Virus record (IMG/VR): IMGVR_UViG_3300035181_001319
Location: 1 to 62,841 of that record
Source: a virus
Lineage: Duplodnaviria; Caudoviricetes
Reading direction: 5' to 3' (one strand)
Length of the DNA stretch: 62,841 bases
The translations under genes and the position numbers were made by a program. Below the pieces are notes generated by a model. That model was given only the letters and a program-made list of their open reading frames with translations, was not told the DNA's origin and ran no database searches. Shown piece after piece: positions 1-62,841 of this stretch (position 1 is its first letter; each line of letters begins with the position of its first letter).

Positions 1-186
1 CTGCTCATAGGCAACCTTGAGTTCAATCCAAAAAGACCGACCCTCCACACAGCCTTCAACATCAGGCGTACCCGACTTGGTGCTGTCCTCAATTCGCTGG
101 ACGTGCTTTGGCACCTTGATTGTCGGCATTGAGTCTCGCAGCCAGCCCCATAGCGCGGTTTCACGGTCACGATCAGGTAATGTCAT
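1..186 (-). CDS. VRR-NUC/Holliday junction resolvase-like nuclease, N-terminal part (continues across the window end)
   Basis: ATG at 186 gives MTLPDRDRETALWGWLRD...RIEDSTKSGTPDVEG...FWIELKV (PD-(D/E)xK motif). Exactly 62 codons to position 1, in frame with 62841 onward. Confidence 0.8.
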   Translation of the reverse strand, partial: MTLPDRDRETALWGWLRDSMPTIKVPKHVQRIEDSTKSGTPDVEGCVEGRSFWIELKVAYEQ

Positions 187-481
187 GAACGTCCTCATCT
201 GGCAGGGTAACTTTTTGCTCAGGAAAAGCAGAGGCAAGAGCCTTGAGCACAAGCCGCCACACATTTTGGGATAGGCGAGGATGATTGAACACCCGCCCTT
301 TACGCAGAGGTTTTTGGAACACTTTGACTAGATCAAAACCATCTGTCTTGCGGCCTACTCGAATATCGTAGTCTGCCAGGCGTCCATCTGGGGTTGTGGC
401 CACATTGTCGATGATTGCACGGCCAAGCAGGGTTTTTTGTCCGGTCTTGGCTGAATGTAATTCAAGGGTAATAACTATCAT
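173..481 (-). CDS. hypothetical protein
   Basis: ORF; ATG at 481 overlaps the DHFR stop (ATGA coupling). Confidence 0.65.
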   Translation of the reverse strand: MIVITLELHSAKTGQKTLLGRAIIDNVATTPDGRLADYDIRVGRKTDGFDLVKVFQKPLRKGRVFNHPRLSQNVWRLVLKALASAFPEQKVTLPDEDVHDIT

Positions 482-933
482 TTTTGGTTCTCCCATATAT
501 CCACAAAGGTTTCGGCAAAGCAGATGGCAGGTTTTTGCTGCCAAGTCGGACTGCACATCAAACGCGGGGTGATTTCATCTTTGATGCCAAAGCGCAGGAA
601 CGCCTCACGCGAACGACACAGGAATACCTGGTCCAGCTTGCCACAGCGTAGGGCATCAAGAGCAATATCCTGGCCGCCAATCAGCCATGCATCAGGATAC
701 TGGGAGGCAAACTCGATCAAGGTCATGCCATTCCGTGAAAGGGGAACAACTGTGCGTCCTTCGAGCTTCGGAAGCTGTTCGAATGTCCTCCGTCCGGCTC
801 CGAGGATGCCACCGACAGAGGTGAGAAGCCTGAACACACGCTTGTCAGTCGAACCGGTCCATGTCATATCGTCGGTTGGACCCCGAGCTACAAATCCATC
901 AGCAGATACTGCCATTACAAGCTTCAAACCCAT
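478..933 (-). CDS. folA: dihydrofolate reductase-like protein
   Basis: LVMAVSADGFVA...MTW...DKRVFRLLT...GAGRRTFEQLPKLEGR...WLIGG matches the DHFR pattern. Confidence 0.8.
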   Translation of the reverse strand: MGLKLVMAVSADGFVARGPTDDMTWTGSTDKRVFRLLTSVGGILGAGRRTFEQLPKLEGRTVVPLSRNGMTLIEFASQYPDAWLIGGQDIALDALRCGKLDQVFLCRSREAFLRFGIKDEITPRLMCSPTWQQKPAICFAETFVDIWENQK

Positions 934-1223
934 GGCTTTTTGCCCTTCACTTTGAGGTATAGAGCCTTCACCTTATCAAGTTCTGGATGGCGACGCACCC
1001 ACACTCCGGTATTGTGGTCAAATTTCTCTCTAAAGAATTTGTCTAGCTTTTCATTGCCCGTAGAGAGTTGAGGATCAAGCAAGGCCGCTTCTCCATCAAA
1101 CTCAGCATCGGGTACCAGGGAGTCTGCCTCAAACTCATAGGCATAAGCCCACAAAGAGAGGCGGATACGACTCCGCCTCTCCCGTTCAACTTCTGATCCC
1201 CACTTAGTCAAAGAGGTGTTCAA
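924..1223 (-). CDS. stand-alone NAD-dependent DNA ligase domain Ia-like protein
   Basis: AYAYEFEADSLVPDAEFD resembles the Y-Y...(S/P)DAEYD motif of LigA subdomain Ia. Start uncertain (TTG). Confidence 0.55.
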   Translation of the reverse strand: MNTSLTKWGSEVERERRSRIRLSLWAYAYEFEADSLVPDAEFDGEAALLDPQLSTGNEKLDKFFREKFDHNTGVWVRRHPELDKVKALYLKVKGKKPWV

Positions 1224-1674
1224 GGCTCACCCATGTGACTTGTACGCCAAGGTTCTCAAGTAGGGTCTTGGCCTGATGTTGCTCGTCAGCCCAACGGCTT
1301 TCTGGATTAATCTGCGCGCACACCAGATGGGAAAGTCGATGCTGTCGAATTGCCAGTGCGCAGTGTAAGCAGGGCGCTGTTGTGGAATAGATGGTCCAGC
1401 CTGCCAGGTCAAAAGGAGCATTTGCCATGGCGTTCTGCTCAGCGTGGATTGTCAGAGCATTCTTCAAATCCTTGTTGCAAAGGACTTCCGGATCATCAGG
1501 CATACCCCAAGGCAGGCCATTATACCCTGCAGAAAATCGCCGACGATCGGTAGAGACCACAAGAGCCCCGACTTGTTTGTCGGGGTCCTTGCTCCACATT
1601 GACACGTTGACGGCCAAGCGCATGAATCGCTTATGCCATTCCATGGGTGAAACGGTGAGACTTTGGCCGATCAT
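1204..1674 (-). CDS. dCMP (deoxycytidylate) deaminase family protein
   Basis: SKDP..QVGA, GYNG, HAEQNA and PCLHC zinc motifs. Confidence 0.9.
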   Translation of the reverse strand: MIGQSLTVSPMEWHKRFMRLAVNVSMWSKDPDKQVGALVVSTDRRRFSAGYNGLPWGMPDDPEVLCNKDLKNALTIHAEQNAMANAPFDLAGWTIYSTTAPCLHCALAIRQHRLSHLVCAQINPESRWADEQHQAKTLLENLGVQVTWVSLEHLFD

Positions 1675-2595
1675 TTAAGCCACCACCTCAGGCCGTGGGC
1701 AATAAAGCGGCCAAGTCAGTAGCGCCGCCTTTTCCTTGACATGCGCCACATATTCATGTGGGAACATTTCAACCTTTTCAATGGTCCAGGCCGGCATCTT
1801 CATGAGCTGATCCATGGCAGTAGCCTGGCCAAGGAAATGGTTCACCATGTCAAAGTGCACGTCATAGATATGGGGATGCGCCAGGGTGAACGTCATATAG
1901 CCAAGGTCAATTCCCAGACTTGCTGCAACCATGTCCATCAGCAAGGCATGCCCCATAACGTCGTAGGGCAGGCCAACAAACACGTCGCTGGACCGAAGCA
2001 TGTAGGTGCTGTTGAGCCGCCCATTCAGGACTGACAGGGTAAAGCCAACGGGACAAGGCACGTTGAGTTGGCCTTTGGCGCCCAGTCCGTCCAGCGCAGG
2101 GTCCCATGCCGAGATGTAAACCCGACGATCAGACGGATTTGCCCGCAAAGCTTCGATGCCCAGTTTAAGCTGATCACGGTTGAAGTGCTTACGCCAGCGG
2201 TAGCCGTAGGCCGCTTTGATGATAAGCGGCACAGTCAGAGACCAGCCAACGCCTTGCCCTTCTTCAGTCGGAGGATCATAAGCCGGCTCCAGGAATTTCT
2301 TCCAAGTGACTTCGGCATATTTGAACATGAAGTCGGGCTCTTGCGTGGCTTGCACATACCACGCAGTTTCGGCCGCAGCAGTGCTGGGGAAAAGTCGACG
2401 CCGGTCTGTCATCGGCAAGAAACCGCTTTCCAGGTTGATTGTGAATGAATAACCACCCGTCGGATAGGCCCGAATGACCTTGCCTGTGCGCTCATTGCGC
2501 TCTTCCACGCCGTCATACATGATCCGGTTAGCCAGGTCATAGTAAACTTCGGGGAATTGATCCGAAGTGACGACATCACGATTGAGAAAATTCAT
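1675..2595 (-). CDS. thymidylate synthase (ThyA) family enzyme, possibly a dCMP-specific methyl/hydroxymethyltransferase
   Basis: DRRVYISAW, catalytic PC (C181), RSSDVFVGLPYD, HIY. D212 replaces the canonical Asn. Confidence 0.85.
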   Translation of the reverse strand: MNFLNRDVVTSDQFPEVYYDLANRIMYDGVEERNERTGKVIRAYPTGGYSFTINLESGFLPMTDRRRLFPSTAAAETAWYVQATQEPDFMFKYAEVTWKKFLEPAYDPPTEEGQGVGWSLTVPLIIKAAYGYRWRKHFNRDQLKLGIEALRANPSDRRVYISAWDPALDGLGAKGQLNVPCPVGFTLSVLNGRLNSTYMLRSSDVFVGLPYDVMGHALLMDMVAASLGIDLGYMTFTLAHPHIYDVHFDMVNHFLGQATAMDQLMKMPAWTIEKVEMFPHEYVAHVKEKAALLTWPLYCPRPEVVA

Positions 2596-3614
2596 GCCAT
2601 TTCTCCCTTGTCCAGACCAAAGTGGGTCATCAGCTGCTCGAGGTTGAATGCCAAGTCTTCTGGCGTACCGTTGTTGTCCAGCACAAAGTCAGCCATCCAC
2701 GGCTCAACGGTGCAGGAGTCACGGCCTTCAGCCGGCATGCGTTCCGAGGCGTCGATCCAGATGGAGATGTCATAGGCGCCGGTGTTGCGAAGGGCATGGA
2801 ATTCCCGTGCGCTGCGAACCCCACAATAGATGTCATTCTCCGCAAAGATTTCACGTCCAAGCCGTGACGCGTCAGGGCGGTTATAGGCTATGATCTGGTC
2901 GTACCAGAACGCTCGGTTATTGACCCGATCGTCAAAGCATTCCTGCACTGAATCGTAGATTGGCATGAGTTCCACACGGTCAAAGGCGGGCTTCATGACC
3001 CGTTCAGCACAGAACAAGCTGCTGGACATAAATGAGAACCCGTATTTGTCCCGCAACAGTTCGCACACCGTGTCTTTGCCGTGCCGACCGTGGCCCAAGA
3101 TTAGTAGCTTGGGCTTAGGCATTTCAAAGACTGCCGTGGTTTCAGTGGTGGGCTGTGCAATCCTTTTGCCGGTGCGCAAGTCCAAAATGGTCTGAACGTC
3201 GGCGCTGGTGATGGTCAGATAGTCAGCGTGGCTCGGGCCAGTCCAACCATCAGGCTTGACTGCATCAAAGCCTTGTGCGCCAGGCCGCTTGGAGCGCTCA
3301 CCACGTTGCTTGCGCATATTGGCCTGCTGCACTTCATCCCAGGTGGGTTGGATCAGTATGCCCATCTCGCCCAGCGTACCCATGGTCACATACATCAGGT
3401 CGATGCAGGCATCCACAGCCCCTTCTAGATCACCTGACTGGCTGGCTTTGACAAATTCGTCAAGCTCTTCTTGCATGAAGTCCGCACGGAATTTGCCACG
3501 GGGCGCTGACAAAAGCTCTGGCTTCACAGGAAGGGGATAGCCAGCCACCTTGTCGTTAAAGGCCGTCCAGTCGACGGCCATTTTATTCATCAAGTCCTTG
3601 GTCTCTTGCTGCAT
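2592..3614 (-). CDS. fusion of a MazG/PRA-PH-like NTP pyrophosphatase and a deoxynucleoside monophosphate kinase
   Basis: N-terminus: EELDEF...DACIDLMYV...VQQANMRK...KPDGW. C-terminus: P-loop GHGRHGKDT and DNNGT. Confidence 0.8.
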   Translation of the reverse strand: MQQETKDLMNKMAVDWTAFNDKVAGYPLPVKPELLSAPRGKFRADFMQEELDEFVKASQSGDLEGAVDACIDLMYVTMGTLGEMGILIQPTWDEVQQANMRKQRGERSKRPGAQGFDAVKPDGWTGPSHADYLTITSADVQTILDLRTGKRIAQPTTETTAVFEMPKPKLLILGHGRHGKDTVCELLRDKYGFSFMSSSLFCAERVMKPAFDRVELMPIYDSVQECFDDRVNNRAFWYDQIIAYNRPDASRLGREIFAENDIYCGVRSAREFHALRNTGAYDISIWIDASERMPAEGRDSCTVEPWMADFVLDNNGTPEDLAFNLEQLMTHFGLDKGEMA

Positions 3615-3678
3615 GTTTTGCTCCTACGCACATGGCTCAAGTTTAGTTGGTCTGGCCCATTAATAGGACCAGCCTTTA

Positions 3679-4449
3679 TTACACATCTGCCACGAAGGGG
3701 TCTGAGCATCCATTAGGCAGGACAATCGTGGCTGAGTCACCGCTGAGAACATAGCCAATGCCATGCTCCTTATTCAGCATATACAAGTGGCTCAGTATGT
3801 TTGACCGGGAATAGCCAAACTCTGCCATGGCTTCTCTTAGCGAGCGGGCTTGAGGCAGGAAAAAGCTCAACACTTTGCCCCGGACGCTTCCTGGCTTGAC
3901 CGGCTTCAACAAGCCAAGCACGTCGACTTCTTTGCCCCCGCGCGCTTTGTTGGATTCATCACTCTCAGCAATGGTGCGAAGGGGCACGTCAGCGCCCATC
4001 ATGTGAAGTACCATGGCTGCGGTGTCAAAGTCTTTGCCCATGGTCTTCAGCGAGCCGTGCATTTCCCAGTTGCGTTTCAGGATAGCCAGCACTTTGTCTT
4101 GGCGATCGTCTGACCAAGGCAAGTAGCCCACACGAACATTGGTCTGATGCTTGGCACCTGGCCGCATAGGGGCCGGCTCGTATTTGTCGTCCATGGTCAT
4201 GGACACAACTTCGCTGCAGGTACGAGTCACCTGGAAGCTTTCAAGCGCATAGGGACAAAACAGTGTCACAAGACTGCCCCCTTTGTCAATCAGGAAGCAA
4301 TGCGACCAGCCTGAAGTCGGTGGGTCTTTGACATCATTCCTGATCCGTGAAGCAGAAGGCTGCTCGCCTAAAATCCAGTAAATCTTGCCGAAAGACAGCC
4401 CCTCAGCAATCTTGTAGATATGGGGCATAATGACGGTGGATTTAGCCAT
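3679..4449 (-). CDS. hypothetical protein with C-terminal winged HTH
   Basis: GAGG RBS before the ATG at 4449; C-terminal RSLREAMAEFGYSRSNILSHL...GIGY. Confidence 0.6.
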   Translation of the reverse strand: MAKSTVIMPHIYKIAEGLSFGKIYWILGEQPSASRIRNDVKDPPTSGWSHCFLIDKGGSLVTLFCPYALESFQVTRTCSEVVSMTMDDKYEPAPMRPGAKHQTNVRVGYLPWSDDRQDKVLAILKRNWEMHGSLKTMGKDFDTAAMVLHMMGADVPLRTIAESDESNKARGGKEVDVLGLLKPVKPGSVRGKVLSFFLPQARSLREAMAEFGYSRSNILSHLYMLNKEHGIGYVLSGDSATIVLPNGCSDPFVADV

Positions 4450-4588
4450 TGGAAGCCACCTCATACCAGTGGAGCAAAGTGCCTGCATCATCAACGGCTT
4501 TGATGCATTCATCATTCCGCTCGGCGTCATAGACGGCATGATCCAGCAGGTCTTTGATTGCCTGAATGAGTTCTTCAACAGTGGGCAT
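4442..4588 (-). CDS. small hypothetical protein
   Basis: AAGGAG RBS; lies just downstream of the promoter at 4621-4649. Confidence 0.55.
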   Translation of the reverse strand: MPTVEELIQAIKDLLDHAVYDAERNDECIKAVDDAGTLLHWYEVASNG

Positions 4589-4610
4589 AATTCTCGGGCT
4601 CCTTGATGCG

Positions 4611-4649
4611 GCCATGACTAAGTGTATCATATCCGAGAAGCTTTGTAAA
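4611..4649 (-). promoter_or_regulatory. sigma70-like promoter
   Basis: TTTACA-17-TACACT followed by TAGTCATGGC. The same architecture recurs at 11301-11339. Confidence 0.7.
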
Positions 4650-4651
4650 GC

Positions 4652-4678
4652 AAAAGGCTCCAGAAAACTGGAGCCTTT
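4652..4678 (-). terminator. Rho-independent terminator
   Basis: AGGCTCCAG/CTGGAGCCT hairpin plus T tract on the minus strand. Confidence 0.75.
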
Positions 4679-4704
4679 CACTTGTAGACCGGGTCGATGA
4701 AGGA

Positions 4705-5016
4705 TCAGGCCAGGGGGTCAACAGCCGCGGCAGCTTCGGCCGGCTTGGCAGCTTCGGCGGCCTTCTTCAGGCTGCGCGCCGTCGGAACATCGGTATTGCC
4801 CTCTTTGCGCAGCTTGTTGCGGTACCAACTCACAGTCGACGCCGAGGTGTGGGCCTGCGGGAATTCCTCCAGCGCCAGGGCCAGAGCTTCTTCGTTGGTC
4901 TTGCCGGCCATGATGGCTTCTTTGATTACCATGCCAATGCCGCGCTTCGGCACTTTGGGGGCTTTCCCGGCAGCAGCCGGTACTTGGGTTTCAACAGCGT
5001 CGGTCATTGTAGTCAC
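4705..5016 (-). CDS. small HTH-like protein (paralog family) ending in DPLA
   Basis: AGGAG RBS; EEFPQAHTSASTVSWYRNKLRKEG motif. Confidence 0.7.
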   Translation of the reverse strand: MTTMTDAVETQVPAAAGKAPKVPKRGIGMVIKEAIMAGKTNEEALALALEEFPQAHTSASTVSWYRNKLRKEGNTDVPTARSLKKAAEAAKPAEAAAAVDPLA

Positions 5017-5217
5017 TCCTTGGTTACAGTGTTCATATTTGAGACTCTAGCTTGCAATATCTCTGGGGCAAGCCATTGTATCATTTCAGTCGTCCGGTCG
5101 TAAAAGCGTTCTGACCGAGCTTCAGAAAGGTCGAAAAGGCTATGAAATCGAGTCCTCCGGGAGCTTCGGAGCCTCGAAACTATAAAGCGTCAGTCCGGAA
5201 AACCGAGCGCTATACGG

Positions 5218-6711
5218 TCATTTTATGAGCTGCAGATAGTCCCGCAATCCATGCCCGGTAAGATAGTTGGCGGTGACTTCCTTGCTTGCAAGATCATCAA
5301 GCATCTTCTCGTCATTGGAGCCGATTGCCACAAGATCAGTCACCCCAATGCGCTTGCCACCAATCTTGGTCGCACGCTCATCGGCTTGCCTCCTACGAAG
5401 CAAGTCACTGGTATGGGAATACCAGAAAATGTCTCCAGCAGTCGAAAAGTCAAGGCCTTGGCCACCTGCTTGATATTGACCAACAAGCCAACGGCACTTT
5501 GGATCATTGCGGAAACGACTTTCAAAAATAACACGCTCGCGTTTGGTCGTCCCGCCATAATAGTGGACCGCATCACCTATGCCAAGTGTATTCAAATGCT
5601 TGTGCACACGAATGACGTCTTCCCTAAATTGGCACCATATAATGGCCTTACCAGGGACTTCGTGCAGAGCCTCGACCAGCGCAAGCATCCGAGGATTTTT
5701 GGCATCTGACACCAGCTCAATAACCCCGCCGTCTTCATCCTTGATAAACCCGGAGGCAATCTGCTGCAGGCGTATGCGCAAGACGCCACCTTCTGCCGGA
5801 GGAATGAGCTCACCAGTATCCAGTCTTGCCAGGGTCGAAGTCACCAAGTCATTGTGAAGCTTTTTCTGGGCAGCAGTCAGCTCAAAGAGCACTTGACCCC
5901 TGAGCAGCTGAGGCATGTCTTCACAGTCCTCGCGTAGCACAAGACTGGACCAACGGGCTATGTGATGCCGAAGCTCTTCCTGATTTTTGTAACTGGTGAC
6001 TGCCAGACGCTTGCGAGGTTTTTTCTTTGAGCCATCTTTGTTGTAGCCGCCAGGAATGTATATCTCTTCCTTGACCCCGTAGCGATCCTCAAAGTCGGTG
6101 TACTTTTCAAAGCCAAGGGCTCCTTTTTCCAGTACTTCAAACTCGGCATAGGCATGCAAGGGCGAATTGTCTGTGGGGTTTGCAGACAATATGCGCCGAA
6201 AGGCCACATTTTTGGCCACAGCGCGCAATCCGGCTGACCGCTTTGAAGTTGCCCACCTAAACTCATGGACTTCGTCCACGATAAGCAGCACCCTCCACCG
6301 GGTACGCAGGAATTTTGCAAGATACTTACGCCCTTTTTCATTACCAAGGGCTTCGGCATTCACCATGTACCAGGCAAGCTTTTTGTGCTCTTCACAGTGA
6401 CGAGCAAATTGCTGGTCGAACTTGGCATTCACGGCTTTTGCAGCATCCCATACAAAGGATGCATATTTGACTGAATGCCAATGGTGGGCTGGCAACTCGC
6501 GCAGGTCCCAGTTTAAATGCACATTATTTGGCGCCACTACCACAACTGCATCAATTTCGCAGCGTTTCCACAAGTAACAAGCCAAGTCAATCATTGCTTT
6601 GGTTTTGCCCGTTCGCATTTGCCAAATCAGTGCGCGAGCTTTGGTGTCCCGGTGAAGTTCAAACTCCTTAACCTGGTGCTTGTAGGGCACAGTCTTGAAG
6701 TCGAATTCCAC
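5218..6711 (-). CDS. SNF2-family (superfamily 2) DNA helicase
   Basis: MRTGKT Walker A, IVDEVH Walker B, GGQGLDF, and QADERA motif VI-like. Confidence 0.9.
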   Translation of the reverse strand: MEFDFKTVPYKHQVKEFELHRDTKARALIWQMRTGKTKAMIDLACYLWKRCEIDAVVVVAPNNVHLNWDLRELPAHHWHSVKYASFVWDAAKAVNAKFDQQFARHCEEHKKLAWYMVNAEALGNEKGRKYLAKFLRTRWRVLLIVDEVHEFRWATSKRSAGLRAVAKNVAFRRILSANPTDNSPLHAYAEFEVLEKGALGFEKYTDFEDRYGVKEEIYIPGGYNKDGSKKKPRKRLAVTSYKNQEELRHHIARWSSLVLREDCEDMPQLLRGQVLFELTAAQKKLHNDLVTSTLARLDTGELIPPAEGGVLRIRLQQIASGFIKDEDGGVIELVSDAKNPRMLALVEALHEVPGKAIIWCQFREDVIRVHKHLNTLGIGDAVHYYGGTTKRERVIFESRFRNDPKCRWLVGQYQAGGQGLDFSTAGDIFWYSHTSDLLRRRQADERATKIGGKRIGVTDLVAIGSNDEKMLDDLASKEVTANYLTGHGLRDYLQLIK

Positions 6712-6723
6712 CGGGACTACCTT

Positions 6724-7314
6724 TCATTCATCGTTGCAGGGGGCATCCTTCCCGCCGCTAAACACGTAGTCTTTCCATCCAACCCAGCACCACTTACCAC
6801 CGCGGTCTTTCAGAAAGCCCCAAGACCGTTCTGCTTTTGCCCGCCAAACAATGGTCACGATTTTGCCCTTGCCGATAGAGGGCTGAGGCAGTTTGTATAA
6901 GGTTGCAATAAGTTGGTCAGGTTCGTCACCAACAGGTCCGAGAACGCGATGGGTGTGCGTTGCGGGCCGGAAAGACCAACGCCAAGCTGGCACAACCTGC
7001 CGAGTGCGTTGATAGCGTGGTGGCTTTGGTGCTGTGCCTTCCGTGATTGTGTCGCGAATGAGAGTCAGGACTTCCTCGATATAGGGAGTCAGCGGGAAAG
7101 TCCAGAAGTCCCAAGGATGGTCATGACAGTCCGGATCGTTGTCACCCTTGTGGAAGATGTGCAAGCGAAGCCGGCCAATCCATAGCCGGGTCATGTAGGC
7201 TTGCTCATGCTCTCCTACCCTGCCATAGATTGTGGAATAGCCAAAGCGCTTGCCGTGGGAAGGCTTGTAATTGATTCCTCCTTCTTGTCCCATGTCACGC
7301 TGCCTTTGTGCCAA
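6724..7314 (-). CDS. cupin-like hypothetical protein
   Basis: RLHIF...CHDHPW...HTHRV metal-binding cupin-like pattern. Confidence 0.5.
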   Translation of the reverse strand: MAQRQRDMGQEGGINYKPSHGKRFGYSTIYGRVGEHEQAYMTRLWIGRLRLHIFHKGDNDPDCHDHPWDFWTFPLTPYIEEVLTLIRDTITEGTAPKPPRYQRTRQVVPAWRWSFRPATHTHRVLGPVGDEPDQLIATLYKLPQPSIGKGKIVTIVWRAKAERSWGFLKDRGGKWCWVGWKDYVFSGGKDAPCNDE

Positions 7315-7717
7315 ACTTCTTGGCCAGGCACATCTCGATCAGCCGCTTGAGGATCAGCTTCTGCCGAATGTGCGTGGGGATGCGCTGTTGCGGCGGTCGG
7401 TTCTGGTGAAAGCGTTCGGCCCGGGATACAGCCTGGTCATAGACGGCAATGGATGAGTAGCCCATGGCTGCGATCACGCTGGCCACAAAGTGCAAGGGAC
7501 TTTTGGCCGGGTGCATTTCCAGCACTTTGTCGATGACTTTGGGGCTGGGATTGATGGATCCATCGCGTACGAGGGTTGGAACGGATTTGTCTTTGGCCGT
7601 AACAAGCTTCCTTCTTTCAATGGGGCGCTCTTCTTCAAAGGCCCGTTGTTTCATTGCTTCAAAGGCTTCCTTGGTTTTGGAAAGATCAAGGTAGCGGCGG
7701 TCCTCTGGTTGTTCCAT
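7295..7717 (-). CDS. hypothetical protein
   Basis: ORF with AGGAG RBS. Confidence 0.6.
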   Translation of the reverse strand: MEQPEDRRYLDLSKTKEAFEAMKQRAFEEERPIERRKLVTAKDKSVPTLVRDGSINPSPKVIDKVLEMHPAKSPLHFVASVIAAMGYSSIAVYDQAVSRAERFHQNRPPQQRIPTHIRQKLILKRLIEMCLAKKFGTKAA

Positions 7718-7783
7718 ATGGTTGCTCCTATATGACTATGTGCTTAGAATGCAATAGTCCTCAAAGCTTGGGTGCCATTGCAC

Positions 7784-9994
7784 CTATTTCCTATATCTTT
7801 CGCCACGCCAGCCTTCGGCATCGACCGGACAACCTGCGGCCCATCCTGGAGTTTCAGAGATGAGCAATTCAAACTCCTTGACATTGCCCTTGTCTTTATC
7901 CACTTCAGCAATCAATTCATCATGGACTGACAGGAGCACGTCATAGACCCCAGTCTCATCTGCTCGAACCATGGCCAAGGCCATCAAGTCGCGTGCTGTA
8001 GCCTGGGTGATATTTTCCACAAGCTTTCCACCATAGGTGTCTTGCATACTCCACTTTTTGGTGTATGGGTCTACAGCCCAAAACGTAATGACTGGCTTGA
8101 GCACCGGAGCACCCGTGGAGTCCTTGAAAGGCGTCTTGCGAAGTACCAGCTTGGGATACCAGTAGTGAAGCGGCTTGCCAGAAGCCAAATAGGTGCGAAG
8201 GCAAGGCTGACCTCCAATGTCTTCAACAATCCATGAATTGCGACCGCGTTTGCATTCAATCATTTGGCCTGGATTACGAATGGCCTGCACAGCCCCTTCT
8301 TCTTGGTCACGCCACATTTGCTTGACCTCAGGATAGCGGGCCCGGTACCTGTTCACGGTGAACTGCATGAGTACTAGGCTGTGCATATTCTCCCGAATGC
8401 TTAATCCCGCGTCCCGCATCCTCTTGATGCGCTTCTTGTCAGTGAGGAAATACTTCTCAATCTTCTCAACAAGCACGTCGTATTCTGGGCCGACAATCTT
8501 GCGGCACTGCTCTGGCGAGAATTCAATGTCATACTTCTTGCAGGTGAGAAGGAAGGTCACAAAGCCCATTTCAAAGCCAAGGCCAAGAATAGCTTGCTTG
8601 CCAAATTGCCGCTCAACCGGGTGGTCTTTCTTTTTGACCTTAAACCCGTAAATGCCGGTGGCCATGTCACAGTAAATGTCTTCACCCGCCCGAAACACGT
8701 TCAAAGCAGTATCATCGCCAGCGAGCCAGAAAACCACTCGGGCTTCGATAGCTGCAAAGTCTGCCACAATCAAGTCACGGCCAAGTGTTGCTGTAAGGGC
8801 CCCGCGAAGGGCAAAGGATAGGTGCTCCATGACTTCGCCAAACAAGGCTCGGATGGCATCATAGTCTTCCTCAATGATCAGCTTGCATGCCAATTCCATG
8901 AGCTTGATGTCACCACGCGGAAAGTTGTGTGGTTGCACACCCTTGCCAGCCCATCTACCAGTGCCAGCACCGTGATACATCATCAAGTCCCGCAAGCGCC
9001 AGTCCTGGGCATCAGCCCGCTCCAGCATTGCCTCATACTTGGCAGTGGAAGACCGGTTGACTTCACGTATGATATTAATTGCGGCCAGTATTTCAGCGGG
9101 CAGTTTCTTCTCAGCAAACTTGTCAAGCGTTGCGGCCTGTGTGTCCGGAAGGGCTACGCCCTGGACGTTAACCCAGTCCTTGATCTTTGCGCGCTGAGAG
9201 GCGCTAAACCCCTCACGCTCTTCATCTGGAATGCCCATAATGTCTGCCAGTTCTTCGTTCATGGCAGAGATTTCCCGGTTTCGCATTCTCAGGGCGCTGT
9301 TGACCATGGTCAGGTCACACCGAATGCCCCGAAGGTTCATATCCTGGTCCATTTGCCAGATACGAAGCTCGCCAGGAGGCAGGTCAGGCAGAAGTTCAGA
9401 GAAGGCATGCTCTGTCTCCACATCATTCATGCAATAGACCCAATTGCGCTCAAAATCCTCCACACTTTCATGCCACAGGATATGGGTTTCAGGATCAATG
9501 CCAGCATTGAGCATAGCCGCCTTTTCAAGCTTCAAAGGCTTGCGAGGCTTGCAAAGCTTGCGCATGATTTTGTTGCCCTCCATGTCCTTTTCAACAGACA
9601 TGTTCAAGGCCTTGACCGCATTTTCAAGTGACCGCGGCAGGGAATAGTACGCGGCCTTGGCCGCCGAACAGCGCCACTGCTCACGGGCAATAGGATGCCA
9701 ACCCCACAAGGGAACCATGATGTTGGTCCACATGCAATACTCAAAAAAGCGGTTGTGAGCTTCAACTAGCATGCCTGAGTCGATTGCATCCATGAGGTCT
9801 TGAGGATATGGGCTCTCTTCAATGCCTAGGTGCGCATAGCCAGGATGCCACAGTTTGGTCTTGGCGTGGCTAATTTTATAGGCAAGACACAGGGGCTTTG
9901 TGGAGGAATGCTTTGAATACAACCAAGCGCCACGGCCAATATCACAAGCCGACCTTGACTCAAAGTCTATTGTTATTTTGGGTTCATTTGTCAT
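7784..9994 (-). CDS. polA: DNA polymerase, family A, with 3'-5' exonuclease domain
   Basis: IDFESRS (ExoI), TGRWAG, ADFAAIEARV (motif A), RQFGKQAILGLGF (motif B), VHDE (motif C). Confidence 0.95.
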   Translation of the reverse strand: MTNEPKITIDFESRSACDIGRGAWLYSKHSSTKPLCLAYKISHAKTKLWHPGYAHLGIEESPYPQDLMDAIDSGMLVEAHNRFFEYCMWTNIMVPLWGWHPIAREQWRCSAAKAAYYSLPRSLENAVKALNMSVEKDMEGNKIMRKLCKPRKPLKLEKAAMLNAGIDPETHILWHESVEDFERNWVYCMNDVETEHAFSELLPDLPPGELRIWQMDQDMNLRGIRCDLTMVNSALRMRNREISAMNEELADIMGIPDEEREGFSASQRAKIKDWVNVQGVALPDTQAATLDKFAEKKLPAEILAAINIIREVNRSSTAKYEAMLERADAQDWRLRDLMMYHGAGTGRWAGKGVQPHNFPRGDIKLMELACKLIIEEDYDAIRALFGEVMEHLSFALRGALTATLGRDLIVADFAAIEARVVFWLAGDDTALNVFRAGEDIYCDMATGIYGFKVKKKDHPVERQFGKQAILGLGFEMGFVTFLLTCKKYDIEFSPEQCRKIVGPEYDVLVEKIEKYFLTDKKRIKRMRDAGLSIRENMHSLVLMQFTVNRYRARYPEVKQMWRDQEEGAVQAIRNPGQMIECKRGRNSWIVEDIGGQPCLRTYLASGKPLHYWYPKLVLRKTPFKDSTGAPVLKPVITFWAVDPYTKKWSMQDTYGGKLVENITQATARDLMALAMVRADETGVYDVLLSVHDELIAEVDKDKGNVKEFELLISETPGWAAGCPVDAEGWRGERYRK

Positions 9995-10040
9995 GGCTTC
10001 AATATGCGAAAAGGGGTCCGGCTAAGGACCCCTCAACTTT

Positions 10041-10283
10041 TCAGGTACGTGGCCGGCGAACCTGGCGGTAGCGACGATCCGGCGGAACCTTGGGCATTGG
10101 CTTCATGTCACTGGCTTCAATCAGGTAGCGCTCGACCAGACTGTGCTGGTTGGAGTGCTCTGGGACGCGCCGAAAGCCATTGCCATTGGGTCGCAGGGCA
10201 ATCATGGCCATGGCATGATCAGCACGCAGGCGACAGGCTTCAGGACTGCGGTTCGTTTGGCTTAGATGCAATGGAATGTTCAT
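10041..10283 (-). CDS. hypothetical protein
   Basis: AGGAGG RBS and ATGA coupling. Confidence 0.55.
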   Translation of the reverse strand: MNIPLHLSQTNRSPEACRLRADHAMAMIALRPNGNGFRRVPEHSNQHSLVERYLIEASDMKPMPKVPPDRRYRQVRRPRT

Positions 10284-10576
10284 TTGGAAACCTCCTTAAG
10301 GTTCATACAGACTACTTCAAGGCCTTGCTCAGCACGACCATCAACTTTGGTAACTCTGTGCTCGACGTCCATGGATTCATCGTCAAAGCCTCTGTCGATA
10401 GTGACAACTGTGTAATGCCAACCGCGCAGCCAATAGGTCAATGCTACTTTGGCAGCGCCTTTGCTTGTGAAAAGCCGAGGCGGTAAATTAAAGCGGGGCT
10501 CGGAATAGGTGTAGCCCTTGTGGACTTCTGGAAGAAAAGCCCCGTCACTTGGCCGCTTGATTGCCCAGAACTTCAC
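10280..10576 (-). CDS. hypothetical protein
   Basis: AAGGAG RBS before the GTG at 10576; GTGA overlap with the upstream ORF. Confidence 0.55.
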   Translation of the reverse strand: MKFWAIKRPSDGAFLPEVHKGYTYSEPRFNLPPRLFTSKGAAKVALTYWLRGWHYTVVTIDRGFDDESMDVEHRVTKVDGRAEQGLEVVCMNLKEVSK

Positions 10577-10740
10577 TTCTTTTCTCCTTGCTTTAGCTTG
10601 AGCTGAATTGCAGGGTCCCATTTTGCAGGGAGAACAATCACAACTGCCACGATCAGGATTGCAAGCCAATCCCAGTTCATCTTGACACAGGCTACCATAA
10701 GGCAGCAAAGGCCAATTGCATACCAGCCAGGATACCGCAT
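10573..10740 (-). CDS. small membrane protein (55 aa, not in ORF track)
   Basis: MRYPGWYAIGLCCLMVACVKMNWDWLAILIVAVVIVLPAKWDP...; translationally coupled on both sides. Confidence 0.55.
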   Translation of the reverse strand: MRYPGWYAIGLCCLMVACVKMNWDWLAILIVAVVIVLPAKWDPAIQLKLKQGEKK

Positions 10741-10865
10741 CACATCTGCCCCTGGTTGTTGCGAGCGATGTAAAGAGCTTCCATGTGCTTGTGGAAAGAC
10801 TGCACAAAGTCTGCATTCTCACTTTCGCCATGGACTTTCACCAGACGGTAGGCAATCAAAGTCAT
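10740..10865 (-). CDS. small hypothetical protein (41 aa, not in ORF track)
   Basis: GGGAG RBS and ATGA overlap; MTLIAYRLVKVHGESENADF... Confidence 0.5.
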   Translation of the reverse strand: MTLIAYRLVKVHGESENADFVQSFHKHMEALYIARNNQGQM

Positions 10866-11281
10866 GCTGCTCTCCCTTTGTATTTGAATTTGCGCGTCTC
10901 GACTGCGCTCAATAGCTCCAGCTTGTGCAGCTTGCGAACTTGAATGCGGCCGTCAGCGTTGAAGAAAAAAGCCTGCGTTGGCCACTTGCTGAACACCTCG
11001 GAACCAAAGAGGCTATTGAGCCACTTGCGAGTAAACTCTACTTCCAAGTACCCTTCTTTCAAGTGATCGGCAACAGTCATTGCCCCGGCCGCTTCAGCTT
11101 GGCAAGGGATCATAGTGAAGCCACTTTGGTTTTGCTGAACACGAACAAACTTCACACAGCGTTCTACCCAGTAGTTCTTGAAGTCGCTATGAACGTGGAC
11201 AACAAGGCTGGGGGTGCCTTTTTTGGGTCTTGATCGCGCCACTCGAACGTCTGATGGTGACTCCATGCTTATTATTGCCAA
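10862..11281 (-). CDS. hypothetical protein
   Basis: AAGGAG RBS and TTG start, downstream of a promoter. Confidence 0.55.
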   Translation of the reverse strand: MAIISMESPSDVRVARSRPKKGTPSLVVHVHSDFKNYWVERCVKFVRVQQNQSGFTMIPCQAEAAGAMTVADHLKEGYLEVEFTRKWLNSLFGSEVFSKWPTQAFFFNADGRIQVRKLHKLELLSAVETRKFKYKGRAA

Positions 11282-11300
11282 CTTAAGCTCCTTTTATCTG

Positions 11301-11339
11301 GCCATGACTAAGTTTAGCATGTTGCTCAAAGCTTGTAAA
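11301..11339 (-). promoter_or_regulatory. sigma70-like promoter
   Basis: TTTACA-17-TAAACT followed by TAGTCATGGC. Confidence 0.7.
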
Positions 11340-11341
11340 GC

Positions 11342-11366
11342 AAAAAGCCCCGGTTTCCCGGGGCCT
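11342..11366 (-). terminator. Rho-independent terminator
   Basis: GCCCCGG-GAAA-CCGGGGC followed by TTTTT. Confidence 0.85.
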
Positions 11367-11376
11367 TACGCCTGCT

Positions 11377-11743
11377 TGGAGCAATCCGGGTGGAGTCGAA
11401 CCACCTCCATGTGAGGGCCTGAGACTGTCAGACCATGCCCTCATCACTTCTCCATTACCACTTGGCGGACTGCAAACTGGACTTAGGAGACTGCAGGTTT
11501 GCCGAGCTAGGCCCGGAACCAAAGCAGATGGCCATCTTGCTGACTTAAACCATGGCGAGGAGCTACCTCACTTGCACGTCAGAACCTTGGCAACCCGCAG
11601 TCACATAAATCCAGTTGGGGTTCTCTCTCCCCCGTCACCGCCTGTCAGCCGTCAGGCACGCGGTTCAGCCTTTTGCCCTACTGACTGGGCCGCTTGCTAG
11701 TCCGGTGTCACAAGCGGTAGTCCGTTAGTCCCGGACAGGCCCC
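11377..11743 (-). ncRNA. candidate structured ncRNA with a 3' tRNA-like module (11473-11377)
   Basis: T-arm GGTGG-TTCGACT-CCACC, D-like arm CCA-AGTGGTAA-TGG, 8-bp acceptor GCAGTCCG/CGGATTGC-T-CCA, many upstream hairpins, and a terminator immediately downstream. Confidence 0.55.
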
Positions 11744-11746
11744 TCT

Positions 11747-12469
11747 TCACACCAAGCGTTGGAACGCTGGATATGTCCGATATTCGCCAGTGATGGTCAT
11801 CTTCAGGTTCTCGCCATCACGGTGCCCGTCGAAGTTGGCAGGCATATCCGTGATCATGGCAACCAGAACCTTGCGCACATCATCTTCCGGCCAGCATGAG
11901 CGCAGCTTAGCCGCTTGGTCCGCCCGAACATAGCCGACGTGATGCCAACCCTTATCCTTGTAGTCCCACATCAGCACCATGACGGCGGTGACGTCAGCTT
12001 CATTGGTCGGTTCAGCTACGAGAAGGGCCATGTTGTGCTGTCGCTTGCGGGTCAGAACGTCCTGCGCCTTCTTTGGACGGAAGTGCTGACCGACCAGGTT
12101 GACAATCGTGTGCCCGTCTTTCAGGTCACGATGGTATTCCTGCCTAAAGTCCCAGCCGGCCGAGGTGATGACGTCCGCCGCCACTTCGCCAATGTTAGCC
12201 GGAACGGGCGTATGTTTGGTTTTGGGCCTGGCTTTCAGCATGCTTTGTGTGGGTTCCGCGACCGGCTCTTTGACAAGAGTCTTGAGAACTTCATCCCACG
12301 ACAAACCCATGGACGTACCAAAGCGCATGATTGCGGCGTCCAGTTCGGCAACGGCTTTCTCATGCTTCATGTTTTCCTGCCGCCGCATCTCCTGCACGAC
12401 GGCATTCAGGCCAAACTGGTTCACGACCCGCTCAACAACGACTTCGATCTTTGTTCCCGTAAAGTTCAT
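11747..12469 (-). CDS. HIRAN domain protein
   Basis: VNLVGQHFR...LVAEPTNEADVTAVMV...HVGYVRA; AGGAG RBS. Confidence 0.7.
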   Translation of the reverse strand: MNFTGTKIEVVVERVVNQFGLNAVVQEMRRQENMKHEKAVAELDAAIMRFGTSMGLSWDEVLKTLVKEPVAEPTQSMLKARPKTKHTPVPANIGEVAADVITSAGWDFRQEYHRDLKDGHTIVNLVGQHFRPKKAQDVLTRKRQHNMALLVAEPTNEADVTAVMVLMWDYKDKGWHHVGYVRADQAAKLRSCWPEDDVRKVLVAMITDMPANFDGHRDGENLKMTITGEYRTYPAFQRLV

Positions 12470-12500
12470 CTCTTTGCTCCTTAGATGTTCCTTGATATAA

Positions 12501-12701
12501 CTATGTGCTTTCAGGCTTGGGATCGGTGCCAACACTTTTGGACTTTTCAACCTCGAGCGCCTGCTGAAGCGCAACGTTCAGCTGTTTGGACTCGAAAAGC
12601 TCGATGGCCAACTGTTGAGCCCTTTGCAGCATGACCTGGATCATGGTATTGGCTTCTTGCAGGGCCACCTGCGCGTGAATTGGATTTGGTTGCGTTGTCA
12701 T
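12501..12701 (-). CDS. small coiled-coil protein
   Basis: GAGGAG RBS. Confidence 0.55.
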   Translation of the reverse strand: MTTQPNPIHAQVALQEANTMIQVMLQRAQQLAIELFESKQLNVALQQALEVEKSKSVGTDPKPEST

Positions 12702-12767
12702 ATTTTGCTCCTCTATACAAAGAGGCCCGCCAGAAGGCGGGCCTCAATGCTGCGTTCAAGTTGCTGA

Positions 12768-13334
12768 TCAAGCCAGAGGATCGACGCCGGCTTCGTCCAG
12801 CCACGACTCGTCGACTTCCTCGCCCCCGAAGTCGTCCGACGCATCGGTCCGCGAATCCAGGCGATCGCCGTCTTTGATCTTCTGGAGGTTCTGCAGGCCA
12901 AGTGCCACGCCCTTGCCCACGTTGTCATAGGCATAGGCAGTGACCGTCGCCCGGGCATAGCAGCCAGGGTAAAAGTCCTCGGGGTCGGTCAGCGGGGTGT
13001 TGTCAAGGAAGATGATGCCGGGGCGCATCTTGCTGGACAGGTTGGCAAAAATCTTGCCCTCGCCAAAGCCGGTCAGACCTTCTTTCTCGGCGCCGTCGCG
13101 GAAGGGTTTCTTGAAGTTGGCCGGCAATGCTGACAGCTTCTTTTTGAACTTTTCCACGGAAACCGAGTCGGCCAGTGCCATCATGGCATCCCACAGCGCT
13201 TTGTCTTTCGCCGTGAACTTTGCGGGTTCCCAGACCGCACAGACGCTGTACTTGGGTGCGCCACCTTCATAGCTGGAAGCTTCGAAGACAGACGGGAACG
13301 AAACCCGGAAAACCGGGGTCAACACTTTTGCCAT
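12768..13334 (-). CDS. single-stranded DNA-binding protein (DUF2815/T7 gp2.5-like)
   Basis: RVSFPSVF...PFRDG...FYPGCYARA...GVALGLQNLQKIKDGDRL, with an acidic tail. Confidence 0.85.
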   Translation of the reverse strand: MAKVLTPVFRVSFPSVFEASSYEGGAPKYSVCAVWEPAKFTAKDKALWDAMMALADSVSVEKFKKKLSALPANFKKPFRDGAEKEGLTGFGEGKIFANLSSKMRPGIIFLDNTPLTDPEDFYPGCYARATVTAYAYDNVGKGVALGLQNLQKIKDGDRLDSRTDASDDFGGEEVDESWLDEAGVDPLA

Positions 13335-13424
13335 TGCATATCTCCTTGCATGGACATTTTCACTAAGGGACGATCCGCCTTAGCGTAGTGGAAGCCTAGA
13401 CTTTTGCAGTCTAAGCCTATACCG

Positions 13425-14816
13425 TTATACGTCGCTCTCGTCCAGTGCGGCCAAGGCCTCATCCTTCGGGAAGTCTGCTGCAGGATCAATAATCACTTCA
13501 GCTCGAGGGTCAGACTCATGGGCCAGAGTGATACCACCCTGTCCTTTGGCTGCAATGGGCTCAATCTGCCAGTTTGTGTCATTGGTCAAGCGGTGACCAT
13601 TCACAAGCTGCTTGGCTTGACTGCTGATCTTTTCAACTACAGCCGGCGAGGCCAACTTGGGCTGGGTAAGGAAGTCTTTGGGGTCTGCACCGATTTCCAC
13701 CAAGCGCGCAACCACACCCTCTTCATCGAGGAGCCACTGCCGGTTTGCCCTCTTGCGGACAAGTTTGTGACCTGGCACCTTGACCCCTTGTTCTGCTAGA
13801 CGTTGGGCAAGAGCTTCAACAGCCCGATTACGGGCATCTAGCACAGGCACCCACAACAGCGCACGACCCAAAGACTCAACGCCCTTGGGTGCCGGCAAAG
13901 AAGCAGGCGGCTCCTCACTGAAGTCTGCAACAGCCTCACGCTCGGCCAGTCGGTGAAGAGACGGACAGACGGCCAGGGCCGGACAAAAAGCTGACTTGCA
14001 GTGCTCGCCTGGAACCAGGAACTTGTCTTGCCAATGCTCTTCTTTGCCCCGTTGTGTATACTGAGGATATTCATTGTAGGCTTCCATAACCACATCAGCT
14101 GCAAGGGCCAAAGTCTCACGGAATTCCAATAGTTCGTCCATGGAGCAGGTGAATCGACGGACGCCCCCCAACGGGTGCGGACACCTCGGCTGGACCACAA
14201 TGATTGTGACATGTGTGTGCGTGAAGTCATACTTGTGCGCGGCGCCCAGAGCATAGTAGAGCAACTGACTGTTGCCCTTGTGCTTGCCCGTTGCTTTGTC
14301 CACGACAGAGACCTCAACGGGCACTCCCTGGCCGTGCTTGTAGTCAATGACCACCAACTCTTCCAGGAATTGTGACAAGCTCACGTCGTTGGTGCCAAAC
14401 ATATTTGGCCGAACCCACGACAGGTCAAACTGGTGTTCAATCATCAGCTCGACTTCAGGACCCAGCCGTGCATGCTCGGTCCATACAGTCCGCAGCATAA
14501 CGTCGACCGCGTCCATCATGTCCAGATCAACCTCAAAGGCGTCTGGATCACGCTTTTGCTTGTTGATTGATCCGTCAAGGCTGATCCAATAGCCCCGGTA
14601 CAACCGTGACTCTTTCCTGCCTTCACGAAGACATTCCTCCACAAGGCTGTGGGCGGCGGTGCCGAGCTGGGCAAAGCTTGAAGACCCACGCTTCATGATC
14701 GCAGGCATGTCGTCGATGTAGCGCACTGACCCTGGGCAAGTCATCCAGCGTTTGGTCTGTGAGGCCGACAGCTTCGCATGGGCGCGGTCGGTTGGGTTGG
14801 ATTGTTCGGTGGCCAT
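13425..14816 (-). CDS. Cas4-like/DUF2800 PD-(D/E)xK exonuclease
   Basis: HAKLSAS..RWMTCPGS, GTAAH, GTND, IDYKHG, QL..YALG, HC..FCP. Confidence 0.85.
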   Translation of the reverse strand: MATEQSNPTDRAHAKLSASQTKRWMTCPGSVRYIDDMPAIMKRGSSSFAQLGTAAHSLVEECLREGRKESRLYRGYWISLDGSINKQKRDPDAFEVDLDMMDAVDVMLRTVWTEHARLGPEVELMIEHQFDLSWVRPNMFGTNDVSLSQFLEELVVIDYKHGQGVPVEVSVVDKATGKHKGNSQLLYYALGAAHKYDFTHTHVTIIVVQPRCPHPLGGVRRFTCSMDELLEFRETLALAADVVMEAYNEYPQYTQRGKEEHWQDKFLVPGEHCKSAFCPALAVCPSLHRLAEREAVADFSEEPPASLPAPKGVESLGRALLWVPVLDARNRAVEALAQRLAEQGVKVPGHKLVRKRANRQWLLDEEGVVARLVEIGADPKDFLTQPKLASPAVVEKISSQAKQLVNGHRLTNDTNWQIEPIAAKGQGGITLAHESDPRAEVIIDPAADFPKDEALAALDESDV

Positions 14817-15427
14817 CAGCAGGTTATCCTTGCAAAGTGTGGGCAGTCAGGAGCTTGACATACATATCCCATAACGCCGTCAAGCCGGATGCCACACTTT
14901 TTGCATGAAGCTGCCTGTGCCATGGTTTCTGGGTCCGTAAAGGGTCGGATCGCTGGCATATGTGGGACAAAGTCCTCGGCCATGCGGTGACGGAGCGTTT
15001 CAATCGGTGGTCCGCTCCAAATATCGTGTACGCACGCCGCTTCGACAGCTCCGGGCGCAGAAGCACCTAACTGTAAAGCTCCGAGCGCAATAAGCGCTCC
15101 AGACCCAATGGCAAAGAAGGGCGCAGTCAGTGGCCCACTCAAGTGGAATGAATTGTAGCCATACAGGGCAGTGCCGTCAGGCAGCACAACCAACAGGGTA
15201 AAGTCCTGGTCGACCGGAGCGAAGTTGGGGACTTTCTGGAGGTCTGCACCAGCCATATACCAATCCATGACGGCCTCTGCTTGACCAGGTTTGTTGGATG
15301 AACAACCCAGAAGCACGCCACCTTTTGTCTTGCGGATTTTTGACTTGATACCCAGAGTGGCATTGTAGCCTGCATATGCCCGGGAGTCAGCCGCAAGCTC
15401 TCCGTCCCTGTAACAAATGGTTGTCAT
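14816..15427 (-). CDS. HslV/proteasome-like Ntn peptidase with C-terminal Cys-rich extension
   Basis: N-terminal MTTICY...AADSR and FAIGSGA..ALGAL. Confidence 0.75.
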   Translation of the reverse strand: MTTICYRDGELAADSRAYAGYNATLGIKSKIRKTKGGVLLGCSSNKPGQAEAVMDWYMAGADLQKVPNFAPVDQDFTLLVVLPDGTALYGYNSFHLSGPLTAPFFAIGSGALIALGALQLGASAPGAVEAACVHDIWSGPPIETLRHRMAEDFVPHMPAIRPFTDPETMAQAASCKKCGIRLDGVMGYVCQAPDCPHFARITC

Positions 15428-15645
15428 GTCAGAATACCTATCGATGCAAGGAAAGTCACGCGAGCTTCTCTTGACGCCAGAAGTTCAGGACTGCAACAGG
15501 AGAAGTCTGGACAGCATTCCCCGTCGGAGCTCTTGAAGCCGGGGGCCGTAGCCCCCGGACTCCAAGGATTGTGCCAGGGCCGACCTGCAGCCCACTCCAA
15601 TAGCTGATACTTTGCAGCGGACGGATAGTCGGCAAAATCTGGCAT
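15424..15645 (-). CDS. small Cys-rich hypothetical protein
   Basis: ORF in operon; ECCPDFSCC. Confidence 0.55.
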   Translation of the reverse strand: MPDFADYPSAAKYQLLEWAAGRPWHNPWSPGATAPGFKSSDGECCPDFSCCSPELLASREARVTFLASIGILT

Positions 15646-15647
15646 GG

Positions 15648-16091
15648 TCAGCTGACCTTGGCCACGACTTCGTCGTACTGACTTTCCTTCAGCTCGTTCA
15701 AGTTGTCGGCACCGAAGGACTTCAGAACTTCCAGCATGGCCGGCGTTCCCTCGATTTCACGGAAGTTTTGCAGGGCCTTGCGAACATCGTCCTTGGTGGC
15801 TTTCACCACAGAAGCCGCAGCCGCAGCAGCGGCATCGGCCTCTGCCTTGACTTTGGCATCAGCATCAGCTTTGGTCTTGGCAGCGGTCAGCGCATCGGCT
15901 TTGGCTTTGGCAGCAGCGGCCGCATCAGCATCAGCTTTGGCTTTGGCTTTGGCAGCAGCGGCCGCATCGGCCTCAGCTTTGGCTTTGGCGACAGCGGCCA
16001 CGTCGGCAACAGCCACTTCGCTGAAAGTGCCTTGCGCTGCGATCTTTTCAAGGGCCGTGGCGATACGGCCGAGGTTTTCTTCGATGGACAT
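15648..16091 (-). CDS. Ala/Lys-rich linker protein with small helical C-terminal domain
   Basis: GGAG RBS; AKAKAEADAAAA repeats; ...LKSFGADNLNELKESQYDEVV. Confidence 0.7.
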   Translation of the reverse strand: MSIEENLGRIATALEKIAAQGTFSEVAVADVAAVAKAKAEADAAAAAKAKAKADADAAAAAKAKADALTAAKTKADADAKVKAEADAAAAAAASVVKATKDDVRKALQNFREIEGTPAMLEVLKSFGADNLNELKESQYDEVVAKVS

Positions 16092-16260
16092 TCAGTTGCT
16101 CCAGGGTTACGTTGCTTCAATACCTCATATGTGCATTGTCATAGAAGTCCAAGGTACCAACACTCTTTCCCCTTATGCATTGCATAACGGTGCTGTATGT
16201 TGAACTGTCTGACGTAAGGTCGGACGGTAACGGTTTCATGAACATAAGGGACTTTGTAAA

Positions 16261-16629
16261 GTGGCAGAAAAGGAATACGAGCTAGGAGGAGTTGGCCAGT
16301 ATCAGCGAGGTCCGCGAGTTCCTAAGACCCGCGAAACACGTGGGCAAGTGTCGGTTCGATTGCCTGCAGACCTCATTGAGTTTGGTGAAAAAGAGGCGCT
16401 TAGGCAGTCAGCCAAACCGCCTTTTAAGGCAGTCACCTTTTCACAAATTGTAAAGCAGGCCATGATCCACTTTCGTGAGACGAAAGCATCTGAGCCTGTG
16501 AAGCGTCGTCTGCCCTGCAACCAAGTGCAAATGTCTGATATGGCAGGGTGCATGACATGTGGCCTGCGCTGGGACATCAACGATCCTGAACCACCGGAAT
16601 GCCCGTACAAGAAAGGCACCAATACATGA
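16261..16629 (+). CDS. ribbon-helix-helix-like transcription regulator with Cys cluster
   Basis: QVSVRLPADLIEF...FSQIVKQAM; divergently transcribed and coupled to the primase gene. Confidence 0.6.
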   Translation: MAEKEYELGGVGQYQRGPRVPKTRETRGQVSVRLPADLIEFGEKEALRQSAKPPFKAVTFSQIVKQAMIHFRETKASEPVKRRLPCNQVQMSDMAGCMTCGLRWDINDPEPPECPYKKGTNT

Positions 16630-19100
16630 CCTGGAATTTCAGGCCAAAACAGCTTGAGACATACAAGACCGGTGGCTTTGAATTGCTGCCTTTGAACAAG
16701 CCCGATGCTTTGGACGAGAAGGGGCGGTCTATTGGCAAAGCTCCTCTCAATAAAGGCTGGAGGCGGGTGCCCGCGCTGACGATTGATCAAGCTGTACAGC
16801 TCATGACTGAGGAAGAGCACAACGTTGGTGTTCGTCTGCGAGATACAGACCTGGTGATAGACGTCGATCCTCGCAACTTTGCTGAAGGTGAAGACCCACT
16901 GAAACGCTTGCAGGACGACCTTGGCATTGACTTGTCAGGTGCGCCCACGGTGATCACAGGTTCAGGTGGCAAGCACATTTACTTGCGCAAGCCGGCCGAA
17001 GTTGCTGTGCGAGACAGCCTTGACGCCTACCAAGGTGTAGAATTCAAATCGCTTGGTCGCCAGGTTGTTGCCGCAGGGTCTGTGCATCCTGTGACTTTGC
17101 AGCCATATACCATGGACGAACTCAGCGACAGTCTGCAGGAACGTCCTGAAGCGCCACATAGCCTTTTGGAAGTGATCAAGCGGCCAGGACGCATGGGTGG
17201 TGCCGAGTCGGGGAAATATCGACCAGAGCAAATCGAGGAGGCACTGACCTTCCTCAATGCACAGGCTGACTTTGGCAAGGGCCAATATGAGCGCTGGCTT
17301 CAACTGATGATGTCCTGCCACCATGCCACAGGTGGTGAAGGTCGGGCGGAATTTTTGGCGTGGTGTGCAACGGACCCAGAGTATTCCGACAAGTCCGCTG
17401 AGGTTGGACGCAAGTGGGATGGCTTCCATACGGAAGGCTCACGCGTTGTGTCCTACAAGCATTTGTTCGGTCTGCTTGGCAAGTTTGGCGGTGAGGATGG
17501 CAAAAACTTTGTCCGTCGTGTGGACAAGGTGCCTGCTGAAGAAGACTTCCCCAACTACCTGGATGCTGACGATCGCACTGACCTGGATGAAATCATTGCC
17601 TCCTTGCCTGAGGGCAATCGTGGCGTGAATGAAGCCATGGAGTGGTTCAACAAGGCTGGTTTCTGTGCGGTCATGGACGGTTCGGCAGGCTTTCGGGTCA
17701 TGCGACAGGTTGAAGACACTGAGTGGTCTTTCCTTAGCAGTGACGGAAAGGTGGACAAACCTCGCATGCGTTGGGACAGCTACAAGCGCACTGACTTTCT
17801 CAACTTCTACGAGACAAAGAAGTGTGAGAGCGCTGATGGCAAGAAGACCGTCCAGGTGGCTGCGGAATGGCTAGGCTGGGGACAACGCACAAGCTACGAA
17901 GGTGTGGTGTTTGATCCTGCAGGCCGCTATCGTGGGGGCAAGTATTTGAACTTGTGGACTGACTGGGCCGTTCAGCCTCGCAAAGGTAACTGCTCCCTGC
18001 TCTACCAGTTGCTGCTGGAAGCTCTGTGCAATGGCAATGTGGAGGCTTTTGAATACAACCTCAACTGGGCTGCTTTCATGGTGCAAAATCCAGACAAGCC
18101 GGCAGAAGTTGCCGTGGTTTTCCGAGGCTCAAAAGGCGTCGGTAAAGGCACCTGGGGTCGAGCCCTTGCCATGCTGTGTGGTAGGCATTCACTCCAGATC
18201 AGCAACCAGCTGCAGTTCACAAACCACTTCAATGCTCACATGCGGGATTGTATTTTCCTGTTTGCAGATGAAGCCATGTGGGCCGGCGACAAGAAGTCTG
18301 AGGGTGAACTCAAGCGCTTGATCACAGAAAGCACGTTGGCAATTGAAGCCAAAGGCAAGGACATTATTCAAGCTCGCAACATGCTCCATGTCATGATGGC
18401 GTCAAACGAAGAGTGGGTTGTTCCTGCAGGCCTAGATGACGAACGTCGCTTTGCAGTGTTTGAAGTGAATGACCGCTTCAAAGGCCAGCACGAATTCTTC
18501 CAGGCACTCAACGATCAACTTGACAATGGCGGACTTCAGGCTTTACTTTGGGACCTCAAGACGCGGGACATATCCAAATTCCATCCTCGCCGGCAAGTTC
18601 CCAAGACGGGTGCTTTGGCTCGCCAGAAAATTGCCACCATGGACTTTCTTGATGGCTGGTATTATAACTGCCTGCTCAATCGGTCTTTTGGCCGTGACAT
18701 TGCACCAATTGCTGGGCATTGGGAATCACACAAGGGAATTCGAATTCTATCCTGTGACTTGCAGACCTCTGTGGAGTTGTACCTCCAGAAGATCGGTGAT
18801 CGCTGGTCACGTGGCGGTCGCCGATCGATGATGACCACAATTGGAGAGCGTCTGAAAAAACGGGTGCCTTCGGCTAGGCATGTGCGCTTTACGGCTCCGA
18901 AGGACCGTGCACTTGAGCTAGGTGAATGGCTGAATACCGATGGCCGCACATATGGCTACGACCTGCCTGGTATTGAGGAATGCCGCATCTTGTTTGAAGG
19001 GCAAATTGGCGAACGTCTAGACTGGGACAATGCTGCCGAGGATGGTGATGTGGAACCGGTCATGGCCGAGATTGCAGACGAGTTTGACCCGCTGGCATAA
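16626..19100 (+). CDS. bifunctional primase-polymerase / SF3-like helicase
   Basis: VIDVDPRN, TGSGGKHIY, PriCT-2-like middle region, GSKGVGKG Walker A, FADEA, ASN, ERRF. Confidence 0.9.
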   Translation: MTWNFRPKQLETYKTGGFELLPLNKPDALDEKGRSIGKAPLNKGWRRVPALTIDQAVQLMTEEEHNVGVRLRDTDLVIDVDPRNFAEGEDPLKRLQDDLGIDLSGAPTVITGSGGKHIYLRKPAEVAVRDSLDAYQGVEFKSLGRQVVAAGSVHPVTLQPYTMDELSDSLQERPEAPHSLLEVIKRPGRMGGAESGKYRPEQIEEALTFLNAQADFGKGQYERWLQLMMSCHHATGGEGRAEFLAWCATDPEYSDKSAEVGRKWDGFHTEGSRVVSYKHLFGLLGKFGGEDGKNFVRRVDKVPAEEDFPNYLDADDRTDLDEIIASLPEGNRGVNEAMEWFNKAGFCAVMDGSAGFRVMRQVEDTEWSFLSSDGKVDKPRMRWDSYKRTDFLNFYETKKCESADGKKTVQVAAEWLGWGQRTSYEGVVFDPAGRYRGGKYLNLWTDWAVQPRKGNCSLLYQLLLEALCNGNVEAFEYNLNWAAFMVQNPDKPAEVAVVFRGSKGVGKGTWGRALAMLCGRHSLQISNQLQFTNHFNAHMRDCIFLFADEAMWAGDKKSEGELKRLITESTLAIEAKGKDIIQARNMLHVMMASNEEWVVPAGLDDERRFAVFEVNDRFKGQHEFFQALNDQLDNGGLQALLWDLKTRDISKFHPRRQVPKTGALARQKIATMDFLDGWYYNCLLNRSFGRDIAPIAGHWESHKGIRILSCDLQTSVELYLQKIGDRWSRGGRRSMMTTIGERLKKRVPSARHVRFTAPKDRALELGEWLNTDGRTYGYDLPGIEECRILFEGQIGERLDWDNAAEDGDVEPVMAEIADEFDPLA

Positions 19101-19112
19101 CCAGCGGGTCAA
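19084..19112. terminator. hairpin between convergent genes
   Basis: TTGACCCGCTGG-CATAA-CCAGCGGGTCAA, a 12-bp perfect stem. Confidence 0.65.
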
Positions 19113-19115
19113 GAG

Positions 19116-19217
19116 TCAGCAGCCCTTGCTGCCTTTGCCACCGACAACAGGGCCGTGACCACCACGGGAGCCTTTGATCGGACCCGGTTTGGGCATGGGA
19201 GCGGGACGTCGAGCCAT
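19116..19217 (-). CDS. 33-aa basic Gly/Pro-rich peptide (not in ORF track)
   Basis: MARRPAPMPKPGPIKGSRGGHGPVVGGKGSKGC; AAAGGGTG RBS; upstream TATACT -10 and terminator. Confidence 0.55.
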   Translation of the reverse strand: MARRPAPMPKPGPIKGSRGGHGPVVGGKGSKGC

Positions 19218-19292
19218 GATTTTCACCCTTTCGTGGTTGCATGTGCACAAGTATATAACACAAGGGATTTAAGGGTTCTACCGTTGAATAGC

Positions 19293-19320
19293 AAAAAGCC
19301 CCGTGCTTTCGCACGGGGTC
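19293..19320 (-). terminator. Rho-independent terminator
   Basis: CCCCGTGC-GAAA-GCACGGGG-C-TTTTT. Confidence 0.8.
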
Positions 19321-19375
19321 TTGTTTTTGCTCGGTAATTTCAGGCGACGCACGTGGTCAAAATTGCAGACGAGTT

Positions 19376-19711
19376 CTACCCGCTAACGGGCTTAACTCCT
19401 TTGAAGGAATGCTCAACTGGCTTTGAGCTACATTCCGAAAGCCGCAGGATTTGTAGTTCTATTCCAAGAGCTGCAAGCTCTTTTTCAAGTCGCCCGGCTT
19501 GCCTTCTAAACCAAAACGGCTGAACTTCACAGTCGTAACGCCCTGATATTGTTAAACAAGTTCGTATCTTTGGCAAGGCTGGCGGATAGCACGAAAAGCC
19601 AAGAAGGGTATCTTCAAGTGCTTCTGGAGGGCAGTAGCTTTGGCAAAGTAGGGATATGGTATCTCCTGAACCTTTGCCAAAGCTTTGTTCGAGTAAAAGA
19701 AGCTCAGCCAT
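19376..19711 (-). CDS. hypothetical protein
   Basis: ORF overlapping the stop of the upstream gene. Confidence 0.45.
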   Translation of the reverse strand: MAELLLLEQSFGKGSGDTISLLCQSYCPPEALEDTLLGFSCYPPALPKIRTCLTISGRYDCEVQPFWFRRQAGRLEKELAALGIELQILRLSECSSKPVEHSFKGVKPVSG

Positions 19712-20366
19712 AGTAGTCGACCAGTCTTCGAGCAGCAATTGCCACAACCAATTTGCCTGATCGCTTGGGCCAATTCAGCTTTTTCTCCAGGTTTTCAAGC
19801 CCTTTGCCCATGCAGAAGAAGTAGAGAAGGGCGTTGGACAAATCTGGACCAAGGAAAGCGACCGCTTCCCGAAGCTGTCCAGCCTGAGTGCCATTGCCAG
19901 TAATACCTTCGAATGGCCCCCACGACTCTGGGTTGCCGTAAATCAGTTCACCATCCCAGGTCCGGAAGTTTGCATCCTCAATGCAGGCAAGCTCGTAGCT
20001 TTCCTGAAACCGCTGCCATGCCTTGGTGGCGTTCACATCAAGGCTAGGGCCTTTTTGGAATCGGAACCGACGCATGCTACGCCACAAGGGAATTTTCTTC
20101 TGGGGCTTTTTCAGCCGGTCGATCCCCACGTCAGTGATAGCATAGGCCTCGACCAGGCTTTCACCGACGACTTTGATACAGTTATCAATAAACAGGCGGT
20201 GCACATTTTCGGCCGAAATTTTGGCCGCCGTGACAAGCTTGCCTGTTTTAGAGCCCATCACACGGAAGGGCCCTACTTCACCCTTTACCCGGACAAACAC
20301 GGCATCTTCACGCCGTATCAGGTCAAGCATTTCCAGAGTGTCTTTGGCTTCAGATTTCATCGTCAT
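19704..20366 (-). CDS. DUF6456-like (GafA C-terminal-like) transcription activator/antiterminator
   Basis: C-terminal LGPDLS...FFCMGKGLENLEKKLNWPKRSGKLVVAIAARRLVDYYG matches the recalled DUF6456 pattern. Confidence 0.7.
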   Translation of the reverse strand: MTMKSEAKDTLEMLDLIRREDAVFVRVKGEVGPFRVMGSKTGKLVTAAKISAENVHRLFIDNCIKVVGESLVEAYAITDVGIDRLKKPQKKIPLWRSMRRFRFQKGPSLDVNATKAWQRFQESYELACIEDANFRTWDGELIYGNPESWGPFEGITGNGTQAGQLREAVAFLGPDLSNALLYFFCMGKGLENLEKKLNWPKRSGKLVVAIAARRLVDYYG

Positions 20367-20598
20367 ACTCCTCGGGGTCCTTCAGATGGAAGGATACCAC
20401 CTCGATGATGTCCGAGACGTCGTCGCCATCTTCAACGAACAGTTCCAAATGTCCGTCGTCAGTTTCCATGATATAGGCCACGGTGCCATACATGTCTTCA
20501 ATCATGCCATCTTCTTCATCGACCATGACCCATTTGGTCTTGGCCAAGAAGTCTTCGATAGTGGTCGGGCTGGTCGTCACATATTGCCGGTCGCTCAT
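20350..20598 (-). CDS. acidic hypothetical protein
   Basis: ATGA-coupled ORF; very acidic. Confidence 0.55.
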   Translation of the reverse strand: MSDRQYVTTSPTTIEDFLAKTKWVMVDEEDGMIEDMYGTVAYIMETDDGHLELFVEDGDDVSDIIEVVSFHLKDPEEYDDEI

Positions 20599-20801
20599 TT
20601 CCAAAGTCCCATTGTGTGTGCCAGAGATAGGGCCGGACCCGCAAGATACAGGGCATAGAAGAAGCCCAGCCAAAAGAGTTCAGCCCATTTTGCCCAAGCC
20701 GGCTGCAAAGCGTCCAGTTCAGCGTTCATGTGATCTTGATAGCGGGTGCCCATGTCTGGTCCTCCTTCTTTGATGCTGTCATGTTCATGGTCAGTTGCCA
20801 C
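20595..20801 (-). CDS. small membrane protein
   Basis: Hydrophobic C-terminal segment. Confidence 0.5.
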   Translation of the reverse strand: MATDHEHDSIKEGGPDMGTRYQDHMNAELDALQPAWAKWAELFWLGFFYALYLAGPALSLAHTMGLWK

Positions 20802-20835
20802 CCATTGCCCTTAGTTGCTGTGCTGACGTGTGCCA

Positions 20836-21255
20836 TCATCCCGCCCAGTAGAAGTTTTCGGCGCCTTCAGGCTTGACCGGCAGTGGAGCCCATTTCTTAT
20901 CAGGCGTGAACATGATAAAGCCGAGGGCATAGCCCAAGCTAAATCCCTCATGCTCGATGCTATACCGAACATGACGCCAACGCCCGCGGTAGAAGACCAG
21001 ACACTCGTACCCATCTTCGGGCTGTTCTGGAGGGCAGAACCGCTTCTGCTTTGCCCGAAACATGCGCGTGTCAAACTCCCCGCCTGGCTCGATCAAGTCG
21101 ACCATGCTCTTATAAAGTTTGATGGGGATGCGCAGCGTGTTCTGGTAGCCCTTGAGCACGAAGAAGCCAGGCGTCTGAGAGTCGCCGATATGATGCTGGT
21201 TGGTTTCGATCCAATCCAGCACTTCACGAGTGGTCTTTGCAGTAAACTGTGCCAC
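20836..21255 (-). CDS. hypothetical protein
   Basis: GGAG RBS and GTG start. Confidence 0.6.
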   Translation of the reverse strand: MAQFTAKTTREVLDWIETNQHHIGDSQTPGFFVLKGYQNTLRIPIKLYKSMVDLIEPGGEFDTRMFRAKQKRFCPPEQPEDGYECLVFYRGRWRHVRYSIEHEGFSLGYALGFIMFTPDKKWAPLPVKPEGAENFYWAG

Positions 21256-21256
21256 G

Positions 21257-21490
21257 TCAGTCTCTCCGGTTCAGGTGCGCGATCATGGCTTTGGCCAGAT
21301 CGTCGAGGTTCAGGGTCAGTTCAACGCGGCCGAAGCCAAGGTCGGGGTAGAGGTCGATCACACCCTTGGCCTCGGCCACATATAACTGGCGGTGGAGTTC
21401 AGTCTCGATTGCCAGGCGCATCGGATGGGCCGGATCGAAGGACTTCGGAACTTCCCGGATGAAGTTGTGGTCTGCGGAACTTCCGTTCAT
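21257..21490 (-). CDS. hypothetical protein
   Basis: ORF in the early operon. Confidence 0.5.
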   Translation of the reverse strand: MNGSSADHNFIREVPKSFDPAHPMRLAIETELHRQLYVAEAKGVIDLYPDLGFGRVELTLNLDDLAKAMIAHLNRRD

Positions 21491-21495
21491 GGTGT

Positions 21496-21786
21496 TCAGC
21501 CTTTCTGAAGGTTGATGATCAACTGGAGGTACAGATGTGGTTCTCGGCCACATGCCACAGCCTGACGTAGATATATCGGCGCCGGTTCAAACTCCCCGTC
21601 GTATTTGTCACCCTGGTTGTTCGGCCAAGAGAAGGCCAGTCGCTGGAACGTCCGAGCCAGGTCCAGCTGATTGGGTGTAGCATCCTGGCGCATCTCGGCA
21701 AAGGTCCGATCATCCTCTGGTGTAAAGCGCACCGTCAGGTTCCGGGTCAGCCGGGTCTTGTTGAAGGGGAAAGGTTCACCTTTCAA
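21496..21786 (-). CDS. hypothetical protein
   Basis: Probable TTG start coupled to the upstream stop. Confidence 0.45.
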   Translation of the reverse strand: MKGEPFPFNKTRLTRNLTVRFTPEDDRTFAEMRQDATPNQLDLARTFQRLAFSWPNNQGDKYDGEFEPAPIYLRQAVACGREPHLYLQLIINLQKG

Positions 21787-21971
21787 TTGAAGAACCCTCC
21801 CCAGATCAGCAGGCTGAAGACCAAAACAGTGCCGATCAAGCTGCTCACGATGTCGTACTTGCCCTTCTTGTTCTGGCCATGTTGTGCAGCCATGACCAAG
21901 AGACCGAGTGCGGTCAAACACAGGTATAACCCTTGTGGCCAGCCGATGTGGAGGTTAAGCAGGAAGTTCAT
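21783..21971 (-). CDS. small two-TM membrane protein
   Basis: GAGG RBS; two hydrophobic helices. Confidence 0.65.
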   Translation of the reverse strand: MNFLLNLHIGWPQGLYLCLTALGLLVMAAQHGQNKKGKYDIVSSLIGTVLVFSLLIWGGFFN

Positions 21972-22024
21972 GGTTGGTTCCTCTTCTTGTGTTTATAAAT
22001 CCTAGTGGCGTTGGCCCTGAGGTT

Positions 22025-23197
22025 CTACTTGGTCCTCATCTTGGTGGCCACGACGTCGTTCTGCCAGTTGCTTGGGTCAGCACTCATGCAGATTGCGATC
22101 TGACCGACCAGACGCAAGCTCAGACCGTAGAACCGATCTTGGTTGTCGGTGATGAAGTCCAGCAGCTCGTCGCCTTGCTCTTCGGTCAGGCCATACTGTT
22201 TGGCCAGCATACCTTCAGGACCTTGGGCAACGGCACGTATGCGGATCATGAAGTCACGACGAGTGCGGAGCGTGAGGCACAGATACAGGGAACGGTCAAT
22301 CAGTGCCTTGTAGTGTTCAGCGTCACGCTTGCCCGACTGGATGATCGCCTCGAAGTCGATGTTGGTCAGGAACACTACGTGGCCGTCAAAGGTGAACCTA
22401 TCCGGAATGCCATGCTCTTCAAGCCAGCGTGCTTCTTTCCGCCAGGAAATCGTGCGAGTCGGCGAGCTGTCCAACGCCCCTTTGAGCAGGTTCAGACTGG
22501 TCTCGTCACGGAACACGTCATCCACGTCGTCCAGAACCAACACGCCACCATTGCGTGTGTACCAGAGAGCTTGGTACAAGCCAACCGCAGAGATGGAGCC
22601 GGACACGGTGTCATAGCGAAGTTGCTCGTGGCCTTCCTCGTCAATGGAGTTCGGTCCATCAGGAAAGGCTTCAGCAAGCTCGGTCCGCACAGTGTGTGAT
22701 TTGCCAAGGCCAGGCGGACCGGAGATAATCAGAGAAGGGATTTTGCCGGCCACGAGACGCTTGGTCATACGCTGCATCGCATCATACCTGATAGCGATCC
22801 GCTTTTTGGCTTCTTCCAGCGTCTCACTGTCGTCATGCTCGGGCAGCGCAGCTGACCCATACAAGGCACGCGGCGCAATGAAGGTAGGCACAAAATTCTG
22901 GGGGGTAGGTTGTTCGACCGGATTTCCATCGGCATCACACAGGATGCCATCCGGAATGCCATTGGGGAAGGTGTCACGCGGCGGCTTGTTGGAGTAGGCA
23001 GGACGGCCAGGAGTGCCTACGGACCGGTTGAACCGATGGCCTTCACGCTTGAGACGAGACTTGACAGACGACACACTGGCAGCCGTGGTGTTTGCCCCTT
23101 GGACAGCGTGGCGGACATACTCCGCCGTGGTCTCGTTATCGGCGTGGGGGTTCGCGTTCAGGAAATCCATGATCGCGTTGGTGACTGCGTTACTCAT
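22025..23197 (-). CDS. AAA+ ATPase with N-terminal HTH-like paralog domain
   Basis: GPPGLGKS, VLDDVD, FLTN, ALIDRS. Confidence 0.8.
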   Translation of the reverse strand: MSNAVTNAIMDFLNANPHADNETTAEYVRHAVQGANTTAASVSSVKSRLKREGHRFNRSVGTPGRPAYSNKPPRDTFPNGIPDGILCDADGNPVEQPTPQNFVPTFIAPRALYGSAALPEHDDSETLEEAKKRIAIRYDAMQRMTKRLVAGKIPSLIISGPPGLGKSHTVRTELAEAFPDGPNSIDEEGHEQLRYDTVSGSISAVGLYQALWYTRNGGVLVLDDVDDVFRDETSLNLLKGALDSSPTRTISWRKEARWLEEHGIPDRFTFDGHVVFLTNIDFEAIIQSGKRDAEHYKALIDRSLYLCLTLRTRRDFMIRIRAVAQGPEGMLAKQYGLTEEQGDELLDFITDNQDRFYGLSLRLVGQIAICMSADPSNWQNDVVATKMRTK

Positions 23198-23309
23198 CGT
23201 CGTGTTGCTCCTAGCTTGTGCATTCAGTTTATCAAGTCAGTCTGACTGCGTATACATCAAAACTACTCAAGTTGGATCTTTTTGCCAGTCAAAGGCTTTG
23301 CTGGCATGC

Positions 23310-26300
23310 TCACTTTTGTTCCATCAGCATGCCCTTTAGAAATATCTTCATCTCTTCGGCAGACATACGGGCGGTATACTTGGCCGACTCGGCGTCCTTG
23401 CTAATCAGGCAATAGCCACCATACGTGTAAGCATAATTCAGGGTCAAGGTCCGACTGGTGGTTTTCCGGACACGTGCCAGAAGGATTTCGAGTTCCTTGC
23501 GCGTGGTCATTTGCCTTTTTCCCTTGTGCTGAGCTTGCGATAGAAGGTGTTGGACCCAATGCCTGTCCGGTCTTCGTCGACGCACCAGATACGCCCGACA
23601 TCTTCGCCAAACTGGTTGAACAGGGTTTTGTTGCGGTGGGTTTCCACATACTTGTGAGGAAGGCCAAGGTTCTCATCTTCCTCGGCATAGAACACCAGCT
23701 TGTTGGCTTCAAGCACAAGAAGCTCTGCCAGTTCGCGTCGTGTCATGCCTGTGACATCGAGACGCATATGGAACAGGCGGCGGCTGTTTTCCAGCTGGTT
23801 TTCAGCCTTGGTGAAGACATCGGTGGGTCCTCGTGTCTTGAAAGAAATGGGGTAGATACGCTGTGGTCTTTTCATGGTCGTTCCTTTCGCTCAGAAGCTC
23901 TGTCGGAACGTCGTAAAGCGGTCCATCCGGATCATACGGCGCTCGGTCAGAGCTTCGGCATAGCTATGTGGCACGTTGTGCTCCGGAGCACCGAAAGCGC
24001 TCCGGAGCGGCTTTTTACTTCTTGGTTTTACGCAGCCTGTAGGTGCACTCTGCAAGGTTCATGTGATGAACACCATTCCATGGACGCCCATAGGTTGTTT
24101 GGCCATCTGGGCTGCAATATTCCACATAGTAGTTGTGGGTTTTGGAGTGGGTGTTCTCGAAAGCTGCCCGCTTGTTTGCACCTGCATGTGTTTTGAACAC
24201 TTGCTTGAGCAACATAGCCTAGTTCTCCACCTCGACCAGTGTGTAGCCGGAGCGCTCGTCAGCGATGAACCGTTGGCCCATCATGGTCAGCTTCTTGATG
24301 TTCTCGACCGGGATGGAACGAAAGCCTTTCCTGTCCATGGCATAGACAGACAGCAGGCCGTGATCTTTGGGATCATAGCCCATCGATCTGCCTTTGGTGC
24401 CTTTGGTCACACCCGTCCGGCAGGTCATGTGATCCAGTGCACCGTTTGACCGGCGGACAAACTCGACCGCAAAGATCAGGCCGGTTTCACGAGCTTTCTC
24501 GACGAACTGCTGCAGGGTCATTTTGCGGGGCAGGCGTTTCGTCTTGGTCGTCTTGGTCATGACAGTTGCTCCTTTGTCATGGGTTGCAGGTACAGTGTGG
24601 TGATGAAGTGGCCTTTGCAGTTGAGCAGGGTCATCTTCAGTGGTTCATCAGTATGCTTGCTCATCCACCACCACGATTTGGCACGGTCGAATGAAGCATG
24701 CAGGCGTTTTGGAAGGGCGGCTTTTATTGCCTGGAAATCTGGCATGACCAGCTGGCCATTGTCCAGGAACCCCATCATGCCAGTTGCCGGTGTGCTGGCA
24801 ATGAAGGTCTTGTTCATGCCTTTGGGGTCACCAGACCAGTTGAGGAGAAAGCGCAGGGTCATTGGATCGGGTCCTTGCCGTTCACGAAGGGTTTGAGGTA
24901 GACAGTAACAATGGCTTGGCGGTCAGCATTTGTTCCGACATTCAGGTCGAATTCCAAGGCGGTGTATGGGTTGGTCCGGTTTTTGCGACGCACTGGCGCA
25001 ACACCGCTTGCCTCAAAGCGGGCATAGGATTTGCGCCAGTCACTTAGGTGAGCAAAGCATTTAGCCACAAAGGACATGTCGGGCTTGTAGAACCTGCCTT
25101 CGTGCTCTGTGCAGTCATGCACTTTGGGCGCAAAGACCCCAGGTTGATGCAAGGTAGCATCTCCTATTGGAACATTAGTCTTGGACTGGACAATCGCGGG
25201 CACCATAGACGCATAGGTCTTGGTGTAGATGAAGAGCGGATCGCGAGCATCAACCCACGTTATCCTATAGGATAACTTTGACATTTTCAGTTCCTCAACG
25301 GACGCTTTTGGGCAATGACTTGCATCACCGGCTCTACGGACTGGGATATGAAGTAGGACACAACTGCAAACTCCAACACAGTAGTCGCCCTTGCCGAGTC
25401 GACTACCTTGTGCCGGTGAGTGGTCTGTAGGGACAAGAGCGGAAGCTTGCAGGAGTAGGCCTCTTCGTAGCTCTCCACGATGTCGGCCCACATGTCTTTG
25501 GCGATTGCCTCGACGTGCTTTGTGGCGTAGGAGGTGGCCACGCGGCTGCACTGGGGACTGGCCAGGAGCTCGAGGTCCGCATCCTCGTGCTCGTCGTTGG
25601 CCTCGTAGACGTCTTCACTGGTGGCCCCGTGGTATACCCATACGTGTGCTTTTATCATGGCCGTTACTCCAGTTTGCCGTCACATGTCAGGTTGTGCATC
25701 AAGCACTCGCCAAACTCTTTGGCCGCTTCCGCGTAGGTCAGGTGCAGCTTGACGTGCTTGTGGTAGATCACACCGAAGCGGTTCAGCTTGGACCGCGTGG
25801 CACAGGTAACGAGCTGGAGCGGGAAGACCAGCGTGGTGACTTCATAGAGCACGTCAATGTGGACGTGAGGAGCTTCGGTATCGTGCATCACACTTTCTCG
25901 CTTTCTTTGTGTTAGACAGGGAACTCAGCTTTATCGGTGGCCTTACCAGACCAGCAGGCCAGTCGGCCGCTACAGGTCTGGAGCAGGTAGGAACCGTCGG
26001 CCATGGCCCAGTAGCCATACACGCCAGCGCCTTTCGGCATGCCCAAGTCTTTGGTCAACTTGTCAGCCGGAATGTCCTCACGGGAGCCGTAGCCTTTGGG
26101 GTTGAAGGCTTTCATCCTCTCTTCGTTTGCCATGTAGCTTTCCATGCCGTGAGGTTCAATCTTGAAGATCTCTTGGCAGTAGGCTGCGATGTAGGTGGCT
26201 GCGGTTTTGGCATGCATGTCAGTCAGCCCTCAAGTCGGTGGTTGCCTCGATGCCCGCTTCGGCCAGGACTTTGGCAAAGGCTTTGGCGGCTTGTTGGTAG

Positions 26301-26557
26301 GTGGCCATGCTTTGTGTCGAGCGGTGACCGGGGCACCAGAATTGCCAGCCTTTCGGATAGCCCTTGTCGCCGTAGGTGTTGCTCGCGTTCGTATTGTTCA
26401 GCTGCTTGCGGCAGTGACGAGCCAGAGGAGAGGTGCCAGAGATGGTGACCCAGGCAAAGCCACAGGGAAACCAGTGATGAGTGGGAGAAGCTTCTTCAGC
26501 TTCAGCTGCCAGCTTTGCAGCTGCGTGTGCGCGTTTCAGCAGGTCTTCATAGTCCAT
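23310..26557 (-). other. run of ~10 small early hypothetical genes (23310-23510, 23507-23875, 24015-24215, 24219-24560, 24557-24862, 24859-25284, 25287-25658, 25664-25891, 25912-26217, 26219-26557)
   Basis: Tightly packed, same-strand ORFs with RBSs. 24219-24560 looks SH3/WYL-like (FRSIPVENI). 26219-26557 has a CGFAWV motif. Confidence 0.6.
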
Positions 26558-26604
26558 GGTCGTGTGCTCCAGTTAGGTTGCTTGGTTGCTTGGTTACTTG
26601 ATTG

Positions 26605-26633
26605 ATTGTGTCGCGTATGCTTGGACTTGTAAA
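26605..26633 (-). promoter_or_regulatory. sigma70-like promoter
   Basis: TTTACA-17-CACAAT. Confidence 0.6.
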
Positions 26634-26847
26634 TGCAGCGTGCACTTATTTCGCCCAGAAATCACCGACGAAGGGAATGACTTGGGCAAAGTAGCCAGTC
26701 CAGTGGTAGATAGTGTAACCGATCGCACAGACGACCAGTGCATAGTCCACGAGTGCAGTTGCCCTCGTGTGCTTGTGAGTGATGCCACACTCGGCTTTTA
26801 CGTATCCGCTTGACATGGTTGACTGGTTCCTTGGATAGACGTACCTG

Positions 26848-27333
26848 AGGTGCGTCGGTTTAGAGGTTGGTAGAGAGGGGAAACCTGACCGACGCACCTT
26901 GAGGATTGCCGACAGTAAGGGGTGCTTCCGTAAGTGTCTGTTTTTATTGCCTTTTGACTCGGCCGACCGTGAAAAACGACAAAAAGTGTTTATGATGTGT
27001 GGGCACGTGTGTGCGTATGCGTCATACATTAATTTTCATTTAAGGTAGGTCGGTATAGTCGAAGGTAGCAAAAACAGGCACTTAGACAGTTTTCAAGGTC
27101 GGCTTTCCATGGTTAAGGTGCGTCGATTTTCTTCAAGGTGCGTCGGTGGTTTTTTGCCCTTGAAGCTCTGAGACAAGCACTGGTCGATTTTTGGTATTGC
27201 TGGGTGTGGATGGTCTACCCACGCCATCAGCTCACAAGTCGCCAAAAACCCATGCTTCAAGCATGAAAAGTTGCCCACGTACACACGGCTTGTGCAAGTT
27301 AGCTAGCCGTGCGACGCACCTAAGGTGCGTCGC
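26848..27333. repeat. six AGGTGCGTCG repeats plus an inverted repeat; candidate replication origin or operator array
   Basis: Copies at 26848(+), 26890(-), 27116(+), 27136(+), 27312(-), 27323(+). Confidence 0.65.
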
Positions 27334-27346
27334 TCCAGCGTGTTGT

Positions 27347-27907
27347 TCATGCTTGGCCAGCCGGCTCTTTCGGCACTTCGGTGCTGGACTTAGCGGCTTG
27401 AGCCGCTGCAACCACTTGCTTGATCGCCGCCGGTTTCCGCCGAGCCGGGACGTTCACACCATCACGGCGCAGGTCCATCGCGATGCTGGCAACCGACCGT
27501 TCGGTCGTCTTGGCATCCCAGTAAGTGTCCCGCACCGTCTTGACGATGTCCTTGTAAGGCATTTCGGTCTGGAGCAAGTCCATCACCATCACACCGATCG
27601 CCCCACGCGGCGACTTGGGCCGGTTTGTTTCAAGGGCGACCGGCATTTCGGCCGGTTTTTCGGCACCAGTGTCCGGCTCGTCCGTGCTCGGCGCCAAGTT
27701 GGGCAGCTGCTCCGACACATCATCGTCGGCATACTGGGGATCGCTCGCCGGCGGCAAGTTCGGCTCGGCTGCTTCGGGCTCTTCGTAATACGTCTTCAGC
27801 AGCGTCTCAAGGTCCGAGCGGCTGCGCTTCCAAGAGTCAAGCGGTTGCTTGCCCTCAAGGATACGATAGCCATTCAGGTGCTGCAGCAGTTCTTTGGTCG
27901 GGATCAT
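27347..27907 (-). CDS. HTH-like paralog family protein
   Basis: AAGGAG RBS; YKDIVKTVRDTYWDAKTTERSVASIAMDLRRDG. Confidence 0.7.
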   Translation of the reverse strand: MIPTKELLQHLNGYRILEGKQPLDSWKRSRSDLETLLKTYYEEPEAAEPNLPPASDPQYADDDVSEQLPNLAPSTDEPDTGAEKPAEMPVALETNRPKSPRGAIGVMVMDLLQTEMPYKDIVKTVRDTYWDAKTTERSVASIAMDLRRDGVNVPARRKPAAIKQVVAAAQAAKSSTEVPKEPAGQA

Positions 27908-28017
27908 GACAGTCTCCTTTGGGTTGATCGTGATTTCACAGTATCACACTTTCTCAGGCTTGTGTCATTGCTTCAGTCAAACGACACAAATGTGATTGAC
28001 TGAAGCAATGTTCCATG

Positions 28018-28239
28018 CTAGTCCTGCATGAACCGCTCGAGGGCAGCAGACAGGTCTTCCACAGTGCCGTCGGGAAGCAGTCCCCACACGCGACCCCACT
28101 GGTCGGCATAGGCCTTGCCCTTGTAGTGGGGGTAGTCATTCGACTGAGCCAAGGGGCTGACCAGTCGTTGCTTGTGATCCAGCACAGTGTTCTCGTCAAG
28201 GATTTGCTTGGACCGGTCGTGGCGTTCAATGAGGTTCAT
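28018..28239 (-). CDS. hypothetical protein downstream of hammerhead 1
   Basis: GGAG RBS at the 3' end of the ribozyme repeat; MNLIERHD... Confidence 0.6.
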   Translation of the reverse strand: MNLIERHDRSKQILDENTVLDHKQRLVSPLAQSNDYPHYKGKAYADQWGRVWGLLPDGTVEDLSAALERFMQD

Positions 28240-28250
28240 GGGTCTTCTCC

Positions 28251-28316
28251 AGTGGCTTGGCATCATCAGTGTGGGGAGAGCCACTCCCGCACAGACTGGC
28301 TTACGCCAGTTTCGCC
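28251..28316 (-). ncRNA. type II hammerhead ribozyme, copy 1
   Basis: GGC-GAAA-CTGGC-GTAA-GCCAG-TC^TGTG...CACA-CTGATGA-T-GCC; pseudoknot AGTGGCT/AGCCACT. Confidence 0.85.
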
Positions 28317-28477
28317 TACTGGTTCAAATCAAGGGGACTTTCCACTTTGTGAACCAGACTGGACAGGGTGTCAAGCACCATGTCAAAGTCGGAACTTTTT
28401 GCTGCCAGCTTCATGACAGCTTGCAAGACGGTCAGTTCTTCTTGCGTGAGGTTGAGTTGAAAGGGCTCTTCATACAT
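28316..28477 (-). CDS. hypothetical protein between hammerheads 2 and 1
   Basis: GGAG RBS from the repeat; MYEEPFQLNL... Confidence 0.6.
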   Translation of the reverse strand: MYEEPFQLNLTQEELTVLQAVMKLAAKSSDFDMVLDTLSSLVHKVESPLDLNQ

Positions 28478-28488
28478 TGAAAGTCTCC

Positions 28489-28555
28489 AGTGGCTTGACA
28501 TCATCAGTGTGGGGAGAGCCACTCCCGCACAGAAGGGCTTACGCCCTTTTCGTCA
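28489..28555 (-). ncRNA. type II hammerhead ribozyme, copy 2
   Basis: TGAC-GAAA-AGGGC-GTAA-GCCCT-TC^TGTG...CACA-CTGATGA-T-GTCA; compensatory changes relative to copies 1 and 3. Confidence 0.85.
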
Positions 28556-28712
28556 GTTCAGGGAAGAGCTTGAAGACCAGCTCGTTGAAGGCCACTTCAT
28601 CGTAGTAGCCGTGGCCCAGTTCGTCGTTGTGCCAGTGGAACTCAATGAGGGTCCTCAGCACCACACACTCTTCAGGGGTAAGCCCCTCGATCAGCGAAGG
28701 ATCGTCATTCAT
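28539..28712 (-). CDS. 57-aa hypothetical protein (not in ORF track)
   Basis: MNDDPSLIEGLTPEEC...; ATGA-coupled. Its stop TAA lies in the stem III loop of hammerhead 2. Confidence 0.55.
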   Translation of the reverse strand: MNDDPSLIEGLTPEECVVLRTLIEFHWHNDELGHGYYDEVAFNELVFKLFPELTKRA

Positions 28713-28966
28713 TCCCCATACCCCTTTGCCACCAGCTGCTCATCCACTTTGAGGAACTTGCACATCTTCTTGGCTTGTGACAGGAGGATCGTGGCGTTCA
28801 CGACATGGCCCCAGTTGATGTTTGCTATCATAAGCGGGGTGTCATAGTCCAGTTTCTCGAGGACAAGGGCAAGTCGGATGCGGAGCTCATTGCTGGCCGT
28901 GTTGTAGGCTTCGTGGGCTGTGGGCTTGTCATTGAACTCGGAAATCAATTCGTCAATCTTCTTCAT
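28709..28966 (-). CDS. hypothetical protein downstream of hammerhead 3
   Basis: GGAG RBS from the repeat; MKKIDELISE... Confidence 0.6.
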   Translation of the reverse strand: MKKIDELISEFNDKPTAHEAYNTASNELRIRLALVLEKLDYDTPLMIANINWGHVVNATILLSQAKKMCKFLKVDEQLVAKGYGE

Positions 28967-28977
28967 GGGTAGTCTCC

Positions 28978-29044
28978 AGTGGCTTGGCATCATCAGTGTG
29001 GGGAGAGCCACTCCCTCACAGACTGGCTTGCGCCAGTTTCGCCA
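28978..29044 (-). ncRNA. type II hammerhead ribozyme, copy 3
   Basis: TGGC-GAAA-CTGGC-GCAA-GCCAG-TC^TGTG...CACA-CTGATGA-T-GCCA. Confidence 0.85.
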
Positions 29045-29045
29045 G

Positions 29046-29294
29046 TCATGCACTGTGTATGTTGCAGTCTTTCCACACCCCATCGGCATAGGTTTTCAGC
29101 CAGATGGAGGAGTGACGAATGGAGGGAAAACAGCCGGGCAAGTTGGAGTAGCGGGCAAACTTGACAATGCTGCCACAACCTGCAGCTTCTACCACCTGCC
29201 GCGCCTCCTCTTCGCTGGAGTAGTCTGCTTCTGCCCTTGTCTCCGCGTAGCGAAGGGGTTCATAACTCGTGACCTGATAGATGGGGGCATACAT
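29046..29294 (-). CDS. hypothetical protein
   Basis: ORF in the early operon. Confidence 0.55.
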   Translation of the reverse strand: MYAPIYQVTSYEPLRYAETRAEADYSSEEEARQVVEAAGCGSIVKFARYSNLPGCFPSIRHSSIWLKTYADGVWKDCNIHSA

Positions 29295-29306
29295 GGGGAA
29301 GGCCTT

Positions 29307-29510
29307 TCAGATAAGGGACGGGGGACCGACTTGATAGACCATGTAGTCATGCAGCCTACCAAGCCAATGGACATCGTCGTCATGGCTGTCGAGAGCCTGT
29401 GAGATACACTCGATCTCGAGGGCAAGGCACTCCTTGACTGAAAAGGGCTCCATACCCTCAATGGCCCATGTCTCCACAAGGACCCGCTCATACTTGCGTT
29501 TGTTGTCCAT
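29307..29510 (-). CDS. hypothetical protein
   Basis: ORF in the early operon. Confidence 0.5.
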   Translation of the reverse strand: MDNKRKYERVLVETWAIEGMEPFSVKECLALEIECISQALDSHDDDVHWLGRLHDYMVYQVGPPSLI

Positions 29511-29511
29511 T

Positions 29512-29778
29512 TCAGATAAGGGACAGCTGGAATTCAGGAGCTTCGAAGATGGGGAACATGGAGAGTTGGTCCTCGACAGGCTGAGAAATCACTGCCCTTG
29601 CCGAGGCAGCTGCAAGCTTGCCCGCCTTGCGAAAGTCGCGGGCCAAGGAGGCGACAGACTTGTGAGTGGTCTGCGCGGAGGGAAAGTATTCGCGAACCTT
29701 GTCTGCGATGTCTTTGTAGTCATGAGCCCCCTGCGACAGGAGATCGAGAACGCAAACGCTGATGTTACGATAGGTCAT
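29512..29778 (-). CDS. HTH-like paralog family protein
   Basis: GGAG RBS; YKDIADKVREYFPSAQTTHKSVASLARDFRKAG. Confidence 0.7.
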   Translation of the reverse strand: MTYRNISVCVLDLLSQGAHDYKDIADKVREYFPSAQTTHKSVASLARDFRKAGKLAAASARAVISQPVEDQLSMFPIFEAPEFQLSLI

Positions 29779-29837
29779 GATTGATTGCTCCACTAAAGCC
29801 CACCACCGCGGTGGGCTTAAGATATTCAACCTTTTAA

Positions 29838-30128
29838 TCAGAAGTTGACCGACTGACAGGCAACTTTGATAGATACCATTTTTCTTCTAAGGTCATCAGT
29901 CATGACTACCTGTCTAGACCAGTATGTGACTTTATTGTCACAGACCGTGATTTCTTTTTCGACTTGATAGGCTTGATCAAAGTCATCTCGGACCGAGATA
30001 GACAGTCTATCCAATAGACACCTATTCCTATAATGGTTAAGGTAAAATTGTACTATCTTGTCTTGACTTGGTACTCCTCCGGAGTATGGTTTCCTGGCTA
30101 CCCAGGAGGTATCATATATGTATGCCAT
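29838..30128 (-). CDS. hypothetical protein, first gene of the leftward arm
   Basis: AT-rich ORF. Confidence 0.55.
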   Translation of the reverse strand: MAYIYDTSWVARKPYSGGVPSQDKIVQFYLNHYRNRCLLDRLSISVRDDFDQAYQVEKEITVCDNKVTYWSRQVVMTDDLRRKMVSIKVACQSVNF

Positions 30129-30179
30129 GATGTGTTAGTCTCTTGGTTCTACTGTGTGACTGGTCTGTCGTCTGTTTCA

Positions 30180-30458
30180 TCGTTCGTATATATAAATTAG
30201 CCTGATTTCATTGCGAAGTACACACTGGCACCGGGGTCTCTGGGTGTCCTGTATGAAGGTTTTTACCTCAACTTTTCCCCAGACTTGTCAAAAAGCCCCT
30301 TGTCAAAAATAAAAATGGAAATTTGGCCTCAACTTTTCCCCAAACTGTATAACTGACAACAAGCTTAAGAACCTTGATGGCACAAAACACACCTCAAACA
30401 TTATAAGCTGATCAAGCTGACTGTCAAACATCCAAAAACCGGCAAAGGTTACACACGC
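30180..30458. promoter_or_regulatory. divergent AT-rich intergenic region with direct repeats; candidate packaging/terminus and late promoter region
   Basis: CCTCAACTTTTCCCCA at 30266 and 30327; CTTGTCAAAAA twice; point of strand switch. Confidence 0.5.
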
Positions 30459-30800
30459 ATGAGAATAAAATCGACGCACCTTGTAATCTTGGCCCTGTTA
30501 TGGGCTCCGAGTCCGTCCCTGGCCGAAAATTGGACGGTATCCTACTACAAACATGGCAAAATTACTGCCAATGGAGAGGCTTTTGACCCTATGGGCGCAA
30601 CCTGTGCGCACAGAAGCCTTCCCTTTGGCGCTCTACTGCGCCTCACAGCCTCCGACGGGACTTCGGTGATCTGTCGTGTGAATGACAGAGGCCCGTTTGT
30701 TCCGGGACGGGAGCTCGACGTCTCATTAGGGCTTGCCCAAATGCTTGGAATGCTTACAGTAGGGGTTATGCATCTAGACATAACGCGCGTAGGAGGGTAA
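30459..30800 (+). CDS. RlpA-like (DPBB) lytic transglycosylase with signal peptide
   Basis: SYY...TANGE.FD...TCAHRSLPFG...VNDRGPF...R.LDVS. Confidence 0.85.
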   Translation: MRIKSTHLVILALLWAPSPSLAENWTVSYYKHGKITANGEAFDPMGATCAHRSLPFGALLRLTASDGTSVICRVNDRGPFVPGRELDVSLGLAQMLGMLTVGVMHLDITRVGG

Positions 30801-31058
30801 ATGTCCCGTACTTTTCACTTCAGAGCCAACACCCATCACGTCACCTGTGACACTGCCGAGGAGGCCTATGCTTCTGGGTATGAAATAGGCAAGTCCTGGA
30901 CGGCCAAGTATCGTCCCGGGGGGCCCTGGATGCCTACGTCCAACCACATGAGTGACCAGGGGTGGTTCGAATACTGTGTGGCCATGACCGAGAATAACGC
31001 CCAGTGGCTCAAGGGCTTTGATGCCGGAAAGGAAGCTCAAAATGCCCGCACTTTTTGA
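30801..31058 (+). CDS. hypothetical protein
   Basis: AGGAGG RBS. Confidence 0.6.
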   Translation: MSRTFHFRANTHHVTCDTAEEAYASGYEIGKSWTAKYRPGGPWMPTSNHMSDQGWFEYCVAMTENNAQWLKGFDAGKEAQNARTF

Positions 31059-31350
31059 GTCCACACTGCCTCCAGCCAAGGAGCAAACCTCTGCTGCTCC
31101 GCTGACTGAAGAAGAAGTGATCAAAGCCACATGGGACAAAGTGCATCCCCAGGGGCTCAGCTTTTTGCTACGGACTGGCTGTCTCAAGCAAATGCCAGCT
31201 GGCTCAAGACCTGCTAAGCTCATTATGACAGAGATCGGGGTCACTGCGGATGGTGTCGAGTACCTGGTGCGGTTTGACCTGCACGAGAATAGGGAAGTGA
31301 CGGGCACCTACAAGGACACAAGCATTTTTGTGTACCGTCCTGTGGGCTAG
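31042..31350 (+). CDS. hypothetical protein
   Basis: AAGGA RBS. Confidence 0.55.
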   Translation: MPALFESTLPPAKEQTSAAPLTEEEVIKATWDKVHPQGLSFLLRTGCLKQMPAGSRPAKLIMTEIGVTADGVEYLVRFDLHENREVTGTYKDTSIFVYRPVG

Positions 31351-31432
31351 TACGCTTGTATGGCCGTCCCTGTAAGGGTTAAAGGGCCCTTGCAAACTGC
31401 TGGTCGACTCGCGTGGGTGCGCATGTCACCTT

Positions 31433-32113
31433 ATGAGCATCATGACCCAGCAAACACCTCCTCTTTCTCGCAACAGTGCCATCGACGCGGAGCTTTCCGA
31501 CGACGATGTTGAAGCCATTGGCGATGCCGCGCTCGGGATACTCCCGGGCGATGGTGCAGGCATGGATGCCAAAGAACAGGACGAAGTGCGGGAAGTGACG
31601 CGTCAGCGCATGATCCGCATCGGGGCCAAGCTGACTGCCAAACAGGCATTCAGCGATCGGCGCAAGTCCACTTTCATCCGCACCCTGGCGACCACGGGCA
31701 TTGTAGCTCGTGCTGCTACTGCTGCGGGCTGGAGCTCCAGTCAAGCACATAGTCTGCGCAAGTCGGACCCTGAGTTTGCAGAGATGTGGATCAATGCAAT
31801 CGACTTTGCAACCGATGCACTTGAAGAAGCCGCACGTACCAGGGCCGTTGAGGGCATGGTCAAGCCGGTGTTCCAGCAAGGGCGTCTGGTGGGCTACGTC
31901 AAGGAATACTCGGACGCCCTTCTGACCACATTGCTGAAGGCCAAGCGCCCGAAGGAGTTCCGGGACAACATCAGCGTGGATGCAGAGGTCAAGGGCGGCG
32001 TGCTTATCGTACCCGGGGTATCTTCTGCAGAGGCCTGGGAACAAGCAGCTCGTGTAAACCAGGCACCCCATCGTACTCACAGTAGCGAAGAGGAGCCTGG
32101 TCCTCTCGCGTAG
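31433..32113 (+). CDS. terS: terminase small subunit
   Basis: FIRTLATTGIVARAA...DPEFAEMW...LEEAARTRAVEG...YSDALL..LLKAKRP.EF. Confidence 0.75.
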   Translation: MSIMTQQTPPLSRNSAIDAELSDDDVEAIGDAALGILPGDGAGMDAKEQDEVREVTRQRMIRIGAKLTAKQAFSDRRKSTFIRTLATTGIVARAATAAGWSSSQAHSLRKSDPEFAEMWINAIDFATDALEEAARTRAVEGMVKPVFQQGRLVGYVKEYSDALLTTLLKAKRPKEFRDNISVDAEVKGGVLIVPGVSSAEAWEQAARVNQAPHRTHSSEEEPGPLA

Positions 32114-32125
32114 AGGAGCAAGGCT

Positions 32126-32683
32126 ATGCGGCTTTCTGTTGACAAGCGTGACAAGGGCTATCGGTTCGACCTGGTCAAGAACAAGTGTGTGATCTATTTC
32201 AACGACCAGGCCAGGACCGATGTGATCACGGCCGACGAAGAAGAGGGGATGATTATCACCTATGTCCCCGACGTCGAAAATGGTGGAAAGCCCAAAATCA
32301 ATGAAGAGAAGACGGCCTACTTGACCCAGATCCATCGTGGGCGCGTCCGCATTGAGATCAATGATGCTGAAGGCTGCAGTATCAAGGACCCCAAGGTCAA
32401 GGCTGAGCTTGAAGATCGTGGCATCCTGATGCTGATCTATTCCAAGATGCAACCCGGGAACATTCGGCGGATGCTGGTCGAACGCAAGGCCTTCCCTGAT
32501 GAGCAGACCATGCTTTTGGCCTGTGAAGCTGCTACGGGCGCAGCAGCCGAGTATTGCTGCAACATGCATGGAGATGTCTTTGAGCCCAAAGAGGTTGCAG
32601 AGGCAGGTCTTGAAGCTGCGCGGAAGCTGCTTGCCGGCGCAAACAAGCTGCTGGCTTCCGCAGTTCGGACCACACGGCACTAA
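32126..32683 (+). CDS. hypothetical protein
   Basis: GAGGAG RBS. Confidence 0.6.
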   Translation: MRLSVDKRDKGYRFDLVKNKCVIYFNDQARTDVITADEEEGMIITYVPDVENGGKPKINEEKTAYLTQIHRGRVRIEINDAEGCSIKDPKVKAELEDRGILMLIYSKMQPGNIRRMLVERKAFPDEQTMLLACEAATGAAAEYCCNMHGDVFEPKEVAEAGLEAARKLLAGANKLLASAVRTTRH

Positions 32684-32715
32684 GGTATCACGCAACTGCA
32701 TGGGAGACCTGATCC

Positions 32716-33144
32716 ATGGCCAATGCTCTGTTTGACCCCGGCCGTGAAGGGTTTCTGGCGGGAGAAATTGACTGGGATACCGCGACCATCAAGGCAGTCT
32801 TGGTGCGCAGCTACACGTTCTCTGCTGCGCACAAGTTCGTGTCTGATGCCACGACTGCCGGTGCATCTATTGTGTCCACTTCGGCGGCCATGACCTCGAA
32901 GACGGTCACGGGTGGCATTGCCGATGCTGCTGACGTGATCTTTACCGCGGTTACCGCCGGTGCTGCAATCACAAGTATCCTGGTCTATCAGTCCAGCGCA
33001 GTTACGGGCGGTGCAGATGTTGCCGCCTCAGCGCAACGGCTTATTGCCTACTTGGACACGGCCACCGGCTTGCCTGTGACTCCCAATGGTGGTGACATCA
33101 CTATCCAGTGGGACAATACCACCAACAAAATCTTCAAACTTTAG
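32716..33144 (+). CDS. putative virion structural (fibre/decoration) protein
   Basis: Thr/Ala-rich beta protein ending LIAYLD..GLPVTPNGGDITIQW. Confidence 0.6.
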   Translation: MANALFDPGREGFLAGEIDWDTATIKAVLVRSYTFSAAHKFVSDATTAGASIVSTSAAMTSKTVTGGIADAADVIFTAVTAGAAITSILVYQSSAVTGGADVAASAQRLIAYLDTATGLPVTPNGGDITIQWDNTTNKIFKL

Positions 33145-33155
33145 AGGAGGCTGTC

Positions 33156-33617
33156 ATGCCCCAGTATACCACGACGGTCACAGCGGCCTCCAATACCACG
33201 GCTGGTACCGAAGACGCCTATGTGGAAATCTTGTTTGGCGCGTCCAGTGCTGGCCGCATCAAGCGAGTCCATGTGTCCGCGGACACTGCGGCCTCTGATG
33301 CACGCATCAAGGCCAACTTGAAGCGGACCTCTGCTGCCGGTGCCACAGGCATCGCAGGCACCTCGATACGTCGGGATGCCCAGATGCGGCTATCCAGCAC
33401 CGCCGTGGCCGTCAAGAACGGCGCAGCGGCCTTCTCCGTCGGCACCCTGGTGGACACGCCTTATGTGGCCAACTTGAACGGTCGCTCGACCTACGAATGG
33501 ATCCCCAGGAACTACATGGAAGAGCTTGTCGTGGTTGGTGCCAACCGCTTTGTGGTCGGTATCGTCTGCTCGGTGGCTTCGGTGTCTATCACTGTCACGG
33601 TTGAATGGGAAGACTGA
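33156..33617 (+). CDS. putative virion structural protein
   Basis: GAGGAGG RBS; beta-rich. Confidence 0.55.
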   Translation: MPQYTTTVTAASNTTAGTEDAYVEILFGASSAGRIKRVHVSADTAASDARIKANLKRTSAAGATGIAGTSIRRDAQMRLSSTAVAVKNGAAAFSVGTLVDTPYVANLNGRSTYEWIPRNYMEELVVVGANRFVVGIVCSVASVSITVTVEWED

Positions 33618-33620
33618 TCA

Positions 33621-34238
33621 ATGCTTATCCAGACGTTGGCACGGAGCAAGGACTTCAATGTCACCGTGACCGACGTCCCGGGTCAGCAGTCTCGTACCCA
33701 TGTTGCAGTCTGGCAGGATGATTTTGATGGAATTGGGGTTACTCAAATCAATCAGAACTTCCTGCCGACGACCTTTGAGGAAGTCGCCTCGCCCTTTTTT
33801 ATGATTGCCATGGGCGAAGAAAACGTCCTAGTGGCCCAGATTTTCTCCTATGACACAGCGTTGATTACCCACGTTGATGCCGACGCTGACAGCGAGGCCC
33901 ATATTCGGTTGATCGAGGCCGATCCGCACGGCGCTTTGGAAATAGGTGATGACTTTGACGGAGTATCTCACTTCCGACGTGACCGCACAGACGAGCCCTG
34001 GAGCATTCCGAGGTATATTATCACTGGTCAGACTGTTGATGGGGTCTCCGGTGCAGTCTTGACTGGGGTCACCGTACGGGTATATTGGGCAGACAGCGAC
34101 ACCCTTGAGCAACTTGTAGTCAGCGACGGGTCCGGCAACTTCAGCTTACCGATCTTTGACCAAAGGCCTCGTATGATTGTGGCACACTCTGGTTCGACGC
34201 CCAGTGGAGTCACACGCCGCGACATATTTGGGACCTAA
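33621..34238 (+). CDS. putative structural protein with C-terminal carboxypeptidase-regulatory-like beta domain
   Basis: ITGQTVD...LTGVTVRVY...VSDGSGNFS. Confidence 0.5.
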   Translation: MLIQTLARSKDFNVTVTDVPGQQSRTHVAVWQDDFDGIGVTQINQNFLPTTFEEVASPFFMIAMGEENVLVAQIFSYDTALITHVDADADSEAHIRLIEADPHGALEIGDDFDGVSHFRRDRTDEPWSIPRYIITGQTVDGVSGAVLTGVTVRVYWADSDTLEQLVVSDGSGNFSLPIFDQRPRMIVAHSGSTPSGVTRRDIFGT

Positions 34239-34241
34239 GTC

Positions 34242-35174
34242 ATGCCAAATGTGTTCTTGTACGATCAAACACTGCCAAGTTTGAGGCTATTTGACACAAC
34301 GTCCTCGCTCCTGCAGGGCATTTCTCCTTCATCCATTGTATCGCTTGAGGCCTTTGGGTCTCTGACTGTCAGTTTGTCTGGTAGCGGGGCTCAAATCCTA
34401 TTACCGGCAGGACTTGCATCGGCCGAGACCTTTGGGTCTGCCACCCTTGTCCCCACCTTCACTGTGCAGGCCACATCGATCGCCTCGGGGGAGGTGATCG
34501 GCTCCGCGACCATTAAGTCAGTTGTGGCGTTGAGCCCAAGTGGTATTGGATCGGCAGGGGCAATCGGGGCTCCGACACTCAAGGCCAGCTATACAATCTC
34601 CCTTACTGGGATTGCTTCGGCAGAAGCAATTGGATTGTCAGTTGTGACAGTAGGCCTTGTTCTTAACACCACAGTGCTTTATGCCGTTGCCCAGGTCCTG
34701 TTTAAGGCGCTCGGGTTCGTTTCAGTGTCTACACCTAGCTCAGCAACGCTCGAGGTCACGACCAAGAGCAACGCAGTCATGCAGATACTGGCTACCAATA
34801 CCGCAGTAGTTGTGGTATTCCAAAAAGCAACAGCCGTTGTGACGGTCTATTCGGAGGGTAACCCAGTGACAAGCGTGGTTCGTGGAAGCACTGTGGCCTT
34901 CAAGGTCAACTTTACCAACGACCTAGGTGCACCGATCAACCCCTCACAAGCCTCGGTGTTTGTGTCCTATCCCGATACCACGGGCACTCGGACCACCACT
35001 GAGATTGTGCTGATCCAATCGGGCAATGACTGGACTGCTTCCTTTGACACGGGCATATCAAAGCCAGGGGAAGTTACCTGGTCGGCCCAGACCAAACTCA
35101 CTACCCCCGCCGCAGCGGTTGACGGGTCCTTCACAGTTACGGCCAATTCGGCCAATCCTGAAAACCTTGCATAG
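34242..35174 (+). CDS. putative fibre protein with GIASAE(A/T)FG-like repeats and Ig-like C-terminus
   Basis: Repeating S/G-I-x-S-x-E-x-F/I-G units. Confidence 0.55.
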   Translation: MPNVFLYDQTLPSLRLFDTTSSLLQGISPSSIVSLEAFGSLTVSLSGSGAQILLPAGLASAETFGSATLVPTFTVQATSIASGEVIGSATIKSVVALSPSGIGSAGAIGAPTLKASYTISLTGIASAEAIGLSVVTVGLVLNTTVLYAVAQVLFKALGFVSVSTPSSATLEVTTKSNAVMQILATNTAVVVVFQKATAVVTVYSEGNPVTSVVRGSTVAFKVNFTNDLGAPINPSQASVFVSYPDTTGTRTTTEIVLIQSGNDWTASFDTGISKPGEVTWSAQTKLTTPAAAVDGSFTVTANSANPENLA

Positions 35175-35185
35175 GAGCGCCTGAT

Positions 35186-35572
35186 ATGTCCATCAACAAT
35201 GCACTTGAAATTCACGCTTCCCTTCCCGAGACCGTCACAGGACAGTCGGCGGTAATCACCAACTACAATGCCAGTGGTGCTGTGTTCTTCTTTGACGTGA
35301 CCGCGGTGTCTGGCACCACGCCCTCGCTGACCTTCAAGTTGCAGGCCTTCGACACCACGTCAGGCAAGTACGTCGATGTCGCGGGTGCTGCCACCATGGC
35401 CATCATAGCCACGGGCACCTTTGCCCTGGCAGTGGCTCCGGGCATCACCGTTGTGGCCAACGCGGCCGTTGCAGCTCAACTACCCTTTGCCTGGCGCATT
35501 GTGTGGACCATCACAGGGACTACTCCCAGCTTCACATTCACTGCAAGCACCCACCTCTGTGGAGGCAACTGA
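35186..35572 (+). CDS. putative virion structural protein
   Basis: DVTAVSGTTPSLT...WTITGTTPSFTF. Confidence 0.55.
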   Translation: MSINNALEIHASLPETVTGQSAVITNYNASGAVFFFDVTAVSGTTPSLTFKLQAFDTTSGKYVDVAGAATMAIIATGTFALAVAPGITVVANAAVAAQLPFAWRIVWTITGTTPSFTFTASTHLCGGN

Positions 35573-35575
35573 ACC

Positions 35576-37051
35576 ATGGCCGGATCAATGGAGACCATAT
35601 GGTCTCCACAGCCTGGGTCTCAAGAGTTGTTCCTGTCTTGCCCAATCTACGAAGTGCTCTATGAGGGCACTCGTGGTCCGGGCAAGACAGATGCCTTGCT
35701 TATGGATTTTCTGCAGCATGTTGGAACAGGTCTTGGTCCTGATTGGCGCGGGGTATTGTTCCGGCGTTCTCACCCAGAACTGACTGACGTCATTGCCAAA
35801 AGTCAGAAATGGTTCAAGCGGATTTTCCCTCGTTGTGAATTCAACAAGGTTGAGAAGACCTGGACTTTTCCAGATGGCGAGCAACTACTGCTTCGCCACA
35901 TGCGGGTTGTGGAAGATTACAATGCCTTCCATGGCCATGCCTATCCCTGGATTGCCTGGGAAGAATTGACCAACTGGGCAAGTGACGGCCCATATCGCAA
36001 GATGATGAGCTGCTCGCGTTCCTCGAACCCAGATGTTCCCCGCAAATATCGTGCCACTTGTAACCCCTACGGTGTGGGGCATAACTGGGTAAAGCGGCGG
36101 TTCCGTCTACCCAATGGCAGGGGCATTGTGATCCGTGATGCAACAGACAGTGAAGGGGAGTTGGAACCACCGCGTGTGGCAATCCACGGGAACATCTATG
36201 AAAACCAAATCCTTCTCAAGGCCGACCCACATTACATCTCTCGCCTCCGTGCTGCGGCCCGTAATCCTGCGGAGCTTCGCGCTTGGATACATGGTGACTG
36301 GGACATTGTTGCTGGCGGCATGTTCGATGATGTTTGGGACCCCAAGCGAAACGTCGTGGAGCCCTTTTCTATACCTGTATCATGGCGGGTTGACCGTTCG
36401 TTTGACTGGGGCGCATCCCGACCATTCAGCGTAGGCTGGTGGGCTGAGAGTGATGGAACCACGGTGACTTTGCCGAATGGTCGAGAGCTTCGTACGGTCC
36501 GAGGTGACCTGTTCCGCATCAATGAGTGGTATGGGTGCGATCCAAAAGAAGCAAACACAGGCTTGAAGCTGACGGCTGCTCAGATAGCCAAAGGCATCAA
36601 GGACCGTGAGACTGCAATGATTGCCAATAGGCTGATTGCCCGCCCAGTTTCACCTGGCGCGGCTGATAACAGTATCTGGGTTGCGGAACCTGGGGTCAAG
36701 TCCATTGCAACAGACATGGAAGCTCTTGGCATCGGCTGGGAGAAATCAGACAAGTCTCCTGGCTCGCGTAAGCAGGGCTGGCTTCAGATGCGCACCTATA
36801 TGAAAGATGCACAGGGAGCCTGGACTCAAAACAAGGATGGCATCACCATTATTGATCACAAGACTCCGCGCGAAAAGCCTGGTTTGTTTGTGTTCCGCAC
36901 TTGTCACCATTGGCTTGACCTGGTTCCAGTCCTTCCACGTGATGACAATGACCTGGACGATGTGGACACCGATGCCGAAGACCACATCGGTGACGAGACC
37001 AGGTATCGCGTGACTGCTCCGCGTCGCGGAATGCGCCAAGGCCAATTCTAA
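35576..37051 (+). CDS. terL: terminase large subunit
   Basis: YEGTRGPGKT, WEELT, ATCNP.G.GH.WVK, FDWG, EDHIGDETRY. Confidence 0.95.
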   Translation: MAGSMETIWSPQPGSQELFLSCPIYEVLYEGTRGPGKTDALLMDFLQHVGTGLGPDWRGVLFRRSHPELTDVIAKSQKWFKRIFPRCEFNKVEKTWTFPDGEQLLLRHMRVVEDYNAFHGHAYPWIAWEELTNWASDGPYRKMMSCSRSSNPDVPRKYRATCNPYGVGHNWVKRRFRLPNGRGIVIRDATDSEGELEPPRVAIHGNIYENQILLKADPHYISRLRAAARNPAELRAWIHGDWDIVAGGMFDDVWDPKRNVVEPFSIPVSWRVDRSFDWGASRPFSVGWWAESDGTTVTLPNGRELRTVRGDLFRINEWYGCDPKEANTGLKLTAAQIAKGIKDRETAMIANRLIARPVSPGAADNSIWVAEPGVKSIATDMEALGIGWEKSDKSPGSRKQGWLQMRTYMKDAQGAWTQNKDGITIIDHKTPREKPGLFVFRTCHHWLDLVPVLPRDDNDLDDVDTDAEDHIGDETRYRVTAPRRGMRQGQF

Positions 37052-37116
37052 GCAGCAAGGGCACTCCCGGCGGACTAGGCGTGACAGTCTGACTTCAAAT
37101 AGGCAGAGGGCTTCAG

Positions 37117-38736
37117 ATGGCACAAGGTAATCAGTTTGCGGATGCTGGAATGCCCCAGGGGGTCGATGAGTCCGTGGGCCGCATCCAACCCCGTTGGGGC
37201 GATCGCAATCCGCTTTCTGGTGGAAACGATAAGCCCACGGTTGCAACCCCTTCTGCTGCATGGCAGGTCATGGTCACAAAATGGAACCTGGTCTCCACCG
37301 TGATTGCAGGCACCGAGAGCATGCGGAATGCGGGCAAGACCTATCTGCCTTCGCATCCCTATGAGTCTGAGGAAGCGTACCAGGAACGCCTGACCCGCGC
37401 CACACTGAAGAACTATACCCTGCGCACTCTGGAGAACCTTACCAGCAAGGCATTCCGTGACGAGCCCAAGCTGAATGCCGATGTGCCTGATGCTATTGTT
37501 GCGCTGACCACGGATATTGACACCGAAGGGTCAGGGTTCACCGTTTTCAACCGTGCCTGGTTCCGGCTTGCAGTTGAGAAGTGCTTCTCCTTTGTGCTTG
37601 TAGATCACAGCTCAACTGCACCCACACAGCCTGATGGCACTCGCACTCTTGAAGATGATCGCAAGGAAGGTGTTCGGCCGTTCTGGCGTCTGATCGATCC
37701 CAGTGATGTGATCTACATGCGTGTTGCAAAGTTCAACGGCAAAATCCAGTTCTCCGAGGTTCGCATCCGTGAGTGGGAGATTGTTCAAGATGGCTGGATT
37801 GACGTCAGCATTGAACGCATCCGTGTGTTGAAGCCCGGCAGCTATGCTATCTGGGAAAAGCGCGCAGTCAAGAAGGGCACAAAGCCCCAGTGGGTCACCA
37901 TTGAAAGTGGCACCATGGGGCTGGACTACATTCCACTTGTGGCTTTCTACACGTCAAAAACCGGTCTTGGCGAAGGAAAGCCTCCGCTTGAAGACCTTGC
38001 CTATTTGAATGTCGAGCACTTCCAGTCGTCAGCTGATCAGCGCTCCATTCTTACAGTGGCTCGGTTTCCCATTCTGGCCGTGTCTGGCGTGACCAATACT
38101 GATCCCAACTCCAAGCCCGTGGTCATTGGCCCCAAGCAGTGGTTGAGCGTTGCTGATCCTCAGGGTCGCATCTACTATGTCGAGCACGCCGGAAATGCGA
38201 TTGCAGCCGGCAGGACTGACCTTGAAGACCTCGAAGATCAGATGGCTAGCTACGGCTCTGAGTTTCTTCGAAAGCGCCCGGGTGCGTCTTCCGCAACCGG
38301 TCGGGCCCTTGATAGTGCTGAGGCAATCAGCCCGTTGATGGCCTGGGGCATGGACTTTAAGGACGCAATCGAGATAGCCCTGCAATATACGGCAGATTGG
38401 CTGAAGCTGCCCAAGGGTGGCACGGTTGCCTATGAAGTCAAGCCTGACATCACTGTCGGTGAGAGCAAAGAGCTGGACGTTCTGGACAAAGCCCGCGACC
38501 GTCAAGACATCAGCCGCAAGTCGTTCCTCAAAGAACTCAAGCGCCGGGACATCTTGTCCAATGAGTTTGACGAGGCTGTCGATGCCAAGGAGATTGAGGC
38601 AGAACCCCAGCCGGAGCAACAGGGCCTCAACATGCAGCTCAGCACTGGCCCCAAGAAGGCCGGCCGCAAGACTATGGGCACTGACAAGCGTGGCCCAGCC
38701 CGCACAACTGGGGAACCTCCTGTAACAACGGCTTGA
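37117..38736 (+). CDS. portal protein (DUF4055-like)
   Basis: YLP...E....Y..RL.RA, PPLEDLAYLN..HFQSSAD; position after terL. Confidence 0.85.
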   Translation: MAQGNQFADAGMPQGVDESVGRIQPRWGDRNPLSGGNDKPTVATPSAAWQVMVTKWNLVSTVIAGTESMRNAGKTYLPSHPYESEEAYQERLTRATLKNYTLRTLENLTSKAFRDEPKLNADVPDAIVALTTDIDTEGSGFTVFNRAWFRLAVEKCFSFVLVDHSSTAPTQPDGTRTLEDDRKEGVRPFWRLIDPSDVIYMRVAKFNGKIQFSEVRIREWEIVQDGWIDVSIERIRVLKPGSYAIWEKRAVKKGTKPQWVTIESGTMGLDYIPLVAFYTSKTGLGEGKPPLEDLAYLNVEHFQSSADQRSILTVARFPILAVSGVTNTDPNSKPVVIGPKQWLSVADPQGRIYYVEHAGNAIAAGRTDLEDLEDQMASYGSEFLRKRPGASSATGRALDSAEAISPLMAWGMDFKDAIEIALQYTADWLKLPKGGTVAYEVKPDITVGESKELDVLDKARDRQDISRKSFLKELKRRDILSNEFDEAVDAKEIEAEPQPEQQGLNMQLSTGPKKAGRKTMGTDKRGPARTTGEPPVTTA

Positions 38737-38815
38737 CTGGTCGCTCCCATACGCCATCCTCTGGTAGTCCGCACGTGACGTCGGATGCAACAGGCGTGAT
38801 GCCGAAGGAGCGACT

Positions 38816-39601
38816 ATGGAATTTGAATTTGGTAAAAGCGGGACTGTCGAAACCCTGGATGTTGTGCCTGAGCAGTTCCGTGGGCTCTATACCTCGGGCG
38901 AAGGTGGCAAGTTCACGCTGAACCCTGCAAGCGCCGGAATTGCCACGGCCATCGATGGGCTGAACAGTGCCCTGCGCAATGAACGCAAAACCACTTCGAC
39001 CCTGCGTGGCCAGAAGGACCTTGGCGCGACGCTGAAGGAACATCTGGGCTTTGACTCGATCGATGATGCCAAGGCCAAGCTCGAAGAACTGACTGCGGCC
39101 GTGGCCTCCAAGGCCAACATCGATCCGGCCAAGCTGAAGGCTGACATCGAGAAGGGTTTTGTGGCCAAGGAAGAAGGCTACAAGACCAACCAGGCCAAGA
39201 TGCAGGCAACACTGGACAAGTATCTGGTGGAGAGCGCCGGCCTTTCGGCTCTGGCCGAGTTGAAAGGCAACTCCAAGTTGCTGATGCCGATCATCAAATC
39301 CCAAGCGGTTGTCGTTGCTGACGGTGACGAATATGTGGTGCGGGTGAAGGATGCGGCAGGTGACTACCGGGGCAACACCTCCGGTGGCTTCATGTCTGTG
39401 GCAGACTTGGTCAAGGAACTCAAGGCCAGTGCCGACTATGGGGTGGCTTTTGCGTCGGACGCGCCCAATGGTGGTGGCAAGCCCAATGGCCAACAGTCTC
39501 GCACTGTGGTTCAGCGACAGCAGAACGCTGCTGAGACGGCAGACAAGTCCCCGAACCAACTGATTGCGGAAGGGTTGGCCAAGCGTCGTGCCGGACGCTA
39601 A
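38816..39601 (+). CDS. capsid scaffolding protein
   Basis: LDVVPEQFRGLY..., coiled coil; lies before the MCP gene. Confidence 0.75.
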   Translation: MEFEFGKSGTVETLDVVPEQFRGLYTSGEGGKFTLNPASAGIATAIDGLNSALRNERKTTSTLRGQKDLGATLKEHLGFDSIDDAKAKLEELTAAVASKANIDPAKLKADIEKGFVAKEEGYKTNQAKMQATLDKYLVESAGLSALAELKGNSKLLMPIIKSQAVVVADGDEYVVRVKDAAGDYRGNTSGGFMSVADLVKELKASADYGVAFASDAPNGGGKPNGQQSRTVVQRQQNAAETADKSPNQLIAEGLAKRRAGR

Positions 39602-39796
39602 CCCACTGATTGCTGGCACCTGTACGCAAGCAGTCATGTTAGACATTACGTGTCGGGCAGTAAAGTGCCCGGCACGACTGGCCCTCGGAAAGCGTGATGC
39701 AGACGGGGCCTCGTTGAGCTGGAACAGGCGTGACGCCCTACTAAGCTTGCGAGCTTTGACTGTACTTCTCACAACACGCATCCAAGGAGAACGACG

Positions 39797-40714
39797 ATGA
39801 CTTCGGTTACCCTCACTGAATCTGCGAAACTTGCGAATGACGAGCTTGTTTCTGGCGTGATTGCCAACGTGATCACTGTCAACCAGATGTATGAACTGCT
39901 TCCCTTCGATGACATCGAGGGCAACTCGTTGGCCTACAACCGTGAACTGGTGCTGGGTGACATCCAGGTTGCCACTGTTGGTGATACCATCACGGCCAAG
40001 AACGCGGCCACCTTCACCAAGGTGAACTCGAACCTGACCACGATCCTGGGTGACGCTGAAGTCAACGGTCTTATCCAAGCCACGCGCTCCGGCGATACCG
40101 ACCAGGAAGCTGTGCAGATTGCGTCCAAGGCCAAGTCGGCCGGCCGCTCCTACCAAACCCAGCTGATCAACGGCGACGGCACGTCCAACACCTTCTTTGG
40201 CTTGCTGAACCTGTGTGACTCGACCCAGAAGGTGGGCACTGGCGTCAACGGTGGTGCACTGAGCTTTGCGTTCATGGACGAACTGCTGGACCTGGTGATC
40301 GACAAGGACGGCACCACGGATTACATGATCATGCCCTCGCGGACCATTCGTTCGTACAAGGCTCTGGTGCGTGCACTCGGCGGCATGATGGCGGATGACG
40401 TCTATGAGATGCCCTCGGGCTCTCGTGTTATCGCCTATTCGGGTGTGCCGATCTTCCGCAACGACTATCTGCCGATCAACCAAGTCAAGGGCACCGGCAC
40501 CAACCAGACGACCATTCTGGCAGGCACCCTGGATGACGGATCGCGGACCCACGGTATTGTTGGACTGACTGCGCGCCAGAATGCCGGCCTCGTGATCGAA
40601 GACGTGGGCGTTCACCAGTCCAGGGATGAACGGATCACGCGTGTGAAGTGGTATTGTGGTTTGGCGCTGTTCAGTCTGAAGGGTCTGGCGCTGGCTGACG
40701 GCATCACCAACTGA
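39797..40714 (+). CDS. major capsid protein
   Basis: TLTESAKL...LPF..IEGNSLAYNRE...RVKWYCGLALF; followed by a terminator. Confidence 0.9.
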   Translation: MTSVTLTESAKLANDELVSGVIANVITVNQMYELLPFDDIEGNSLAYNRELVLGDIQVATVGDTITAKNAATFTKVNSNLTTILGDAEVNGLIQATRSGDTDQEAVQIASKAKSAGRSYQTQLINGDGTSNTFFGLLNLCDSTQKVGTGVNGGALSFAFMDELLDLVIDKDGTTDYMIMPSRTIRSYKALVRALGGMMADDVYEMPSGSRVIAYSGVPIFRNDYLPINQVKGTGTNQTTILAGTLDDGSRTHGIVGLTARQNAGLVIEDVGVHQSRDERITRVKWYCGLALFSLKGLALADGITN

Positions 40715-40743
40715 TCGACGCCGCTCCCGTCGATGTCTGAGGG

Positions 40744-40773
40744 AAAGCCCTCCCGTTAATTCGGGGGGGCTTT
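40744..40773 (+). terminator. Rho-independent terminator
   Basis: AAAGCCCTCCCG/CGGGGGGGCTTT hairpin. Confidence 0.75.
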
Positions 40774-40851
40774 CTTCATCCGACGGTGGCCTTAGGACGC
40801 CGGCAGGCGTACCCTACTTCGCATGCACAACCCTGTAGGAGCATTTTGATC

Positions 40852-41502
40852 ATGCCCATCACCAGATTCATTGCCGTAGGGCCTTACGCAGGGAAAACCA
40901 TCCTGCTTGCCCACTTCCAGTTTGTCGATGGTGTTTACACCTTTGAGGGACAGGATGAAGAAGCGGTTCTCATCGGCCGTACCCTGGAGAACCAGTATTC
41001 GGCCTATCGTGAAGATCGGGCTCAGGCTGCTCTCGAGCATTATGACGCCATGATCGCCGAAGAAGCTTTGACCGAAAAGGCTCCGACGCCTTCTATGGTT
41101 GAGGCATCTGTCAAGGAACGCCGTGTGGCAGAGCGCTTCTTGATTGAAAAGCTGTCTCCTGTCCAAGTCTATGGTGAAGGCGAGGCAGCCAATCGCATCC
41201 TGGCGCTGATGCAAGAAATCATGGAGGAGCAAGCTCCTTCCACGGAACCCGTCGTGGAACCCGTCGTGGAACCCGTCGTGGAACCCGTCGTGGAACCCGT
41301 CGTGGAACCCGAAGCCCCTGCAAAACCGGTGACTGTCCTGGACGCCCTGCAGGCTTTGGACCCCAAGAATGATCAGCACTGGACTTCCAGTGGCAGTCCC
41401 TCGGTCGACGCGGTCTCTGGCATGCTGGCACGCTCTGTCAGCCGGTCGGAAATCGAGGGAGCTGCTCCTGATCTGACCCGCTCGACCGCCGCAAACAAGT
41501 AA
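40852..41502 (+). CDS. hypothetical head-region protein with EPVV repeat
   Basis: AGGAG RBS; C-terminal LDPKNDQHWTSSGSP. Confidence 0.65.
   Translation: MPITRFIAVGPYAGKTILLAHFQFVDGVYTFEGQDEEAVLIGRTLENQYSAYREDRAQAALEHYDAMIAEEALTEKAPTPSMVEASVKERRVAERFLIEKLSPVQVYGEGEAANRILALMQEIMEEQAPSTEPVVEPVVEPVVEPVVEPVVEPEAPAKPVTVLDALQALDPKNDQHWTSSGSPSVDAVSGMLARSVSRSEIEGAAPDLTRSTAANK
41245..41310 (+). repeat. tandem repeat (GAACCCGTCGTG) x5.5
   Basis: Perfect 12-bp in-frame repeat. Confidence 0.95.
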
Positions 41503-41515
41503 GGGAGACTAGGCA

Positions 41516-42064
41516 ATGGCTTTTATCGTTCAAGGTGATACCCCGGTGACGTCGGCCAATGCCTATATCGACGCTGCCTACTTTGTGGCCTATCACACGG
41601 ACCGAGGCACTGATGTTTCCACGTATTCAACGGCAGACATCCAGTTTGCCATTGTGCGGGCAACCCAGTACCTCGACGTGAGGTTTGAATACATTGGCCA
41701 ACGAGTGTTGAACACGCAAGAGTTGGAATGGCCTCGCCAGTTTGTATATGACGACAAGGGCTACAGTGTTGCGGGCATGCCTCCTGCAGTCAAGAAAGCC
41801 ACCTGTGAATATGCCCTTCGGGCTTTGACCATTGCCCTGCTTGCTGATCCGACGGGCATTGATCCTTCGGGTCGTTCGCTGAAGTTGAGGGAAGAGTCCG
41901 TTGGCCCGATCATTGAAAAGGTCGAGTATGAACGAGGTGCAACATTTGAAATGCCTAACTACCCTATTGCCGATCGCATGCTTGTCGCCCGGGGGTTTGT
42001 GTCAAGTGGTGCAGTAGGTAGCTCCAAGGCAGGACTTATGGTCGGTGCATTGTCGAGGGGTTAA
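41516..42064 (+). CDS. head-tail adaptor
   Basis: ANAY...AIVRATQYLD...Q.LEWPR...VKKATCEYAL. Confidence 0.75.
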   Translation: MAFIVQGDTPVTSANAYIDAAYFVAYHTDRGTDVSTYSTADIQFAIVRATQYLDVRFEYIGQRVLNTQELEWPRQFVYDDKGYSVAGMPPAVKKATCEYALRALTIALLADPTGIDPSGRSLKLREESVGPIIEKVEYERGATFEMPNYPIADRMLVARGFVSSGAVGSSKAGLMVGALSRG

Positions 42065-42067
42065 ACC

Positions 42068-42502
42068 ATGACCGAGTATTCGTCTGTTGTGGCCTTGGCC
42101 AAGAAACTGATCACAAAGAAAGGACGTAGCGGGGTATCACTATATCGTGGCACTCCCAATACCCCAGCAAATCCAGCACGTCCTTGGAAACTTGATGTTA
42201 CTGTGGCAGATCAATTGATTGCCTCGGGCTTGCATGCCTTGTTCCTAGACCAACGAGAGGTCCGGGGTGATCGAGGAGACGCAGGTCTAGAAATTGCCCT
42301 ACGGTCCGTTGTCTACATGCCTGACTCTCTGTTACCCGGGGCCACGACCATTGGCTACTTTATACCGAGTGAGTTGTCTGGTCAGGCACTGAAGACTGGC
42401 GACTTAGTCGTCACCGGGACCAACCGCTACTCCGTGATCGAGTGCAAGCCGCTGAAGCCTGGTGATGAACTGGTCTTGTATGTGGTTCAGTTGAAGGAGT
42501 AA
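42068..42502 (+). CDS. head closure/stopper protein
   Basis: Position; ...PLKPGDELVLYVVQL. Confidence 0.6.
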   Translation: MTEYSSVVALAKKLITKKGRSGVSLYRGTPNTPANPARPWKLDVTVADQLIASGLHALFLDQREVRGDRGDAGLEIALRSVVYMPDSLLPGATTIGYFIPSELSGQALKTGDLVVTGTNRYSVIECKPLKPGDELVLYVVQLKE

Positions 42503-42506
42503 GATC

Positions 42507-42956
42507 GTGACCCCTGAAGAAGCTCGTGACTACATACTGGACAAGTTCAAGGCTACTTGGGATGCTGAGTGTCCAGCAGTAAACTCAGGAGTTGTACCTG
42601 AGATTGAGTATCAGAACGTCGACCCCGTAAACTCCCATCTGGCTAATGGCAATGTGGCCTGGGCCCGAATTCGTGTTATGCATGCAAAAGGTGACCAGCG
42701 CAGCATGGGTGGGATCGGTGGTAGGGTATTTACACGCTTAGGCATTGTGACCGTGCAAGTATTTGCCCCGGCTGGCAAGCAAGGGCTTGTCCTGGCCGAT
42801 CAGCTCGGCAATGTGGCACTGAGTGCGTTTGAGGGCGAAGAGACTTCTGCTGGTAACGTTTGGTTCCGCAATACAGCATACCATGAAGTGGGTGTTGACG
42901 GGGCTTTCTTCCAGGTGAATGTCAATGCTGAGTTTGAATACGACACCGTGAAATAA
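42507..42956 (+). CDS. tail terminator protein
   Basis: WARIRV...GIVTVQVFAP.G...FQVNVNAEFEYD. Confidence 0.7.
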   Translation: MTPEEARDYILDKFKATWDAECPAVNSGVVPEIEYQNVDPVNSHLANGNVAWARIRVMHAKGDQRSMGGIGGRVFTRLGIVTVQVFAPAGKQGLVLADQLGNVALSAFEGEETSAGNVWFRNTAYHEVGVDGAFFQVNVNAEFEYDTVK

Positions 42957-42979
42957 AACCCTTCGGAGGTGAATAAGCA

Positions 42980-44461
42980 ATGTCGCTCATTGTTCCCAGC
43001 AACGGCACCGGGCTGTCGATCGCGGAGGAGCTGGCCGGCACCCCCGGCACTCTTCCTGGCTCCCCGGTTTGGATCCCCCTTGAACCCAACTCCTATCCCG
43101 AGTTTGGTGGTCAAGTCACGTTGACCCCACGTCGGCCGATCACCAACACCCGCCAGATCAAGAAGGGTGTTGTCACCGACCTTGATGCAACTGGCGGTTT
43201 TTCGACAGACTGGGTCACCGAGACGCTGTCGCGCCTGTGGCAGGGCTTCCTGTTTGCAGACTGGCGCTACAAGACCAACCTGGTTGACACCGCTGTGTCA
43301 TCGACCCAATACACGGTGGCCTCGGGTGGCACGGGCTTCCTGGTGAACTCGCTGCTGTTCGCGGACGGCCATGCAATCCCAGGCAACAACGGTCTGAAGC
43401 TGGTAACCGCGTCCACTGCCACCAGTGTGTCCGCCGCTGGCCTGGCAGTCGAGACTCCTCCGGCAAACGTCATGCTGACGCGCGTTGGACACCAGGCTGC
43501 CTCGGCTGACCTGACCCTTACCGTCGTGTCACTGGTTCCGCAGTTGAACTCCACAACCCTGAACTTCACGACCCTCGGCCTGATCCCCGGCGAATGGATC
43601 TATGTGGGTGGTGACACGGCGATCATGCAGTTTGCCACGGTGGCCAACAACGGTCTGTACCGCATCAAGACCATCGCTGCCAACGTGATTGTGTTTGATC
43701 GCTGGCCGTCGACCACTGTGGCAGACACCGGCACTGGCAAAACCATCCAACTGTTCTTCGGCCATGTGATCAAGAACGAGGCCTCAGCGGCCCTGCAGAA
43801 GCTGCGCACCTACCATTTGGAACGCCAGTTGACCACTGCCCAGTGGGAATATGTGAAAGGCGCTGCCCCCAACACCGTGGCCTTCAACATCAAGAAGGCC
43901 GACAAGATCACCCTGGACTTCTCCTTTGTCGGTCTGACGACGGAACGGACTGCAGCGGCAAAGACGGGCACGCGTGAAACCTTGCCAATCCAGTCGGCCT
44001 TCAACTCCTCGACAAACTTCAAGCGCCTGCGGTTCAATGACGACACGACCGCGGCTTCCGTGGCCACCTATGTCGATGAACTGAAGATCACTGTGGACAA
44101 CGGGATCGACCCGGTCAAGGCCGTGTCTGCGCTCGGTGGGATTGACATCAACTACAGCGACTTCATGGTGACCGGAAGCATGCAAGTGCTCTTCACCACA
44201 ACTGCCTCTGTGGATGCCATCTATAACAACGACTCCTGCTCGATCGACTTTGGGCTGATCATGCGCGCCGGCTCACAGAACTTCCCCGTCGGCTGGATGG
44301 TGGACATTCCGACCATGGCTCTGAGCGATGGTCGTCTGAAGGTGGAAAAGAACAAGCCGATCGTCCTGCCACTCAGTTTCGACGCGGCGGCCAACGACAC
44401 CTACAACCACACCATGCTGATGATGGACTTCACCTACCTGCCGGTCCTGGCCCTGACCTGA
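42980..44461 (+). CDS. major tail tube protein
   Basis: EELAGTPG.LP...LEPNSY..FGG...RQIKKGVVTDLDA.GGF; followed by a hairpin at 44491-44526. Confidence 0.8.
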   Translation: MSLIVPSNGTGLSIAEELAGTPGTLPGSPVWIPLEPNSYPEFGGQVTLTPRRPITNTRQIKKGVVTDLDATGGFSTDWVTETLSRLWQGFLFADWRYKTNLVDTAVSSTQYTVASGGTGFLVNSLLFADGHAIPGNNGLKLVTASTATSVSAAGLAVETPPANVMLTRVGHQAASADLTLTVVSLVPQLNSTTLNFTTLGLIPGEWIYVGGDTAIMQFATVANNGLYRIKTIAANVIVFDRWPSTTVADTGTGKTIQLFFGHVIKNEASAALQKLRTYHLERQLTTAQWEYVKGAAPNTVAFNIKKADKITLDFSFVGLTTERTAAAKTGTRETLPIQSAFNSSTNFKRLRFNDDTTAASVATYVDELKITVDNGIDPVKAVSALGGIDINYSDFMVTGSMQVLFTTTASVDAIYNNDSCSIDFGLIMRAGSQNFPVGWMVDIPTMALSDGRLKVEKNKPIVLPLSFDAAANDTYNHTMLMMDFTYLPVLALT

Positions 44462-44553
44462 GGGTCTGTCTGAGTGAGGGTGACATCTTTGAAGGCCCCA
44501 TGACAAAGTCTTGTCATGGGGCCTTCCCTATTTTGCATAACCAGGAGCAAACA

Positions 44554-45024
44554 ATGTCCAAAACCACCGAAAAGCGGTTTACCAACCCCTACGAAATGTT
44601 CGAGACCGACAAGTCCCGTGAGGCCGATGGCATTGTGTTGAACTACAGTGATGTGTTCTGGCTCAAGGTGGCCCGCGCCGGCGGTTCGAACGACCATTAC
44701 AAGCGGGTCTTGACCGAGAAGCTGAAACCCTTCCGTCGTGCAATCCAGACTGACACGATTGATGAGGCTGCGTCTTCGCGGATCATGCGGGAAGCGGCAG
44801 CAGAGGGTCTTGTGTTGAACTGGGGCACGGGCATCTACCCCAATGGTGCCGGTACAATTCCTGGCCGTGATGGAAAGCCGATGGCCTTCAACATTCCCAA
44901 TGTGGTCCAGCTCTTCATCGATCTGCCCGATTTGTTCAGCGATGTCTATGAGCAGGCCAACAAGGCTTCCCTGTTCCGGGCCGCTGAGATGGAAGCTGAC
45001 GCGGGAAACTCCAAGAAGTCCTAG
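44554..45024 (+). CDS. tail assembly chaperone
   Basis: FETD...G...KVARAGGSN; ends at a slippery site. Confidence 0.8.
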   Translation: MSKTTEKRFTNPYEMFETDKSREADGIVLNYSDVFWLKVARAGGSNDHYKRVLTEKLKPFRRAIQTDTIDEAASSRIMREAAAEGLVLNWGTGIYPNGAGTIPGRDGKPMAFNIPNVVQLFIDLPDLFSDVYEQANKASLFRAAEMEADAGNSKKS

Positions 45025-45383
45025 AGTATTCGCTGACTCTAGGACCCCTGGAGCAGGGACTGATTGAAGCCGCAGTCAGGCGTCGCCAGCCCTTGCCAGA
45101 TGCTGTTGCCGGGGCCCCTCAACTACTGTGGGGCCTCGAGGCTTACTATGATGCATTTGTGGAGCTGAGCACTGACCGGCAGTCCAGCATGGCAGTTGCT
45201 CCGATCCCCTGGTCGTCCATCGATCGATACGCCCTTCGGTATGGGATACGTGGTGATGCCTTCACGTATTTGGTTCGAATGGTGAGGGCACTCGACGACA
45301 CGTTCCTTGCACATTGTAATAAGCAAGCACCTGAAGGGAATAATAACAATGGGCGATCTTCCAGCGTTTATCCGGAGGATTAG
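45003..45383 (+). CDS. tail assembly chaperone -1 frameshift extension (gpGT-like)
   Basis: G GGA AAC at 45003-45009; the -1 frame is open to 45383; hairpin at 45018-45045. Confidence 0.75.
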   Translation, partial: GKLQEVLEYSLTLGPLEQGLIEAAVRRRQPLPDAVAGAPQLLWGLEAYYDAFVELSTDRQSSMAVAPIPWSSIDRYALRYGIRGDAFTYLVRMVRALDDTFLAHCNKQAPEGNNNNGRSSSVYPED

Positions 45384-45789
45384 GCTTTACGCTGAAAAAG
45401 CGGGCCAAATTGGAGACGCAGCCACCAAGGCTGCGTCTAAAGAAGTTTTGTTCCATCTCGTACGCGACACCCCGGTAGATACCGGTAAGGCCATTTCAAA
45501 CTGGCAAGTGGGTATTGGTGATGCCCCCACGGAAGAGATTGAAGCTTACGTGCCTGGAGACTATGGCAGTACTGCCACACCCAATCGGGCGGCCGCGCTA
45601 AGCGCAGGTCTTCAACAAATTCGAGGATACAAGTCGGGTGAAGGCAAGGCGGTTCATATCGTGAACAACATCAAATACATTGATTCACTCAACAAAGGAC
45701 ATTCTAAACAAGCCCCTCGCGACTTTGTGCAGATGGCGGTCCTTGCCGGTCGTAAGGCTGTGCAGAATGTCCGAGTAAACTTCAAGTAG
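45349..45789 (+). CDS. HK97 gp10-like neck/tail completion protein
   Basis: TPVDTGKA..NWQV...NNIKYI..LN.GHSKQAP. Confidence 0.75.
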   Translation: MGDLPAFIRRIRLYAEKAGQIGDAATKAASKEVLFHLVRDTPVDTGKAISNWQVGIGDAPTEEIEAYVPGDYGSTATPNRAAALSAGLQQIRGYKSGEGKAVHIVNNIKYIDSLNKGHSKQAPRDFVQMAVLAGRKAVQNVRVNFK

Positions 45790-45805
45790 CAAATAGGAGG
45801 CCGCC

Positions 45806-48800
45806 ATGGCCGAGGAACGCATCGACATTGTGGTGACCCAACGTGGGTCCCGCGAAGTCAAACGCGACTTGGAAAGCATTGGCACAGGCGCGGCTTCCAG
45901 CATCCCTGGAGTCAATAAACTCAAAGCCGCCTTGCAGCAAATTGGCGGAGGTGTGTCACTGGCTGTTACTCACACCGGTCAGCTGCAAGACGCAATGTCC
46001 AAATTGGGAATCGGTGCAGACCTTGGTGCCAAGGGCTTGCTTCGCATGTCGACTGCGCTCAGCGCGGCTCAAACTGCCATGGAGACCATCTGGGGCGTGA
46101 CAGTTCGCCTTTATGATAGCCTGGCCTCTTTGTCCTCACAAGCCTCTGACGGGGCAGGCCTTCCGGCTTTGGCTTCAGCTGCCTCCTCAGCGCTTGGACC
46201 ATTGGCTTCTGTGGGAACGGCTCTTGTCGTGATTGCTCGGGAGAGTACGGCTGTAATTCAGCAGCTGAACCTGATCCGAGGCTCCTTCGAGCAGCTGCGC
46301 GTGTCCGGGGGAGGTACTCAGACGCTTCTGTTCGACGCGGCGTCCATGGCGAAAGACATCACTCCCAACCTCAATGGTGTGGGAAATGCTGCTCAGACTG
46401 CAACCACGAGTTTCCGCAATCTGGCAGGTGGGGCCGGCGGGGCCGTGCCTCCAGTGAACAACCTTGGCCAAGCACTAGGCGGTGCGGGGGCTGCAGCCAA
46501 CAATGCCCACTTGTCTTTCTTCAATCTGTGGCGGATTTTGCTGGCCCTTACAGTCCTTCGCCAGGTTGTCTCCGCAGTCTCTGACGCTTCGGATGCTTGG
46601 ACCATGATGAGCAACAGGCTCAACCAGGTGTCCACTGACAGCCTCGATCTGGTGATGACTCAAGAAGCTGTATATGCTGCAGCCCAGCGTACGCGCTCGG
46701 GCCTTGAGGACATTGCCAACCTCTACACTCGCACGAGCATGGCCACTGAAAGACTTGGGCTGTCTCAGAAAGAGGTGATGGGCATCACGGAAACGGTGGC
46801 CAAGGCCATGAAACTGAACGGCGGGTCCGTCCAGGAGACGGCAAATGCCATGCGTCAGTTGTCGCAAGCCTTTAACAAGGGTAAGCTTGACGGCGATGAG
46901 TTCCGGTCTATCATGGAAAACGCTCCACAGCTTCAAAAGCTGTTTGCGGACTCCCTGGGCGTGACCAAGGGCGAGCTCATGGCAATGAGCAAGGCCGGCA
47001 CCTTGACTCTAGAGAGACTCATTGCAGCCATCCAGAAGGGGGGCCCTGCGATCGACGAAGCCTTTGGCAAGTCGGTCCCGACCCTTGCTGAGGGCTTCCA
47101 AAAGGTTGGAAACGCTTTTACTCGGTTCATAGGGCACATGAACGAGGCCACCGGATTTAGCCGAGGCTTCTACAATGTGATGACCCTGATCGCAAACAAT
47201 ATTGACATCATCATGACAGCTTTGACTGTGCTTGGGGTGGCGATCATTGCAGCCTTTGGACCTGCAGTTGTTAGCATGATTGTGACCTTTGGGGCTTCTG
47301 TTGCACTTGCCTTGGGTCCTATTGGCTGGGTTGTTGCTGGACTTTCTGCCATTGCAGCAAGCCTCCTTGTCTGGCGTGAGCGTACTATGAACGCCACCGA
47401 TGCAGCAATTGCCCACCACACTATCATCGAACAGATCAAGCAGGCCTACATCGAAAGCAAGGGGGCCGTGCAGAACTGGGCAGACACAATCGAGGGGGCC
47501 ACGCGTTCACAGGTACTTGCCTCACTGCAGTCTGCCGATGACGAACTGTCCAAGCTGCGGCAGAACGCCCTGTCTCCACTTGGCACTAACCAGCTGTTCA
47601 ACCTGACCACGGGAGTAGTCTCGGGGAACGAGGCCAGTGTGCAGTTGAACCACCTGATCCAGACCTTCAAGGCTGGTGGCATTGAGGCAAAACTCTATAA
47701 GGCTGAATTGGAGGAACTCAAGACTGCATACCCGCAGGTTCCGAGCGACGTCATTCTGTCATTGGAAAACTATGCTGACACCACGGTCGTGGCTGAAGAG
47801 AATTCCAAGAAGCTTCATGCTGCATGGGTACTCATGGGTGAGAATGTTCCGGATATTGTGCGGCGGGCTGCGGAGAATATTCTTGGCATCCAAAGCATCT
47901 TTAACAAGCTGACTGGTGTCCCAGACATGAGCAATAGCACAGGTGGGGATACCTTCAGTGCGCAGATGGAGCGCGATAACATCAAAGCCCAAGAGCTTCT
48001 GGCCACCAAGCGGTCTGAACTTGCAGTTACCATGGCGATTGCCCAATACGGCGAGAATAGCATCCAGGTCGCTGACCTCCGCATGGCCGCTGAGCAGGCA
48101 GTGGTTGAACGCCAGCTTGCTGGTCTCCATATCTCCGCTGAGCTTCATGATCAGATCATGAACACTGTACGGGTCCAAAGTCTGTTCAACAATGGACCCA
48201 TGAGTGCCTCCATTCAAAATGCCGTGTCCTCGGTGAAAACCCTGGTCGACAAGCTTCGCATGGCTATTGGCTTGAAAGCAATGTTTGGTGGAATGGGCAA
48301 TGACATGGGCTCGACTGCCGATATTGGCAGTCCTGCTTGGCAGTATGCCCAGTATGGCGCTGGACACTCAGCCATGGCTATGGCAACCAATCCGTTGTAC
48401 AATCCTATAGTTGTTCCGAATAGCGCTGACTCTCTCAGGGCTAAAAAGGATGGTGGAACAATTGCCAAGAACCTGAAAGAGGCAGACTCGCTGGCAAAGC
48501 TCCAGGCAGAAATGCAAAATGAAGCTAACATGCTCCGGCTCAGTAATTCTGAGCGGGCCATCCAGGTTGACCTGCTGCAAAAAGTGGAGCGTCTTCGCCA
48601 AGCAGGCATCACCCTGTCTCCGCTTGAGACTACGCAACTTGAAGCGGGCATTCGCAAGATGGCTGCGCTCAAGGAACAGACCGAGTTGTTTGGGAGCGCC
48701 ATTGACCGGGTTATGAGTGGGGCTACCGATGCCATTGTGAGCTTTGTCAAGGACGGTAAGGTGAACTTTGGTGACCTCATCACCTCCATGATTTCGGACA

Positions 48801-49174
48801 TTGCCCGCTTAGCTGCTCAGCAGTATATCACCAAGCCTTTGACCAACATACTCAATTCCATGGTTGGCAATCTGTTCGGTGGGAGTGTGTCCTTGTTCTC
48901 CGCCACTGCTGCCCCTGCTCCTGCCTATGCAACGGGCGGCAGCTTCATTGTGGGTGGGTCTGGTGGTGTGGACAGTCAAACTGTGAAGCTCCGGGCTTCT
49001 CCGGGTGAACGAGTGAGCGTTACGCGTCGCGGTCAGGGCTCCGAAGGCGCCGGAAGTGGTGTCACCAATGTATTCAATATCACAACGCCCGACGTGAAAG
49101 GCTTCAAAGCCTCTGAAACCCAGATTGCTGCCCGTATGGCTCGCATCACGAGCCGAGGAACAAGGAACAACTGA
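45806..49174 (+). CDS. tail tape measure protein
   Basis: QLSQAF..GKLDGDEFRSIMENAP tape-measure domain; 1122 aa. Confidence 0.92.
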   Translation: MAEERIDIVVTQRGSREVKRDLESIGTGAASSIPGVNKLKAALQQIGGGVSLAVTHTGQLQDAMSKLGIGADLGAKGLLRMSTALSAAQTAMETIWGVTVRLYDSLASLSSQASDGAGLPALASAASSALGPLASVGTALVVIARESTAVIQQLNLIRGSFEQLRVSGGGTQTLLFDAASMAKDITPNLNGVGNAAQTATTSFRNLAGGAGGAVPPVNNLGQALGGAGAAANNAHLSFFNLWRILLALTVLRQVVSAVSDASDAWTMMSNRLNQVSTDSLDLVMTQEAVYAAAQRTRSGLEDIANLYTRTSMATERLGLSQKEVMGITETVAKAMKLNGGSVQETANAMRQLSQAFNKGKLDGDEFRSIMENAPQLQKLFADSLGVTKGELMAMSKAGTLTLERLIAAIQKGGPAIDEAFGKSVPTLAEGFQKVGNAFTRFIGHMNEATGFSRGFYNVMTLIANNIDIIMTALTVLGVAIIAAFGPAVVSMIVTFGASVALALGPIGWVVAGLSAIAASLLVWRERTMNATDAAIAHHTIIEQIKQAYIESKGAVQNWADTIEGATRSQVLASLQSADDELSKLRQNALSPLGTNQLFNLTTGVVSGNEASVQLNHLIQTFKAGGIEAKLYKAELEELKTAYPQVPSDVILSLENYADTTVVAEENSKKLHAAWVLMGENVPDIVRRAAENILGIQSIFNKLTGVPDMSNSTGGDTFSAQMERDNIKAQELLATKRSELAVTMAIAQYGENSIQVADLRMAAEQAVVERQLAGLHISAELHDQIMNTVRVQSLFNNGPMSASIQNAVSSVKTLVDKLRMAIGLKAMFGGMGNDMGSTADIGSPAWQYAQYGAGHSAMAMATNPLYNPIVVPNSADSLRAKKDGGTIAKNLKEADSLAKLQAEMQNEANMLRLSNSERAIQVDLLQKVERLRQAGITLSPLETTQLEAGIRKMAALKEQTELFGSAIDRVMSGATDAIVSFVKDGKVNFGDLITSMISDIARLAAQQYITKPLTNILNSMVGNLFGGSVSLFSATAAPAPAYATGGSFIVGGSGGVDSQTVKLRASPGERVSVTRRGQGSEGAGSGVTNVFNITTPDVKGFKASETQIAARMARITSRGTRNN

Positions 49175-49176
49175 CA

Positions 49177-49806
49177 ATGCCCGCTTTCCATGAAGTTCAG
49201 TTTCCCACCGACATTGCCAAAGGTTCTTCCGGAGGCCCTGAAAGGGTGACAGACATTGTGGAGTTGGTGTCTGGCTATGAAGAGCGCAACGCGACCATGG
49301 CCAACTCCAAACGCAGTTACGATGCGGGTATGGGGTTGCGAGACGTCAATGACCTCCATGACGTGATCGAGTTCTGGGAAGCTCGCTTTGGCCAACTCTA
49401 TGGCTTCCGCTGGAAGGACTGGGCAGACTATAAGTCTTGTAAGACCAAGAACTTTCCAGCGTTCACTGATCAGTTGCTGGGCACCGCAAACGGTGTCCAG
49501 ACTGTCTTTCAGTTAATCAAGACCTATACCAGTGGGGGCTTCAGCTACGTCCGCACCATCAAGAAACCGGTCAATGGCACGGTCTCGGTTGGGAATAATG
49601 GGGTTTTGCAAAGCTCGGGTTTCACAATTGACTACACGCAGGGCACCGTTACTTTCAGTTTTGCACCTGGAGCAGGCCATAGTGTGACCGCGGGTTTTGA
49701 ATTTGATGTGCCTGTGCGCTTTGACGAAGCCAAGATGGCCATCTCCATTGATGCCTTCAACCACGGCTCTGTGCCGTCCATCATGGTGAAGGAGATTTTT
49801 GTATGA
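49177..49806 (+). CDS. GTA g12-like distal tail protein (DUF2460)
   Basis: FHEVQFP...GGPER.T.IV...GFRWKDWADY...AGFEFDVPVRFD. Confidence 0.9.
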   Translation: MPAFHEVQFPTDIAKGSSGGPERVTDIVELVSGYEERNATMANSKRSYDAGMGLRDVNDLHDVIEFWEARFGQLYGFRWKDWADYKSCKTKNFPAFTDQLLGTANGVQTVFQLIKTYTSGGFSYVRTIKKPVNGTVSVGNNGVLQSSGFTIDYTQGTVTFSFAPGAGHSVTAGFEFDVPVRFDEAKMAISIDAFNHGSVPSIMVKEIFV

Positions 49807-50705
49807 TGAATTTTCCGGCAGCTTTCCAGGCCCACCTGGCAAGCGGAGCGACCACAACCTGCAACTGCTGGAGGGTTACTCGCAAAGATGCAGTAGTCCA
49901 GGGCTTTACCGACCATGACGTGGACCTGACTTTCAATGGAACCACGTTCAAAGCAGCCAGTGGCTTCACAGCTTCTCAGATCAACAAGACTCTTGGCTTG
50001 TCGACTGACAACCTTGAAGTGCATGGTGCATTGTCCAGTTCCACTATCAACGAAGACGACCTGGCCCTTGGCAAGTATGACGATGCCTTTGTGGAACTGT
50101 TCTGGGTGAACTGGATGGACGTTACCCAGTTCGTCACTCGCATGACAGGCTACACAGGTGAAACCAAGCGGACTGGCGTGGCTTTCACCACCGAACTTCG
50201 CGGCTTGACAACGCGGCTTGATCAAGTTACCATGCGGACTTTCAAGCGTACCTGTGATGCGCGTGTTGGAGACGCTCGCTGCACAGTTAACTTGGGTCTG
50301 TCAACCTTCAATGGTACGGCCACGATCACTGCTATGCTGACTCCCCGCATCTTTCAGGTATCTGGTCTTGGGGCTTTTGCTGACGGCTGGTTTGCCCAGG
50401 GCACTGCCACATTCACTGCTGGTTCTAACAACGGAGGCATCGTGGACATCAAGGGTCACACCCTTAGTACCTCTGGTGTTGTGACTCTTGAACTGTGGTT
50501 TGCACCGGCTTTTGGCCTTGTGGTTGGAAACACCATGGCTGTGCGTGCGGGCTGTGACCAAACCATTACTATGTGCAAAGCCCGCTTCAACAACGTGTCC
50601 AACTTCCGTGGCTTCAATATGATGCCTGGCAATGATAAAGTCATTCGGAACGTTGATCCATCGGCCACAAATGAAGGCTCATCCACAACCACAACCAGTA
50701 AGTGA
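49803..50705 (+). CDS. GTA g13-like baseplate hub (DUF2163)
   Basis: TTTCNCWRVTRKD...GFTDHD...C.A.VGD.RC...GCD...C..RFNN..NFRGF. Confidence 0.9.
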   Translation: MMNFPAAFQAHLASGATTTCNCWRVTRKDAVVQGFTDHDVDLTFNGTTFKAASGFTASQINKTLGLSTDNLEVHGALSSSTINEDDLALGKYDDAFVELFWVNWMDVTQFVTRMTGYTGETKRTGVAFTTELRGLTTRLDQVTMRTFKRTCDARVGDARCTVNLGLSTFNGTATITAMLTPRIFQVSGLGAFADGWFAQGTATFTAGSNNGGIVDIKGHTLSTSGVVTLELWFAPAFGLVVGNTMAVRAGCDQTITMCKARFNNVSNFRGFNMMPGNDKVIRNVDPSATNEGSSTTTTSK

Positions 50706-50710
50706 GAAAC

Positions 50711-51169
50711 ATGCCAAACGCTGAAGACGTTGTAGCCGAGGCACGTCGGTGGATCGGCACGCCTTATCATCATCAGGCGTCGGTCTTTCAGGTCGGAAGT
50801 GACTGTCTCGGACTAGTCCGGGGTGTGTACGCCGGGCTATATGGCTCCGAGCCGGAGACGCCGCCTCCGTATTCCAAAGAATGGGGCGAGTATGATGCCG
50901 AGGAACTCATGCTCAATGCCGCAACCAGGCATTTGACCTGCAAACTGCAAGCCCCTGGCAAGGAAACGCTCAGCCTTATGGAGCGTACCTGGATGGCCGG
51001 TGATGTTCTGTTTTTCAGGGCTCGCATTGGTGCCGTGGCAAAGCACTGTGGCATATCGTCAGGTAATGGTTTGATGATCCATGCCTACAGTGGTGTGGGG
51101 GTTGTTGAAACGGATATTGGCGTTTGGAGCGCTAGGCTTGCTGGGGTGTTCAGTTTCCCTGGCATTTAA
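50711..51169 (+). CDS. GTA g14-like NlpC/P60 cell wall peptidase
   Basis: ARRWIGTPYHHQAS...DCLGLVRGV...KHCGI...IHAY. Confidence 0.9.
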   Translation: MPNAEDVVAEARRWIGTPYHHQASVFQVGSDCLGLVRGVYAGLYGSEPETPPPYSKEWGEYDAEELMLNAATRHLTCKLQAPGKETLSLMERTWMAGDVLFFRARIGAVAKHCGISSGNGLMIHAYSGVGVVETDIGVWSARLAGVFSFPGI

Positions 51170-51186
51170 CAGGGGCACTGACCGGC

Positions 51187-54100
51187 ATGGCAACTTTGGT
51201 TCTTGGGGCTGTAGGCTCGGCTATCGGCGCAGGGTTTGGTGGAAGCATCCTGGGCATGTCGGGTATAGCACTCGGGGGCTTTATTGGGTCCACAGTCGGC
51301 TCGGTTGCTGACCGGTACATTGTTTCAGCTCTCACTCCAAATAGTAGGACAACCAACACGGGCGCTCGCCTTGTTGAGATGACCCTCATGTCCTCGGCTG
51401 AGGGCTCCACCTTGCCACGGGTATTTGGCCGGGCACGGCTTAGCACGCAGCTTATCTGGGCCACGCAATTTAAGGAAACTCAGTCGACAACCTCCCAGTC
51501 TTCGGGTGGCAAGGGTGGTGGAGGTGGAGCTACTACCACCACAATTTCCTACAATTACTCCATTTCCTTTGCCGTGGCTATCTCAGAAGGTACGTCCAAA
51601 GCGCAGCTTGGCCGTGTATGGTTCAATGGCAATGAGACTGACCTTTCCACGTTCACTTTCCGGTTTTACCCTGGCTCAGATACTCAAACTCCTGATCCAC
51701 TGATCCAAGCAACTGAAGGCATCGATGTGACCCCAGCGTACCGTGGGGTTGCGTACCTAGTGTTTGAGAACCTTCCACTGGCCGATTATGGGAACCGCAT
51801 TCCGCAGGTTACTGTGGAAGTTGTGGTGCCCATGGACAGTTCAGACCCCAATGACTTGCTGAACATTGGCAAATCCTTTCAGATGATCCCCTCCGCAGGC
51901 GAAGTGGTGTATGGCACCCAGGTCTATACCAACACTGCTGGAGGGACCGCGACCACCCAGAACCGCCACAACAATTTCAATCGTCCGGATGCTGTTGTGG
52001 CAGTTGACCAACTCAACTCGTTTATGACTGGGCTTGATGCAGTGTCCCTTGTGGTTGCTTGGTTTGGCACCGATTTGCGGGCAGACCAATGCAGGATCAT
52101 TCCCAAGATTGAGAACAGCGTTCGCGTGCTTTCCCCCTCAGAATGGTCTGTGGGCTCCTACACCCGGAGCACTGCAGAGGTGGTCAGCCTGACTTCCGGC
52201 AAGCCCACTTTTGGTGGTACGCCATCTGATGCAACTGTGCTGGAAATGGTTGCCTATCTTCGTGGCCTTGGCAAGCGTGTGATTTTCTACCCATTCATTT
52301 TGATGGACATTCCCACAGGCAACACCCTACCTAACCCATACAGCAATGGTGCCGCTGGAGTTGGACAAGCTCCGCTTCCTTGGCGTGGGCGTATCACCTG
52401 TTCTCCTGCAATTGGTTACACTGGTACACCAGACCAAACGGCCACGGCAGCAACCCAGATCAACAACTTCTTTGCCAAGACCGAAGGCTATGCGGCCATG
52501 GTCACGCACTATGCAAACCTGCTTGCTGGTACGGGCATCGACGCCTTCATCATTGGGTCTGAACTCGTGGGAATAACCCAGGTGCGGAGTGATACAGCCA
52601 ATGCTTTTCCGGGGGTAAGCAATCTTGTGTCATTGGCAGCCACGGTTAGTCCGATCCTCGGAGCCGGAGTGAAGGTCGGTTATGCAGCAGACTGGTCCGA
52701 GTATCACTCCTATCGGCCTGGGAACGAGGTCCGGTTCAATATGGACCCCCTATGGGCCTCCGCAGACATTGACTTCATTGGGATTGACAACTACCTGCCG
52801 GTATCCGACTGGCGGGATGGACAGACCCACCTTGACTACGATGCCACAAATGGACCAACCAGCGAGTATGATGCTGCATACCTCAAGTCCAACATTGAGG
52901 GGGGTGAGTTATATGACTGGTACTATGCATCGCAGGCTGCTCGTGACACTCAGACCCGCACGGCCATTGCCGACGTGGCCTACAGCAAGCCTTGGGTCTA
53001 TCGCCAAAAGGACATCAGGAACTGGTGGCTTAATACCCATGTGAACCGCAACGCTTCAAATGTGGAGCTCACTGCAACGTCCTGGACGCCTCAGTCCAAG
53101 CCCATCTGGTTTACCGAGTTTGGCTGTCCTGCAGTCAATCGTGGCACCAATCAGCCCAACGTCTTCTATGACCCAAAGTCATCAGAGAGTGCCTACCCCT
53201 ACAACTCCAACGGACAGCGTGACGACTTCATCCAGCGTCAATACCTCGAGACCACGCTGCAGTATTGGCGGGACAACGCGCCCACGTCTTCCGTCTACAG
53301 CGACAAGATGGTTAAGCCTGCAAACATGATGATCTGGACCTGGGATGCTCGGCCTTTCCCAGCCTATCCCGCCCATACAGAGACCTGGAGCGATGGGCCG
53401 CTATGGGAGAAGGGCCATTGGCTTTCTGGCCGCATTGACGGGGCAGTGCTACAGCGCCTTGTGGCAGCTTGCTGTGAAAGAGTGGGTCTCACCTCGGCCC
53501 AATATGATGTGTCTGGTCTGGATATTGCCGGTGGGCTTATCCGAGGCTACTACATTTCCAACTCTACCACTGAGCGGGAAATTTTAGAGACCCTGGCGCG
53601 CTATTGCCAGTTCACTGCTGTAGAAAGTGGTGGCAAAATCAAGTTCATTGGCCTGTCCAATATCAAGCGGGCTGCCATTGTGCCCGTTGGAGACCTTGTG
53701 CTTCCTGAAGGTCAGACCTTCGGGGTATCAGTGACGCGCAAGCAGGAAATTGACCTGGCAAATCGGGTTGATTTGACCTATATTGACGAGATTGATGACT
53801 TCAACAGTGCATCGGTGGGTGGCCAAAAAGGCACTGGGACTTCAAAGGATGGAATTTCCTACTCCTTTCCCATTGTTTCCAATGCACCCTACATGACTGC
53901 TTTGGCTCTGAGCTATGTCTTCCAGCAGTGGCAGGCTCGTGAGTCTGGAACACTCTCCTTGCCGCCCTCCTATTCTTATGTGGAAGCTGGAGACATGCTC
54001 AATATTCCGGTGGGTGCCACACGGACCTTGAACGGGCGTATTCTACAGATCGACATCACCAAGTTCAATACCATGGAGTTTGAAGGCTTTGATACTTCGC

Positions 54101-55137
54101 TCTTCTCCCTGGTCGACACCGGGTCTGATTTGCGCCTACCCAAGCCCACCCCAGTCTATCAAAGCTCCAATCTTACGCTCATGGACATTCCGTTGGTTTC
54201 GGGCACTGAAGGACATACCGCAGCAGGACGTGTTGCGGCCTGGGCCAAGCCATGGCCAGGTGCCGTCAACCTCTATCGTGGAGATGGTGCTGGTGGATAC
54301 ACTCTGGTGCAGCAGCTGACTACTCGTGCAACCATGGGTGAAACCCAGACGGCATTCTACTCCGGAGCGATCGGCGTGTGGGACATGGCCAACTCAGTCG
54401 ACGTCTACCTATACCAGGACGGTCTTGTGAGCCAGACAAAGGAGCAACTACTTGCGAGCAATGGCAACGCAATTGCCATCTATAATGCCCCTGCAAACCT
54501 GTGGGAAGTGTTCCAGTTCACAACTGCAAACCTGCTTTCTCCAGGTGTCTATAGACTCTCGGGCCTGCTCCGTGGCTGTCTTGGCACCGAAGATGCCGTG
54601 GCTGCTGCACCGCATCCTGTCGGCTCCCGGATCGTCGTTCTGGCCATTCCGAGCGTTGCCGAACTGAACGTCTCGGCTGAACTGGCCCCCTTGTCTCTGG
54701 AGTATCGCTGGGGTCCAAGCACATATCCTGCGACTGACTCCACATACTTAAGCCAGACACATGCTGGTACAAAGCGGGGACTTCGTCCCTACTCACCCAC
54801 CTATCCATTGCTCCAGCGTGACTCAGCGACCAGTAACTTGTTCTTGTCCTGGGCGCGTCGTACCCGCATCAATGGAGATGGCTGGGAACAGACCGAGGTT
54901 CCTCTGAACGAAGAGGCTGAACAGTACCAGGTTGTGATCCTTACGGGCCCGGCAGGCACCGTGAAGCGCACGGTGGTGACCACGACACCTTCGTGGACGT
55001 ATTCTTTGACTGATCAAACAACGGACTTCGGTGGAGCTCAGACCAGTGTCTATGTGCAAATTAGCCAATATGGCGCTGCATATGGAAACTATGGTGGGGT
55101 TCTTGAGGGCTATGTTTACATGGGGAGTTCCACCTAA
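51187..55137 (+). CDS. GTA g15-like baseplate megatron / host-specificity protein
   Basis: PAYRGVAY.VFE.LPL..YGNRIPQ; GTA TIM-barrel motif YAADWSEY; KPIWFTE.GCPA. Confidence 0.92.
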   Translation: MATLVLGAVGSAIGAGFGGSILGMSGIALGGFIGSTVGSVADRYIVSALTPNSRTTNTGARLVEMTLMSSAEGSTLPRVFGRARLSTQLIWATQFKETQSTTSQSSGGKGGGGGATTTTISYNYSISFAVAISEGTSKAQLGRVWFNGNETDLSTFTFRFYPGSDTQTPDPLIQATEGIDVTPAYRGVAYLVFENLPLADYGNRIPQVTVEVVVPMDSSDPNDLLNIGKSFQMIPSAGEVVYGTQVYTNTAGGTATTQNRHNNFNRPDAVVAVDQLNSFMTGLDAVSLVVAWFGTDLRADQCRIIPKIENSVRVLSPSEWSVGSYTRSTAEVVSLTSGKPTFGGTPSDATVLEMVAYLRGLGKRVIFYPFILMDIPTGNTLPNPYSNGAAGVGQAPLPWRGRITCSPAIGYTGTPDQTATAATQINNFFAKTEGYAAMVTHYANLLAGTGIDAFIIGSELVGITQVRSDTANAFPGVSNLVSLAATVSPILGAGVKVGYAADWSEYHSYRPGNEVRFNMDPLWASADIDFIGIDNYLPVSDWRDGQTHLDYDATNGPTSEYDAAYLKSNIEGGELYDWYYASQAARDTQTRTAIADVAYSKPWVYRQKDIRNWWLNTHVNRNASNVELTATSWTPQSKPIWFTEFGCPAVNRGTNQPNVFYDPKSSESAYPYNSNGQRDDFIQRQYLETTLQYWRDNAPTSSVYSDKMVKPANMMIWTWDARPFPAYPAHTETWSDGPLWEKGHWLSGRIDGAVLQRLVAACCERVGLTSAQYDVSGLDIAGGLIRGYYISNSTTEREILETLARYCQFTAVESGGKIKFIGLSNIKRAAIVPVGDLVLPEGQTFGVSVTRKQEIDLANRVDLTYIDEIDDFNSASVGGQKGTGTSKDGISYSFPIVSNAPYMTALALSYVFQQWQARESGTLSLPPSYSYVEAGDMLNIPVGATRTLNGRILQIDITKFNTMEFEGFDTSLFSLVDTGSDLRLPKPTPVYQSSNLTLMDIPLVSGTEGHTAAGRVAAWAKPWPGAVNLYRGDGAGGYTLVQQLTTRATMGETQTAFYSGAIGVWDMANSVDVYLYQDGLVSQTKEQLLASNGNAIAIYNAPANLWEVFQFTTANLLSPGVYRLSGLLRGCLGTEDAVAAAPHPVGSRIVVLAIPSVAELNVSAELAPLSLEYRWGPSTYPATDSTYLSQTHAGTKRGLRPYSPTYPLLQRDSATSNLFLSWARRTRINGDGWEQTEVPLNEEAEQYQVVILTGPAGTVKRTVVTTTPSWTYSLTDQTTDFGGAQTSVYVQISQYGAAYGNYGGVLEGYVYMGSST

Positions 55138-56495
55138 TGGCCAACACAACTAACCTGGGCATGCCGCTCATGGCTGCTGCGCAGTCCCAGAAGCATATCA
55201 CCCACAATGATGCGATCACTGACCTTGATGCCCTGGTGCATCTGTCAGTCAAGAGCACTACGCTGACTGCGCCTCCTGGCTCTCCAGCAGATGGGGATCG
55301 ATACCTGATTGCCTCCGGAGCCACAGGGGCTTGGGTGGGTAAGGACCTGAACATCACCATGTACAGCAGTGGGGCATGGATTTTCTTTGCTCCCAAAAAT
55401 GGCTGGCGCGTCTGGGACGAGACCAACTTGCGTTTGCTTGTTTGGCAGACTGGGGCATGGGCTCCAATGTCAGTGTCCACTTTGGACTCAACATTCAGCC
55501 TGCTTGACAATTTGGACAACACCAAAGTTACCCAGTTTCAGCTTTCGGGCATTACAACTGGCACAACCGTGGTCCTTACAGTGCCGAACGCTTCTGGCAC
55601 TATCGCAGTCCTGTCAGGTATTGCCCAGACTTTTTCCTCGTCCACAGCCTTTTCTGGCTCGTTTACCCATTCGTCCACCATCGGCAACTATGGCACGTCA
55701 ACAGCCGCTGCCACCTACAACTTGGGCACCGGGGCCACGACCGCGGCAGCTACCAAGGCAATCAACATCGGCACCTCAGGGGTATCCACCTCTATCACCA
55801 ACATTGCTGTTGGGTCTGCTGTGGCCGGTGCATTGGGCACTCTGACCGTCAACTCTCCCACGGTCAGCTTCTCCACTACCAACACTGCGATCAACATCAC
55901 TGGCACAACGACCCTGGCTGGCTCGACCACCACGGCAACCCTGCTTTACCTTGGCCTTGGTGGCGCGACCCCCGACGCCACAAACCGGTTTTCCATCAAT
56001 AGCCCTGCGGCTTTGTTCAACAACGCCGGATCGACGATCGCCGTTACCCTTAACAAGAATGCCGCGGCCAACGACGCAAGCTTTATCTTCCAAACGGGCT
56101 TCTCAACGCGAGCCTTATTTGGCTTGCTAGCTGATGACAACTTTACCATCAAGACTTCACCCAACGGCTCCACTTTCACAACGGCTTTTACCCTTAACAA
56201 AACCACGGGTGCAGCCATTATGACTGAAGGGTATGTTGCTGTTGCCACCGACTTGGCTTTTACCATAAACCCAACGGACCCTGCTGAAACTCTGCACACA
56301 GGCACGTTGACTGCAGCTCGGGCTTGTACCCTTGGCACGTCGGGTGCGCTTACTGGCATGCGGAAACGCTTAACCCGGACTGGCGCAGGTGCATTCAACA
56401 TCACCTTTGCGGGCAAGAACATTGCAACGGGCCAATGGGCTGAAGCAGTCTATGATGGCACGGCCTGGTACTTGTCAGCATTTGGTTCGCTCTGA
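55137..56495 (+). CDS. tail fibre (DUF2793 N-terminus)
   Basis: AAQSQKHITHNDA...LDALV...PPGSPADGDRY...GAW.G. Confidence 0.85.
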   Translation: MANTTNLGMPLMAAAQSQKHITHNDAITDLDALVHLSVKSTTLTAPPGSPADGDRYLIASGATGAWVGKDLNITMYSSGAWIFFAPKNGWRVWDETNLRLLVWQTGAWAPMSVSTLDSTFSLLDNLDNTKVTQFQLSGITTGTTVVLTVPNASGTIAVLSGIAQTFSSSTAFSGSFTHSSTIGNYGTSTAAATYNLGTGATTAAATKAINIGTSGVSTSITNIAVGSAVAGALGTLTVNSPTVSFSTTNTAINITGTTTLAGSTTTATLLYLGLGGATPDATNRFSINSPAALFNNAGSTIAVTLNKNAAANDASFIFQTGFSTRALFGLLADDNFTIKTSPNGSTFTTAFTLNKTTGAAIMTEGYVAVATDLAFTINPTDPAETLHTGTLTAARACTLGTSGALTGMRKRLTRTGAGAFNITFAGKNIATGQWAEAVYDGTAWYLSAFGSL

Positions 56496-56580
56496 CGCAA
56501 TCCTGTTACAGGTATATAACGGTTCTAGCCGATTACAGGGCAAGACAAACTGGCTATAAGAATGCAGCTAGGAGCATGCC

Positions 56581-57012
56581 ATGTTTGTCTTCGGTTCAAC
56601 ATCGTTGGTCTCACGAAGTCAGTTGCATCCGAAGCTTCAGCTGGTCGTGGACCAGGCCATTAAGGAAGTGGATTTCCGCATCCTTGATGCCACTCGGGGA
56701 CGAAACGCCCAGGAACGGGCTTTTGCGGAACATCGCAGCAAAGCCCATTTTGGCGACTCGGCTCACAACTACGTTCCTGCAATTGCCATGGACCTTTTTC
56801 CGGCGCCGTATGACTGGAAAAACACGGCGTCTTTTGAGGCCCTGGCTAAAATCGTGCTGCGCGTTGGACATGACCTTAGCGTCCCCCTTCGGTGGGGTGG
56901 CGACTGGAACATGGATGGCACAAAGACCACCTCCGACAACTGGGACAAGCCCCATTTTGAGCTGCATCCGTGGCGCACGTGGGCCAAGCAGTCAAAGCTG
57001 TTTGAAGGCTGA
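56581..57012 (+). CDS. endolysin, M15-family peptidase
   Basis: R....Q, SAHNY, AMD, WGGDW, DKPHFEL. Confidence 0.85.
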   Translation: MFVFGSTSLVSRSQLHPKLQLVVDQAIKEVDFRILDATRGRNAQERAFAEHRSKAHFGDSAHNYVPAIAMDLFPAPYDWKNTASFEALAKIVLRVGHDLSVPLRWGGDWNMDGTKTTSDNWDKPHFELHPWRTWAKQSKLFEG

Positions 57013-57027
57013 ACAATCAACCAAGGA

Positions 57028-57225
57028 GTGACTATCATGACCCTGACTGGCTTCCGTACCGTGGCATTCAACGTTGGAGGTGTCATGCTGATCGCAGGTC
57101 TGCAAAATCTGACCGGCGTGAACTGGACCGACTATGTTTCGCCCACGTTTGCCCTGATGATCGCCTTCGGCGTCAACACGGCCCTGCGCTTTGTGACCAC
57201 CACGCCGATCTTCAGCAGCAAGTAA
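57028..57225 (+). CDS. putative holin
   Basis: Two TM segments, LRFVTTTP; adjacent to the endolysin. Confidence 0.6.
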   Translation: MTIMTLTGFRTVAFNVGGVMLIAGLQNLTGVNWTDYVSPTFALMIAFGVNTALRFVTTTPIFSSK

Positions 57226-57243
57226 GAATAGCAGGCCCTCGGC

Positions 57244-57558
57244 ATGAACATACAGACCTCAGAGATTCAACTCATCGCCGAGACTGCCGCGCGGTCCGCA
57301 GTGAATGAGACCTTCACAAAATTGGGCATCGACATCTCGAACCCAATCCAAGCGCAGAGGGAGTTCGCTGTGATCAGCGAGCTCCGTCACCTGATCGACG
57401 ACAAGGAGTTTCAGGCAGACCTGGCGCATTTGCGCAAGTGGCGAACTGCCGTGGAGAGCGCACAGAAGACCACGTTCCTGGCCATGGTTGGTGTGCTGGC
57501 AACAGGTGCCCTGGTAGCTTTCTGGCTCGGGTTCAAGTCAAAGATAGGGATGCCCTAA
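57244..57558 (+). CDS. membrane protein (holin-like or lysis accessory)
   Basis: C-terminal TM segment. Confidence 0.55.
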   Translation: MNIQTSEIQLIAETAARSAVNETFTKLGIDISNPIQAQREFAVISELRHLIDDKEFQADLAHLRKWRTAVESAQKTTFLAMVGVLATGALVAFWLGFKSKIGMP

Positions 57559-59081
57559 TGCAAGCTGAAAAGCCAAAGAAGCCTCTATCCGCTGGCCGGG
57601 TGGAGGACACTCAGGCGAAGAAGCTCAAACCTCCAGTGTTAGGCGTCAAAAGGTACGTGCTGACATCTGCCCAAAACAACACCCCGGTTTACAAAGACTG
57701 TTGGCATAACCTACTGGCCCTTGTAAACCACTATGGGGCCAAGCTTATGGTCAGCCGCTATACCTATGACAAGTCGTCATATGGAAAAAAGGCGGTAAAG
57801 CCCGACTCATCCAGGACTTCGGACTATGACAACCTGTGGTACTCCCCCGAAATTTCTCCGTACATTTCAGATGAGCGAGTTGAGCTTGCTCCTGGCCTTG
57901 TCTGGTGTGGCGAACTGAATATCCTCCCAACAGCTGTTGACCCCTTGTCGGGTCTTGAGTCTTACACTGGCCGGGCGTCAGGCATTTTCCCTCATGCCAA
58001 ATTTGCCATGGACAGTGTGGCCTCAGGCAAACTGGAAGCAACCAAGTTCAACTATACCACTGGGACAATTACCCAGCGGAACTATATCCAAAAGAAAGCA
58101 GGGCTTAAAGCCGAGCACTTCCATGGCTATGGGGCTTTGCTTGTCGAAGTCACTGAAGATGGGGCTTGGTATGTGCGCCAGTTGCAAGCAACTGAGTCAG
58201 GCAGCATTCGAGACCTTGACTTGCTGGCTACTGGTGGAGAAGTTTCAGAGGGTCACCGGGTTGAAGCCATATCTTGGGGAGACGTACATACTCGACTGAT
58301 TGACCCAGTTATTCGCAAGCTTAATTGGGGTGTGGGAGGCATGCTTGATGTGCTCTGCCCCAAATACCAGTTCATCCACGATGTGCTTGATTTCCGTGCC
58401 CGCAATCATCATGAAATAAAGAACGGGCTCAGCATGCACTCTCGGTACGTCGAAGCCAAAGAGTGTGTTCAGGAGGAGGTCCGAGAAGCCTCAGAGCTTA
58501 TCCGGGAGGCCATACGGCCTTGGTGTCATACGGTTGTTGTCGATAGCAATCACGACAAAGCCATGATACGTTGGCTTGTGGAAACAGACTTCCGAAAAGA
58601 TCCAGTGAATGCCCGGTACTTTCTTGAAGCGTCCCTTGCGCTTTATTATGCCAATGAGCGTCAGGACCGTGATTTTCATCTTCTGGAATGGGCCATGGCC
58701 AAGGAAGGGCTTACCACTTCCGTCCAGTTCGTGCGCCATGGCCAAGAAATTCCAGGCAGCCTACGTTTCCTTCGGGAAGATGAGAGTTTTGTGGTGTGCC
58801 ACTCCTATGCCGGAGGGGTTGAGAATGGCATGCACGGAGACCTCGGACCAAATGGAGCACGTGGAAGCATACGAGCCTTTGCCCGAATGGGCCGCCGGGC
58901 CAATGTGGCACACTCCCATTCGGCTGGAATTTTCAACGAGGTCTATCAAGCAGGCACCTCGTCCATGCTAGACTTGGGATACAACCGTGGACCGTCGAGT
59001 TGGAGTCATACCCATATTGTAACTTACCCTGAGGGGACCCGGTCGATGGTCACGCTGTGGAAAGGGCGATGGCGCGCTTGA
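57558..59081 (+). CDS. calcineurin-like metallophosphoesterase-domain protein
   Basis: GDVH, HD..D, SNHD, HGD, AHSHS. Confidence 0.7.
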   Translation: MQAEKPKKPLSAGRVEDTQAKKLKPPVLGVKRYVLTSAQNNTPVYKDCWHNLLALVNHYGAKLMVSRYTYDKSSYGKKAVKPDSSRTSDYDNLWYSPEISPYISDERVELAPGLVWCGELNILPTAVDPLSGLESYTGRASGIFPHAKFAMDSVASGKLEATKFNYTTGTITQRNYIQKKAGLKAEHFHGYGALLVEVTEDGAWYVRQLQATESGSIRDLDLLATGGEVSEGHRVEAISWGDVHTRLIDPVIRKLNWGVGGMLDVLCPKYQFIHDVLDFRARNHHEIKNGLSMHSRYVEAKECVQEEVREASELIREAIRPWCHTVVVDSNHDKAMIRWLVETDFRKDPVNARYFLEASLALYYANERQDRDFHLLEWAMAKEGLTTSVQFVRHGQEIPGSLRFLREDESFVVCHSYAGGVENGMHGDLGPNGARGSIRAFARMGRRANVAHSHSAGIFNEVYQAGTSSMLDLGYNRGPSSWSHTHIVTYPEGTRSMVTLWKGRWRA

Positions 59082-59586
59082 GGGCTTCAGCCCAGAAACC
59101 CTTTGGCAGCAATGCCCGAACGCTTTCGCTTGGTTGAACCCAAGACCAGCTTGCTGGGCGTTGACCTTTGAAGCATTTGGCTGCAGAGGTTAGTCGGCGC
59201 TCAAGTTCAGCCATGGCCACTTCCGTGACACTGTAGGTCTCACAATCACGTAACTTGGGCCAAGGCAGCATATGGTCTGCCGGCAGTTTTAGCTCCAAAG
59301 CAATTCCCTCGGTTGGCTCAAATTCTAATTCCAACAATTCAAATCGGGGCAAAGGCGGTGTGCTGATATGACACCAGTCAATAAACACCCCATACCCAAC
59401 CGCATTGTGTTGGCCTCGAAAAGTCACTCTATGCCCCATGGCATCGGGTAGCACAAGGATTGACCGGTCAAGGCTGACTGACACTAGAACTCGCCGGTCT
59501 ACATTCAGTGAGTCCAACCAGAATAGAGCTTCGTGGTCTAAGGTGATAGCCAGGTGTTGATCCCACGAGCCGATTTGTCCTTGCAT
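59050..59586 (-). CDS. hypothetical protein
   Basis: ORF; upstream TTGCAC-18-TATAAC. Confidence 0.55.
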   Translation of the reverse strand: MQGQIGSWDQHLAITLDHEALFWLDSLNVDRRVLVSVSLDRSILVLPDAMGHRVTFRGQHNAVGYGVFIDWCHISTPPLPRFELLELEFEPTEGIALELKLPADHMLPWPKLRDCETYSVTEVAMAELERRLTSAAKCFKGQRPASWSWVQPSESVRALLPKGFWAEALKRAIALSTA

Positions 59587-59651
59587 GTTGATAGTCCCAA
59601 AATTGTTATACTCTGGGACTATCTTGACGTGCAAAAGCTTCAAAAGTACCG

Positions 59652-61439
59652 CTATTCACAGCTTCGGCGTCCAGTTGCGGGGTCAAATTCACAACTCATG
59701 CCAATATCTTCCAGCAATCCGGACTGCTCGGCCTTTTTTGCGATGGGAAAGGGCAGGTCAGCTGGTTCGAACTCTTCCTTGAACAAACCTCCTCGTTTTC
59801 CGTCACGATTGAAGGTGGTACAGCCCTTGGCCCCACCCTCATAGGCCACCCGGTAAATACCTTTGAATTCATCCCAAGGCATTGACCCATCACAGTTGAC
59901 TGTCTTGGAGACCGCACTGTCAACAAAGCGCTGAGCCGTAACCAAGACGTCAACGTGCTGCTTGGCAGTAACCTCGCCCATGGACGTACGGCGCCCACGA
60001 ACTTGAAGGTTTGCAAAGCCATAGTCGTAGAGGTCGACCTCCTGCTTGCCTGCCTCCATCAAGACCGTGCGCTTTTGCTTGAATTTGTAGACGGGTTCGA
60101 TGCTGGATGACACGTTGTCCGCTGACATGGAGATTGTGCCGGTTGGAGCAATTGAGGTCAAGTGGGAGTTGCGGATGCCGTAGGCCCACAAAGCTTCCTG
60201 CACGTCTTTGTCCAGCGACTTGATGAAAGACCCTTCACAGTACATCTCGCGATCAAACAGGGGAAATGCGCCCTTTTCCCTGGCCAGCTTAATCGACGCC
60301 AAATAGCAATACCGGGTGAAGAAGTGCATCAGCTTTGTTTCAAATGCCAGGCAGACTTTAGACCCATATGGCAGGCCCATGGCCTCGACAGTATTAGCAA
60401 AACCCGTGAAACCCAAACCCATGCGACGCTTGCTCTTGGCTTCGCGCTCTTGCTCCTGCAAAGGATAGATTGCCCGATCCACCACATTGTCCATTGCCCT
60501 GACTATGTGCGGTATGTCCTCGGCCAGCAGATCAAAGTCAAAGTAGTAGCTGGCCAGATCATGTCGCAGATACTTGACCAGATTGATTGAGCCAAGCAGG
60601 CAGGCACCAAAGGGAGGCAGGGGCTGTTCCCCGCAGGGGTTTGTGGCTGCAATCTTCTCGACATACCATAGGTTGTTCATGCGGTTGATCGTGTCGATGA
60701 AGAGCACACCTGGCTCGGCCCAGTCCCAGGTCGACCGCATCAGCGTTTCCCAGGTCTCACCTGCGTCCAGCTCTTGGTAAGTCTGACCACCAAAGCGGGT
60801 CTTGAACGGCTTGCCAGAATACAAGCATTCCATGAACTCGTCAGTCACGGCGACCGACGTGTTGAACCCGGTCAAGGCCGTCTGATTGTGCTTGGCATGG
60901 ATATAGGCCATGATGTCAGGATGGTCAATCCGCAAGACAGCCATTTGAGCCCCACGGCGATTGCCCGCTGACGACGTGGCTTTGCAGGTCTCATCGTAGA
61001 TGGGCATAAAGCTCAACGGTCCACCCGAACGGGACTGGAGCTTTTCGATCATGGCCCCGTTGGGCCGAAGGGTGGAGAAGTCATAGCCAATGCCACCACC
61101 CATTCGCATCGTGGCTGCCGCTTGTTCCAACCGATGGATGATGCTGGACTGCTCCGGATTGTCACGGCCTACAAAGCTGTCCGGAATTGTGCCCGAAACA
61201 TAGCAGTTATACGGGGTGACTGCCTTGGGCGAGCCCATTGCCGCTTGAACACGGCCTGCAGGCATGAACCGCATATCCAGCAGGATTTCACGGAACTCGT
61301 GATAATTGGCCTTGTCATCACCGTGGGACAAGGCCGACGCAATTCGGCCCATGGCATCCCGGAAGGTTTCATTCTTGAGGCGGTATTTCTCAGCGTGAAG
61401 CTGGTCAGAGTAGACAAGGCGAGGTCCAACGGAACCCAT
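59652..61439 (-). CDS. nrdJ: ribonucleotide reductase, probably class II (B12-dependent)
   Basis: PAGRV, NCYV, GGGIG, RRGAQM, TNPCGEQPL, IAPTGTIS, KGCT, C-terminal Cys pair. No beta subunit seen. Confidence 0.85.
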   Translation of the reverse strand: MGSVGPRLVYSDQLHAEKYRLKNETFRDAMGRIASALSHGDDKANYHEFREILLDMRFMPAGRVQAAMGSPKAVTPYNCYVSGTIPDSFVGRDNPEQSSIIHRLEQAAATMRMGGGIGYDFSTLRPNGAMIEKLQSRSGGPLSFMPIYDETCKATSSAGNRRGAQMAVLRIDHPDIMAYIHAKHNQTALTGFNTSVAVTDEFMECLYSGKPFKTRFGGQTYQELDAGETWETLMRSTWDWAEPGVLFIDTINRMNNLWYVEKIAATNPCGEQPLPPFGACLLGSINLVKYLRHDLASYYFDFDLLAEDIPHIVRAMDNVVDRAIYPLQEQEREAKSKRRMGLGFTGFANTVEAMGLPYGSKVCLAFETKLMHFFTRYCYLASIKLAREKGAFPLFDREMYCEGSFIKSLDKDVQEALWAYGIRNSHLTSIAPTGTISMSADNVSSSIEPVYKFKQKRTVLMEAGKQEVDLYDYGFANLQVRGRRTSMGEVTAKQHVDVLVTAQRFVDSAVSKTVNCDGSMPWDEFKGIYRVAYEGGAKGCTTFNRDGKRGGLFKEEFEPADLPFPIAKKAEQSGLLEDIGMSCEFDPATGRRSCE

Positions 61440-61515
61440 AAGCAATCTCCCAGGCGATGTGGCATACTGCACCACAATGTACGCCTGGGGCACTATATAA
61501 CGCCGCCGAAAACAC

Positions 61516-61773
61516 CTAGAGGCGCGTACTGTGGAACCAAGCTCGAAGATAACGTCGGTGATCAGCTTCGTCTTGGGCTTCTTGCACGCAGGTCGGACAC
61601 CGGTTGTTGTCGTCCCGTTCATCTTCAAGGAAGTGTTCACCACAAGAGGAACAAGTGAACAGGTCGTTGGTGTCATAGGTTTTGCCGTCAATCACAACCA
61701 AGCGCTCCGGCTCATGTTCCATGATGGCTTCAATGTCGTCGGTGTCAGTCAGAGGTTGCGGGGCTTTAGACAT
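61516..61773 (-). CDS. zinc-ribbon protein
   Basis: CSSC...CPTC. Confidence 0.6.
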   Translation of the reverse strand: MSKAPQPLTDTDDIEAIMEHEPERLVVIDGKTYDTNDLFTCSSCGEHFLEDERDDNNRCPTCVQEAQDEADHRRYLRAWFHSTRL

Positions 61774-61807
61774 GATGCTCTCCATTGTTCATGATCCATT
61801 TTTTGAA

Positions 61808-61999
61808 CTACTTTTTCCTCACAAGCTTAGCAATATGAGCCAGAGAGAAAAAGACCATCAGCACTGGCCCTGCAAGATAGCAGAGCCAAGCAATTGTCTG
61901 ATTGTAAGGCTGCTTGCGATGCTTGGCTTCCCATTCACACATGCGGTCAAGGCCATATCCAATAGCCAGCCACAGCAAGGCAATCACATACCACTTCAT
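61808..61999 (-). CDS. small membrane protein
   Basis: Two hydrophobic segments. Confidence 0.55.
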   Translation of the reverse strand: MKWYVIALLWLAIGYGLDRMCEWEAKHRKQPYNQTIAWLCYLAGPVLMVFFSLAHIAKLVRKK

Positions 62000-62520
62000 G
62001 TGGACACAGCCAGCTTCTGCGCCGCAGACTTGGCGCGCGGGCGGATTTGGGGCAAGTCCGGCCAGGGGATGCCCAAATCGTTTGCATCCATGCGGAGATG
62101 AACCACATACCAGCGAAGACAGGCAACGCTCGTGGACGCCTCGGGGAATTCGCCATGGATGATGTCCAAGACTTCCTTATACTTCAAGCCAATTGAGCGG
62201 CCGTCAACGTCAGTCATGGGAAGTCCGTTTTCACCTTTGACGCGAGCTTCAAGAAGCTCCAATGCCCGACGCCGAACTGTGCGGCCAAGCCTGCGGTTTT
62301 GCCGGCGAATGGCTTCGATGAAGTAGTCACGCCCAATATTGTCACCATTGACAACAACCTCCATTGGCTGGAGATTTGCGGGCACTTTCTCAGGCGCCAT
62401 GCCTTCAGAAAGTTTGGCCACAACCGCATTGTATTCGGGCAGTTGGGCATTGTAGCATTCAACCAGCCGCTCAAGGCTTGCGGACGTTGGTTCGGGTTTT
62501 TTGGGTCCTTTGGCAGTCAT
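61996..62520 (-). CDS. HTH-like paralog family protein
   Basis: YKEVLDIIHGEFPEASTSVACLRWY. Confidence 0.65.
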   Translation of the reverse strand: MTAKGPKKPEPTSASLERLVECYNAQLPEYNAVVAKLSEGMAPEKVPANLQPMEVVVNGDNIGRDYFIEAIRRQNRRLGRTVRRRALELLEARVKGENGLPMTDVDGRSIGLKYKEVLDIIHGEFPEASTSVACLRWYVVHLRMDANDLGIPWPDLPQIRPRAKSAAQKLAVST

Positions 62521-62586
62521 TCATAGTTCTCCAAAAAGATGATGGCTCTTCTTCAAGTATGCACTATAAACACCATCTTTGGAACA

Positions 62587-62841
62587 CTATTTCAGCTGCG
62601 AAGCCCTCAAAATCACCTGTGCAGCCGAGCACTTGGGATCAACTGCCGAATTGGCATGAAGCCAGTCCAGCGTGATTGGCTTGTCAAGCAACGCTTCTGC
62701 CAGAGAGCCATGGATCAAGTAGTGGAAACGGTGCGGGTGTTTACCCACCCTAATGAGATACCAGGACAGGCCCCCAGTGCCTGTTCGGCGAAGGGCAAAA
62801 TATACCTGCTTGTCTGTGGTCTTGACCCGCACAATGGGAGC
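62587..62841 (-). CDS. C-terminal part of the VRR-NUC-like nuclease that starts at 186
   Basis: APIVRVKTTDKQVYF..RR...GGLSWYLIRVG, in frame with 186..1. Confidence 0.75.
   Translation of the reverse strand, partial: APIVRVKTTDKQVYFALRRTGTGGLSWYLIRVGKHPHRFHYLIHGSLAEALLDKPITLDWLHANSAVDPKCSAAQVILRASQLK

Follow-up and report, generated by a model that had tools for sequence, protein, structure and literature searches.

Three probable pseudoknotted type II hammerhead ribozymes in the intergenic gaps of a putative small-gene operon of a tailed phage

Pseudoknotted type II hammerhead ribozymes clustered around single prophage genes were described in 2011; they cleaved both in vitro and in Escherichia coli, and fast cleavage of the clustered hammerheads was reported to require the pseudoknot (Perreault et al., 2011; PMC3088659). 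In 2021, cyPhyRNA-seq detected in vivo cleavage of three type II hammerheads near phage-like genes in Desulfovibrio vulgaris (Olzog et al., PMC8782182). The roles of bacterial and phage self-cleaving ribozymes have nonetheless been termed "largely elusive" (PMC6765202). The presence of hammerheads between phage genes is real and already known from other phages. Here, a further case is analyzed in the window, which is the whole stretch of 62,841 nucleotides under study and represents the complete 62.8-kb genome of a tailed phage, identified as such by terminase, polymerase, primase and tail-protein matches. The source phage is uncultivated and apparently of a lytic type. The favored reading, to which a probability of about 0.8 is given, is that three minus-strand elements are genuine type II hammerheads with a pseudoknot, located in the intergenic gaps of one operon and separating its cistrons. 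This reading draws directly on sequence, fold, family membership, covariation and gene context; from these data it may be inferred that the elements cleave in this phage, that a candidate promoter is used and that the stability or translation of the products is affected.

The three elements are found on the minus strand at positions 28978-29044 (hammerhead 1), 28489-28555 (hammerhead 2) and 28251-28317 (hammerhead 3), where the earlier note had placed three tandem repeats, save that the third starts at 28317 and not at 28316 when aligned to the other copies. All follow the same layout, which consists of the 5' strand of stem II, GAAA, stem III, a UC cut site, stem I, CUGAUGA, a single U and the 3' strand of stem II. 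The conserved core (C3-U4-G5-A6-N7-G8-A9, G12-A13-A14 and the A15.1-U16.1 pair, present as CUGAUGA and GAAA) is complete in every copy, and the NUH cleavage triplets GUC, UUC and GUC end at 29021, 28532 and 28294, respectively. A GNRA loop (GCAA or GUAA) caps each stem III, and each stem I carries a 1-nt bulge. A search with Rfam models, one of the checks that the earlier note proposed, matched all three copies to RF02276 (Hammerhead_II), whose gathering score is 37 bits. Copy 3 (28250-28317) exceeds this score with 37.4 bits (E 5.3e-4 in a scan of the whole window against 4227 Rfam families), copy 1 (28977-29044) falls below it with 35.5 bits (E 1.7e-3), and copy 2 (28489-28555), also below it with 28.7 bits, emerged only from a search restricted to a 251-nt stretch and is missing from the whole-window scan. 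The inserted U and a short stem III with a GNRA cap account for the sub-threshold scores, together with the altered stems in the case of copy 2. A model search with filters off yielded no fourth copy in the whole window; other ribozyme classes were likewise absent, both from the window at E-values up to 5 and from 11 related loci at gathering score. One plus-strand hammerhead candidate at 32476-32512 (14 bits, E 0.16) was set aside as a chance hit.

No difference between the three copies occurs in a run of 47 bases that takes in stem I, the core and the tail, and this identity within the window could stem from recent duplication or gene conversion instead of selection. The copy alignment also contains the compensatory differences that had been noticed at the outset: stem III reads CUGGC/GCCAG or AGGGC/GCCCU and stem II reads UGGC/GCCA or UGAC/GUCA, with hammerhead 2 showing such changes in both stems. 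In copy 3, the outer position of stem II is A.A, which leaves a stem II of only 3 bp.

One U is inserted after A9, between CUGAUGA and stem II, in all three copies. Together with the two scores below the gathering score, a core carrying an insertion might suggest decayed, inactive look-alikes that are disabled by the extra base. This is highly improbable, since every conserved core base is retained and the insertion lies between A9 and G10.1, the sole position known to tolerate one (PMC3705267, citing De la Pena and Flores 2001). A U at this very place is reported to have raised the cleavage rate of a viroid hammerhead 3-4-fold (PMC3705267). Among related phage hammerheads, an insertion after A9 recurs in 7 of 48 members of a first sample and 14 of 88 members of a second (21/136), and the inserted base is U in 17 of these 21. 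Inactivity is further contradicted by the compensatory changes that preserve the stems between copies. The interpretation of the extra U as a core variant, already put forward in the earlier note, is upheld by the literature on this site and by its recurrence in related phages.

Minimum free energy (MFE) and centroid folds of each 72-nt element produce the type II three-way junction, in which stems I and III are looped and stem II is open, with MFE values of -27.3, -25.1 and -26.2 kcal/mol for hammerheads 1 to 3; the folding z-scores are modest (-1.6 to -1.7). Family-wide covariation provides a further line of evidence. Across 48 related phage hammerheads, 94.0% of the cells are paired and 19 of 24 pairs have changed on both sides; none of 500 shuffles scored as high, and slid controls were paired at 33-46%. 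Pairing amounts to 94.7% in stem I, 84.2% in stem II and 99.3% in stem III, with 16 of the 19 stem pairs changed on both sides, and the catalytic core is invariant among the aligned hammerheads. In all three copies of the window, UGGCU of loop I can pair with AGCCA of the tail, and the full complement extends to AGUGGCU/AGCCACU (tail at 28984-28978 in hammerhead 1), from which a 7-bp pseudoknot had been proposed. Five of these pairs stand, as they are formed in 94.2% of the cells across the 48 relatives and three of them have changed on both sides. The sixth and seventh are weakly supported, as they are formed in only 26 of 42 and 11 of 40 relatives and at the expense of the top of stem I. With Rfam matches, MFE folds and covariation in agreement, the three elements are almost certainly true hammerheads, and self-cleavage is highly probable.

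The hammerheads are embedded in a minus-strand operon of approximately 3.1 kb that is composed of small ORFan genes and extends from a promoter-like site to a terminator-like hairpin. The candidate operon start is a sigma-70-type promoter-like site at 30400-30427 on the minus strand (TTGACA-N16-TATAAT, 12/12 consensus), the single perfect site of this kind on both strands of the 62,841 bases; none of 100 shuffles had any. This site is positioned 1.35 kb upstream of the hammerheads on the same strand, which renders the designation as an early operon in the earlier note plausible. All genes of the operon are encoded on the minus strand. The first past the promoter-like site encodes 96 aa (29838-30128) and has no PHROG match. 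An 88-aa ORF preceded by GGAG (29512-29778; weak match to phrog_34102, function unknown, E 4.4e-4), a 67-aa ORF without PHROG match (29307-29510) and an 82-aa ORF without Pfam or PHROG match (29046-29294) follow, and the TGA stop codon of the latter (29048-29046) is located 1 nt before hammerhead 1. After this hammerhead, the GGAG Shine-Dalgarno (SD) sequence of gene A (28974-28977) abuts the pseudoknot tail and is separated by 7 nt from the ATG; the same layout is found in the sequence behind hammerheads 2 and 3 (GGAG at 28485-28488 and 28247-28250). Gene A (28709-28966) is an 85-aa ORFan and overlaps with the 57-aa gene B (28539-28712) in an ATGA motif. The last five codons and the TAA stop of gene B lie inside hammerhead 2, with the TAA in the GUAA loop of stem III. 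Gene C (28316-28477; 53-aa ORFan) has a TAG stop that overlaps the first bases of hammerhead 3, so that two genes (A and B) and then one gene (C) separate the successive copies. Gene D (28018-28239; 73-aa ORFan, from the ORF list) and a 186-aa ORF (27347-27907), the last gene of the operon, precede a minus-strand terminator-like hairpin with a T run (27249-27267), a candidate operon end derived from a consensus scan. Pfam gave no match for any of ten proteins tested (genes A to D and neighbors), and PHROGs gave only weak, function-unknown matches for three of them. Five long plus-strand ORFs across the region had no PHROG match and are regarded as shadow ORFs, since minus-strand homologs of gene A and of the 186-aa gene exist elsewhere.

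For this arrangement, a mechanism can be proposed in which host RNA polymerase would probably initiate at the consensus promoter (30427-30400). Each element of approximately 67 nt would fold as it emerges, with hairpins for stems III and I, a closed stem II and a pseudoknot that brings stems I and II together. Self-cleavage is predicted 3' of C17, at 29021/29020, 28532/28531 and 28294/28293, coordinates that were reproduced by hand from the sequence together with the 489- and 238-nt units claimed before. The transcript of about 3.1 kb would thereby be divided into four pieces: one with the four genes that precede hammerhead 1, a 489-nt piece with genes A and B, a 238-nt piece with gene C, and one with gene D and the 186-aa gene. 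The upstream product of each cut would carry a 2',3'-cyclic phosphate at the end of its stem III hairpin, while the downstream product would begin with a 5'-OH on the stem I hairpin plus pseudoknot, with GGAG and the start codon right behind. Such processing would probably serve to separate cistrons without host enzymes, so that every piece would have an individual stability and a ribosome-binding site insulated from its context. The odds that selection acts on differential stability or translation of the pieces appear slightly better than even.

The ends expected from such cleavage, 5'-OH and 2',3'-cyclic phosphate, are those used by the ligase RtcB. Pairs of hammerheads could accordingly be imagined to release gene-length RNAs that a host RtcB-type ligase, or the hammerheads themselves, would join into exonuclease-resistant circular mRNAs; the product ends have the chemistry of an RtcB substrate, and the 489- and 238-nt units are short and equipped with their own SD sequences. 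Circularization, raised in the earlier note as possible in principle, found no support and has very little probability. Neither RtcB (PF01139) nor RNA ligase (PF09414) is encoded in the phage genome, and the chimeric hammerhead spanning a circle junction would have a mismatched stem II (UGAC with GCCA, AGGC with GUCA). The report on similar prophage clusters mentions, as data not shown, that spliced or circular products were undetected (Perreault et al., PMC3088659).

Linear processing into separated cistrons agrees with the gene context of related hammerheads. All three copies of the window span the distance from the upstream stop codon to GGAG-N7-ATG, and the pseudoknot does abut the SD sequence of the next gene in each case, as had been observed beforehand. 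Related hammerheads were surveyed with a crude gene call (ORFs of 35 aa or more that have an SD-like word) in two samples, the first of which (n=48) was seeded with the pseudoknot sequence of the window itself. In this sample, an SD sequence and start codon occur 12-40 nt past stem II in 43 of 48 cases, a stop codon falls within -20 to +17 in 46, and both features are present in 41. The second sample (n=88) contains 64 elements with SD and start codon, 66 with the upstream stop and 47 with both. At random positions of the same loci, both features coincide in 2.8% (first sample) and 1.7% (second sample). The description of the elements as a processing and ribosome-binding-site cassette fits these context statistics, as far as sequence can tell; the idea itself is already a standard suggestion in the field (PMC3088659; PMC6765202). 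The tight intergenic packing may also be mere compaction of the phage genome.

The proximity of stop codon, ribozyme and SD sequence also invites the view of a conditional switch, in which a ribosome that terminates there would open stems II and III and the folding of the ribozyme would set SD accessibility, so that translating the upstream gene would tune how the next one is processed and translated. The stop codon precedes hammerhead 1 by 1 nt, falls into the stem III loop of hammerhead 2 and straddles the start of hammerhead 3; among the relatives, its distance from the hammerhead 5' end is between -6 and +4 in 39 of 48 and 54 of 88 cases. The GGAG is unpaired in the MFE folds of the 72-nt elements, whereas GGAGA pairs with UCUCC of stem I in the folds predicted for the 3' cleavage products of copies 2 and 3 (with 40 nt downstream); this prediction ignores the pseudoknot. 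The SD sequence may therefore not always be free in the cleavage products. Since the basis of such a switch is purely positional, fast co-transcriptional cleavage would come before the ribosome and the packing may be plain compaction, conditional control appears quite unlikely. A broader proposal regards a type II hammerhead plus SD sequence as a portable intergenic cassette of about 75 nt that would supply a 3' end, a structured 5'-OH leader and an insulated ribosome-binding site, and would couple termination to cleavage and initiation, because the upstream stop lies in the 5' strand of the ribozyme and the SD abuts the pseudoknot. This generalization is tentative and on balance doubtful. If true, it would represent a natural counterpart of synthetic ribozyme insulators, and arrays of up to 10 copies would free operons of accessory genes from host RNases and ease their shuffling. 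Natural coupling of hammerheads and SD sequences in phages was not described in the full-text literature searched. The main text of PMC3088659 does not contain the terms "Shine-Dalgarno", "ribosome binding" or "translation".

Relatives of the locus were sought by several routes. BLASTn of region 27900-29400 against 50,697 deposited phage records gave no match, a search of viral contigs for an exact 23-base pattern of the ribozyme 3' half had no hit, and a 440-aa protein and the 186-aa protein, each used as a single query, returned no confirmed relative. A terminase query identified 80 related loci. In 11 of the loci that contain the 48 related hammerheads, Rfam at its gathering score independently called 26 hammerhead II elements. 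Arrays of up to 10 copies are present on some contigs. One locus, L094, contains a hammerhead that differs from copy 1 in 4 of 72 bases (94% identical), and two of these differences form a compensatory stem III pair; the protein encoded beside it is only 42% identical to gene A over 72 aa, and this gene A homolog immediately precedes the hammerhead. L005, the nearest relative in the terminase comparison (76% identity), carries two syntenic hammerheads; the small genes between them are not recognizably homologous to those of the window, and the L005 homolog of the 186-aa protein (41% identity over 180 aa, tblastn) follows a hammerhead. Hammerheads are present in only 1 of 14 terminase relatives that have the full 10-kb upstream flank. 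Among the sequencing runs listed for this sequence, none was of RNA. Contigs of four DNA runs, compared with 27900-29400, revealed 31 variant places, none of them within the 201 ribozyme bases; because the contigs break at the repeats, which are covered by short collapsed pieces, this absence is not counted as evidence of constraint.

Several of these observations would suit real hammerheads that matter chiefly as DNA, either by providing recombination points at which small accessory genes are exchanged between phages or as selfish modules, with cleavage being secondary. Near-identical 70-nt cassettes with an SD sequence at gene borders and the long run of identical bases would fit such a role, as would conserved hammerheads beside small genes that are diverged or not recognizably homologous, a gene A homolog on the other side of the hammerhead and the patchy occurrence among terminase relatives. 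In addition, the genes flanked by clustered hammerheads were reported not to be constant (Perreault et al., PMC3088659). As the main role, this is unlikely: a function in DNA alone would not keep the pairing in three stems and a pseudoknot, in which most pairs covary, nor an invariant catalytic core. The two roles are not mutually exclusive, and the separation of cistrons at the RNA level remains the preferred reading.

Compared with the described type II family (RF02276; Perreault et al., 2011; PMC3088659), the window copies have the same topology and core, a pseudoknot between loop I and the 3' tail with a central UGG/CCA, and a stem II of 3-4 bp. They differ in the extra U between A9 and stem II, a minority variant, in a pseudoknot that could lengthen to 7 bp if two stem I pairs were given up, and in two scores below the family threshold. 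Their arrangement resembles that of the prophage clusters, including the triple around ardA in Agrobacterium tumefaciens and those of Azorhizobium caulinodans and Clostridium scindens, in which hammerheads of a single strand are spaced by one or two genes, the flanked genes vary and mostly lack a known function, and processing into gene-length mRNAs was proposed (PMC3088659). Here, the setting is an uncultivated, apparently lytic-type phage instead of annotated prophages, and the three near-identical copies all belong to type II. The packing of stop codon, ribozyme, SD sequence and start codon is quantified in the present analysis and was not found described in the main text of PMC3088659. The Desulfovibrio vulgaris hammerheads are also of type II, have a phage-like neighborhood and include two that are approximately 250 nt apart; they are chromosomal with experimentally mapped ends (PMC8782182), whereas the ends at the window copies are predicted.

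Taken alone, the locus is one more example of a described arrangement and changes little. Its value is that of a clean and compact test case: three near-identical ribozymes that vary naturally in a compensatory manner, one consensus promoter, a probable terminator and flanked genes of very small size. The stop-to-SD span in about half to most of the 136 phage type II hammerheads adds a testable hypothesis, namely cistron separation with an insulated ribosome-binding site. In phage T7, RNase III sites between the early genes cut the polycistronic transcript into mRNAs with structured ends. The arrangement in the window would most likely work in a similar way, by analogy, as cistrons are separated and the new ends are structured; in T7, a host protein enzyme cuts the hairpins, whereas the RNA of the window would be self-cleaving, with 5'-OH and cyclic-phosphate ends as the outcome. 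Synthetic insulators of the RiboJ type place a hammerhead before the ribosome-binding site to strip upstream RNA and leave a fixed, short and structured 5' end. RiboJ is engineered, derived from type III and extended by an added hairpin, while the elements of the window are natural, of type II and would also form the 3' end of the preceding mRNA; common to both is a ribosome-binding site behind a structured 5' end that is defined by the ribozyme.

The three elements of about 67 nt spanning 29044-28251 on the minus strand (copies 1, 2 and 3 at 29044-28978, 28555-28489 and 28317-28251) are type II hammerhead ribozymes, and the identification made from the sequence alone in an earlier note is right. 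The Rfam search that it called for returns Hammerhead_II (RF02276; gathering score 37) for all three copies: 28250-28317 exceeds the gathering score with 37.4 bits (E 5e-4, whole window against 4227 families), 28977-29044 scores 35.5 bits, and 28489-28555, which surfaced only in a search of a 251-nt stretch, scores 28.7 bits. For each 72-nt element, both the minimum-energy and the centroid fold (ViennaRNA) are the type II three-way junction with GGAG unpaired; the folding z-scores are only -1.6 to -1.7. The anatomy can be read directly on the minus strand: each copy begins with a 3-4 nt stem II strand and GAAA, followed by a 6-bp stem III that includes the A15.1-U16.1 pair and is capped by a GNRA tetraloop (GCAA or GUAA), UC at the predicted cut, a stem I of 9 bp that carries a single bulged base and ends in the loop UGGCU, the 3' part of the core (CUGAUGA, one extra U and the second stem II strand) and the tail AGCCACU, which is complementary to the loop I region and precedes GGAG. 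From stem I through GGAG the copies are identical except for the bulged base. In stems II and III, the differences between copies fall exclusively in paired positions and are compensatory, as the earlier note had observed, and its arithmetic for the predicted cleavage sites and the 489- and 238-nt units is correct.

Relatives of these elements were sought among viral contigs with a pattern that combines loop I, core and tail as they occur in the window, yielding 17 places in 16 contigs, 15 of which are complete type II hammerheads. A covariance model of our own, generated from the window copies and 14 rows from other viral contigs, detects 48 hammerheads across 1.04 Mb of retrieved loci, including the three window copies (sample 1); run on the window with filters off, it adds no fourth copy. 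An independent Rfam scan of 11 of the loci at gathering score recovers 26 of the 48 and no ribozymes of other classes. When all 48 rows (47 distinct) are aligned, 94.0% of cells hold standard pairs, although the pairing of the nested stems is biased towards the model that fitted them; both partners vary in 19 of the 24 pairs, none of 500 column shuffles reaches any of five measures, and partner sliding lowers pairing to 33-46%. The pseudoknot lies outside the model, but about one third of the rows were picked with the window's own pseudoknot sequence. Of the seven base pairs originally proposed for it, the five central ones hold up (94% paired, three of the five changing on both sides), whereas the two outer ones are paired in just 26/42 and 11/40 rows and compete with the top of stem I. 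The loop I-tail pseudoknot is described as important for speed (Perreault et al., 2011; PMC3088659), and a crystal structure of a pseudoknot hammerhead is available (PMC11300833). A base inserted after A9 occurs in 7/48 hammerheads of sample 1 and 14/88 of sample 2, a second set of phage hammerheads whose search pattern leaves the pseudoknot sequence free, and is U in 17 of these 21; viroid hammerheads with a base inserted at this position, between A9 and G10.1, are known, and a U there makes them faster (PMC3705267).

The nearest hammerhead, in viral locus L094, matches copy 1 at all but 4 of 72 bases, the exceptions being a compensatory stem III pair (two), the bulge and the inserted base, and its adjoining protein is only 42% identical to the window counterpart. 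In L005, whose terminase is the most similar of all (76% identity), two hammerheads occupy the syntenic position, flanked by homologues of the 440-aa and 186-aa genes; our covariance model finds none in the remaining 13 terminase relatives whose 10-kb upstream flank is complete.

The ribozymes are tightly packed between small minus-strand genes (A-D; 85, 57, 53 and 73 aa) with GGAG-type ribosome-binding sites. The stop codon of an 82-aa gene ends 1 nt upstream of ribozyme 1, gene B extends 17 nt into ribozyme 2, so that its TAA forms the final three bases of the stem III loop, and gene C ends in a TAG that shares bases with the start of ribozyme 3; behind each of the three pseudoknot tails comes GGAG at once, with ATG 7 nt further on. 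At 28539-28555 (minus), the last five codons and TAA of gene B double as the stem II strand, GAAA core, and stem III 5' arm and loop of hammerhead 2, whose cleavage, if it occurs, would leave the stop 7 nt from the 3' end; comparably deep overlaps (stop at +16 to +27) are seen in 8/88 hammerheads of sample 2. Two distances were scored against random positions in the same sample's loci: the gap between stem II and the first following start codon that has an SD-like word and opens an ORF of 35 aa or more, and the offset between the hammerhead 5' end and the stop codon that closes the upstream open frame. A start codon lies 12-40 nt past stem II in 43/48 hammerheads of sample 1 (random 9.5%) and 64/88 of sample 2 (8.2%), an upstream stop within -20 to +17 in 46/48 (21.6%) and 66/88 (18.5%), and both in 41/48 (2.8%) and 47/88 (1.7%), with a crude gene call and all rows kept, two of sample 1 being identical contigs. 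A separate measurement agrees. No description of this stop-ribozyme-SD packing was found in the literature searched, and the text of PMC3088659 does not use 'Shine-Dalgarno', 'ribosome binding' or 'translation'; the cassette-like packing adds a modest regularity to a known arrangement.

The window is an entire IMG/VR virus record (completeness rating 100%) and belongs to a tailed phage, with matches to terminase, minor tail protein, DNA polymerase, primase, helicase, exonuclease and ribonucleotide reductase. The small genes around the ribozymes have no Pfam family and only weak PHROGs matches, all of unknown function. A promoter-like TTGACA-N16-TATAAT at 30427-30400 (minus, as the ribozymes) is the sole perfect site in the genome and occurs in 0/100 shuffles, and a consensus scan places a terminator-like hairpin at 27267-27249 (minus). 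Together these sites suggest a single unit, roughly 3.1 kb long and probably transcribed by the host polymerase, which makes the label 'early' plausible for this candidate operon. The leader between promoter and first gene (30266-30341, minus) contains GGGGAAAAGTTGAGG twice (30341-30327 and 30280-30266) and TTTTTGACAAG twice (30309-30299 and 30294-30284), which may be operator or extra promoter elements. Just past the 186-aa gene and before the terminator-like hairpin lies a perfect 10-bp inverted repeat, GCGACGCACC / GGTGCGTCGC (27311-27333), one arm of which recurs at 990-999. At 28007, between gene D and the 186-aa gene, contigs of two DNA runs (X3, X4) lack 10 bases, apparently a strain-level indel. 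Plus-strand frames of 112-160 aa at 28015-29784, antisense to the operon and crossing the ribozymes, match no PHROG and probably represent shadow ORFs in this genome of 54% G+C; gene calling that naively takes the longest ORF selects them over the real minus-strand genes.

For this phage, the analysis shows the anatomy, from which we infer cleavage, promoter use and any effect on expression. Each ribozyme would fold during transcription and then cut 3' of C17, splitting the operon RNA into four pieces; an upstream piece would end in the stem III hairpin with a cyclic phosphate, and a downstream piece would open with stem I, bearing the 5'-OH, and the pseudoknot, right in front of the ribosome-binding site. 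By established RNA-decay biology, 3' exonucleases and 5'-end-dependent RNase E or RNase J should act more slowly on RNAs with such 3' and 5' ends. Each piece could then decay at its own pace, and its leader would be independent of upstream sequence. This processing reading is reasonable and is the field's standard one, and the three ribozymes offer a good experimental test case. Circularisation of the released units, also raised in the earlier note, is unsupported, since a search of the phage genome found no RtcB or RNA ligase genes; in PMC3088659, spliced or circular products were sought without success.

Same-strand arrays are common, with loci of 10, 9 and 6 copies in sample 1 and of 8 and 7 in sample 2. 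Our covariance model finds 10 copies in 8.2 kb in L093, 9 in L095 and 6 in L087, where Rfam adds two more; L166 holds 8 in 6.1 kb and L157 holds 7. Copies in the long arrays lie 0.3-1.2 kb apart, about one ribozyme per one or two genes. Beside the L095 array, Rfam reports a tmRNA match (8830-8911, minus) that scores 58 bits across just 82 nt, perhaps a tRNA-like fragment or a piece of an attachment site. The roles of bacterial and phage self-cleaving ribozymes have been termed largely elusive (PMC6765202). The type II hammerhead study PMC3088659 describes prophages in which several copies surround one gene or a short gene block; it shows cleavage in vitro for three tandem arrangements, and in E. 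coli as well for one of them, and puts forward the idea of processing into gene-length mRNAs. In vivo cleavage is reported for three hammerheads of type II in the neighbourhood of phage-like genes (Olzog et al., 2021; PMC8782182). Clustered phage type II hammerheads are already known and the window adds another case; the long arrays are far denser than the triple arrangements quoted from PMC3088659.
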